Below, piece by piece: positions 1-64,000 of a DNA stretch of 64,000 nt. The DNA lies in NCBI RefSeq assembly GCF_001447785.1, contig NW_015166542.1, positions 85,267-149,266 on the forward strand, read 5' to 3'. The notes under the pieces are model-generated. The model was not told the DNA's origin, did not search any database, and worked only from the letters and a program-made list of their open reading frames with translations. How positions within the stretch are numbered: position 1 is the stretch's first letter; every line of letters starts with the position of its first letter. A program made the position numbers and the translations under genes. The stretch comes from Gekko japonicus (taxonomy: Eukaryota).

Positions 1-969
1 TATTGGTTACAGGATGATTTGTTAAGTTGCTTAGTAGCATCTTTCCCTTTTTCTCAGGTCTCTGTCAGCTTTTCCCCTCACATTCTTAAAATACTCAGAT
101 AATATTAGATTTTGCCTAAATGCCCCTTTAAGTATATGTTCTTCCTCTTTTAGAATCTTAATGCCTTTCCCAGCACCTCTGTATGATTCTATTTGGAAGA
201 CTGCTTCTCTGACTCTGTAGATTGACCACAACTGACAGCTACTGACTGCTGACAAAACACTTCAGACACAAACTCCAAACGGAACCCTCTGCCTTCTCTC
301 TCTCCACACACACACAATTCCTAGCTCCACCCACACACTTTCAGTCACCCACCAATTACCTCACTCATCTCCCTCTTTCACCCTCCCCTTGTTCTTCTGA
401 CACTTACCAACCATTTTAAAGGAACATACACTTATAACTTGGAATCATTACAGCTTCTCTTTCCACTTGACTTTTGCTATAAGCACGGTCAAGCTTCCTG
501 CAAAACTTCAGTGGAAGAGGCACAGGCATGCCATCCTGCGTAAATCCCTTGCATGTGGTGTAGGAGAGATGGGTCTTTTCCCAGCCTTGTGACCTCAGCT
601 CCTGGCACATTTACCCAAGTGTTAGTGGTGGTATCAGGCCGCCACATCTGGAGAGGCTGCAGAGAGCTGTCTCATTCTCTACTTGGGTGACGTCTGTAGC
701 CCAGGCAGAGAACCAGACTGCTGTTCCTAGGGCCAAGGAGCACAGCATGATGCAGGCACAAGAATTAGGAAGGAGAAGGGCCGAGACTTGGCCTGGTAGC
801 CCAGAGTGTCAGCTGTGAGTGGCTTCTCAGACTGCTAGGGAGTGCTGCAGACCTGGAGGGTGGAGCTGGGGAGTAGGTTGGGGCTGGCCTCCAAATTAGG
901 GAGCATTCCAGGCAGCAGAGCCCATAGGCTGGCATTTGCCACCTCCCAAAGCCGCAGCAACCTGAGCTG

Positions 970-1626
970 CAGTGTTAGGAGAGTCAAGTAAAGAATAAAT
1001 ATACACTGCAAGAACCTTTTGTAAATTAACGTGTACTGTTTATCACTATTATTTTATAAAGTGCACTATTATAACATCCTTGTCAGGTACATATGTTCAG
1101 TACATTCAGTGTAGCAGTAACATTCATTCATTCAGTTTAACAACTACCAGTCAATTTAGCACCAGTATTTTAAAAGTCAAGCCCCAACGGGAGTTTCCAG
1201 AATTACAAGCCCGCTTCTACTTGCATGAAGTCTTCCAAAAGGGGGCTGCATGAATGACAGGAGCGCTCCGTCCATTAATTTTTAACTGCACAATGTGTCT
1301 TTTGTAGGACCGGCAATAAGCATCAATGCAACTATAAATGAAAGCCCCCCCCCCCCTTTGGAAGACTTCATGCAAGTAGAAGCGGGCTTTTAATTCTGGA
1401 AACTCCGGTTGGGGCTTGACTTTTAAAATACTGGTGCTAAATTGACTGGTAGTTGTTAAACTGAATGAATGAATGTTACTGCTACACTGAATGTACTGAA
1501 CATATGTACCTGACAAGGATGTTATAATAGTGCACTTTATAAAATAATAGTGATAAACAGTACACGTTAATTTACAAAAGGTTCTTGCAGTGTATATTTA
1601 TTCTTTACTTGACTCTCCTAACACTG
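970..1626. mobile_element. Foldback (long inverted repeat) non-autonomous DNA element in ZSWIM3 intron 1
   Basis: 970-1247 is the reverse complement of 1343-1626, with about 2 substitutions and a G/C-run length difference. Termini CAGTGTTAGGA...TCCTAACACTG, ~95 bp spacer. Flanks CCTGAGCTG / CCACAGCTG match 7/9. Confidence 0.75.
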
Positions 1627-2208
1627 CCACAGCTGCACTGGTGGTGCCCACAGTGAGGAACTGGGGCCTGACTTGCAGTTTCCTGATCGCCACCGGGACA
1701 TGAGGTAGGCTGGCCAAAGGAAAGACTATCTCCTTCCATGTGTCACTGTGTGCCAACTACAGTCGTCGGGCAGCCATCCGTTGGTTATCTTGCCACTCAG
1801 GGTGGCGCGTCTGGCATCAACCAGAGCCTAGGCCTTTCCCCATCATGGCCCCTGCTCTGTGGAAGGGGCTCTCTGAAGGGTAGGGGGGCCTCCACTTTCA
1901 GGAGGTGCTGCAAGGCTTTTGAGGGGGGTTGAATAGCAGGCATCTTTCAACAGGGGGAGGGATTTGGGGCTTGCTGTTTTATTTTCGGTTCAAGCTGAAG
2001 ATATTTTAACTGTTATTAGCTGCCTTTGAACCAAGAGGAAAGGCAGGATATAAATGTTTTGATCAAGAAGGAGGGAAGGGCGGAAGACTTGCCCGAGGCT
2101 GGCAAACGTACGGCTCACTGGGTCTTTGCTCTGGGGTCCTGCGGTCAGCACAGGCTTGGGATGAGTGCCCCGTCTCACGCAGAACCCCCCTCTCTCTTCA
2201 TCCCCCAG

Positions 2209-4327
2209 GTTCATGCAGGTGAAGTTTGGCTGCGGCCGGTCGAGGGAGTACAGCAAGAAGAGGAAGCAACATCCCCAGCTGTGCCCGGCGTATTTGGTCC
2301 TCCAGTATAACGAGGAGCTGGACCGGCTGGTGATCAGCGAGCTGAACAGCAACCACGTCCATGCAGAATCGAAGACTTCCCTGACCTCTTGTGATCCGCC
2401 TCCGGTGACCAGAATGACTGCCCAGAAGTCTGGCTGCAAAGCCCAAGGCAGCCCCCCAGCAAAGCTGCGTAGGCAGCAGCCTGCAGAGGTGGAAGGCAGC
2501 AGCCAGAGCAACGGGCTGAGTGCGAAGGTCCCCACGGAGAGTCACGCAAGGGTGAAGGTGGAAGTGGATTCGGACAGTCACGCAACGGTGAAGGTGGAAA
2601 TGGATTCGGAGGAATCTCTGCCTCCATCGCCCCACGAAGGTTCAGAGATCCCCGAGGCAGAGAAGGAAAGTCCTCCCAACTCTGCTCTGTTCCGCGTTGG
2701 TGAAGTGATGAAAAACTTCCTGCGGGTGGACATGGGATCTTTGGCCTCCATCAGCGCGGGCAGTGACCAGGCCCTGGAAAGACTGAACTTCCAGACGAGC
2801 AAAATGAAGAGCTTGTTCGTGAAGTTCCCCGAGAGCCTCCTGCTGCATCAGGTGCAGAGGGAACGGGGCCACCTGCTGTACGCCTTCCTTGTGGAAAGCA
2901 AGGACCGGGTGGGGAAGCTTGTGCACTTTGCCATCCTGAGGGAGGACACGGCAGAGAACGCCAGGAAAATGTTCTCTGTCTTCAAGGAGTTCAACCCCGA
3001 GTGGCAGAAGATCAAGGTGGTCTTTGTGGACGTGTCCTTCCTCCACCGGCCCGTTCTGCAGGAGCTCTTCCCTTCCGCGCAGGTGCTCCTCTCTGTCTAC
3101 CACACGGTGCGACTCCTGGAGAAGAAGCTGAAGGAGTCCCGCGCTTCCTTCTCCGTCAAGCAGAACCTGAGGCTGGCCCTGAGGGAGGCTGTCTTCTCCA
3201 CCTCCAACACTAACCTGGAGACGCTGTCTCAGCAGGTCAAGCGGCTGATCGACCGGGAGCTGTACAGCTATCTCCAGGCCAACTGGTTCTCCTGCGAGAT
3301 GCTGTGGTACATGCATGCCAAGAAGGGCCTCCATTCCTGCAGCACCTACATAGACAGCCTGGACCTCATCACCCAAAAGCTCGCCAACCTTTTCAGCACG
3401 CGGTTCTCCCTGGAGATCAACATCCTCCGCTTTGTGGAATACGCAGACTGCTTCAACACCAAAGGCCTGGAGCACTTGAACCAGGGCTCCGCTAGTGTGG
3501 GGGAGGACGGCCGCAGCGGCCTTATGGAGGAGCTCAAGACGACACAGACCCGAGCCTCCGTCCGGCGTGGTTCCAGCACCGCCTCTCAGCAGTCCCCCGT
3601 CGCCAGGCCTCTGAAGCAGCTGACCAGATTCTCTCCCGCCAAGCCCGTCTCCACCATGCTGGTCGCTCTGCGGGAGACCTGCACTGACCTCGCCTACCAG
3701 CTGTGTCTGAACGAGTGGGACGTCGTGCAGAAGTCCACCCAACTGATGACCTCCACCAAGAGCAAGACGAAGGTCCAGCTGCTGGAGGAGACGCACCAGG
3801 TGAGCAGAGACTGCCGGAGGTGCACCTGCTACTTCCACTGCCGCTACCAGCTCCCCTGCCGGCACATCCTGTCGGTGCTTCACGCCAACCGGCAGGTGGT
3901 GGAGGAGGGGATGGTGTGCAAGCGCTGGCAGAAGAAGTACCAGCATCTCTCCACTTGGGGGGAGAACCTGCCCGAGTGCCCGGCGCCCTCTAGAGGCACC
4001 CCGGGGGCACTGTCCGAGGAACGGCGGGACAAAATCCTCTCTCTCAGCAAGGAGCTGGGTAACCTCCTGCTGCAGAGCGAGGGGGAGGAACTTGAGGAGC
4101 GGACCTCCACGCTCAAGATGATTGTGGACATCTGGGCCAAGTCCTGCGAGCTGCGGGAAGAGGAGGAAGAGGAGGCGGAGGGAAAGTACCTTAGTGCGCA
4201 GAACATGGAGGATCTCCCTTTCCTCTGGGTGAAGAAGGAAGAGATGGAAGTGGAGGTGGCCGAAGCAACTCCCAGGGCATCTGCGGAGGATGGCCAGACC
4301 TTTCAGCTGCCTCCACAAGCAGTCTAG
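2209..4327 (+). CDS. ZSWIM3: Zinc finger SWIM-type containing 3, large terminal coding exon (exon 1 lies upstream of the window)
   Basis: Polypyrimidine tract and AG at 2207-2208, then FMQVKFGC...CPAYLVLQYNEELDRLVISELN, matching recalled ZSWIM3 exon 2. RNaseH-like region, SWIM finger CTCYFHCRYQLPCRH, stop TAG at 4325-4327. Synteny with ZSWIM1/SPATA25/NEURL2/CTSA. Confidence 0.95.
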
Positions 4328-6897
4328 CCTGCAGTGGTCACGCTTCACGCCCACAGTGGTTCTTCCTTCCTCTGTAAAGAAACTCAGGGTAACTGTGAGC
4401 TTCTCAGCAATATCACTGATCCTTCCTCTGCCCCTGCTAGGGAAACGTTTAAACAGTCGGAGTTCATTCCTGCCCTGGATGCAACGGAGGCCCGCAGAGC
4501 TAACGCTCTCCCCCCCCCCCCCCCCCCCCCCCCCGTCTCAAGGCGGGGCAGAGCCCAAAAGCCTCCAGATTTGCAGTGTACAGCTGCGGCCTTGACAATC
4601 GGGAAGGCTTTGCTGCGTATGGAAGGCTTTTATCCACAGGCCCACCTGTTCTGGGGTTTCCGTGTGCTTCTTACCTTTCTTTTTCATAGAAACAAGCACT
4701 GCTGCTCTTGCGTAACTTGGTAATTGGGACAGAGAGCCCCAGAACATTTGTGTCCTGCGGATCTCCGAGCCCGATGCACGCCAGCATCGCCGTCTTCAGA
4801 TCTTGCTCTTCTGCCGTGGTACTCGCGGGGTGGAGGCTGGGCCCTCATTTCCCCCTAGAAAACAAGGCCAGGGGCAGGACGGTTGATCTGGAGCTTTCGT
4901 TCTTGGTTCTGAAGCCTCTGCTCGCAGTGGCGAGTTTTGCTGCTACGTATGTAGACCAAATTAATTGTTGGAAATACAAATGTGCTTCTTTGGTGCTGAG
5001 TTTATTGTCTGTTTTGCCTGGCGAGCGAGTCTTTGTCCTGCACCCTTGCAGCACTCCAGAACTGAACATGTGACACACAAACCACACCGCAGCCATGCGG
5101 GGACTCCCTGCACATGCACTTTTCACAAGTTAGCTGGTACACGACACCAAGGGAACGCCCCAGAGGGTTTGTATTAGTTCCCAGGCGTCCTCTCAGGGGC
5201 AGAACTCGCTCTTGCCTACAGGCCCAAAGGACCCTCTTCGCTAGAAAGTGATTTGGGAAGGTGGTGCTGGGAAGGGGGGCTTAGTCCTTTCCGCATCCAC
5301 AGCACTTCTGCCGCACATAGCACACCCACCCAGAGGCAGACTTGTGTTTGAGGGGAAATGTGGCGGGAGAAGGTCAGCTTGGGGTGAGGAAATGTGACAG
5401 ATGGGAAAAGAATAGAAGGGCCCTCCCGAGCTGTTCTTCGGGTCCATGTCGCCTTGTCCCATGACGAGATGTCAGGGATGGGCAACGCAAAGCGTACAGC
5501 ACAGCTGAGTTGTGCCTGTGTTTGTATACGTGGCCTTAACAGATGCCTGCTTGGGAAGGAATCTTCCTCATGGCACTGGAGTTCAGTTGGTGAACATGAC
5601 TGTGTTCCTGGTGGAGAGACGTGCCTGGCCTTGGTCGTCTTAAATACTTGAAAGCCTTTGGAGAGAGACGGCAAGTTGGGACCACCCCTTGCCGCTGAAC
5701 GTAGGCTCAGAAGCAGAAGGCAGCCTCGGTTAGAAAGCAGCTCCCCCGTCACTAGTTTGTGGCCTCAACGGCCATCTTGCTTGAAGGCTTTAAAGGAAAG
5801 CCGGGACCAGCCTCTGGCAGGGATGCTTTCAGTCTGGGGCAGGGGCTGTAGAGCGATGAGCTGTTAGAGACACTCTAGTTGGCTGTAGGGTCTGTGGGGG
5901 CCCCCTTCTTAAGCGTGCAGAAATATCAACTCCTGAGCTAACAGGTTCTCCCTCTGCAGCAAAACTAAATGATGCGGACTGGGTGGGTAACTTTGATACC
6001 TGGAGGACTTTTTCCTTCCAAACTCCATGTCGTTCTGACAGTGCCTGAAACTTTGGAGGTTCTGATGTGGTGAGATCGCAGGGAAGGCTGAGGAGATGTC
6101 CTGAAATGCTGTTCCTTCAGAGCTCTTGGCTTGGCCTTTATCAGCTGCTGCACACACATTTCTGAGTCTCCCGCACTTCCATGCTCCCGCAAAGTAGTAC
6201 CAGATAGGCAGGTGAAGCCCTTATCGGTTGAAAGAAATGTGGGTTTGCCCAGGACTCCTTTCATGCTCCTGAAGGATGTTTGACAAAAGTCTTGGCTTTC
6301 TTTCCATATATTTCAGGGCAGGAATGGTCACTTGACCCTGGTTATCCTCCAGAGGAGTGATGTAAGTTCTGCAGAAAAGCTGAATGGGAAAACAGCGTAT
6401 GATCTGATACAACATTTTTTTTAGAGTACTTCATGTTGATTACATCCCAACAGCAGCAAATACTTGATTTTATTANNNNNNNNNNNNNNNNNNNNNNNNN
6501 NNNNNNNNNNNNNNNNNNNTGCTATTATCTCACGTATTCAGAGGAGTAGTTTAATTGCTGAATTCAATGACTTGTGGCATTTCTTTTTCATTGAGATAAT
6601 AATTCTAAAAACTCAGACGCAATATAGCATGTTGTACGGTTCTAGAGAGCCCCACACCTGCTCCCTGGCGCCCGGGCCAGCCATGAGCCTCCGGGGTTCT
6701 AGGTCTTTCACCAGAGGCTTTCAGCTTCCCAGGTTCTCCTCTGAGGTTATCTGCATGCACTCAGTAACTCACTCCAGACACCAAAAGGCAGAAAAACATT
6801 GCAGTTTCAGTGAACTGCTCAAGTTACAAAGAGTGAACGCTGAGCGGGAGCCACTCTTAAGGCACAAGCAATGGCAAATAAAAAATAATAGTATTGA

Positions 6898-7345
6898 ACT
6901 TGTTGTTGTTCAGTCGCACAGTCGAGTCCGACTCTTCGCGACCCCATGGACTAGATTCCGCCAGGCCCTCCTGTCTTCTGCTGTCCTCTGAAGTTTAGTA
7001 TTGTTCTTTGCAGCATCGGACTTTCCTTTCACCATCAGACACATCCACAACTGAGCGTCCTTTCAGCTTTGGCCCAGCCGCTTCACTCTTTCTGGGGTTA
7101 CTTGTACTTGCCCTCTGCTCTTCCTCAGTAGCATATTGGACACCTTCCGACCTGAGGGGCTCATCTTCCGGCGTCATATCTTTTAGCCTTTTGTTACTGT
7201 CCATGGGGTTTTCTTGGCAAAGATACTGGAGTGGGTTGCCATTTCCTTCTCCAGTGGATCACACTTGGTCTGAGTTCTCTGCTGTGGCCTGTCCGTCTTG
7301 AGTGGCCCTTCACGGCATAGCCCACAGCTTCATTGAACTACATGA
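6898..7345 (-). mobile_element. Internally deleted BovB (RTE) LINE: 5' region joined to the 3' tail
   Basis: (CAA)n tail and 3' stem at 6898-6990, shared with the BovB copy at 46340, joined directly to the ORF N-terminus ...VVDVSDGERKVRCCKEQY. All endonuclease and RT sequence between them is missing. Confidence 0.75.
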
Positions 7346-7654
7346 ACTACATCTGGCTAAAATCTATCTTACTATACATTAAAAGCTTGCTGGCTAGCTC
7401 GTGGGAGGCAGGTCTGTCGCATGGTTCTTGCTTGGAGACTTGAGAGAGAAAGTCCATCCTTTGCCAGATAGTCCATGTTGTTGGGAGATAGAAGATGTAG
7501 CTGCTTTTCACCTCTTGATAGAATAGCCAGTCTCCTTGCCTTAGCCCATGAACCTCTTAGCCAATCAGGACACACTTAGCTAATTGGCCCTGGTAGGTTG
7601 AAACAACTTAGGGAGACTCCCAAGGACAGTTCTGTTAGCAGCCAAAAGCCACAG

Positions 7655-8322
7655 ATCAGCCAATATCATAATGCCCCTATATAAATCAATGGTGCGACCT
7701 CATTTGGAATAACTTAAAAAGAATATTATATCTTTGGAAAATGTGCAGAAAAGGGCAACTCGAATGATAAAAGGGTTGGAACACTTCCCCTATGAGGAAA
7801 GGTTAAAGCGCTTAGGGCTCTTTAGCTTGGAGAAACGACAACTGAGGGGTGACATGATTGAGGTTTACAGGGTTATGCATGGGATAGAGCAGGTAGAGAA
7901 AGAGGTACTTTTTTCCCTTTCTCACCATGCAAGAACTCGTGGGCACTCAATGAAATTGCTGGGAGGTCGGGTTACAACGGATAAAAGGAAGTCCTTCACC
8001 CAAAGAGTGATGAACACATGGAATTCACTGCCACAGAAAGTGGTGGCGGCTACAAGCATGGATGGCTTCAAAAGGGAATTAGATAAGCATATGGAGCAGA
8101 GGTGCATCAGTGGCTATTAGCCACAAGGTATAGATAGGGGCTCTGGGGCAAGTGATGCTCTGTCTTCTTGGTGCTTGGGGGGTGCAACAGTGGGAGGGCT
8201 TCTAGTGTCCTGGCCCCACTGCTGGACCTCCTGAGGGCACCTGGTATTTCTGGCCACTGTGACAGAGAGTGTTGGACTGGATGGGCCATTGGCCTGATCC
8301 AGCATTGGCTTCTCTTGTGTTC
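7655..8322 (+). mobile_element. CR1 LINE 3' fragment
   Basis: ENVQKRATRMIKGLEHFPYEERLKRLGLFSLEKRQLRGDMIEVY is the CR1 ORF2 C-terminus, followed by a 3' UTR. Confidence 0.9.
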
Positions 8323-8732
8323 ATGATGTAGTTAAAAGAAGCACATTGCTTTTGGCAGGCTGGGCCAGGGGCCTGCCAAAACTTAAAGCCTCAGAAAAGT
8401 GATAAACCCAAACAACATAAAGGCTTAGTGGCGGCTATTCCTTAGATGTGTACTTCCCTACCATTATTTGAGAGAGAAAAGGGCACTGAAAAGCACTACA
8501 CATACTAATTTTATCACTGCCAGAAGACAATAATGCAAGGAATAGTTAAGAACATAAGAGAAGCCCGTGTTGGATCAGGCCAGTGGCCCCTCCAGTCCAA
8601 CACTCTGTGTCACACAGCGGCCAAAAAGACCAGGTGCCATCAGGAGGTCCAGCAGTGGGGCCAGGACACTCGGAGCCCTCCCACTGTTAAGAACATAAGA
8701 GAAACCCATGTTGGATCAGGCCAATGGCCCCT

Positions 8733-9135
8733 TGTCAGACTTCCCACAGCATCAACGCAGTACACACTTGTAGAAAGGTTTTACTTTATTTGAAGCTATA
8801 GGTGCGTGGACAAAACCACTGTTCAGAATGAAGGGTGAGCAAAGGGCATGGCATGTTATAGTACATTCAAACTACTGAGGCCCAATTGCGGGGTTTCCCC
8901 CGCGCGCCATCGGGCCTGGGAGCAAACGCTTCTAGGCAGCATATGTTATCTCTTTCTCCCGGTGCTTCGTGAGAACCTCCAGCAACTAACAGCGGCAACC
9001 CCCTGTGGCCTTGAGCGATATAGACGTTTCGGCAGGCTAAGCAATTATGCGCATCAACAGTTCTACATATGAAAGTGAAAGCAGACAAGCGCACACAAGG
9101 AAAGAATAAAACAAGAAATTGGCAGCTTGCTGACA
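8733..9135 (-). repeat. 3' LTR of the Gypsy element (403 bp); polypurine tract GAGGGGGCAGTA adjacent at 9136-9147
   Basis: TGTCAG...CTGACA; direct repeat of 14780-15210. Confidence 0.95.
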
Positions 9136-9718
9136 TACTGCCCCCTCGAAAATCGACTTCCCACCATAATCCACCTATCTCCCGGTCAGCCCGGGAGATC
9201 TCCCGGTTAGTCCGGAAACTCCAGGTGGAATTTCTGAAGCAATTGAGGGGCCCGAATATCCCCTACTTCCACCCATTCGAGGTGCTGGGGTCCAAAGTCT
9301 TTCCATTCCACCAAATAGAACAGTTTTCCACGCTTCTTTTTCGAATCCAAGATCTGGGCAATTTCATAATGTTCATCCTCCTCGATCAAGATGGGCGGGG
9401 GTTTAGGTTTGGCTTCCCGCCACTGGCAAGAACCTGTGTCCTTTTTCAGAAGACTGAAATGAAATACAGAATGCAAAGACCTCAAATTTTTTGGTAATTC
9501 AACATCAACAGCAACATCATTGATCACCTTATGCACTTTAAAGGCAGGCTAAGCAATTATGCGCATCAACAGTTCTACATATGAAAGTGAAAGCAGACAA
9601 GCGCACACAAGGAAAGAATAAAACAAGAAATTGGCAGCTTGCTGACATACTGCCCCCTCGAAAATCGACTTCCCACCATAATCCACCTATCTCCCGGTCA
9701 GCCCGGGAGATCTCCCGG

Positions 9719-12700
9719 TTAGTCCGGAAACTCCAGGTGGAATTTCTGAAGCAATTGAGGGGCCCGAATATCCCCTACTTCCACCCATTCGAGGTGCTGG
9801 GGTCCAAAGTCTTTCCATTCCACCAAATAGAACAGTTTTCCACGCTTCTTTTTCGAATCCAAGATCTGGGCAATTTCATAATGTTCATCCTCCTCGATCA
9901 AGATGGGCGGGGGTTTAGGTTTGGCTTCCCGCCACTGGCAAGAACCTGTGTCCTTTTTCAGAAGACTGAAATGAAATACAGAATGCAAAGACCTCAAATT
10001 TTTTGGTAATTCAACATCAACAGCAACATCATTGATCACCTTATGCACTTTAAAAGGCCCGATGAATTTCCACCCCAATTTCCTGCTGGGCCGCAACATC
10101 TTAATGTTCTTGATGGAAATATACACAAAGTCCCCAGGCTGCAGAGCCCAACCCTCCACCCTTCTCTTGTCAGCCTGAGTCTTATACGCCTCTTTGGCCA
10201 CGTCCAAAGTCTTTTTCAAGAGAGGCCATGAGTCTTTCAGCTGTTTACACCATAAGCCAGCATCCACAGGTCCCAATTCCTTTTCCTCCTCCAGAAAAGG
10301 CAACGGTGGGCTGTCATAGCCATAAAGGGCTTTGAAAGGAGACAACCCAGTAGAAGTGTGGCATGCGTTGTTGTAGCAATACTCAGCTAGGGGCAATAAG
10401 TCATACCAGTCATCTTGCTGATAGTTTGTGAAGCACCTGAGATATTGTTCCAAAGTCTGATTGACTCTCTCCGTTTGTCCATCAGTTTCTGGGTGGTACG
10501 CACTGCTCAAGACCCTCTCCACCCCCAAAATCTTCATTAGTTCCCCCCCAAAACTTAGAAACAAATTGGGTTCCCCTGTCGGATATCACGGATAAAATCC
10601 ACATGCAGCAGAAAAGCCTTGGCCAATTCCTTGGCCATCGGTAAGGTAGGGAAGGGAAAGAAGTGGGCTTGTTTAGAAAAAAGATCCACTACCACCCAAA
10701 TGACAGTCATGGATTTGCTGGGCGGCAAATCCGTTATAAAATCCATAGAGATAACTTCCCACGGCCGATGTGGAGTGGGGAGGGGTCGCAACAATCCCGG
10801 GACCTTCCCGGGACGTGGTTTACTCATGGCACACACTTGACACGATTGAACAAACGCTGATAAGTCCTTGCGCATACATGGCCACCAGAATTGTCTCTGT
10901 AAAAGCTGAAGAGATTTCACAAAGCCGGAGTGGCCAGCTAGTTTGGCGCCATGAACGGAATGCATAACTTCCCCCCTTAGAGTAAGGGGAACATACAGTT
11001 TATTGTCACGATACCAACATCCATTTTCCCCTTGTGTGCAATCCCCCACCCCTGTCAGCACTTCTGTATCTGCTTCCGAAAAGGTGGAGATGAAGCGGCT
11101 GGCCCACTTCAAAGAGTCGGGGGGGGGTGTGAACGAGAGGCTGGGCTTGAGGCAAATTGGCTGCTTGCTGGCGAGTGATGACTGCTCCCCCCAGCTGGGT
11201 GGGAGTGAAAACTGAGTCCAGGATGACATATCGTTGACTGGCATGCTGGGGAAGGCGCGAGAGGGCGTCAGCTAGTGAGTTCGCTGAGCCCGGGAAATGA
11301 TGGAGGGTGGACTGAAACTTATAAAAGAAATCTGCCCACCGCAACTTTTGGCGTTCAAACATCGAGGCGTTTTGAGAGTCTCCAAGTTTTTGTGATCAGT
11401 CCAGACCTCGAAGGGCCCCCTCGCCCCCTCCAGCTAATGCCTCCACGTTGAAAGCGCCAGCTTGATAGCTCCCGCCTCCTTCTCCCATACAGACCAATGT
11501 CTCTCAGAATCAGTGATTTTTTTAGAGACGTAGGCAAGGGGGTGTAAGAGCTCATCGTCCCCCTCTTGCATAATGGCCTCCCCATGGCGATATCCAACAC
11601 ATCTGTTTGCACAATGCATTTTTTCTCCTCGTCTGGGTGTGCTAACACTGGCTCAGACATGAAGAGAGCTTTTAAGCGCATGAACGCCTCTTGGCATTCG
11701 TCCGTCCAAGGGAGCGGGGCGCTCGGCTTGGTGGCTTCCGGGCCCTTCCCCTTAGTTTTTAACAAGTCAGTGAGGGGAAGGCAGATTTGGGCGAAATTGG
11801 GCAAAAATGAACAATAAAAGTTTGAGAATCTGAGAAAGGATTGGAGTTGCCTCCTAATTCGAGGGGACTCCCACCCCAATACCGCTTGAACCTTCCCCGG
11901 GTCCATTTCCAGCCCTGCGTTAGAAATGTGGTAACCCAAGAAGTCAATGTGTGTCTTGTGAAATTTGCATTTGGATAGTTTGGCAAACAGTTCATGCTTG
12001 TGCAACGTTTTCAAGACGTCTCTCACCAATTTCACATGGGAGGGTAAGTCGGGGGAGTATAAAAGTATATCATCTAGGTAAACAAGCACCCCTTTAAACA
12101 GATGTTTATGTAACACCTCATTAATCGTTCATAAACACCCCCGGAGCCCCTTGAAGCCCGAAGGGCATCACTAGGTACTCAAACTGCTCCAAGGGTGTGT
12201 TAAAAGCGGTTTTCGGCTCATCGCCTTTCTTTATGCGCACACGGAAATAAGCATCCCATAAATCAAACTTCGAAAAGATTTTCTTTCGCCGCTTCTGCGA
12301 GTAAATCTTTAATCAATGGCATCGGGTAGGCATTTGTGGCTGAGACGGCATTCAAGCCTCAGTAATCCATACAAAGCCTCAGCCCACCGTCTTTTTCCAA
12401 AATAAAACAGGCGCTGTAAAAGGGGATGAGGCCGGCCGGATAAAGCCCCGAGCCAAGTTTTTGTCTATGAACTTTCTCAGTTTGTCTTTCTCGGCCGGCC
12501 CCATGGCGTATATTTTCCCTTTGGGTAGCTTAGCCCCTGGTACCAGCTCAATGCTACAGTGCAAGTGTCGATGGGGGGGGGGTAGTTCATCTGCTTCCTC
12601 CTCCCCGAACACTTTGGCTAGGTCTCGGTACTCAGTGGGGATGGATTGTAGCTCTTCTTGGGCAAGGAGGGCCATGGGTTTATCTGGGGGCGGTTTCTGG

Positions 12701-13119
12701 CCCCACTTCGCATCCCAACAATGGTCTTGGCATCTTGGCGAGATGAATTGGACCCTCCCTTACTCCCAAAGTATGTAGGGATCGTGCCCGTACAGCCCCG
12801 GGGCTCCGAGCACCACCGGGAAGCATGCTGCCAGGGTAATCACAAATGACCTAGACTCCCAGTGCTCTCCAGTCCCCATCAGTAATGGGACAGTCTCATA
12901 GATACATGGGTCTTTCATGGGGGACCCGTCCATTTGGGTGAAGATTAATGGCTCTTTCAACTTCACCACCCCCACCTCCAGTCCCGCCACCACTGAGGGG
13001 CTTATTAAGTCTCTCCTGCACCCCGAGTCTATGAGAGCTTTCGCTCTAACGTGAGTTCCAAGGGTCGGGTTAAGTATTGACACAGTCACAAGAAATAGGG
13101 AGGGGGATTCGCTCACCAC
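9719..13119 (-). pseudogene. Gypsy pol (PR-RT-RNaseH-IN-chromodomain), frameshifted
   Basis: ORF pieces 12760-13119, 12379-12675, 11355-12116, 10555-11244 and 9719-10564 carry the domains in Gypsy order. Confidence 0.92.
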
Positions 13120-13160
13120 TTTTGGCGCCTCATTGGGAGGGTCCTGCCGCTCTGCGCCTT

Positions 13161-14727
13161 CTACAGCAGCACCGAGTCATTTCCTGCCGGCTCCTGTTCC
13201 TCGCTGCTCAAGTCTCCCTCATCTTCTTCTGGCGACGCATGCAAAGCCTTGGCAAATTTTGGCTTCCATGTCGGTTTCTTCATTGGGGTGGCTGGATGGC
13301 TTTTGTCGGGCACTGCTTTCTCCCAATGGGCGGTTTGTCCACAGTCGGCCGCGAAATGACCCCTTTCCCCACATTTTAGACACAAACCTTGGCGCATCCG
13401 TTGCTCTCGCAGGGTGTTGGGTTGCCTCATTGTTTTGGGCTTCAGGAGAGGAGGGGTTGCTTCCCCCCCCCCGCCGCCGCTATGTCCAACTGCAAGGTTT
13501 GCAAGCGGTTCTCTGCACTCTCGGCTTCTTGCATCCAGGCCATCAGGGAAATCGGGTCCACTGATCGCAGTACCGTCTCTCTGATTTCCGCGTTCAGCCC
13601 GACCCGGTACATTTCTGCCAGGACGTTATCCGGCCAGTTGGGTAACTTGGCTGCGTGCAGCTTGAATTCTGCTGAGTACTCGCGGACCGTTCGCCGACCT
13701 TGTTCTAAGGTGCGCAAGTACGCTCATGCTCTTGGCCCCGCATTTTGGTCTTCAAACTGGGTTTGCAGCGCCCCCATGAAAGCAAACATATCTGTCAGTT
13801 CAGGGCCCCTGGCATTGTGAAGCCCCACGTACCAGGCTGCTGCTCCTGCTGCTCTGAGCCTCGCGGCCACCACATCAATGCAACTGCTGTCGTCTGGGAA
13901 CAGGTGGCCCGAGCGATCCACAAACTTCTGCACTCGCACGACGAAATACGCGAGTTCCTCCGGGTTTCCATCAAACGTCGCCTCAATCAGATCTTTAGGT
14001 CGGGGGTTTGCCTGGCCCCTAGGGCTGCCTGGTCTTGGCACCGGTGCTGGTAAATCTGGTGGTCTCGGAGCGGGGACTGGGAACGGTTGTACCGGTACCA
14101 CCGGCTGGGCGGGTAGCCCCGGCTGGGCTGGTACCCCTGGTCCCTGCAGTGGCTGGGCCCCTGGGGCCCCATCCGCCGGTCGCATCCACTCTAACGCCTC
14201 TTCAATTGTACGTGTGACCAGATCTGGGATGGCTTGGATCACTTCTTCCAAAGTTTGCTGTAACTGTTGCACGGTGCGCTCAGTCGTTGCAACCCGTTCC
14301 CGTAGCTCCTCATCCGGGGACGCCTGGCCACTCCTGGCCTTCGAACGATCCGTCACCCATGGCGGCACGATGGCCTCGAAGTGTCCTCCCAGGGGGTTAG
14401 ACCTGGGTCCGCTAAACCTCTGTCGTACAGACTGTCCCGCAAGGGCCCCCCCCAAGGTGCGAATACGACTCTCATGGCATCTGCGTCAAATTGACTCCAG
14501 CTATGACTGGGTCGGCTGTCGTACCCCTGTCTGTACTTTGGGCCTTGTGGAGTCAGGAACAAGGACGCCGTGGCTTTCTTCAGGATCGCCCCCCCACTCA
14601 GCACAGAGATCGGCGGCTGAGTAGGCACTGGCACCGACGCCGTAGTCTCCGGGGTTTCCTTCCCTGTGTCCGGCTCCTCAGGTTCCTTGTTGTCAGGAAT
14701 AATTGGGTTCCCCTCTCCGTCACTCAT
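13161..14727 (-). pseudogene. Gypsy gag (PEG10/sushi-like capsid and zinc knuckle), disrupted
   Basis: Pieces 14353-14727, 13724-14455 (FDGNPEEL), 13442-13717 (LEQGRRTVREYSAEF) and 13161-13430 (CCHC). Confidence 0.88.
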
Positions 14728-14779
14728 ATCGAGATCGATGGAGGTGCTGAGATAGGGAATGGAGGGATTCTGAACAGAA

Positions 14780-15210
14780 TGTCAGACTTCCCACAGCATC
14801 AATGCAGTACACACTTGTAGAAAGGTTTTACTTTATTTGAAGCTATAGGTGCGTGGACAAAACCACTGTTCAGAATGAAGGGTGAGCAAAGGGCATGGCA
14901 TGTTATAGTACATTCAAACTACTGAGGCCCAATTGCGGGGTTTCCCCCGCGTGCCATCGGGCCTGGGAGCAAACGCTTCAAGGCAGCATATGTTATCTCT
15001 TTCTCACGGTGCTTCGTGAGAGCCTCTAGCAACTAACAAGCAGCGGCAACCACTTGTGGCCTTGAGCGATATAGACGTTTCGGCAGGCTAAGCAATTATG
15101 CGCATCAACAGTTATACATATGAAAGTGAAAGCAAACAAGCGCACATAAGTGAAAGCAAACAAGCGCACATAAGGAAAGAATAAAACAAGAAATTGGCAG
15201 CTTGCTGACA
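14780..15210 (-). repeat. 5' LTR of the Gypsy element (431 bp)
   Basis: TGTCAG...CTGACA. Minus-strand TATAA at 14903-14907 and AATAAA at 14832-14837. Differs from the 3' LTR by about ten substitutions, a 24-bp duplication and a small indel (counted by eye). Confidence 0.95.
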
Positions 15211-15567
15211 CCCCTCCAGTCCAACACTCTGTGTCACACAGCGGCCAAAAAGACCAGGTGCCATCAGGAGGTACAGCAGTGGGGCTAGGACACTAGAAGC
15301 CCTCCCACTGTAAAGAACATAAGAGAAACCCATGTTGGATCAGGCCAATGGCCCCTCCAGTCCAACATTCTGTGTCACACAGCGGCCGAAAAGACCTGGT
15401 GCCACCAGGTGGTCCAGCAGTGGGGCTAGGACACTAGAAGCCCTCCCACTGTTAAGAACATAATAGAAGCCCATGTTGGATCAGGCCAATGGCCAATCCA
15501 ATCCAACACTCTGTGTCACACAGCGGCCACACTGTTTTATGACAGGATGTTTTGGAGGTCATTAATT

Positions 15568-15755
15568 CACAAAACAAAGTTTGAGTCCGGTGGCACCTTT
15601 AAAACCAACAAAGTTTTATGCTGGGTATAAGCTTTTGTGTGTACAGCAGTGCACACGAAAGTTTATACCCAGCATAACACTTTGCTGGTCTTAATGGTGT
15701 CACTGGACTCAATCTTTGTTCTATTGCTTCAGAACAACATGGTGACCCACCTGGA
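15568..15755. mobile_element. Palindromic Penelope-like terminal remnant
   Basis: GAGTCCGGTGGCACCTTTAAAACCAAC...GCTGGTCTTAATGGTGTCACTGGACTC forms an imperfect ~150-bp hairpin. The motif resembles reptile Penelope-like element ends (recalled). Confidence 0.55.
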
Positions 15756-15921
15756 CTAATTCACAACTTCACTGTAAGTTGAGACCAATTTGATGACACT
15801 TCACACACACACAAAATACAGTGTATGTGATGCTGTGAATGTGGTTGCCTAGGCATGTGTTTTGGAAAACCTGATCTGTCTTCCACAGAGGTCATGGGAG
15901 CACCTTGGTTTCATTGTCACT

Positions 15922-17398
15922 CATAAGAACATAATAGAAGCCATGTTGGATCAGGCCAGTGGTCCATCCAGTCCAACACCCTGTCTTTCACACAGTGGCC
16001 AAAACCCAGGTGCCATCAGGAGGTCCAGCAGTGGGGCCAAGAACTCCAGAAGCCCTCCCACTGTTGCCCCCCCCCAAAAAACACCAAGAACACAGAGTGT
16101 CACTGCCACATAATATTCCCTCTATGGCTAATAGCCACTGATGGACCTCTGCTCCAGATGTTTCTCCAATCAACTCTTGAAGCTGTCGATGCTTGTAGCT
16201 GCCCTTTCCTGGGGCAGTGAATTCCCCATGTTAATTACTCTTGGAGTGAAGAAGTATTTCCTTTTATCTGCTCTTAGCTGATTGCTCATTAATCTCGTTG
16301 ATTGCCCACAGGTTCTTGTACTGTGAGAAATGGAGAAAAGTACTTCTTTCTCTGCCTTCTCTGTCCTGTGCATAATTCTGTAAACCTCTATCGTGTCACC
16401 CCCCCCAGTTGTTGTTTCTCCAAGCTAGAGCCCTAACCTCTTTAACCGTTCTTCATAGGGAAGGTGTTCCAATCCCCTTAATCATTTCAGTGGCCCTTTT
16501 CTGCACCTTTTCCAATGCTGCAATATCTTTTTTGATGTGCATAGAATCATAGAATGTTAGAGTTGGAAGGGACCTTGCAGGTCAAATAGTCCATCCCCCT
16601 GCACTCTGCAGGAGCATAGCCGAAAGAGAGCCCTACAACATACCTGAAAGATGGTCGTAACCAGAATGGGGCTGCACCATTGATTTATAGGGGTATTACG
16701 ATACTGGCTGATTTGTTTTCAGTTCTCTTCCTAATAATCCCCAGCAGAGCACTGGCCTTTATTGTAGTCGCACACTTGAGTTGACATCTTCAGTGAGTTA
16801 TCTACCACAATCTTTCTCCTGGTCAGCTACTGCCACTTTGGACCCCATCAACATGTATTTATAGATAGGATTTTTGGCTCCTGTGTGCATCACTTTGCAC
16901 TTGCCCACGTTGATGCCCACTCACCCAGTCCTTCTGGAGCACCTCACAATACTCCCTGGTTCTCACCAGCCTGAACAACTTAGTGTCATCAGCAAATTTA
17001 GCCACTTCACTGCTTACTCCCAATTTCAAATCATTAATGAACAAGCTAAAAAGCACCGGACCACCAGTACTGAGCCCTGCAGTACCCCACTGCTTACCAC
17101 TCTCCACTGTGAAAATTGCCCATTTAGACTCTCTGTTTCCTGTTTTTAATCCACAAGAGGACTTGTCCTCTTATCCTATGACTACTGAGTTTACTTAGGA
17201 GCCTCTGATAAGGAACTTTTATCAAAAGCTTCCTGGAAGTCAAGGTAAACAACATCTATTGGGTCCCCCTTGTCCACAGGTTTGCTCATCCCCTCAAAGA
17301 ACTCTTAACAGGTTAGTGAGACAAGATTTTCCCTTTCAGAACCCATGCTGATTCTTCCTCGATAGCTTTTGTTCATCTATGTGCCTACTAATTCTGTC
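15922..17398 (-). mobile_element. CR1 LINE 3' part (RT to 3' UTR), with a second CR1-family tail inserted at ~16541-16660
   Basis: LFSLFINDL...VAKFADDTKLF RT motif, LFSISHSTRTCGQ, and an AAGAACAT tail. Confidence 0.88.
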
Positions 17399-18525
17399 TT
17401 TAATAATGGATAGCATCAGACTTTTAATAATGGATAGCATCAGACTTGCGAGTTCCATATTAGATTGGTGATTACAGTATCTTTTCTGCAGTACAAGAGG
17501 AGATAAATAAGAATGTGGCTGTGCATTTCTAACTTGATTGTTTGAATTGAGATCGTTTTATGCCTTTGGGATTTTATCCCTCCGCCCTCCATTCACAAAT
17601 CAACAAAACATACACCTGTACTCCCTTACACGACTCCTAACCACCCGGAAAACATTTTTAAAGTTGGTATTGTTTCCTCTATGTTGTAACCAGCCCTGAG
17701 CCCGCTTGCAGGGAGGGCGAGATAGAAATCAAATCAATCAAATCATTAGTTGGAACTCTGAAACTGCCAGTCTTGTGTAAGCTGTTGTGCAGTAGTTTCA
17801 GGAAGCACAAAAGGAAATACTTCTTTGCTCAAGAAGTTCAGTTCATTTGACCTTTATTGGCATAAATGCTCAAGAAGTGATTAAAATGTGGAGCTTGCTA
17901 CTAGAGGGTGTAGGGGTGACCACATAGCTCAGGGGATTGGGCAGATTCATCGAAGTTAAGTCTGTCAGTGGCTACTAACTGTGGTGACTCAAGGGAGCCT
18001 CCATGTTCAGAGGCATTAAGCCTCTGAATCCCAGTGCCAGGCGGTAACATCAGGGGAAGGCCTTGGCTTCTGTGCCTTGTTGTTGCCCCTCCAGAAGAAC
18101 TGGTTGGCCACTCTGCTTATGTTCTTAATATTGTGTTGGTATTGAACTGATAAACCTGTAGAAGTGGACATTTTTTTCCTGCAGAAAAACAAGCAGTGGA
18201 ATTTTATATTGGGGGGGGGGGGTGTTCTGTCTCACACCTCTCCTCCTGAGTTAAGAAAGAATCTGTCGGGACTAGTCCCTGTGGCCAGGGTCAGATCTAG
18301 TTAGCCAAAGCTCAGAGGGGGAAATGGTTTCTTCTGCACAATGGGCAGCCCTGCCTGACAGCAGAGGTATGAGGTTGCGCGATACTCATCTCCGCTTCCA
18401 AGCCAAAGAGCCGGCGCTGTCCGAAGACGTTTCCGTGGTCATTGTGGCCGGCGTGACTAGACGCCGAGGTGCACGGAACGCTGTTACATAAAATCGCGTA
18501 CATAAAATCAGCATATAATTACAGT

Positions 18526-18729
18526 CAATGTTCCCTCTAAGCTGAGTTAGTGTGAGCTAGCTCAGTTTTTTAGCCTCCGGCTCACAGATTTTTGTCTTGG
18601 CTCAAAAAGGAGGGCTCCAGAACACACTAATTTATGCAGTAGCCAAATCACCTGCTCACAACTTTAATGCCAGTAGCTCACAAAGTAGAATCTTTGCTCA
18701 CAGGACTCTACAGCTTAGAGGGAACATTG
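18526..18729 (+). mobile_element. ~204-bp MITE, family A (hAT-like termini)
   Basis: Perfect 19-bp TIR CAATGTTCCCTCTAAGCTG / CAGCTTAGAGGGAACATTG. Related copies at ~27146-27349, 50240-50440 and 56502-56712. Confidence 0.8.
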
Positions 18730-18899
18730 AGAGCGCCCCCCTCCCCCCCGTCAGCTGGACCACGGGGTGATGAGCGGGAGTGGCCCCCTCTGGGAGGAAG
18801 AGGATGCGGAAAGGAGGTGGGCGCCGACTTGGTTGCCAACTCCAGGCCAGGATATATCGGGAGGTAGGATGGGTGAGCCCGTGGAAGGAAGGATTTGAG

Positions 18900-19600
18900 A
18901 CTTCTCCTAGAATTTATAGTTCGACAGGCGGCCCTTTTCACAACAGCCCGGCCGGGTGGGCGACGACCAGAAGCCCACCTGTGCCCTTGCTGCGCGCGCA
19001 GCCGGCGGGACAGGCCGACAGGTGAGCGGGAGTGCCGCTCTGGCCCCTCTCTGTGCTCCTGCGCGGGGAGAGAGAACGGGAGGGGCTACGAGAGGGGTCA
19101 CCCATTGGCCGAGGCGCTGTTACCTCGGCGACTCAGCGACGTCCCGCCTTTCTTCCGGATCCCTGAGCTCTGATAGGATAAGCGGGGGCGGCCGCTCGTT
19201 CGGTGATTGGTAGCCGTCTCGGAAGCCTTCCTTTGATTGGCGGCTTCCCATCTCGTTCACACGGGGGGCGGAGTCGTCGAGCAAGAGGAGACAAAATGGC
19301 GGCTCCGGTGGCCGGTGAGAGGCGGGGGAGGCCTGCCCTGCAGGGGAATTGTGGGAGTACAGCGCGTGGCCTTCCTTGAACGTGGGGGAGGGAGGCACAC
19401 GTGTCGGCCGCTGTCGTTCTCTTTATGGTGGGGCCGGGGGCGGGCCTCGTCTNNNNNNNNNNNNNNNNNNNNNNNNNNNNNNNNNNNNNNNNNNNNNNNN
19501 NNNNNNNNNNNNNNNGGGTCGAGATAGCTGCGTCTTCCTGCATCAGCCAGGCCGGGCGAGCCCCCGGAGTCTTGTGCCGGGTTTCCCACGGGCAGGGAGT
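18900..19600 (+). promoter_or_regulatory. ZSWIM1: CpG-island promoter and probable first exon of ZSWIM1
   Basis: CpG-rich. ATTGG (CCAAT) boxes at 19104, 19206 and 19236, GC box GGGGCGGAG ~19265, YY1-type AAAATGGCGGC at 19293-19303, donor CCG|GTGAGA at 19314/19315. Confidence 0.7.
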
Positions 19601-19757
19601 AAGGTTGCCAGCTCCAGGGTGGGAAATTCCTGGAGATCCGAAGGTGGAGGCGGGGGGACGGGGAGGGTACAACGCCACAGAATCCGCTTTCCAGAGTGGC
19701 CCTTTCTGGGGATCACAGGAGGTCTCCCGCCACCACCTGGAGGTTACTATAAACACT

Positions 19758-20269
19758 CAGGGGTCATTTCGTAGAAAAAGAGGTGCAGGAGCTCATTAGC
19801 ACGACTCATTTGCATATGCCACACCCCCTGACGTCGCTGGAAGTGTGTCAGAAGGCAACACCCACCACTCAGGCTCCACTGGACTGTTTGGGATTGCTAG
19901 CTATTGGGGTGGGGGGGGAACGTGCAGATCTGTCCTCACAGAGGAGGGAGAGCTTGTACCTGAATAAAACTTGGTCTTAAAGGTGCCACTGGACTGTTTT
20001 GGATTGCTAGCTACTGGGGGTGGGGGGGAACGTGCAGATCTGCCCTGGCAGAGGAGGGAGAGCTTGTACCTGAATAAAACCTGGTCTTAAAGGTGCCACT
20101 GGACTGTTGTTGGGGTTTTTTTTAGGGGGGGGTGCTCTGCAGCTTACCTGGCTGCTTCTTGCTCTGACTGAGGGCTGCTGGTAGCAGGGGCTTGTTGCAT
20201 GCGCTCGCCCCCTGGGCTCTTTACTGTTGGAGCTCCGCTCCTGTGCGTTCCTGAAGGAAATGACTCCTG
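19758..20269 (+). mobile_element. hAT-like MITE, family B, with internal 110-bp tandem units
   Basis: TIR CAGGGGTCATTTC...GAAATGACTCCTG. Other copies at 35676-36163, ~43019-43200 and ~54774-55114. Confidence 0.75.
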
Positions 20270-20287
20270 CAAAACCTGAGGGTCTCA

Positions 20288-20764
20288 CAGTGTTAGGAAG
20301 ATATGCAAAAGTATATAGCACTGTGTATAAGAGATGTATGTTCAAGGTAAATCAATGTTGTGCTTTTTATATTTTTTGCCTATTTTTCTGTGTTATTATA
20401 TAAATATTGTTATTGATATTGTTATTATATAAATAGTGTTATCGATGCAATGAACATGAAATTAAGCCAACTCCGGAGCATGATGAAAGGCAGGAGGGCC
20501 TGGCGTGATGTGGTCCATGGGGTCGCGAAGAGTCGGACTTGACTGCGATGTAACAACAACAACAACATATAAATATTGGCATCAAATATTATCAAAAACA
20601 GGTTTCACCCAAACAAAACATCAAAGTTTGGGTGAAACCTATTTTTGATTGTATTTGATACCAATATTTATATAATGATATAGAAAAATAAAAAAATTAA
20701 AAGCACAACATTGATTTACCCGGAACATACATCTGTTGTACACAGTGCTGTATACTTTTGCATA
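20288..20764. mobile_element. AT-rich foldback element interrupted by a BovB 3' fragment (~20440-20567)
   Basis: 20302-20410 pairs with 20662-20764, with a central hairpin at 20578-20662. Starts CAGTGTTAGGA like the 970-1626 element; right terminus is truncated. Confidence 0.7.
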
Positions 20765-21776
20765 ACCACCTGGAGGTTGGCAACCCCAATAGGCCTCTCC
20801 CTCCTGATATTTCATGGCACACTCGTAGGCGGAATCATTCAAAGCATAGCTGCATAGCTGTTGCAATGCGCCGGTGGGAGAAGCACAGATGAGGGCAACC
20901 AAAAGGGTTAAGGGCTTGAGGCACCTTTTCTATGAGGAGGAGCCGAAGTGGCTGGGAATTGTCAGTCGAGAAAAAAGATGGCTTGGCTAAGGGCGGGGGA
21001 GGGACGTGATAGAGGTTTATAAAACCATGCATGGGGTGAAGAAAGTAGATAGAAGGAGCTTTTCTCTCTCCCTCTTCCACCCCCTCCCCCCCATATTGGG
21101 GCACCCAGTCAAATTGCTGGGCAGACAGTACGCTGGACCACTGATCTGATCCAGCAAGCTCTTCTTGTGTTCTTATGCGCTGTCAAGTTGCTGCTGATTT
21201 ATGGTGACCCCAGCAAAGGGCTTTCAAGGCAAGCGATTAAGCAGAAGGCGGTTTGCCCCCGCCTTCCTCTGCAGAGCCTTCCTTGGTGGTCTCCCTCACA
21301 AGTCCCAGCCCTGCTTAGCTTTCGAGATCTGATGAGTTCAGGCTGTACCTCACAGGGTGTCTGTTGTGGGGAGGGGAAGGGAAAGGAGTTTGTCAGCCGC
21401 TCTGATACTCCCTCGGGTAGTGAAGGGCCATGGGGTATAAATCCAATCTCTTCCTCTTCTACCATGCTGCCTTCTCTTCTGTTACGTTTTTCCGTTGCCT
21501 TTAAAACACACATCTGTCACAAGGGGTCACAGGTTCTCAAAACTGTGCTTTGTGGGACAAGTTGGTTTATGAACTAGATGGCTTTTTGCATAAATAGCCT
21601 GGTGTGTCTGAAGTCATGTTTCTGCCCCTCTAGGCCCTTCAGCCTGAAATAACCGGCATCAATAATAATGTGAGACTAGCGGCAGAAACACAAACTCTTT
21701 AGCCAGCTGGCATCAACGGGGAAGGACTTTCCGAAGCAGTGGTTCACGGCACAAAGGCACAGAGTCCTGGCACACC

Positions 21777-23306
21777 ATGGCCCTGGACACTGTGAAGGAG
21801 CTGCTGAGCATGGACTGTGGCTCGCTGGTCGCTTATCAGCTGGACAAGTACTCCCACCTCGAGTCCATCAGCTTCCAGACCATGCTGATGAGGGAGGTCT
21901 TCTTAAACAACCCGGAGGTGGTGCTTGTTCACCGAATCCACAACCCTTGGGGCAAGGCTCTCTACGTGTTCATGGTGGACAAGCCCTTCCTGAAGCTTGA
22001 GGGAGAGATAACCAAAGTCGTCCACTTTGCCGTCCCAGCCAAAGAATCGGCACAAGGCCTGGCTCACATGTACCGCACCTTCAAGGCATTCAACCCCGAG
22101 TGGAAGCAGATCAAGACGTTCCTGATCGATCCATGCTCCCGGCTGCTGACGAAGCTTTCTAAAGCGTTCCCCTCTGCGGACGTCCAGCTGTCCGTCTTCC
22201 ACATCTGCAAACATTTGCAGCAGAAGATCCGCCACATCTGCCTGGAGTTCCACACCAGGCGACTGCTCCTGAGTGTCCTGAGGAATGCCATGTGCGCTCC
22301 CAGCGAAAGCAACCTGAAGAAGATGCACGCCATCTTGAGTGACTTTGTGAAACCGAATCTGCTGCCCCAGCTGCACACCAACTGGCTGCTCAACGAAAAG
22401 ATCTGGTCCCTGCACCGCTGGCGCACCTGGGAGGAGTGCAGCCAGTATTTCAAAGACCTGGAGATGGTCACGCGCAGTTTAAGCCAAATCTTTTGCGTGG
22501 GCGCCTCCCTGGAGTCCTGCATCACCAACATCGCCAAGCACTACCAGAAGAAGGCTCTGAAGTGCTCCTGGGAGGCCGTGCCAGGCCAGGCCGCCCTGGT
22601 CAGCCAGAACGTCTCATCCCTGCCAAACCTGGTGGTTCTCACCCCCCCTCCTCCAAACGCCCCGAGGCCTCTGCTCCCTCGGGACCCCGCTGAGGCAGCC
22701 CCCCAGAGTTCCCTGGTGGCAAGGCAGGAGGCTTCTACCAGAGACGCCGTGTGCGAGCCGGAGGCGATGATCCCGGACGAAGAAACCTCTGAGTCTCTCC
22801 GCCAGTCCCTGAGCGACATCTTCACAGAGCCCGCCGCCAGGCTCTGCCTGAATGAACTTGCTGTGGTCCAGAGTTCTCAGTGTTTGATGGGGAGCAGCGC
22901 CGACACCATCAGCATACAGATCCTGGAAGACGCTCAGATGGTGAGCCACAGGGGCCTCAACAGCTGCACCTGCCACTTCAGCCGGACCTTCCGGCTGCCC
23001 TGCAGGCACGGCGTGGCGGTCCTGAACTCCGAGGGGAAGGAGCTGGAGCCGGAGAGGGTCCCCGAGCAGTGGCGCAAAGGGCGCAGCGCCGCCCAGCCGG
23101 GGCAGGGAAGCACCGAGGATCTCCTGGAAGTCCTGAGGAGTTCGTGGGACGCCTCTTTGGATAAGTACCTGGCCGTCTCGTTCCTGACCGAGGAGATCAG
23201 CCGGCTGCTGAGCCAGTGTAGCAGCGAGGAGTTTGACCGTCGGTACAGCACTCTGCGGGAGCTGGCGGACAGCTGGATTGGGCCTTACGTGCAGGTGAAG
23301 TTGTGA
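21777..23306 (+). CDS. ZSWIM1: Zinc finger SWIM-type containing 1 (509 aa, single coding exon)
   Basis: Kozak ACCATGG, SWIM finger CTCHFSRTFRLPCRH, C-terminus RRYSTLRELADSWIGPYVQVKL matching recalled ZSWIM1. Paralogous to ZSWIM3 (VHFA, FNPEW). Probable acceptor at 21632-21633. Confidence 0.95.
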   Translation: MALDTVKELLSMDCGSLVAYQLDKYSHLESISFQTMLMREVFLNNPEVVLVHRIHNPWGKALYVFMVDKPFLKLEGEITKVVHFAVPAKESAQGLAHMYRTFKAFNPEWKQIKTFLIDPCSRLLTKLSKAFPSADVQLSVFHICKHLQQKIRHICLEFHTRRLLLSVLRNAMCAPSESNLKKMHAILSDFVKPNLLPQLHTNWLLNEKIWSLHRWRTWEECSQYFKDLEMVTRSLSQIFCVGASLESCITNIAKHYQKKALKCSWEAVPGQAALVSQNVSSLPNLVVLTPPPPNAPRPLLPRDPAEAAPQSSLVARQEASTRDAVCEPEAMIPDEETSESLRQSLSDIFTEPAARLCLNELAVVQSSQCLMGSSADTISIQILEDAQMVSHRGLNSCTCHFSRTFRLPCRHGVAVLNSEGKELEPERVPEQWRKGRSAAQPGQGSTEDLLEVLRSSWDASLDKYLAVSFLTEEISRLLSQCSSEEFDRRYSTLRELADSWIGPYVQVKL

Positions 23307-23700
23307 CCAGGCCCCTTGCTGCCTAGGGACCGTTGCCCGGACGTGACTCTCCCCAGAAACGCTGGGCGCCGGTAAATTGCCGGTGGGGCTCTTCCCCCTT
23401 TTTGTGAGGGGCCGAGAACACACCTGCATTCACTTGCTCTCTCGGAAACCGGGAGCCCTCCAGGAGAGGCCCAAGGGATGCCTGATGGGAGCCGGGATCT
23501 GCATATTCAGGCCGTCTCAAATCCCGCCCCCTTGGGGATCCCCAGAGGCGATTGCACCAACAGAGTTCTTGGGGAGAGGGTGGCTTGGTGCTTCTCTGCC
23601 CCCTTTCCTCCTCTCCCCCCATCCCACCCCTGTTGTTGTGGATGGAGATCCTCTGGGGCCCACAGGGGCAGCCCTGTCTCTGCTGAAACTCAAGGTCGCT

Positions 23701-23706
23701 AATAAA
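23701..23706 (+). terminator. Probable ZSWIM1 polyadenylation signal
   Basis: AATAAA ~395 bp after the stop, followed by T-rich sequence. Confidence 0.65.
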
Positions 23707-24398
23707 CGGATCTTTCCCGTCTGTCAATTCTTGATCTCTCAATTATCACCCACGTTCCAGTTATGGAAGTGGGTGGAGCATCTCTGCAAACCGGTCAAGT
23801 GGGAGCAGTTTAACAGGTTCCGAGTCGCCTTTCCCAGGCAGGCAGCCAATTTCCGGGTCACAGGAGCGATCAGTTGGTGTGTCGGGCAGAAGCTGGGAGA
23901 AAGGCCACCCCAGGACAAAGCCCCTCTGTACTCGAGGAGACCTCCTGCGGCCTTAACAAACACGGGCAGAGATGGGGGGAGGGCATCGGGGGTGGGGCTG
24001 TGGCTCCGTGATAGAGCATCCGCTTGGTTCAGTCCTCAGCATCTCCTGAAAGGCTCAGGTAGCAGGTGGCATGAAAGACCCGGAGAGCTGCTGTCAGTCT
24101 GAGCAGACAATACCGACCTTGCTGGGCTCATGGCCCAAGTCAAGAGAAGGCAGCTTTGTGTGTACGCGTGGGTGTGATTGGAAGGGGAGGCGCACCTTCC
24201 ATTCAGTCCCAAACACCGGACTGTGACAGGCCCCCCCTTGCCTGGGCTCTCCTGACGGGGAGGGGTAAGCAGTGCTAAGTGTAAGTGTCAGGTGATGCAC
24301 ATTGGGACAAAACATGCCCAGCCTCAAGTCTAGGCTGATGGGGTCTGAACTTGCTGAGACTGGGTGGGGGGGGGGGATCTGGGGGTTGTAGTGGATAG

Positions 24399-24773
24399 AA
24401 GAAGAGGAGGAGGAGGAGGTTGGATTTATACCCTGCCCTTCACTCAGAGTCTCAGAGTGGCTTACAAACTCCTTTCCCTTCCCCTCCCCACAACAGACAC
24501 CCTGTGAGGTGGGTGGGGCTGAGAGAACTCTGACAGAAACTGCTCTTTTTCAAGGACAGGTGTGCCAGAGCTTGTGACTGACCCAAGGTCACATCAGAAG
24601 GTGCAAGTGGAGGGTAGGGCTGAGAGAGCTCTCTCGAGAACTGTCCTTGAGAGAACAGCTCTGAAGGAACTATGGCTTGCCCAAGGTCATCCAGCAGGTG
24701 CAAGTGGAGGAGTGGGGAATCAAACCCGGTGCTCCCAGATTAGAGTCCCCACCCTTAACCACGACACCAAACT
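24399..24773 (-). mobile_element. tRNA-derived SINE (Squam3-like)
   Basis: Head CCAGTTTGGTGTCGTGGTTAAG, tail GGGTATAAATCCAA plus a (TTC/TCC)n microsatellite. Confidence 0.8.
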
Positions 24774-24789
24774 GGTCCTGCCATTGGCA

Positions 24790-25430
24790 GTGTCAACCCA
24801 GGGTCCTGCAGAGGTGAAAAAGGCAAACTCTGTGTTAAGGATGATTAGGAAAGAGATTGAGAATAAAACGGCTGATGTAGTTTCCCTGTGGATCGGCCTC
24901 ATTTGGGATACTGTGTACAGTTCTGGCCTCTGTATCTCCCAAGGGACCTTTTGCAGAGCTGGGGAAAGTGGCAGAGGAGGGGATTGGAGCCCCTTCCCCG
25001 TGAGGAAAGGCTGAGGAGTCTCTGGGACTCCTCAGTTGAGTAAAGAGATGACTCAGGGGGGACGTAACAGAGGTTTATAAAGTGAAGCGCGGGGCGGAGA
25101 GAGTGGACCAAGAGAACTATTTCTCCCTCTCCCAAAATACTAGCACTGAAGGGCACCCAATGAAACTGTTGGGCAGTAGGTTGAGGATGGACCAAAGGAA
25201 ATACAACTTTACACAGAGGGTGATTAAAATGTGCAATTCACAATGTGATGGCCCTGGAAATAAACAGCTTTCAAAGGGGATGAGGGAGACTTCTCTTCCA
25301 TGACTCTATCAGTGGTCACTCGCCTTGACTGCGGAGAACCTCCACGTTCAGAGGCATAATCCTCTGAATCCAGGAGCCAACCTCCGGGGAAGGCCTCTCT
25401 GCCCTGCTGTTGTTGGCCCTCCAGAGGGGC
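24790..25430 (+). mobile_element. Old CR1 3' fragment
   Basis: VKKANSVLRMIRKEIENK; FSLSQNTSTEGHPMKL...FTQRVIKM. Confidence 0.75.
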
Positions 25431-25656
25431 TGGTCGGGGCCACGGTGTGAGGCAGGAGGCGGGTGTGACCCAGCAGCAGGGCTCTTCGGAGGTCCTTCAC
25501 GCTGGCTGCGACTGGCTCCGGTGGCGGGGGAGCGTCGTCTGGCCATGCGGTCAAGAAGCGAGTCAGAGAGAGAGGGTGGTTTGGGAAAGCCCTTTTATGT
25601 CCCTTTTCCGCCCTGCGCATCAGAGGGCACAGCCCCCTCCCCCCTCCCCTTCCCTG

Positions 25657-26338
25657 TCACTTCTCCAGCTGGGCTAGGAAGAGGCTTCTGCCGCCGGCCT
25701 CCGCTGCTGCTGCTGCTGGTCTCCCTTGCCGGAAAGGCCACCGGGAGGCCACTTGGCTAGGCCGCGGGCTCCCCGCCATGAAGTCCCGGGCGGCCAGGAT
25801 CAGGTCCTCCTCGCGCACGCCCGGCACCGGCACCGTGGGGATGCCGGCGATCATCATGGCCAGCGTCAGGATGCAGATGTTGGGGGGCGGGCAGAGCGCC
25901 GGCGGCGAAGCCCCTCCCTCGGGGTCGAGTGGCGCCGACATCCAGACGAGGCCGCTGGGCAGGAAGCCCCACCACCGGGCCAGCGGGGGGTCTCCCCTGG
26001 GGCTGGCGTTGTCCTTCACCTGCTGGCCGAGAGGGTGCGGCGCTGCCGGGGGGAGGCACAGGCAGCCCCTGCCTGCCTGCCCAGCGGGACCCAGGTGGGG
26101 GGGCCTCCTGGAGGACCCCCGCGGGACCCCCTGGTGGGGGGCGCCGGGAGACAGGCAGACCCCCCTGCAAGGCGGCTGGAGGTCCGGCTCGGGAAGCAGC
26201 GGGGCGGTGCTCCCCTGGGGGGGAGGCCCCCTCCCGGCTGGCGGCTTCCTCCTGAACAGCCCCGGAGCAGAGACCCCCCCAGCCGAGGGGGCAGCAGCGG
26301 ACAGTCTGGGCGGGCCGCCGGGTGCCAGCTTGAGCTCT
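25657..26338 (-). CDS. SPATA25: Spermatogenesis-associated protein 25, exon 2 (apparent 1-nt frameshift in its 5' half)
   Basis: [36 protein letters not shown] is the conserved SPATA25 motif. Syntenic, converging on ZSWIM1. Acceptor C10-GGCAG at 26339-26340. Confidence 0.8.
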
Positions 26339-26579
26339 CTGCCGGGGGGGGGGACACGTTCTCAGGGGAGCCAAGAGTGCCGGGTGTCGCCCTCCCTCGC
26401 CCACGCCTCTCCTGGCTGAGTAAACCTCTTGCTCAAGCCGGAGCTGTCACCTGCATTCCACAGGCTCCCACTTTCTCACCCCGCCTCAGGAGCTTGCAGG
26501 AGGTGTAGGAGAGAGAGCCTGCCGGTGGAGTCCAGGATTAGCAGGTGGCAGATGCTGGGCCCTTCCCCTTTAAGGCACA

Positions 26580-26970
26580 CAGGGCCGGCCTGAGGGTTTT
26601 TTGCACCCTAGGCGGGGCTACCTTCTGGTGCCCCCCCGCGCACCCAATTATGGGGTTGCCTACCTCCAGGCAGAGCCTGGAGAGAAGGAAGTCCTACTTC
26701 TCTCCCCCTTTAGGCGAGCGAGGAGGCGGCGGCAAGGTTTCCGGGCACCCAAACCAAAACACCCCACATTTGGATTTACAAAAGCCGACCCCAGGCGGAG
26801 GGGGAAGGCAAGGTGGCCTTGCGCTCCCCTTTCGCGCCCCCCATGCCACGTGGCTGGGAGCAGCAATAGCACACGGGCTTTTGGCGGGGGGGAGGCACAG
26901 TTCGGCACCCCATCCAGGGCCCAGCGCTCTAGGTGAATGCCTAGTTCGCCTAGTGGGTGAGCCGGCCCTG
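26580..26970 (+). mobile_element. hAT-like MITE, family C
   Basis: TIR CAGGGCCGGC...GCCGGCCCTG; 8-bp TSD AAGGCACA/GAGGCACA. Confidence 0.8.
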
Positions 26971-27145
26971 GAGGCACACGAAATGCGGGAGGAGAGGCAA
27001 GGCCCACAGGCCAACTCACAAGGAGGGACTCGGGCTAGAAGCGGCCTGCCCAGAACCAGGAGAAAGCAAAGGCCTCTGCTCCTGGCCAGGGGTGAACCAG
27101 GGTGGCAGAGTGCCAGGCAGAGCTTTCCATCCCACCTGGAGTGAT

Positions 27146-27349
27146 TCCATCCCTCTAAGCTGAGTGAGTGTGAGCTAGCTCATAGTTGTTGAGCCTCTGG
27201 CTCACACGTTTTTGTCCTCACTCGGGAAGGAGGGCTCCAGAGCAAACTCATGTATCCAGCAGCCAAGTGGCTCGCTCACCACTTTCATGCCAGGAGCTCA
27301 CAAAGCAGCATTTTTGCTGACAAGACTCCACAGCTTAGAGGGAGCATTG
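27146..27349 (+). mobile_element. MITE family A copy
   Basis: Similar to 18526-18729. Confidence 0.75.
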
Positions 27350-28173
27350 AGACCCTCAGTCCCCCGTGGTCGCTGCGACCCTCCCAACAGTATCTCTTCT
27401 GCGGGCATTTTGGCTCTCTGCCCTTTTCGGCCTTAGCCCTTTTTTTGTGGCTTTCAAAGTGTTTTACATTTTATTTTCAATACATTAGCATATGAGGGAG
27501 CCACAGGGTGCCTTCTGGGGTGGGGGAGTGACCCAGCAAATAAAAAGGTACATAACCTTTGGACCCGTCCACACTCTTTGTGCCACACTCTTCTCTTCTT
27601 CCTCTCACTTTTATGCTCTGTTCCTCCCAGGAGCTTCGGGCTGCGTCATGTGACGCTTTCCCTCATTTTGTGGTCACAACAACCCTGTGAGGTGGGCCGG
27701 GCCGAGAGGAAGCAACTGGCTCAAAGTCATACCCAGCTGAGCAATGTTTTAAACACAGGTTTCGCTCAGCCTAGATGGATATTACAGCCCCCACACCATA
27801 CTGGGTCTCTCTCGACCTGACCTACCTCACAGGGTTGTTGTGAGAATACCGTGGGGAGGGAAGAACCATGGACACCACCCTGAGCTCCCGAGAAGAAGGG
27901 AGGGAAGGAGGTTCTTTTCCCCAGATCGGTCCGGGTGTGAGTTGGGGCTCCTCTGCCTTTCTGGTATCTGGTGCCGGGAAGAGGCCTCGTGGTACTTCCG
28001 GTGCTGAAACAGGACCTGATCCTGCACTTCCTGTACACCGAGGACTCCCCACTTTCTGCTGACCCGGATGCTCTTAGCAGCACGTGGCCGCCTGTCGGCA
28101 TGTTTGAGGGCAGTTGCCCACCGGGCTGCCGTCCTGCGCAAAATACCGGGGGCAAAGAGAACAGAAGCGTTAC

Positions 28174-28231
28174 CTCGACAGGGAGGTGGGAGGAAGGTGG
28201 AGGACGCTTCCCCCCTCCCGTGCTCGTCCAT
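28174..28231 (-). CDS. SPATA25: Predicted SPATA25 coding exon 1 (MDEHGRGEASSTFLPPPCR)
   Basis: Strong Kozak GCCATGG and donor GAG|GTAACG. A 58-nt phase-1 exon, similar in size to the short first exon recalled for mammalian SPATA25. No sequence homology established. Confidence 0.5.
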
Positions 28232-28511
28232 GGCAGCAGTGGGGCCGGGCCAGTGCCGCTGCCTCTGCGCTGGGCCTGCCCTGAGCTCCCTCCATTCTAG
28301 AACTGGTGTCACAGGGCTCGGCCCTTACCTCACACAGAGCCACTGTGCAGCCACCGCTTGCCCCTCTGCCCCGGACGGCGGCGGGCTTGTGCTGCTCCAA
28401 AGAGGAGGCACCACTTCCCCCCCCCCGAGGTGGGGGTGGGACGAAGGCCCAGGCCTGCCTGTTCCCAGGGGCTTGTCAAAAAAGCCAGAGAAGGGGTCAC
28501 ACTGTGGAGAT

Positions 28512-31330
28512 TCATCCCAAGAAACAAAAAAACACTGTGATAAAATTAACAATGACACGTTTAATAATTCTGTGAGCATCCATTTGTGAAGCTATTAATC
28601 TGACAATATAGTTAGAGAATTCTGAGATAAGCAAAGCAAAGTCCAACATAATCATATCCTCAATATAGCTATATAAGTATATATGTATAAATCAAAAGTG
28701 TATGTATCATATAGGCGTTTACTTTGCAGTGTTAATGTCATACACCTTTAAGAGAGAAGTATAACAACATGGTCTAGATTTGACAGAGTGCCTGAAGAAC
28801 GATGGACAGAGGTTCGTCACATTGTACAGGAGGCAGCAATCACCACCATCCCAAAGAAAAAGAAATGCAAGAAAGCAAAGTGGCTGTCTGATGAAACTTT
28901 ACAAATAGCAGAGGAAAGAAGGAAAGCGAAAGGCAAAGGTGAAAAGGAAAGATTTACCCAACTGAATGCAGATTTCCAGAGAACAGCAAGGAGAGATAAG
29001 GAGGCCTTCCTGAATGAACAGTGCAAAGTAATAGAGGAAAACAATAGAATGGGAAGGACTAGAGATCTCTTCAAGAAAATTGGAGAAATCAAGGGAGCGT
29101 TCCATGCAAAGATGGCCATGATAAAGGACAAAAACGGTAGGGACCTAACAGAAGCAGAAGAGATTAGGAAAAGATGGCAAGAATACACAGAAGAACTATA
29201 CAAGAAAGACCTCAATGTCCTTGACAAACACGACGGTATAATCACTGACCTTGAGCCAGACATCCTGGAATGTGAAGTGAAATGGGCCTTAGAAAGCATT
29301 GCTAACAACAAAGCTAGTGGAGGTGATGGTATTCCAGCTGAACTATTCAAAGTCTTAGAAGATGATGCTGTTAAAGTGCTGCACTCCATTTGCCAGCAAA
29401 TTTGGAAAACGCAACAGTGGCCACAGGATTGGAAAAGATCAGTATACATTCCAATCCCAAAGAAGGGCAACGCCAAGGAATGTTCAAACTATCGCACAAT
29501 TGCACTCATATCACACGCTAGCAAGGTCATGCTCAAGATCCTACAAGCTAGGCTTCAACAGTACGTGGATAGAGAACTACCAGAAGTACAAGCGGGGTTT
29601 CGAAGAGGTAGAGGAACTAGAGATCAAATTGCCAACATTCGCTGGATTATGGAGAAAGCAAGAGAGTACCAGAAAAACATCTACTTCTGCTTCATTGACT
29701 ATGCTAAAGCCTTTGACTGTGTGGATCACAACAAACTATGGCAGGTCCTTAAAGAGATGGGAGTACCAGACCACCTCACATGTCTCTTGAGAAACCTGTA
29801 TAAGGGCCAAGAAGCGACAGTTAGAACCGGATACGGAACAACTGATTGGTTCAGCATAGGAAAAGGAGTACGACAAGGATGTATACTGTCACCTTGCTTA
29901 TTTAATATATATGCAGAGTACATCATGCGAAATGCTGGCCTGGATGAATCACAAGCGGGAATTAAGATTGCTGGGGAAAAGATCAACAACCTCAGATATG
30001 CAGATGATACCACTCTAATGGCTGAAAGTGAAAAGGATCTAAAGAGCCTCTTGCTCAGAGTAAAAGAGGAGAGCGCAAAAGTGGGCTTGAAGCTCAACAT
30101 CAAAAAAACTAAGATCATGGCATCCGGCCCCATCACTCCTTGGCAAATAGAAGGGGAAGTCGTGGAAGTAGTGACAGACTTCACGTTCCTGGGATCCCAG
30201 ATCACCGCAGACTGTGACTGCAGCCATGAAATTAAAAGACGCCTGCTCCTTGGGAGGAAAGCGATGGCGAACCTAAACAGCATGATAAAAAGTAGAGACA
30301 TCACCCTGCCAACAAAAGTCCGCATGGTCAAAGCAATGGTATTCCCAGTAGTCATGTATGGCTGCGAGAGTTGGACTATAAGGAAGGCCGAGCGCTGAAG
30401 AATAGATTCCTTTGAACTTATGGTGCTGGAGAAGACTCTTGAGAGTCCCTTGGACTGCAAGAAGATCAAATCAGCCAATCCTAAAAGAAATCAACCCTGA
30501 CTGTTCCCTGGAAGGCCAGATAATGAAACCGAAGCTCAAATACTTTGGCCACCAAATGAGAAGGGAGCACTCACTGGAGAAGACCCTGATGCTGGGAAAG
30601 ATTGAAGGTCAAAGAAGACGGGGACGGCAAAGGATGAGATGGTTAGACAGTGTCATAGATGCAACGAACATGAAATTGAGCCAACTTCAGAAGACGGCAG
30701 AAGACCGGAAGGCCTGGCGTGATCTGGTCCATGCATGTTGTTATTTGAACAACAACAAATAACAACATGCAGCTGCTTGGAATCAGTCAGATAGTTCCTT
30801 TAGAGCTGTTTCCAGCAGGAGAAATGGGAAGCATTGTCAGTCTATTTTTAAAGGAAGGCTTTTTGCCAGATAGATAAGAAATGCTGAAATGCTACTCCCT
30901 AATAGAGAGCTACTAGCCAACAATGTGAAACAGAGAGCAAATGCCAGGCAATTTAAGGTAGGCCTGTTGCCACATAAAAACTTTGGACTGGCTGCTACGA
31001 CTAGAAATTTAGTAATTGGCTTGCTCCTATTCAAGTACTTGCAATGGAACTGAAAGTAAGTCTAAAATTATTCTAGTTAAAAATGATAACAAAACTATTC
31101 CATTCATCTTCATGTCTTTTTCCACTCCTTATAACTATGCTTTTTACAGGACAATTTGACAAAGAAGAAAATAAGAAGCTATATTGACGATATGATTATA
31201 TTGGACTTTGCTTATGTCAGAATTCTCTAACTATATTGTCAGATTAATAGCTTCACAAATGGATGCTCACAGAATTATTAAATGTGTCATTGTTAATTTC
31301 ATCACAGTGGCTTTTTGTTTGTTGGCATGA
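28512..31330. mobile_element. AT-rich element with ~155-bp terminal inverted repeats, hosting a BovB insertion
   Basis: 28512-28670 is the imperfect reverse complement of 31177-31330. Confidence 0.7.
28772..30758 (+). mobile_element. 5'-truncated BovB (RTE clade) LINE with a nearly intact RT
   Basis: 536-aa ORF (NYRTIALISHASKVMLKIL, GVRQGCILSP, LRYADD), one premature TGA at 30396-30398, (CAA)n tail, 11-bp TSD ATAACAACATG at 28761-28771 and 30759-30769. Confidence 0.96.
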
Positions 31331-31505
31331 TCCCGGGGGCTGCCATTGCATTTCCACTCCCACCACTCGGACTGGTTTTCCTCAGCGGCACTTTTCATTG
31401 AACTGCCATCTTGGTANNNNNNNNNNNNNNNNNNNNNNNNNNNNNNNNNNNNNNNCTCTCCAGGGTGTGTCCGTCCCTACTGCTCCTGGGCCCTTTGGTT
31501 CATGC

Positions 31506-32100
31506 GGGAGCGGTGGCACAGGGGATCTATCCTCTGGTTATAAGTAACATCTGAGCTGAACAGAACGGCTGTCAGTTCTATCCCCGTGCTGGTGTAAGCG
31601 ACCAGCCTTGTCCCCAGCTCGCCGTCCACCCAGCGGTTCGAAAGCTTCGGTGAGAAGATAAAATGGGTACCACTCCTTAGAGAGGGTGGGCACACTAAAC
31701 CCCCTGGCGGGGGAGGTGTTAGCCGGCGAACGGAATGTCCAGCTCGTAAGATCGGAAGCCTAGAAAGATCTCTTCGGCATCAAGAAGCCTGTAATGGGCC
31801 ATTCCGGCCAGGCGGTGGCAGTGCGGTGTTGTGACTCGAAGCAGTCCTGGAGAAAGCTGACGTCATCAAGCCAAGCCGAGGGGAAAATGCCGTCTGGAAC
31901 ATGTCTAGTCTACAGCTGAAACAAAATCCCCGTCGGCTGTGAACGTGTGTGATTTAAAGATTTATATATATGTTGTCCTCCCTTACCCCTATGAATCATT
32001 GTTAGCCCCTTGTGAATGTGTAACTGTAAATCGCTCAGAGCCAGCAGCTCTGCAGGATTGAGCGATTAATAAATTGAAAGATTATTATTATTATAATTAT
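31506..32100 (+). mobile_element. Long SINE-like element with a Sauria-SINE-like head and a non-BovB tail
   Basis: CCCAGCTC...CAGCGGTTCGAAAGC...AGATAAAATGGGTACCACT resembles the recalled Sauria SINE core. Ends in stem-loop AATCGCTCA...TGAGCGATT, then AATAAA and (TTA)n. Confidence 0.5.
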
Positions 32101-32399
32101 AAAATGTCCCAGTGTTGCCTGTTCCAAACTCTTGCCAATAAAATCTATCAGGCCTGGACTTCTCCCAACCCCTCGAGGTCGTTTTCATGGTCTGCCGTTG
32201 GCATCATGCACCACAGACGACTGCCCCTTCCCCCCCCCCAATCGGATGCAAGGTCCAGGAGCTGGGTACTCCACTGATGGCGTGTGCAGGGTTTCACCCC
32301 TCTTGTGCTGCCTTTTGTGCCTGGCGCAAATCAGTCCGGTCCCACAAACCACGTGGGTGAACGAAGGCCGCGGCACGCACGCGAGCGGCCTGGGTGGTT

Positions 32400-32515
32400 T
32401 CATTCGTATTTGCAGAAGTTCTTCAGCAGGGGCGGGAGGTTGAGCCCCTCGATGGCCAGCCGGTGCACAACGTGTTTCTGGATGATCAGCCGGCAGAGGG
32501 TCTGGAGGGAAGGAA
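32400..32515 (-). CDS. NEURL2: NEURL2 exon 2 (SOCS box)
   Basis: Acceptor TTTTCCTCCCCAG, then (F)PSLQTLCRLIIQKHVVHRLAIEGLNLPPLLKNFCKYE-stop. Phase matches exon 1 (688+116 nt, 267 aa). Not in the supplied ORF track. Confidence 0.95.
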
Positions 32516-33084
32516 CTGGGGAGGAAAACAAAAGGAGGGCTGAAGGGGGCAGGGGGGCAGCCCCGGCTCAGACCGAGGCCTGTGAAGAAGGCGCCCGTCC
32601 GAGCCCCTGGCAAGCCATGGGTGCTCACTCACGTTCGGAGCCGCAGCAGGCACGCCGCCTCTCCAAACACCCCAGGAGGAAGCAATGCCCAGTCTGGCTG
32701 GAATGGGTTAGTTCAGCCTGGCAGCACATCTTAATGAGTGCGTCCCACACCGTTCTATCCCCCACCCCCCCAGCTTCTCCTTCCTATGCCATTCTCTGTT
32801 TTCAAACACACACACACACACACACACACAGAAATTCACTGAAGGGCGGTGCTCCCCTCTCTCTGCTTGTCCAGAGTCCTGTGAGAGAACAATTCCTATC
32901 TTGTCTGTTCAGGAATGAGGGCTCCCCCACCCCACCCCATCTCTTTGGCCCCTTGCCAGACTGTCTCGTCTCATTGGGATGGCCGCAAAAAAGAGTCCCA
33001 AAGCATGCCCGGGGCAATAAGCTCTTGCAGCAGATCTCTGCTCTCTCCCACCTCTTTATGGCTTTGACGCTAGATCCTGGAGTG

Positions 33085-33920
33085 CCTTCCCCATGAGGCA
33101 GGCCTGGAGACGTACTGTACGACTTTTCAGTTTAGACAAAGAGAAGGCCGAAGGGGAGACGGGACAGAGGTTTCTAAAATTATGCACGGGGTGGAGAGAG
33201 TGGATAGAGGGAGCTTTGTCTTCCCCTCCCATAATCCTGGGATTCGGGGCCACCCAACGAAATTGTTGGGGGGAAGACAGATCAAGGTGGGCGGCAGTCT
33301 TGGTCTGAACTTTGACTTTGCTCTGTTGGGGAACAGGTTCTCCGGACAGGCACAAGGCAATACTTCTTTCCTCAATGGGTGATCAAACTGGAATTCACTG
33401 ACAGTGGAATGATGACCCCCTAGCATGGATAGCTTTCAAAGTGTGTTAGGCAGATTTCCTGGAGGAGAGGTCATAAGAACATAAGAGATGCCAATGTTGG
33501 ATCAGGCCAAAGGCCCATCCAGTCCAACACTCTGTGTCACACAGTGGCCAGAAATACCAGGTGCCATCAGGAGGTCCAGCAGTGGGGCCAGGACACTAGA
33601 AGCCCTCCCACTCTTGCTCCCCCCCCCCAAGCACCAAGAATAACAGAGCATCACTTGCCCCAGAGTCCCGATCTATACCTTGTGGCTAATAGCCACTGAT
33701 GGACCTCTGCTCCATCAATGGCTACTCGCTGTAGTGACTGAAAGGGAACCTCCACATCCAGAGGCAGACAACCTTTGAAAACCAGTGCTGGGAGGTGGCG
33801 GCGGCAGGGGAGACCTTGGCCTCTCTTGCCCGTTTGTTTGGCCCTCCAGGGCAACTGGTTGGCTGATGTGTGAGACGAGATGCTGAGCCACTGGTCTGAC
33901 CCAGCAGGGCTCTTCTGACG
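33085..33920 (+). mobile_element. Old CR1 3' fragment interrupted by a younger antisense CR1 tail (~33472-33716)
   Basis: HNPGIRGHPTKLLG motif; inserted CATAAGAACATAAGAG... unit. Confidence 0.65.
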
Positions 33921-34169
33921 TTCCGTGCCTAAAATTCGTTTAACTGCAGAATGAGTGTCAGTCCCTGACAGAGCTTGGAAGGATCTTTATGCCCCTGGTC
34001 CCTGGGCTCTATGCAGGAGGACATGGCTGCCCAGACTCAACAGGCAGACTGCCTTCCAAGTTTATCCCCACTGGCATGCTTTGGGAATGACAAGAAGACA
34101 AGCTTTCTTGCTGTGTCATTATCATGGAATTTCAACCTTATCTACTGAGGTCAGGGCCGTCTTGGAAGC

Positions 34170-34479
34170 TGTAATGTATCCATCCCAGACCGCGTGAGCG
34201 GCCATTTCGCCATGCAGTCAGGCGAAGCGACCGAGCTTCGCTCTCAGTAACATTGGGACAAGCGGATCCTAGCCGGCACCTATCGGCAGGCGAGGCTCCT
34301 GGCCAAGAGCCTATGGAACTCTCAGCCGATGTAAATAGCCAATCACTTGGGTGTGGGTGTGTTTGGGGAGCAGGGTTTGGGCACATATAACCCAGCCTGC
34401 GAGCTGGGGACTATCGTCTTGTTCTGAGCTGAAATAAAATATGAGAGCTGAAATCACTAGTAAGTCTCAGTACTTTTCA
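34170..34479 (+). mobile_element. Solo LTR (310 bp)
   Basis: TGTAATGTA...TACTTTTCA, 5-bp TSD GAAGC on both sides, CCAAT ~34339, TATAA ~34386, AATAAA ~34433. Confidence 0.8.
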
Positions 34480-34641
34480 GAAGCTGTCCACAATTCCCCC
34501 CAACTGCTCAAAGCTCACTCTCCCACCACCCCCGTTTCCCTGCTCCAGCAAGCAGACAAGACCCATGATGGGCCAAAGGCTGGGCAGAATTCGCAAAGGG
34601 AACCCGCCTCCTCCCCCTCCCCCGGTGATTCCTTCACCCTA

Positions 34642-35360
34642 TAAGAACATAAGAGAAGCCTATGTTGGATCAGGCCAAAGGCCCATCCAGTCCAACACTC
34701 TATCACACAGGGGCCAGAAATACCAGGTGCCCTCAGGAGGTCCACCAGTGTGGCCAGGACACCAGAAGACCCTCCCACTGTTGACCCCCTCCCCAAGCAC
34801 CAAGAATACAGAGCATCCCTTGCCCCAGACCAAGAGTTCCTATCTAGACATCGTGGCTAAGAGCCACTGATGGACCTCTGCTCCATATGCTTATCCAGTT
34901 CCCTCTTATAAGAACATAAGAGAGGAGCCAATGTTGGATCAGGCCAATGGCCCATCCAGTCCAACACTCTATGTCACACAGTGGCCAGAAATACCAGGTG
35001 CCACCAGGAGGTCCAGCAGTGGGGCCAGGACACTAGAAGCCCTCCCACTGTTGTCCCCCCCCCCAAGCACCAAGGATACAGTGCATCCCTTGCCCCAGAC
35101 TGAGAGCTCCTGTCTATACCTCGTGGCTCATAGCCACTGATGGACCTCTGCTCCATATGCTTATCTAATTCCCTTTTGAAGCCGTCCATGCTTGTAGCCG
35201 CCACCACCTCCTGTGGCAGGGAATTCCACGTGTGAATCACTCTTTGGGTGAAGAAGGACTTCCTTTTATCTGTTCTAACCCGACCGCTCATCAATTTCAT
35301 GGAGTGCCCACAAGGAGTTCTCGTATTGTGAGAGAGGGAGAAAAGTACTTCTTTCTCTGC
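34642..35360 (-). mobile_element. CR1 3' fragment with tandemly duplicated 3' end
   Basis: Two ~268-bp tail units at 34642 and 34908, then the ORF2 C-terminus. Confidence 0.85.
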
Positions 35361-35675
35361 CCCCATACCCCAAACCCCATTCAGAGCACTGGGGTGCTCC
35401 TTCAGAATCAACGGCACCCCACCCCTCTTTATTTATTCTCCTCAAACACCTGTTTTGGGGCTGGGGGGCGGCAAGCAAGGCGAAGTGGGGAAGAGAGCCG
35501 TCTGACCGTGGGCAGGGACACCACTGCAGTCTTAATCCCCCAACCAGAACAAAGCTTTGTTCACTGCAACAGCTGAACACACCTTGAGCATAAAGAGAGA
35601 AGCTACAAAGCTGAGGTCCAGGCTCCAAGGAAATAAAAGGGAAGCAGAGATGGCTGCCCAGGGGATCCCTAGGAC

Positions 35676-36163
35676 CAGGGGTCATTTCCTGGGGGAGCGC
35701 ACAAGACCGGAGCTCCGGCAGTAAGGAGCCCAGGGGGCGGGCACATGCAGCAAGCCCCGCCCCCTGCTCCCAGCAGCCCTCACTCTGGCCACAAGAAGCA
35801 CGNNNNNNNNNNNNNNNNNNNNNNNNNNNNNNNNNNNNNNNNNNNNNNNNNNNNNNNNNNNNNNNNNNNNNNNNNNNNNNNNNNNNNNNNNNNNNNNNNN
35901 NNNNNNNNNNNNNNNNNNNNNNNNNNNNNNNNNNNNNNNNNNNNNNNNNNNNNNNNNNNNNNNNNNNNNNNNNNNNNNNNNNNNNNNNNNNNNNNNNNNN
36001 NNNNNNNNNNNNNNNNNNNNNNNNNNNNNNNNNNNNNNNNNNNNNNNNGTTGCCTTCTGACACATTTCCGGTGATGTCAGGGGGTGTGGCATTTGCAAAT
36101 GAGTTATGCTAATGAGTTATGCTAATGAGCTCCTGCACCTCTTTTTCTACGAAATGACCCCTG
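35676..36163 (-). mobile_element. hAT-like MITE family B copy spanning an N gap
   Basis: Perfect TIR CAGGGGTCATTTC/GAAATGACCCCTG; TSD CCTAGGAC/CTTAGGAC. Confidence 0.8.
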
Positions 36164-36865
36164 CTTAGGACAGTGTTACCTGACCGACACCCCTCGAGAG
36201 GAGAGGGCTGTATGTATACTGACAAAGCATCCAGGTGCCCCTTGCAGACACCCCCCCACCCCACCCCCAGCAGGCTGCTCTGGGTCCTCCCCTTTCCCGC
36301 TGGGCCAGAGGGGGCCGGCCGGCCTGTTCCCTGGACTTGCTGCTCTTTTGCCTGCCCAAACCCCGCTGGCCGTCCACCCGGAGTCCTGCAACAGGGGGGC
36401 CCTTGGCTGCTTTGCTCCCCGGATATGAAAGCATCCACCCGGCCTCCGGTGACTCCCCGCAGCACTGCTGCCTCCGAACCGGCACCTCGTCAGTCTCCAT
36501 AAACTCTTCCCTCCGTCACAGATGAGCCATTGGACTGGATTGGTGCCTGGAAGGCCCCCCTCCCGGATGCGTCTTTCTCGCCTCCTGCTCTCATTCGTGA
36601 CACTCCCAGACCCTGATTCTATTTGGTGAGGATTTATCAGCGCTCGGGGGAGGTTCTCCTTGCCTGTCCTGAACACGATTGGCTGGGGAACGTGGAAGAT
36701 TTTCTGCAGAGACAAACCTCAGTCCCTTCCTGTTATGTACGTGGACCGCCTCCAGGGGTCCGCGGACAGGCCAGAGCTTAGATCCAAAAACAAAGGAAAC
36801 TTCGGATCCTGGATTCCCCAGCCCCAACCAATAGCCACCTTGGCGGGACATTCAAACCCTCCAAT

Positions 36866-37085
36866 CAGGGCCGGCTCCAGCTTATTTTGCACCCTAGTCA
36901 AGGATCCCTTCTGCCCCCCCCCCGTGCACCCACCAATTTTCAAAAATAAATGCATTTTAGGAAGAATTAAAAACAGAAATAATGAAGAAACTCCCAGAGT
37001 ATGGGGCCAGGTGCAGTTTGGTGCCCCTAAGAGCCATCCCGCTCTAGGCGATCGCCTAGTTCGCCTAGTGAGTGAGCCGGCCCTG
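36866..37085 (+). mobile_element. hAT-like MITE family C copy
   Basis: TIR CAGGGCCGGCTC/GAGCCGGCCCTG; perfect 8-bp TSD CCTCCAAT. Confidence 0.88.
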
Positions 37086-37546
37086 CCTCCAATGGGAGTG
37101 GGGGTTGCTGGTGGATGTGTATATAGTTGGCCCTGTTGGCCGTTAGAGTCTTAGTCTTTGTATGTGTTAAGTACAATAAACGTGTGCTACAGCATGTCGT
37201 CTTCCGAGTCCTCCATGCAGCGAACCCAGTACTTTTCACTTCCCTTCCTCAGGACGGGGACTTTCCTTCTTCTTCTTCTGTTGTTGTTGTTGTTCTGCAA
37301 ATTAGTTTCTGGAGGGCTGAAGAGACTTTGCCAAAAAGAGGAATTAGGAGTGGCAGGATTAGACCTTGGGCTACGAGCCGCTGTGCAAGACTCTCCTGCG
37401 CACTCTGGGGCAGGTCTGGCGTCGCCTCTTGCACCTTTAGGGGGTGCTTTTTCCCCAGCGTCCACAGGACAGCCCTGTTGGTCTGCCGTAGGACAGCTAG
37501 GTTTGAGTGCAGGAGCACCCAAGAGACCAACCAGAGTTTCAGAGTA

Positions 37547-37758
37547 GAAGAAGAAGAAGAAGAGATTGGATTTATACCCCGCCCTTCACTTGGAGTCTCA
37601 GAGCGGCTTACAAAGTCCTTTCCCTTCCCCTCCCCACAACAGCTCTGGCAGAACTACGGCTTGCCCAAGGTCATCCAGCAGCTGCAAGTGGGGGAGCAGG
37701 GAATCAAACCCAGTTCTCCCAGATTAGAGTCCGCGCTCTTAACCACGACACCAAACTG
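37547..37758 (-). mobile_element. Squam3-like SINE (internally deleted)
   Basis: Same head and (TTC)n tail as the other copies. Confidence 0.75.
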
Positions 37759-38703
37759 GGTGGGAGCTTTTGGGAGCCAAAGATCTGGTCCCTGACAGAG
37801 GGCACTTTGTTCATGCCCCCAAGATCTTGTCAGTCTCTGAGATGCTACTGGGCTCAAATGAAGGGTGGGGGGATGTGTCCCCCTTCCCCACGTGCAGTGT
37901 TCCAGGCTGCCAGAGTCGGCATGTGTGGTGAGCAGGCTGGCCCCGAAAGACAAGGGCTGTGCCGTGGGACCACACGGGCTGCCGTTCCCATTGTGCCCCC
38001 CAGGAAGCGTCTGAAGGCCACAGAACAGCCGGCTCCTAAGAGGCCTCTGGGTCTTTTTTTATTGGACTGTCATTCTTGGCTTGGCATTCCAGGTCTCCTC
38101 CCTGTCGGGCATCTGCAGCGGGCGTGCCAAGCTGTTTCCAGACAGACTCCCTGCCTGGCATTCCTCTGCGGACGGGAGACGGGCCTCCTTTGGAGCACGG
38201 GGTGATGAGGCGAGCATCATTTGCCTGTGATGTGCACTCTTGGCACCAGGGTCCTCTTATCTGCCGCCTCTGGTCCACAGGCTTGCCAGGCTATGAAACC
38301 CGTTGAGCCGAGATGATCGCAGGATGAGTGTGCCTCTTTCGCACTCCCTCCACCTCTCACCCCCACACCCTGAGTCACTCTCCTCCTATCTCAGTGCTGC
38401 TGTGTCCCAGATGAAGTCCTGCCGGAAAGGATTTTGAAAGGAAGGGGAATCAGGTCGCTCCTCGTAGGCCTGGGCAGGGCGCTGGGCCTCTGTGCTGCCT
38501 GCCTTCGGAATGCCAGCCGCTCCCTTAAGCCGGTAGTTCTGTTCTGAGCTTGTTCTCTGTTGGGCCCCAGGCAAAGGGGGGGGGGGTTGGGCCAGGGGGA
38601 TGAGATTGGCTGGCCCAGAAGGCCCCTCTCCTGTTGAATGACTGGCTGTGGCCAGTGGAGGAATCTTCTCTGTCCTTTCACTGCTAGCTTTGCTGTAGTT
38701 TTG

Positions 38704-39017
38704 GAGCCAGTTTGGTGTCGCAGTTAAGAGCGCAGACTCTAATCTGGGAGAACCGGGTTTGATTCCCCCACTCATCCACTTGCAGCTGCTGGTGTGACCT
38801 TGGGTCAGTCACAAGTTCTTTCGGAGCTGTTCTCTCAAGGGCGGTCCTCGAAAGAGCTCTCTCAGCCCCGCCTACCTCACAGGGTGTCTGTTGTGGGGAG
38901 GGGAAGGGAGAGGAGACGGTAAGCCACTCTGAGACTCCTTTGGGTAGTGAAGGGCATGGGGTATAAATCCAATCTCTTCTTCTTCTTCTTCTTCTTCTTC
39001 TTCTTCTTCTTCTTCTT
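38704..39017 (+). mobile_element. Squam3-like SINE with a long (TTC)n tail
   Basis: GAGCCAGTTTGGTGTCGCAGTTAAG head; (TTC)~14 tail. Confidence 0.85.
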
Positions 39018-40426
39018 CGGATCCTCTACTGGGCTTCACCCCCACCTGTCTCTCGAGGAACCTCACTGGAATCCCTTCCACCTGCTCCCCCACCCCACCC
39101 CAAGTCTTGCATCTCCAACTCCTCCTGGAGTATTTCTGCTGGAATGTCTCAAGTCTCTCCGTCAAGTTCAGTATGTCCCAGAATTAACAGCTCCTCTTTG
39201 TTTCCTGTCCTCGGTGGGTGTCTCTCCGTGTCCTCAACCAGATCTACCCTCTTCCCTGGGCTTGCTCTTTCATCTCTTCTTCTCCGCTGCCCCACAGAGC
39301 CCTCCCATCGCAACCTTATCATCTCCTTGCCATCCTGCCTCTCCTTGATGTCCCGTCTGCCTCAGCTCCTGGTCTGGGACCTACCCCCTTGGGACGCCTC
39401 CTGGGAACCCTGTTTTCCCGGCCCAGGGGGGCTTCAGTGGGTGGTCCCTCTGCTCCCTCCGTCGCAGTAGCCTTCCAAAATAGGCAGAGTTTTTAATTTT
39501 AAAAAATCTGTCCTGGGTGAGCTCCGAAATCCCTGCACGCTCTCAGGGTGGACAAAAAAACCTCCGAAAGGCGTCCGTTGGCCAGGGTCTCTCCCAGCCC
39601 GGCTGTGCTGTTGCAGCTGTTTCTACCTATTCGTGCATTTTCCATTTTTTTAAAAGAAAGGAGAAGAATGTGTCGCTGTATAGTTTTTCAAGGGAACGAC
39701 TCTTCTGGTGCATGGCAGGGGGGCACACTTCCTCGCTATGAGAAGCATCTTGCTGGACCCACCATTCAGTTTGTCCGTGGGCATCATGCAGGCTGTGAAG
39801 GCGGTTTCATGCCAGGGCTGAAAACCCCGGGGGGGGGGGATTGGGGGCTATGGGGGGAGGCAAGGAAGTTGCACTCTGCACAAAACCAGCCTTCTGTCCA
39901 CAGAAAAGCTCCGGTGGATCCCAGCCTGTGCTTTCCGGGTTTATCTTCCATGTTAAACTGCAACCTGGCTTTGTCTTCAGCAGCAAAATTTATCTCGTGG
40001 CCACTAAAACACCTGGAACTCTCTCGACTGATTGGGCTTGGAGGACTTGAACCTAGAATTATAGAATTTTAAAAGTTGGGAGGGGTCTAAAGACCAGCCA
40101 GTCCAACCCCCTGGCCCCACGCAGGACGACCGAGAGCATCCCGTGTCTGCTTAGAAACCTCCAAGGAAGGAGAACTCACAACATCCCTGGGCAACCGAGT
40201 CCACCCCTGCACTGCCCTTATTGTTAAAAAGTTTTTCTAGCACCGCCCTAACCATAATTTAAACCCATTATTATGGGTCCTATCCTCCAGTATCAACTGA
40301 GATGGCGCCCTGCCCTCCTTTAAATGACAGTGTGAGGTGCCCGCAAATTGCTTCTGACCTATGGCGAACCCTATGAATTCATGACCTCCAAAAAATCCCA
40401 TCATCAACAGCCTTGCCGTGGCTTCA

Positions 40427-40697
40427 GAGCCAGTGCTGGTGTCGTGGTTAAGTGCGCGGATTGTAATCTGGGAGAACCGGGTTTGATTCCCCACTCCTCC
40501 ACTTGCAGCTGCTGGATGACCTTGGGCAAGCCGTAGTTCTGTCAGAGCTGTCCTTGAAAGGGCAGTTCTTGAAAGAGCTCTCTCTGCCCCACCCACCTCA
40601 CAGGGTGTCTGTGGTGGGGAGGGGGAGGGAAAGGAGTTTGCAAGACGCTCTGAGACTCCAAGTGAAGGGCGGGGTATAAATCCAATCTCTTCTCTTC
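40427..40697 (+). mobile_element. Squam3-like SINE
   Basis: Family head and tail. Confidence 0.8.
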
Positions 40698-40699
40698 CT

Positions 40700-42000
40700 A
40701 ATGTGAACGCTTCCTCTTTTCCTGCTGCCTTTGACTTTTCCTAAGATTTCCATCTTTTCCAGGGACTCTTGTCTTTCTCATCATGTAACCAAAGAATGAC
40801 AGCCTCAGTTTCATAACTTTAGCTCCCAGGGAGAGTCCAGGCTTGGCTCGATCTAGAACCCATTTGTGTGTCTTTTAGGCAGTCCACCGTGTCTGTATGA
40901 CCCTCCTCCAACAACCACATTTCAAATGAATCCACTTTCTTCCCGTCAGCTTTCTTCATTGTCCAACATTCACACCTATGCATAGTAATAGGCAATGCTG
41001 TGGCATGAATTATCTTGGTCTTGGTCGACACGTCCCGACACTTCAGAATCTTTTCCGGCTCCTTCATGGTTGCCCTTCCCAGTCTCAGCCTCCTTCTGAT
41101 TTCTTGGTTGCCGTCTCCTGTTTGGTTGATGCTGAAGCCAAGGAACAGAGAACCTTGAACAACTTCAGTCTCTCCCTTGTCAGTCAACAGGCAGCTGTGT
41201 TGGTCTGCTGTAGAACAGTGAGATTCAAATCCAGCAGCATCTTAAAGAGACCGACCAGATTTCCCGGGTCTGAGCTCTGGAGAGTCAAACCTCCCTTTCA
41301 TCAGATACAGGCTGGGATAGAGTTCCCGGAGTCCTTTTCTCCCAGTGCTGCCTGTCAAAAAGGTGGGAGGGGTGCTGTAAAGAAGGCTTGTAAAAGATGC
41401 AGGGCTACAATGTGTGTTGTAGTCAGATGGATTAGAGTACTTGGGGGCAGAAAGTTAGCATCTGTGGTGACATAGGAGTCCTAGGTCCCTATTCAGTCCC
41501 GGGGGGGTTCCATTGTTCAGAACAAAATTTTGCCACTCCCCCCCCCAATTTCTACTCTACTCGTGTCAGATAAAAAGAGCTTTGGCGCTTGAAAGTTTAT
41601 ACCCTGAAACTCTGGTAGGTTGTTGAGGTGCTACTGGACTAGAATCCAAGAGTTGTGCAATTCCCTGGCAGTCATTACTTTTGTCTTCTCAGCTGTAATC
41701 CTGCTGTGCCACTTTCTGCTCTAACCTGCATCAGGAGTCGTTTCCAGCCTCCACTGTCTTCTGCCCATAATGTGGCGTTATCTGCATATCTCAAGCTGTT
41801 AAGATTCCTTCCGTCAATTTCCACTCCACCTTCATCTGCATCTAATCTAATTTTCCTTATGATAGGTTCTGCATTTAGATTGAAGAGATGGGGAGATAAA
41901 ACACATCCCTGTCTGACGTCTTTGCCAATTGGGAACCACTCTGCTCTTCCATAGAGTCTGATTTAGCAGCGGCCTCTTGCCCAGAGTACAGGTTGCACAT
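40700..42000 (-). mobile_element. Old RTE-clade LINE fragment interrupted by a Penelope-like remnant (~41188-41650)
   Basis: QEIRRRLRLGRATM...KVDSFEMW. The reverse strand of 41690-42000 has RQGCVLSP and YADN-type RT motifs. The insert has inverted termini. Confidence 0.7.
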
Positions 42001-42565
42001 CACAGAATCATAGAATGTTAGAGTTGGAAGGGACCTTGCAGGTCATCTAGTCCAGCCCCCTGCACTCTGCAGGAGCACAGCCGAAAGATAGCCTTAGAAC
42101 ATACCCGAAAGAGGGTCGCCCAGCCTCCGCTTGAAAACATCCAGCGAAGGAGCATCCACTACCTCCCAAGGCAGTCTGCTCCACTGCTCAACCACTCTGA
42201 GTTAGGAAGTTTCTCCTGATATTTAGCCAGTATCGACTCCCTTGTAATTTCCACCCATTAGACCTAGTCTTGCAATTTGGAGCAAGAGAGAACAGATCTG
42301 CTCCATCTTCTACATGACAGCCCTTCAAATACTTGCAGACTGCAATCATGTCCCCTCGAAGCCTTCTCTTTCCCAGGCTAAACATACCCAACTCTTTCAG
42401 CCTTTCCTCGTAAGACTTTGATTCCAACCCTCTCACCATCCTGGTTGCCCTCTTCTGGACACGCTCGAGCTTGTCAACATCCTTCCTCAAATGTGGCACC
42501 CAAAACTGGACACCGTACTCCAGGTGAGGCCTGACCATAGTAGAATAGAACGGAACAACCACCTC
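42001..42565 (-). mobile_element. CR1 LINE 3' fragment (second family, TTCTATGA tail)
   Basis: VRPHLEYGVQFWVPHLRKDVDKLERVQKRATRMV. Confidence 0.9.
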
Positions 42566-43205
42566 CTGTGATCAGAACAATCATGTGGCATGGCACGCCC
42601 ATTTCTTTTAAAACCAACCATAACATAAAGTTTCTATTAAAAAGCCTCCAGAACTTTACCAAATCGAATTCTTATAGTAGGCTTACTGATATTTTTGCTA
42701 GCTTTTAGAATGCACAACTAACCCTATCATTTTGTTACATGAACCTTTTCATTCTGAATTGCATATCACTGAACATTTCTGTTGGGCCCAGCCCGAGAAA
42801 GTTCAACAAGCAGTTGTATTTTATGGACTGGTTTATGGAGAATAAACTGAGAATGAACCGGCGTGGGGTTCTCTGTCCTCTCCCTAGCCACGCCCATGGA
42901 GGGCCTGAATACAAGAGAGGAAACTGAAAATGTTAGGCAATTTCCTTGTGGGTTTTGTTTACTTTGGTGTAATGTGGTTCCTTTCTCAAGGCCAAATGCT
43001 CTGTCAGGCAGTTACCATCAGGGGTCATTTTCTGCAGGAGTGCACAGGAGTGGAGCTCTGGCAGTAAAGAGCCCAGGGGGGCGGGCACATGCAACAAGCC
43101 CCACCCCCTGCTCCCAGCAGCCCTCAGTCAGAGCAAGAAGCAGCCAGGTAAGTTGTAGAGCCCCCCCCCCATTGGTCCAAAACAGTCCAGTGGCAACTTT
43201 AAGAG

Positions 43206-43412
43206 AGCCAGTTTGGTGTAGTGGTTAAGTGCGCGGACTCTAATCTGGGAGAACCGGGTTTGATTCCCCACTCCTCTACTTGCACCTGCTGATGTGACCT
43301 TGGGTCAGTCACAAGCTCTGGCACAGCTGTTCCTGAAAGAGCAGTTTGTGTCAGAGTTCTCTCAGCCCCACCCACCTCACAGGGTGCCTGTTGTGGGGAG
43401 GGGAAGGGAAAG
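43206..43412 (+). mobile_element. Squam3-like SINE, 3' truncated
   Basis: Family head; stops at the next element. Confidence 0.75.
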
Positions 43413-43854
43413 TGTTGGGTATTACAAGTTGAAAACGCTCAGTATATCTGGAGTTAAATGTTTGTTTATGTTACTCACAGGAAGTCACGTGTTTCTCATG
43501 TAACCAATGTTCTTTAGATGTAGAATGCCCGGGAATTTTCTCCCTGATCTAGGAATTTGATTGGGACTAAAGTGTCAAGGTGTATTACCATTTTATGGCT
43601 TCTCTTCCCGTCTTTGTTTTGGTGTTCTGAAGAAGAAGAAGAGTAGCCATACTCTCTCTCTCTTCTAGTTTTGTCTTTGTAGAGTAAGGATGTAGCCGAC
43701 TATGCTCTGTTGTTATTTTCATCCGAGTTACCCTTCCCGTGCTAGAATTTAGTAAAAACGTTATATTTTAATCACACATGGACTCTCAGTCTGAATTATC
43801 TTACTCTGTCTCTGCTGGATCATCTTATCTCTGCTAAATACCATTTTTTCAACA
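43413..43854 (+). mobile_element. Possible solo LTR (442 bp)
   Basis: TGTTG...CAACA termini, AT-rich, AGTAAA signal; no TSD seen. Confidence 0.45.
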
Positions 43855-43929
43855 TCTCACTATCACCCAACAAATGCTGACAGTAGTTAACTGAGACCCT
43901 GCCAATACGCTGAGAGGAGACGGATGGAG

Positions 43930-44889
43930 CTTCTCTCCCTTTCTCACAATGCAAGAACTCCTTGTGGGCACTCCATGAAATTGCTGAGCGGTCGGGTTAG
44001 AACGGATAAAAGGAAGTCCTTGTACACTCAAAGAGAGATTCACACACGGAATTCACTGCCGCAGGAGGTGGTGGCGGCTACAAGCATGGACAGATTCAAG
44101 AGGGAATTGGATAAGCATATGGAGCAGAGGTCCATCAGTGGCTGTTAGCCACGAGGTATAGATAGGGACTCCGGGGCAAGGGATGCTCTGTCTTCTTGGT
44201 GCTTGGGGGGGGGGGCAATAGTGTGAGGGCTCCTAGTGTCCTGGCCCCAGTGCTGGGCCTCCTGATGGCACCGGATACTTTCGGCCCGTATGACACAGAA
44301 GAGTGTTGGACTGGATGGGCTGTTGGCCTGATCCAACATTGGCTTCTCTTATGTTCTTATAGGAGGGAACTGGATGAACATATGGAGCAGAGGTCTATTA
44401 GTGGCTATTAGCCAGAAGGTATATAGATAGGAACTCTCAGTCTGGGGCAAGTGATGCTCTGTATTCTTGGTGCTGGGGGGGGGCAACAGTGGGAGGGGCT
44501 CCTAGTGTCCTGGCCCCACTGCTGGACCTCCTGATGGCACCGGATACTTTCAGCCACTGTGTGACCCAGAGTGTTGGGCTGGAGGGGCCATTGGCCTGAT
44601 CCAACACTGGCTTATGTTCTTATAGGAGAGAACTGGATGAACATATGGAGCAGAGGTCCATCAGTGGCTCTTAGCCACAGTGTATAGACAGGAACTCTCA
44701 GTCTGGGGCAAGTGATGCTCTGTATTCTTGGTGCTGGGGGGGGCAACAGTGGGAGGGGCTCCTAGTGTCCTGGCCCCACTGCTGGACCTCCTGATGGCAC
44801 CGGATACTTTCGGCCACTGTGTGACCCAGAGTGTTGGGCTGGAGGGGCCATTGGCCTGATCCAACACTGGCTTCTCTTATGTTCTTATG
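43930..44889 (+). mobile_element. CR1 3' fragment with three tandem 3'-end units (~263 bp)
   Basis: Units end in TTATGTTCTTAT at ~44360, 44623 and 44889. Confidence 0.85.
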
Positions 44890-45431
44890 ATATGGTTCCC
44901 ATCCTCCAGGGGGTGGCTGGAGATCCCCTGGGATTACAACTGACCTCCAGGTGACAGAGATCTGTTTCCCTGGAGAAAGTGGCTGCTCTGAAAAGTGGAC
45001 TCTATGGCATGATGGTTTCTCCCCTCCCCAAGCCCCACCCTCCCTAGGCCCCACCCCCAAAATCTCCAGGGATTTCCCAGCTCGGAGCTGGCAGCCCTAC
45101 GTACTGAGTGTGCCCCTGCTCGGCCAGCTTGGCCACACCGTTACCTGTGCCGCTAGTTTGGCATATAGCAACTCTGCGATTGACAGGGGCTGACTGACAG
45201 GAACGCATCTTGCTTATTGTAGCAATGACACCAGCTGCCCACATTAAATTCATGTTGCTAGTTATGGCCTTTAAATCCCTCCCAGCCTGAGTCCCACAGA
45301 TCTAAAGGAACTGGGTTTCCCCATGTTGTGCCAACTGGTGTCCTCTGGCTGGTCTCTCGTTCTAGCTTGCTTGTCTGGTCCTTTTCAGTAGCAGCCTCCG
45401 CCCTGTGGAGTGGGCTTCCTGGGAAGGGGGA

Positions 45432-46020
45432 GGGGCCATGGCTCAGTGGTGTAGAGTCTCTGCCTGGCATGCAGAAGGTCCCAGGTTCAATCCCCGGCAG
45501 CACCTCCAGTTAAAAGGACCAGGCAGCAGGTGATGGGAAAGACCTCCGCCTGAGACCCTGGAGAGCTGAAAAGAGGGACTGTGGCTCAGTGGCAGAGCCT
45601 CTGCATGGCATGCAGAAGGTCCCAGGTTCAATCCCCAGCATCTCCAGTTAAAAGGACCAGGCAGCAGGTGATGGGAAAGACCTCCACCTGAGACCCTGGA
45701 GAGCTGTAAAGAGGGGCTGTGGCCCAGTGGCAGAGTCTCTGCTTGGCATGCAGGAGGTCCCAGGTTCAATCCTCGGCATCTCCGGTTAAAAGGACCAGGC
45801 AGTGGGTGATGGGAAAGACCTCCGCCTGAGACCCTGGAGAGCTGTAAAGAGGGGCTTTGGCTCAGTGGCAGAGCCTCTGCATGGCATGCAGAAGGTCCCA
45901 GGTTCAATCCCCGGCATCTCCAGTTAAAAGGACCAGGCAGCAGGTGATGTGAAAGACCTCGACCTGAGACCCTGGAGAATTGCGGCCAGTTTGAGTAGAC
46001 AACGCTGACCTTGATGGGCC
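45432..46020 (+). repeat. Four tandem 138-bp tRNA-derived SINE heads
   Basis: Units at ~45432, 45575, 45713 and 45851, each with A box TGGCTCAGTGG and B box GGTTCAATCC. Only the last unit continues into a tail. Dispersed relatives at ~23993, 50600 and 56040. Confidence 0.85.
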
Positions 46021-46339
46021 TAGCGTCTTACGTGCATGAGAGGGTACTGTCCTTAGACTATACAACCTAAAGCAATACAGCTACCTTTACAATTGAAGAT
46101 ATGAACAAAAAGGAAATATTTGACTCTGCCCAAGGCTGGTCAGCTATTGCTGCAACAATAAGAACCAACAGGAGAAGAAGATAAAGAGAAGAAAATTGCA
46201 ACAAAGGAAGAGAAGATGAGACAGCAATTACATTCACTGAAGAAGACTCAGTTTTAAGATGGGGGGAGGGAGGCCATGAAGTGGGGAACAAAAACGTTTA
46301 AAGAAAAAAGAGATGCTGATGTTTCCTGATGTTTACACT

Positions 46340-47040
46340 AGTGAATTTCATTTATGCTCTTGTTGTTGTTGTTCAGTCGCACAGTCGAGTCCGACTCTTC
46401 GCGACCCCATGGACCAGATCACGCCAGGCCTTCCAGTCTTCCGCAGTCCTCTGAAGTTGGCTCAACTTCGTGTTCGTTGCATCAATGACACTGTCCAACC
46501 CTCTCATCCTTTGCCGTCCCCGTCTTCTTTGACCTTCAATCTTTCCCAGCATCAGGGTCTTCTCCAGTGAGTGTTCCTTCTCATTGGGTGGCCAAAGTAT
46601 TTGAGTTTCAGTTTCATTATCTGGCTTTCCAGGGAACAGTCAGGGTTGATTTCTTTTAGGATGGACTGATTGGATCTCCTTGCAGTCCAAGGGACTCTCA
46701 AGAGTCTTCTCCAGCACCATAGTTCAAAAGAATCTATTCTTCGGTGCTCGGCCTTCCTGATAGTCCAACTCTCGCAGCCATACATGACTACTGGGAATAC
46801 CATTGCTTTGACCATGCGGACTTTTGTTGGCAGGGTGATGTCTCTACTTTTTATCATGCTGTTTAGGTTCGCCATCGCTTTCCTCCCAAGGAGCAGGCGT
46901 CTTTTAATTTCATGGCTGCTGTCACAGTCTGCGGTGATCTGGGATCCCAGGAACGTGAAGTCTGTCACTACTTCCATGACTTCCCCTTCTATTTGCCAAG
47001 GAGTGATGGGGCCGGATGCCATGATCTTAGTTTTTTTGTC
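46340..47040 (-). mobile_element. BovB 3' fragment
   Basis: KTKIMASGPITPWQIEGE...; closely similar to 30100-30730; (CAA)n tail. Confidence 0.93.
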
Positions 47041-47102
47041 AGATTTGCTGGGATTGATGATAGAAGCGACACCTTGATTGTTCACCTTCAACAAACTCCT
47101 GA

Positions 47103-47377
47103 GAGCCAGTTTGGTACAGTGGTTAAGTGTGCGGACTCTAATCTGGGAGAACCGGGTTTGATTCCCCACTCCTCCACTCGCACCTGCTGGATGACCTTGG
47201 GCAAGCCACAGTTCTGCCAGAGGTATCCTTGGAAAAGAGCCGTTTCTGTCAGAGCTCTCTCAGCCCCACCTGCCTCACAGGGTGTCTGTTGTGGGGAGGG
47301 GAAGGGAAAGGAGTTTTTAAGCCGCTCTGAGACTCCAAGTGAAGGGTGGGGTATAAATCCAATCTCTTCTTCTTCTT
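47103..47377 (+). mobile_element. Squam3-like SINE
   Basis: Family head and (TTC)n tail. Confidence 0.85.
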
Positions 47378-47589
47378 AACAAATATTGTTTAAAAAGCTA
47401 GCATGCATGACTTTTATCTCTTGGGTTTTTTGTGGTTTTCTTTACTTTCTCCCATAGTTTATAGATTCCCCTCCCTTGATTTCTTGTAGTTTATTTAGAA
47501 AATGCAATACAAAATTCAGCCCTTTGGGGGTTGTTAAAGAGAGAGAGGGGGGGGGGTACTGTCCTCAGGGGTACTGAGTAGGTAGGAGG

Positions 47590-47853
47590 TGGGATTTATA
47601 CCCCGTGGCCCTTCACTACCAGAAGGTGTCCCAGAGCAGCTTACAAACTTCTCTCCCTTCCCCTCCCCACAACAGACACCCCCTGTGAGGTAGGCAGGGC
47701 TGAGAGAGCTCTGAGAGAAACTGCTCTTTTTCAAGGAAAGCTCTTATGGCTTTCCCAAGGTCATCCAGCCAGGTGCAAGTGGAGGAGTGGGGAATCAAAC
47801 CCAGTTCTCCCAGATTAGAGTCCGTGCACTTAACCACTACACCGAACTGGCTC
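47590..47853 (-). mobile_element. Squam3-like SINE
   Basis: Family head and tail, inverted relative to the previous copy. Confidence 0.8.
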
Positions 47854-48330
47854 TCTGTAAGGTACTGTAAGTATGTTTTATTTGCTATGGCTTTTAGTGG
47901 AATCTGAGCCGCAGGTGTCTTCCAGGGGTGGGTGTTCAGGGTTTTATTTTAGAACTGTAAGCTGCCTTGAGTCCCAAGGAAAAGGCCAGACAGAGATACT
48001 TTTAATAAATAAAAATGGGAAGTGAGATATTTGCATGTAAATGAGCATCAGGAGTCTCTGTAAACTCTGTATTTGCATTACAAATGAGTTCAAAAGCAAG
48101 AGCAGCTTCACGCCTCAAGGAAGGCCCTGCCCTTCGAACTTGGCAACGCTGCGGTTTGTTGACGTTCACGCAGGGCGTCGGGTAGGTTTGCCTCAAGCCC
48201 TGAACGTGGCCGCAGAGCCCTCTGGAAGCAGGGCATGGGCCATGCCCTTGCATGACTTGATCTTGGCCACTGCCGTGGGCACCTCATGAGAGCCAGAGAG
48301 CGAGCACCTTCGAGGCCCACTGCTCTGGAT

Positions 48331-48798
48331 CATAGAATCATGGAATGTTAGAGTTGGAAGGGACCTTGCAGGTCATCTAGTCCAACCCCCTGCACTCTGC
48401 AGGAGCAGAGCCGAAAGAGAGCCCTACAACATACCCGGAAGAGGGTCGTCCAGCCTCTGCTTGGAAACGTCCAGCGAAGGAGCCTCTACCACCTCCCGGG
48501 GCAGTCTGTTCTGCCGCTCAACCACCCTTACAGCCAGGAAGTCTCTCCTGATATTGAGCCAGTAACGACTCCCTTGTAATTTCCACCCATTAGATCTAGT
48601 CTTGCAATCCAGAGCAAGAGAGAATAGATCCGCTCCATCTTCCACACGACAGCCCTTCAGATACCTGAAGACTGCAATTGTGTCCCCTCTAAGCCTTCTC
48701 TTTCCCAGGCTAAACAGACCCAACTCTTTCAGCCTTACCTCCTAAGACTTGGATTCCAACCCTCTCACCATCCTGGTTGCCCTCTTCTGGACACGCTC
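48331..48798 (-). mobile_element. CR1 3' fragment (second family)
   Basis: GLFSLGKRRLRGDTIAVFRYLKG. Confidence 0.88.
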
Positions 48799-48867
48799 GC
48801 GCTTTTTAGGCTGTTGCGTGGAAGGGACTGGGCCTGTGGCTGTTGCTTACTCCACCAAGAGACAGAG

Positions 48868-49159
48868 AGGAGGAGGAGGAGGAGGAGGAGGAGGCGGAGA
48901 AAAATTGGATTTATACCCAGACCTTCACTTGGAGTTTCAGAGTGGCTTACAATCTCCTTCCCTTCCACTCCCCACAACAGACACCCTGTATGGTAGGTGG
49001 GACCAAGAGAGCTCTTTCAAGAACTGCTCTTGAGAGAACAGCTCTGAGAAAACTTTTGACCAACTCAAGGTCACCCAGCAGCTGCATGTGGAGGAGTGGG
49101 GAATCAAACCCCATTCTCCAGATTAGAGTCTGCCACTCTTAACCACTACACCAAACTGG
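48868..49159 (-). mobile_element. Squam3-like SINE with a (TCC)n tail
   Basis: Family head and tail. Confidence 0.8.
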
Positions 49160-49805
49160 TGATACTGGTGTGAGAGAGACACAGAGAGAGCACAAGCTTA
49201 AAAAAAATAGAGTGGAACATATTAGCACATACATATCAGTAGCCATTAGTGAATGAAACACCAGTATGAACTTGTCGATTTCTAATAATCATTCATATGG
49301 TAAAGTTTATATAATTTCCTTTTATTTATCCTTACAGGGCACCTCCCCCCCCCCATGTTTCTGTTCTCCAAACCGTCCCCTTCCCAAGGTCCTCCCTGCA
49401 GCCCGGAGCGTGACTGCTGCCAACCCGCGGGGACATGCGAGGTCCTGTCCTCCAGCCCCTTCTCTGTGGGGCCTGGATGCCCCTCGCCACAGACCAGAGG
49501 TCCCCTAAGGAGGAGCTCGTGTGCCTGCTGGAAGCCGGGGCTCCTGCAAAGGCCGCTGGGAGGCCCCTGCTTCAAGCTGCTTCCTCCCCCCAGCCCCACC
49601 CCACACAGACACACCCTTCACGGCCTGACTCTCAGCTCCCATCCCTGCCTCTGAGCCCCTGGGGACTTTGCCCCCAAGAGACTGCTCCAAATTTATATAG
49701 CACTTTTGTGAGTTCAGACATTATCTTCTGGTGCTTCTGATGACAACCCTGAAAGGTAGGCCAGCACTGTTATGCCTGCACTGCCGGTAGGGGAGGGGCT
49801 GAAAG

Positions 49806-50040
49806 ACAGTTTGGTGTCGTGGTTAAGTGCGTGGACTGTAATCTGGGAGAACCCGGTCTGATTCCCCACTCCTCCACTTGCATCTGGCTGGATGACCTTG
49901 GGCAAGCCGTAGTTCTGTCAGAGCTGTCCTTGAAAAAGAGCCGTTTCTGTCAAGAGCTCTCTCAGCCCCACCTACCTGCCAGGGTGTCTGTTGTGGGGAG
50001 GGGAAGGGGCGCAGTATAAATCCAATCTTTTATTCTTCTT
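49806..50040 (+). mobile_element. Squam3-like SINE
   Basis: Family head and tail. Confidence 0.8.
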
Positions 50041-50239
50041 GTGGTTTATCTAAGGCAACCAGAGTGAGTCAGTGATGGAGACAGCATGGCGTAGTGGTTA
50101 GAGTGGGGGGGGGGGAGACTGGGATCTGGAGAAGGCAAATTCAACTCCTTTTGAACCACGAAGCTCAATGAATGATCTTGGGACAGACTTTCTGACCCCA
50201 GCCTACAAAATGGACAACACGTGAAGCTGCCTTCTGGAC

Positions 50240-50440
50240 CAGAGTTCCCTCTAAGCTGAGTTAATGTGAGCTAGCCCACAGTTTTTTGGCCTCCGGCTCA
50301 CACGTTGTTATCCTAGCACAGGAAGGAGGACTCCAGAGCAAACCAATGTATGCAGTAGCCAAATCGCTCACTCACAACTTTAATGCCAGCACAGAGTAGA
50401 ATTTTTGCTCACAAGACTCCACAGCTTAGAGGGAGCCTTG
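50240..50440 (+). mobile_element. MITE family A copy
   Basis: Similar to 18526-18729. Confidence 0.75.
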
Positions 50441-51021
50441 GGATTGAACCTGGGACCTTCTGCAGCCAAGAGGATGCTCTTCTCACTGACCTGTGGTCCG
50501 TCTTCACCCTTGATCCATCACGATCAGGACTGTCTACTCAGAATGGTAGCAGCTCTCCAGGGACTCAGGCTGAGGTTCTTGACCCTTCCTGATGATGCGG
50601 GGGGGGGGGGGGGGTTGAACCGGGGACCTTCTGCATGCCAAGCAGGTGCTCTGCCACTGAGCCATGGCTCTTCCCCAATAACAGAGAAGGGGGGAACCGT
50701 GTCTGCTATCCTAAGATCCTTGGAGGAAGGGAGCAACAGAAATTTGATAGAAAAGAGATTCAGACAGAGAACATTTGCATTCAGGGGTCAACATTAGTAA
50801 GTAACTGAACGACTCTCACCCAAACAATTTAAGTGTCCTTTGCATCCTTCGTCTTTCCACTTGGCCTGTCCTTGGCACAACCCCTTCCCTTGTCTTACAT
50901 AGACCAAATCCTTGTGGGTCACAGACTCACAGCTCTCTTTCTCTCCCTCCATCTGGTGCAAAACACATCACCAAAACTTCCTAACAAGGTCCACCTGGTT
51001 CTGCGGTTGGGCTGTTTCTTT

Positions 51022-51970
51022 CATAAGAACATAAGAAGAGCCCTGCTGGATCAGAGCAGTGAGGGCCCATCTAGTCCAGCATCCTGTCCCACACAGTGGC
51101 CAACCAGTTCTTCAGGAGGGCCAACAACAGGGCAGAGAGGCCGAGGCCTTCATAAGAACATCAGAAGAGCCCTGCTGGGTCAGACCAGGGAGGGTCCATC
51201 TAGTCCAGCATCCTCCTGTCTCACACAGGGGCCAGCCAGTCCCTCTGGAGGGTCAACAACAGGGCAGAGAGGCCGAGGCCTTCCCCTGAGAAGAACATCA
51301 GAAGAACCCTGCTGGATCAGACCAGGGAAGGTCCATCTAGTCCAGCATCCTCCTGTCTCACACAGGGGCCAGCCAGTCCCTCTGGAGGGCCAGCAACAGG
51401 GCAGAGAGGCCGAGGCCTTCCCCTGAGAAGAACATCAGAAGAACCCTGCTGGATCAGACCAGGGAGGGTCCATCTAGTCCAGCATCCTCCTGTCTCACAC
51501 AGGGGCCAGCCAGTCCCTCTGGAGGGCCAGCAACAGGGCAGAGAGGCCGAGGCCTTCCCCTGAAAAGAACATCAGAAGAGCCCTGCTGGATCAGACCAGG
51601 GAGGGTCCCTCTAGTCCAGCCTCCTGTCCCACACAGTGGCCAACCAGTTCCTCAGGAGGGCCAGCAACAGGGCAGAGAGGCTGAGGCCTTCAGAAGAGCC
51701 CTGCTGAATCAGACCAGTGTTCCATCTACTCCAGCCTCCTGTCTCACACAGTGGCCAGCCAGTTCCTCTGGAGGGCCAACAACAGGGCAGAGAGGCTAGG
51801 GCCTTCGCCTGATGTTGCCTCCTGGTTCTGGGATTCAGAGGATAAGTTCCTCTGAATGTGGAGGTTCCCTTTAGTCACCAGAGCTAGTAGCCACGGTAGC
51901 CTCTGACAGACCTTTCTCCATGAACCTATCTAACCCCCCTTTAAAGCTGTTTATTCCTGTGGCCATTACA
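51022..51970 (-). repeat. Six tandem 125-138-bp CR1 3'-end units ahead of a CR1 3' UTR
   Basis: AAGAACATCAGAAGAGCCCTGCTGGATCAGACC...GAGGCCTTC repeated at ~51025, 51154, 51291, 51428, 51565 and 51691. Confidence 0.85.
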
Positions 51971-52304
51971 TCTCCTTCCTTCTGGGGCTGGCACACAAAC
52001 CTCTCCCCCCCCCCTCTCAGGCTATGTTCATGCCCACTGTTCATGCCCACTGTTGCTTCCTCTGCCCGGCAGCCATGTGCCAGTGTCTCCAGCAGACCAG
52101 CGGCTTGTCCCCTCCCCTTCTGCCTGAAACCCCTGCTGGGGACTGACCCGGAATCCTTCTGTAGGCCAAGGAAGCCCCCGCCCCTTGCCCTTGCCGCTGG
52201 CCACGGAGGTGCCTCTTTTCAGGCCCTCTCATGGGAGCAGAGCCTTCAGGCGGCTTTCTCATCCTACCCGGGCACAGAGCCAGGACAGAGCCCACGATAC
52301 CTAC

Positions 52305-52992
52305 AGCCATATTCCACCTGGACGAGTCGGACGGTCTTGGTGGACGCAAAGACGTCGACCACGGCGTAGAGGGGGCGGGAAGCGGGGAGGCCCCTGGCAC
52401 TGGGGCCCATGTCCTCCCCGTTGATGACCATGTGCATGTCGGCCGTCCCGTCGGGCTGCAGGGTGTAGAGCACCCCGATGCGGCTCCTCCTGGCCGTGGC
52501 AGGAAGCACGTTGCTCTTGTACAGGTCGTCCAGGATGTGGCTGTACCGGCCGGGCCTGCTCCGCCCCACCAGCTTGTCTCTGGGGATCCGGACTTGCTCG
52601 ATGAGCAGATAGGGGTCTGCGAGGAAGCCCCGCACCCTGCCGGAGGCCTGCCCCGCAGCGGTGTCCGGAGTGACCCGGTTGTGGTTGCGGGTGATGGCAA
52701 AGACCCAGCTGTCACCCCGGTTGACCAGGTCGGGCAGGGAGTACTCGGGCACCACGTCCAGGCGGGAGGGGTCGCAGGCCATCAGGCCCACCCGCAGGTG
52801 CCCGCACCAGCCCAGCTCCTTCTCCTCGATCTCCAGCAGGAAGATCTGTCCCGGGGCCAGGGGCTCCTGGCTGAAGCACAGGCCGTTGGCAAAGCTCTCC
52901 ACGCGAGTGGCCTGGGTACGGGAGGGATCCAAGCGGACGTTGGCCCCGTGGATGCGGTGGAACCTGCTCGACGGGTAGCAGGCGGCCGCCAT
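52305..52992 (-). CDS. NEURL2: NEURL2 (Ozz E3 ligase adaptor) exon 1, neuralized homology domain
   Basis: RFHRIHGANVRLDPSRTQATRVESFANGLCFSQEPL...LYAVVDVFASTKTVRLVQVEYG; donor T|GTAGGT at 52305/52304. Confidence 0.96.
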
Positions 52993-53024
52993 CTCAGGCC
53001 GCTCTCCCAGAGGCAGAGCTGAGG

Positions 53025-53061
53025 CTATTTTTAAGTGGGCTCGGAGCAGCGGGGGCAGCTG
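53025..53061 (-). promoter_or_regulatory. MEF2/TATA site plus E-box upstream of NEURL2
   Basis: CTATTTTTAA (53025-53034) fits YTAWWWWTAR; CAGCTG at 53056-53061. Confidence 0.65.
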
Positions 53062-53237
53062 CTGGCCTGGGACGCCTGCGGGAGGAAGGCCTGCTGGAAC
53101 TGGCCAGGTCCTAGTGCCGGGTGGCTTCCATGGACCAAAGGGCTGGCTTGGGCCCTGCGCAAGGGCCCCGCCTTGCCAAACTTTGAGTTTAGCCAGATCT
53201 TTATATCCTGCATTTCAGCAGTGAGCCAGTTTGGTGT

Positions 53238-53828
53238 GAGAGCCAGTTTGGTGCCGTAGTTAAGTGCGCGGACTCTAATCTGGGAGAACCGGGTTTGATT
53301 CCCCCACTCCTCCTCCACTTGCACCTGGCTGGTGTGACCTTGGGCAAGCCACAGTTCTGTCAGAGCTGTTCTTGAAAAAGAGCAGTTTCTGTCAAGAGCT
53401 CTCTCAGCCCCACCTGCCTCACAGGGTGTCTGTGGTGGGGAGGGGAAGGGAAAGGAGATTGTAAACTGCTCTGAGACTCCTTTGGGTAGTGAAGGGCGGG
53501 GTATAAATCCATCATCATCCTTCTTCTTGAGAGCCAGTTTGGTGTGGTGGTTAAGTGCGCGCTCTAATCTGGGAGATCCGGGTTTGATTCCCCGTTCCTC
53601 CACTTGCACCTGGCTGGATGACCTTGGGCAAGCCGTAGTTCTGTCAGGGCTGTCCTTGAAAAAGAGCCATTTCTGTCAAGAGCTCTCTCAGCCCCACCTC
53701 CCTCACTGGGTGTCTGTTGTGGGGACTGCGGAGGGGAAAGGAGATGGTAAGCCACTCTGAGACTCCTTTGGGTAGTGAAGGGCGGGGGATAAATCCAATC
53801 TCCTCCTCCTCCTCCTCTTCTTCTTCTC
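53238..53828 (+). mobile_element. Two head-to-tail Squam3-like SINEs
   Basis: Copies at ~53240-53528 and ~53531-53827. Confidence 0.85.
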
Positions 53829-54773
53829 ACAAAGTTTGAAATACAGAGCAGAAAAACACTGTTTAAACCTTTGGAACTCCTTCCCCGGGGAAGTTCATCT
53901 GTCTCCTTCTGTTGGTGTCTTCCACCAGCGGATGAAGACCTTTTTGTTTTCTGTTTGCTTGGTTTTGGCTTTCCTCCAGTAACTGTTATGCAGCCTCCTC
54001 CCTGGTTCTGGGATTATGTGTTTTCATTGAATGACTTTATAGTTTTAAATATTGTTTTTAATAGTTCAAATGTTTTGATGCTTTGATGGGCGCCACCTTG
54101 GGGGACACTGATCAGGCGGAAAGGCAGCGTAATTTTTCTTTTTAAAGTATGACAGCTGTAAGACTCCTGAAACCAGAAATCCAAGAAGCAAATCCCACCC
54201 CCACCCCCAGTAGTTAAATATGAGCCTGGCAAAAAGAAAGTGTTTTCTCCCCCCCCCCCCAAAAAAAAAACACCAAAAGAGAAGGAATGTGCTCAGTGGG
54301 GGAGAGAGACCCAGAGCCGTAGTGCCACCACCAGAAAAGCCCTGCCATACGTCACCAGGGAGGCTTCGCCCGGAGAAGGCAGCTCAAGTCTCCAGGCCCC
54401 AAACTACTTGGAAGAGTAAAACCAGCACTTGGGACCAGGCCCGGAAACAAACCAGTGAAGCCGGATGCACAGTGGAGTCATATGATCAAAGTGCAGTCCC
54501 GCAGCCGCACTCTGAGCGACTGAAAAGCGCATCACATCCCGAAGGCGACCCAACCCCGTGTGACCCTGGATCTGGATGCCAGTATGGTACAGGTGGGCGC
54601 CATATGGTCTCTGAATATGCCCAGGGCCTGGGTGGGCAGATTCCTGCCCTTGGCCTTGCCTGGCCCACGGTGGTTTTGTGAGGAGTCATCAGCAGGATGA
54701 GCAGCGCTTTACGCACAACGAATGCCACCAGCACGATGGACTAACGACTCTTCGCTCCCACCTTGGTGGTGGA

Positions 54774-55114
54774 AGGTGCCACTGGATTGTTTTGGATTCC
54801 TAGCTATTGGGGGGGGGGAGTGCAGATCTGCCCTCACAGAGGAGGGAGAGCTTGTACCTGAACAAAACTTGGTCTTAAAGGTGCCACTGGACTGTTTTGG
54901 ATTGCTAGCTATGGTGGGGGGGGAATGCGCAGATCTGCCCTCACAGAGGAGGGAGAGCTTGTACCTGAAGGGGTGGGGCTCTGCAACTTACCTGGCTGCT
55001 TCTTGTGGCCGGACTGAGGGCTGCTGGGAGCGGGGCTTCCTGCATGTGCCCGCCCCCTGGGCTCCTTACTGCCGGAGCTCCGCTCCTGTGCGCTCCTGCA
55101 GGAAATGACCCCTG
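54774..55114 (+). mobile_element. MITE family B, right half
   Basis: Tandem units and terminus GAAATGACCCCTG. Confidence 0.7.
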
Positions 55115-56501
55115 CTACCGAGTAAGAGAGCAGGTCTTAGGGCATGTTGTCAGCAAGCTTTTTTCATCCCAGTCCTGCAGCGGATACCCTGAGTGACCAA
55201 AGGACAATGAGGCCTTTATATCTGGGCCCAAATTGTGACACAGAGAGGAGAGGGTCTGACAGAAACCCCCTCTTGAAGATGGCCAACATCGTGGGCAGCA
55301 GATACCCATGGGGCCGTGGGCTGGCGGGGGGTGGGGGACACTGAGATCTCAGGTGGGCTGCAGCCCTGGGAATGACCCATATGGGCCTCCATCCCTGCAC
55401 CCACCATGGCCAAGGGTGGGTGGGTATAGACACCCAACAGTTTTTGCGTGCCGACAAGTCCTGAAGTAAGCCCAGCCATGAATTTTCTCCCCCAGCCCAC
55501 CCCAGAAGCCAGATCCCTGGCTGGCAGGCTGTATGTGACTTCCAGGGCATCCTGAGGCTGTTGTTGTTGTTGGTTGGTTGGTTGGTTGTAGCAAAAACAT
55601 ATTATTCTGAAGTGACATTTCATGCTGTTGACTTGACGTTCCTTTCGGGAACATCTGAAGAGCCCTGCAGGACCAGGTGTGGCCCACGTGGTCTCATAGC
55701 CTGTTTCCCACAGTGGCAAAGCCCTAAAAGGCCTCCAAGCAGGGCCTGAAAAGCAATAGCCCTGCCCCCAGTCCACACACACACGCCAGCAACTGGCATT
55801 CATAGAATCATAGAATGTTAAGAGTTGGAAGGGACCTTGCAGGTCATCTAGTCCGACCCCCTGCACTCTGCAGGAACATAGCCGAAGGATAGCCCTACAA
55901 CATACCCCAAAGATGGTCATCTTTCAGATACACTGCCCCTGACTATGGAGGTTTTGATTGACTTCTCCTCTTCCTTGAATTTGTCAGCTCCCCCTTTAAA
56001 GCATTTCAAGCCAGCAGCCGGAAGTACACTGTGTGGCAGTCAGTTGTGGTTCAGTGGAAGAACCTCTTCTCGGCATGCAGGAGGTCCCGGGTTCTATCCC
56101 AGGCAGCATCTCCAGTTGCAAGGGCCCGGCAGCAGGTGATGGGCAAGACCTTCCTCTGCCTGAGGCCGTGGAGAGCGGCTGCCCGACAGGGCGGACAAAA
56201 GTGACCTCAAAGGGCCAGTGGGCTCTGATTCAGTACAAGGAAGCTTCCTGTGTGTTCAGGAGTCCCAGCAAGATCGATTTGCGTGGGTCACCGTCTTGGT
56301 CGGAAGCAGTGGAACAAAATTATTTGTGGGTGCGCACAGGGAAGCTTGCACCCAAAATTGAACCACTTTGTCAGTCTCAAGGTGCCTGACTGGACTCCAA
56401 TCAGTTCCAGCGCCAGTAGAAGGATGCACAGCCTGAAGAAGTACCTCCCCTCGTTCCTACAGGCTGGGAGTAGGGGGGAAACGGGCTGGGCTCCTAAGAG
56501 G

Positions 56502-56712
56502 AAGGCTCCCTCTAAGCTGTGCAGTCCTGTGAGCAAAAATCCTACTTTGTGAGCTGCTTCTGGCATGAAAGTTGTGGGCGAGCGATTGGGCTGCTCCATA
56601 GATTAGTTGGCTCTGGAGTCCCATCCTTCCCGAGCGGAGACGAAAATGTGTGAGCCGGAGGCTAAAAAAACGGTGAGCCAGCTCACACTCACTCAGCTTA
56701 GAGGGAACACTG
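56502..56712 (-). mobile_element. MITE family A copy at the edge of the CTSA CpG island
   Basis: CCCTCTAAGCTG...CAGCTTAGAGGGAACACTG. Confidence 0.75.
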
Positions 56713-57182
56713 GATCCGAGTCCCCTGCCCGAAGGGCTGCTTACGTCGCTTTGTCGGAACCCGGCCCTCCTCGTGGCTGCCTTTTTGCCGGTGGCCCCCG
56801 TCCGGAGAGGGGCCACCACCAGGCTGCGCTCTTCCCCCCCGGAGAGGGACTCGGCGACCCGCCAGTTGGGCGAGCGGAGGGGCTTCGTTCCCCCCNNNNN
56901 NNNNNNNNNNNNNNNNNNNNNNNNNNNNNNNNNNNNNNNNNNNNNNNNNNNNNNNNNNNNNNNNNNNNNNNNNNNNNNNNNNNNNNNNNNNNNNNNNNNN
57001 NNNNNNNNNNNNNNNNNNNNNNNNNNNNNNNNNNNNNNNNNNNNNNNNNNNNNNNNNNNNNNNNNNNNNNNNNNNNNNNNNNNNNNNNNNNNNNNNNNNN
57101 NNNNNNNNNNNNNNNNNNNNNNNNNNNNNNNNNNNNNNNNNNNNNNNCCCCCCCCCCACTAAGCCCCTTCTCTCTCCGGCAG

Positions 57183-63423
<6,241 letters not shown>

Positions 63424-64000
63424 GTAGCGGGGGCCTCTTTTGAGGGAGAGGGGGGATGCTGTGTGGCTGGAGCTCCCCATACGGTGTTGGAGCCCAGCAA
63501 AGGGTGGGGGGGGGGGGAGGGAGAGGACTGTGAATCCCCTTCCTTCCACGGAGGGTTGGAACAGATGACCTTTGGGGGTCCCTTCCAGCCCCAGGTTTCT
63601 CCCACACTCCCCCCCGCCAGGTGAGCTCGAAGTGAGTTGGTACTCCCGGCCTGTTCCCCATTCACCTTGATGGGATGAAAGGGTCGGGGGTGCTTTCTCT
63701 GACACGGGACGAGGGGCTTGAACCCCTCAGTAAACCTGATTTCATGGGCCCCAGACTCAGGGTGGCTTAATGGCAGAACTCCCTGCCACAAGACAGGCAG
63801 GCAGCATCTATTTGGATGGTTTGGGGCAAGATAAGGCACCCAAGTAGACCCCACGCTGCCTGTTCGTGGTGGTCGTTAAATGGACCCGCCACTGTCAGAA
63901 GCAGTCTAGGTGGTTGTTCTTGGAGCCAGGTGCCTTCCTTTGTGATCTTTTCCTCCTGTGAGGAAAGGCTGAAAGAGCCGGGTCTGTTTAGCCCGGAGAG

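What the first reader, a model, noticed from the sequence alone, without database searches (positions are those of the whole stretch)
14767..14907. tRNA-independent self-priming architecture in the Gypsy element
Seen: no TGG tRNA primer-binding site follows the 5' LTR. Instead the minus-strand 11-mer CTGTTCAGAAT (14777-14767), 2 nt from the LTR edge, is exactly complementary to ATTCTGAACAG in the LTR (14876-14866), which starts ~30 nt downstream of TATAA (14907-14903). Known: fission-yeast Tf1 primes reverse transcription with the first 11 nt of its own RNA, and this has been proposed for vertebrate Tf1/sushi elements. Inference: transcription starts at ~14876 and this reptile family self-primes.
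Basis: partly seen in the sequence, partly recalled or inferred. Interest (0 to 1): 0.7.

Follow-up and report, generated by a model that had tools for sequence, protein, structure and literature searches.

The report
Self-priming site in lizard-type chromovirus
A broken jumping gene in a lizard- or snake-type genome has no tRNA docking site; instead 11 bases just after its left repeat pair perfectly with 11 bases inside that repeat, and its relatives keep the pairing with different letters, so it likely starts copying itself from its own RNA, a trick proven in fission yeast and already proposed for this group in vertebrates.

Summary
The element (minus strand, 15210-8733, 5-bp TSD, chromodomain integrase) is a vertebrate chromovirus of the Tf1/sushi type. 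The 11-mer 2 nt after the 5' LTR is the only one of 5634 internal 11-mers with a perfect complement in that LTR. Across 52 distinct elements from the same genome, 99.1% of primer/PBS cells pair and 7 of 11 pairs change on both sides. On a 32-element tree, all 16 primer changes at those positions are mirrored in the PBS. None of 59 elements has TGG there. A TATA-like block at -31 to -27 and a YY|A initiator place the predicted start on the primer's first base, but RNA-seq did not map a start. The two flanking 'pretzel' helices of Tf1 are not demonstrated. Self-priming is published as a shared feature of the Tf1/sushi group, vertebrates included, so this is a new member of a known kind with unusually clean covariation. 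The scan noted the same layout before in moss and shark-like genomes.

The parts
8733..15210 (-). Whole Ty3/Gypsy chromovirus element, decayed (coding region broken into many frames)
   Evidence: LTR pair and TSD; Pfam domains; frames
14780..15210 (-). 5' LTR, 431 bp, TGTCAG...CTGACA
8733..9135 (-). 3' LTR, 403 bp; 11 mismatches in 403 aligned columns against the 5' LTR; carries the same 11-mer at 8829-8819
15211..15215 (.). Target-site duplication CCCCT (other copy 8728-8732)
14903..14907 (-). TATA-like box, -31 to -27 from the predicted start
   Evidence: sequence; 87-100% A/T at -31 to -27 across 58 elements
14866..14876 (-). Predicted self-primer: predicted first 11 nt of the transcript, in a YY|A initiator-like context
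   Evidence: covariation with the PBS; pyrimidine at -2 in 58 of 58, at -1 in 57 of 58, A at +1 in 53 of 58; start itself not mapped
14857..14859 (-). Conserved TGT at +18 to +20, possible partner of the LTR-terminal ACA (candidate flanking helix)
   Evidence: TGT in 50 of 54 short-R elements; predicted; little covariation
14832..14837 (-). AATAAA polyadenylation signal at +40 to +45, implying a short R region
14778..14779 (-). 2-nt spacer (TT) between LTR end and PBS
   Evidence: 2 nt in the 58 elements tallied: TT 32, TA 19, GA 5, AA 2 (the length was first seen as the match offset, then fixed for the tally)
14767..14777 (-). 11-nt primer-binding site complementary to the LTR 11-mer
14725..14727 (-). 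First ATG after the LTR, likely gag start, 53 nt downstream
13164..13625 (-). Gag piece with CCHC zinc knuckle
   Evidence: PF00098 E=2.7e-4, just over the cut-off
11358..12128 (-). RT and RNase H-linker piece
   Evidence: PF00078, PF17919
9722..11271 (-). Integrase pieces: zinc-binding domain, SH3_Tf2-1 and C-terminal chromodomain
   Evidence: PF17921, PF24626, PF00385
9136..9147 (-). Polypurine tract followed by a 2-nt TA spacer before the 3' LTR

Best explanation
This is a decayed vertebrate chromovirus (Tf1/sushi-type Ty3/Gypsy retrotransposon) whose 11-nt site after the 5' LTR is complementary to an 11-mer inside the LTR and covaries with it, and whose family likely primes reverse transcription from its own RNA. 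Steps: (1) inferred from promoter geometry: Pol II starts at 14876, 31 nt after the TATA start; (2) shown as conserved, compensated complementarity and predicted as a fold: RNA nt 1-11 pair with nt 100-110; (3) inferred from Tf1: RNase H cuts between nt 11 and 12 and frees a 3'-OH; (4) inferred: RT extends it across the 2-nt spacer and U5-R, so the cDNA end would carry two extra bases for integrase to trim; (5) inferred: plus-strand synthesis copies the retained primer into the new PBS, so a mutation in the primer is passed to the PBS, which would explain the tight covariation. This copy is likely dead.
For: Exact 11-bp complement, unique among 5634 internal 11-mers. Own family: 18 of 27 scored copies perfect, the other 9 with 10 Watson-Crick pairs; three primer/PBS types switch together; 0 of 20000 permutations as high. 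Window plus 32 other chromovirus elements (integrase identity 42-78%): best match 11 in 25, 10 in 7, 8 in 1, against 1 of 903 control 11-mers at 11 and 3 at 10. Alignment of 52 distinct rows: 99.1% paired, 7 of 11 pairs with both-sided change, slid controls 22-48%; RNAalifold finds this helix unprompted and no other. Tree of 32 elements: 16 of 16 primer changes at positions 2, 4-8 and 11 are matched in the PBS. TATA-like block and initiator in register with the primer. TGG in 0 of 59. Chromodomain integrase. Literature passages: self-priming is common to Tf1/sushi elements (bioRxiv 10.1101/2022.12.06.519325; PMC6317226); Tf1 uses its first 11 bases and RNase H cuts between 11 and 12 (PMC7175516); about 50% of Tf1 cDNA retains a reverse-transcribed PBS at its 3' end (PMC11042837).
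Against: No transcript start was mapped: two lays of RNA-seq listed no place where many molecules begin, and depth was as high in U3 as in R, as expected from read-through of scattered LTRs. The flanking helices that Tf1 needs are not more stable than shuffles (mean z -0.13 and -0.11; 3 and 2 of 58 below -1.64) and are absent from the RNAalifold consensus. No cleavage or cDNA evidence exists for any of these elements. The tRNA set tested was partial. A long-LTR lineage (L107, L124, L125, L134) pairs only 10 nt, and a TATA-like match was found in 2 of its 4 elements.
Confidence: 0.88

Rival explanations
1. The helix is real but structural (packaging, dimerisation or translation control); transcription starts elsewhere and priming uses another RNA.
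For: Covariation shows pairing, not priming. The start site is unmapped.
Against: The partner sits at a fixed 2 nt from the LTR end, where a primer must bind. The helix begins on the initiator A and rarely extends upstream (1 of 58). No other primer site is visible (TGG 0 of 59).
Confidence: 0.05
2. A host tRNA half or internal tRNA fragment primes at this site, as in some copia lineages, and the LTR 11-mer is an incidental copy.
For: Half-tRNA priming exists in Ty1/copia (PMC6317226 passage). The tRNA set tested held only 53 sequences with 15 anticodon labels, many probably tRNA-derived repeats.
Against: The PBS changes at 7 of 11 positions between families and always with the LTR 11-mer, which a fixed host RNA would not allow. 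The best tRNA match was 6 nt.
Confidence: 0.03
3. Self-priming in trans: the 11-nt primer comes from the second packaged genome or from short R-U5 transcripts of solo LTRs rather than from fold-back in the same molecule.
For: The flanking helices that would hold a cis fold are weak. LTR-only copies appear abundant (2119 first-look candidates for the LTR-containing query against 408 for the mostly internal one).
Against: Primer type tracks each element's own PBS even among subfamilies that share the genome. The cis fold is the predicted minimum-energy structure. Tf1's structure is described as formed by its own 5' UTR.
Confidence: 0.04

Closest known systems
Tf1/Tf2 of Schizosaccharomyces pombe (self-primed reverse transcription; seen through passages of PMC7175516, PMC4600332, PMC11042837 and bioRxiv 10.1101/2022.12.06.519325)
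   Same: 11-nt PBS complementary to the predicted first 11 nt of the RNA; no tRNA site; chromodomain integrase.
   Different: This element has a CCHC Gag, which the fission-yeast elements lack, and a 2-nt spacer at both cDNA ends, whereas Tf1's PBS appears to abut the LTR (inferred from the passages and recalled, not checked on the Tf1 sequence). The three-duplex 'pretzel' is not demonstrated here. Cleavage is proven for Tf1 and untested here.
[quoted passage not shown] 2001 (not held; known only through citing passages)
   Same: Vertebrate chromovirus with CCHC Gag and chromodomain; V-clade is reported from fish, amphibians and amniotes or sauropsids (PMC2774666 passages); self-priming was proposed for the group.
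   Different: No sushi-ichi or Amn reference sequence was available, so clade placement was not tested on a tree. I found no paper on squamate primer/PBS covariation in two searches (0 hits each), but the library lacks most subscription papers and Repbase.
Plant Tcn1-clade chromoviruses and TAR copia elements (PMC6317226 passages)
   Same: Self-priming predicted by the same criterion: a complement in the 5' LTR to at least 10 bp starting 0-5 bp after the LTR. This element meets it.
   Different: Different hosts; TAR is a Ty1/copia lineage.

Membership tests
Chromovirus (Ty3/Gypsy) | Ty3/Gypsy domain order (RT, RNase H, then integrase) between LTRs with TSD | tested here: met
Chromovirus (Ty3/Gypsy) | Chromodomain at the integrase C-terminus | tested here: met
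   PF00385, 29.2 bits against cut-off 25.1
Tf1/sushi group | PBS not complementary to a tRNA 3' end | tested here: met
   TGG in 0 of 59 elements within 8 nt of the LTR; best match 6 nt in a partial tRNA set
Tf1/sushi group | PBS complementary to a segment of the 5' LTR, kept by compensatory change | tested here: met
Tf1/sushi group | The complementary segment is the 5' end of the RNA | tested here: inconclusive
   TATA and initiator geometry agree; RNA-seq shows no start
Tf1/sushi group | Two further duplexes flanking the PBS ('pretzel') | tested here: inconclusive
   Energies not beyond shuffles. Hand-drawn helices pair in 77-92% of cells with weak covariation and were derived from the same sequences. 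TGT partner conserved in 50 of 54.
Tf1/sushi group | RNase H cleavage between nt 11 and 12 and priming from the freed end | not testable with these tools
   needs biochemistry
Tf1/sushi group (non-fission-yeast members) | Gag-Pol mostly joined by -1 frameshift | tested here: inconclusive
   The gag-end and protease frames overlap in a -1 relation near 13176-13164, but the copy has many breaks. A GGGAAAY search (motif recalled) found no hit in this copy and no common position in relatives.
V-clade (Amn/sushi) | Groups with sushi-ichi and Amn elements on an RT-integrase tree | not tested
   No reference sequence came from any call. Nearest named homologues are squamate, frog and fungal proteins, the integrase hits mostly chromodomain-bearing, which fits the Fungi/Vertebrates cluster.

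The most novel reading that the evidence does not exclude
Squamate chromoviruses use a streamlined form of self-priming: a fixed 11-bp primer helix set 2 nt off the LTR end with only a 3-4-bp helper helix instead of Tf1's full pretzel, and primer and PBS drift freely together because each round of reverse transcription rewrites the PBS from the primer. That would free these elements from host tRNA and from tRNA-fragment silencing, and give the first nucleotide-level covariation map of vertebrate self-priming.
Probability: 0.3. Interest if true: 0.5.

Novelty: new member of a known kind. Interest (0 to 1): 0.3.

Why it matters
Self-priming is proven in fission yeast and, in the passages I read, only predicted for vertebrate elements. 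Many related families in one genome here give strong comparative support: the primer and its binding site change letters together at 7 of 11 positions. It also predicts the transcription start to the base for a large repeat class and supplies natural variants for in-vitro tests. It does not reveal a new mechanism.

Tried and rejected
Chance match: rejected. RNA evidence for the start: the run search listed no indexed holder on record as RNA. Three raw RNA runs with the same species label (about 3-12% of each read) and one contig set were laid on the window's leader, and the three raw runs on a related element, L130. The libraries look unstranded, most reads run on into unrelated flanks, and no start was listed, so this is uninformative on the start site. 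Pretzel helices: duplex energies against dinucleotide shuffles and U3 windows gave no clear signal; the shuffles keep the G-rich/C-rich composition that may itself be the signal. tRNA test: only 30 of 59 Rfam tRNA loci were fetched, giving 53 distinct ARAGORN calls, 27 labelled Ala(ggc) and probably repeats, so it is a weak test. Primary papers were not held: Lin and Levin 1997 and 1998, Atwood-Moore 2006, Butler 2001, Esnault and Levin 2015. Rows left out: own family, 4 of 31 distinct junction loci (L049 and L056 lack the LTR, L059 has the LTR end deleted, L052 was missed by the pattern because of a GT spacer and by eye has 10 pairs plus 1 wobble); other families, 25 of 60 regions without a detected LTR pair, 3 more dropped (two with N gaps, one whose repeat is not the LTR), L147 (PBS broken off after 7 nt) kept in the match count but left out of the tree and alignment, and L146 plus the four long-LTR elements left out of alignment A1 because of length.

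Full report
Verdict. Interest 0.3, new member of a known kind.

The element. It lies on the minus strand from 15210 to 8733. The 5' LTR is 431 bp and the 3' LTR 403 bp, with 11 mismatches in 403 aligned columns and a CCCCT target-site duplication. The coding region is broken into many frames. Pfam finds a CCHC knuckle, RT, the RT/RNase H linker, the integrase zinc domain, SH3_Tf2-1 and a C-terminal chromodomain, so it is a chromovirus. The best named RT hits are snake proteins at 52-58% identity. The integrase search returned Anolis, Podarcis, frog and fungal proteins among its named hits.

The observation. After the LTR's terminal CA come TT and then the 11-mer at 14777-14767; its perfect complement is at 14876-14866. 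Of 5634 11-mers in the internal region, only this one has a perfect complement in the 5' LTR. An RNA starting at 14876 folds with this helix in both MFE and centroid, z = -3.71. TATAA is at -31 to -27, AATAAA at +40 to +45, and the first ATG is 53 nt after the LTR.

Own family. Two searches of the genome (best 40 scored, 30 fetched each) gave 31 distinct loci matching the leader, of which 27 were scored. Eighteen pair at all 11 positions and the other nine at 10, five of them with a G-U wobble and four with a mismatch (one of these is a 1-nt insertion in the PBS). Three primer types differ at positions 5 and 6, and the PBS switches with them. Permuting PBSs among copies gives a mean of 9.1 perfect pairs, maximum 16, 0 of 20000 reaching 18. 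Copies are related, so this number is not a probability.

Other families. I fetched 60 of 150 SH3_Tf2-1 hits with flanks. Thirty-five gave a repeat pair and 32 were usable, with integrase identity to the window of 42-78%. With the window, the best Watson-Crick match of the PBS to its own LTR was 11 in 25, 10 in 7 and 8 in 1 of 33; control 11-mers from further downstream reached 11 in 1 and 10 in 3 of 903. In an alignment of 53 sequences (52 distinct), 99.1% of cells pair, 7 of 11 pairs change on both sides, and slid controls pair 22-48%. RNAalifold predicts this helix and nothing else. On an integrase tree of 32 elements, parsimony counts 16 primer changes at positions 2, 4-8 and 11, and all coincide with a PBS change. 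Four long-LTR elements pair 10 nt only.

Start site. Aligned on the primer, 58 elements show 87-100% A/T at -31 to -27, a pyrimidine at -2 in 58 and at -1 in 57, and A at +1 in 53. That TATA boxes and YY|A initiators sit at these offsets is established knowledge, recalled. The helix extends upstream of +1 in only 1 of 58. RNA-seq did not test this: no start was listed in either lay, and most reads come from LTRs inside other transcripts.

tRNA. No element has TGG within 8 nt of the LTR (0 of 59), and a partial host tRNA set matched at most 6 nt. The stronger argument is that the PBS follows the LTR letter for letter.

Against a full Tf1 likeness. Tf1 needs two more duplexes beside the PBS. Here their energies do not beat shuffles. 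A TGT at +18 to +20 is conserved in 50 of 54 elements and could pair with the terminal ACA, but the ACA is conserved anyway for integrase, and covariation is slight. A 2-nt spacer lies at both cDNA ends; Tf1 appears to lack it at the PBS, which I infer from passages and recall.

Mechanism. Shown: position, complementarity and covariation. Inferred from Tf1: start at the primer, fold-back, RNase H cut between nt 11 and 12, extension (PMC7175516). Also inferred: the plus-strand PBS is copied from the primer, as for tRNA primers of retroviruses (PMC7472051 figure legend) and as fits the retained PBS on Tf1 cDNA (PMC11042837). This would carry primer mutations into the PBS, so the covariation may reflect templating as well as selection. 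Either way it points to this 11-mer being the primer.

What is known. I saw passages only, from PMC6317226, bioRxiv 10.1101/2022.12.06.519325, PMC3601003, PMC4600332, PMC7175516, PMC2774666, PMC7472051 and PMC11042837. The first two state that self-priming is described for the Tf1/sushi group of fungi and vertebrates, and PMC2774666 places the vertebrate V-clade in amniotes. The primary papers were not held and no supplements were read; Butler et al. 2001 may already show the vertebrate layout. Two searches for a reptile-specific report returned nothing. Earlier notes of this scan record the same layout in moss and shark-like genomes; I did not check them.

Noticed in passing
window 9031-9542 and 9543-10054: An exact 512-bp tandem duplication covering the integrase end, chromodomain, polypurine tract and first ~105 bp of the 3' LTR; 100% identity inside an element whose LTRs differ by 2.7% suggests a recent duplication or an assembly artefact.
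   Followed up: partly
window 15151-15174 (approx., 5' LTR U3): A 24-bp tandem duplication present in the 5' LTR and absent from the 3' LTR.
   Followed up: no
window 8545-8732 and 15211-15500: The element is inserted in a tandem array of a 141-bp unit related to a dispersed repeat seen elsewhere in the window.
   Followed up: no
L107, L124, L125, L134 (5' LTRs): A divergent chromovirus lineage (42-45% integrase identity) with longer LTRs, a 10-bp rather than 11-bp primer match 232-315 nt before the LTR end and no AATAAA or ATTAAA between primer and LTR end. Its start and polyadenylation signals may differ.
   Followed up: partly
primer positions 3, 9 and 10 in all families: T3, C9 and A10 are the same in all 15 primer/PBS types tallied while other positions drift; they may be recognition elements for cleavage or initiation.
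   Followed up: no
L146 5' LTR: A 178-bp tandem duplication repeats the TATA, primer, poly(A) signal and U5 block, giving two primer copies.
   Followed up: no
L130:2457, 2459, 2565, 2567: RNA-seq reads of sister families show the primer variants at positions 2 and 4 and the matching PBS variants, on separate reads.
   Followed up: partly
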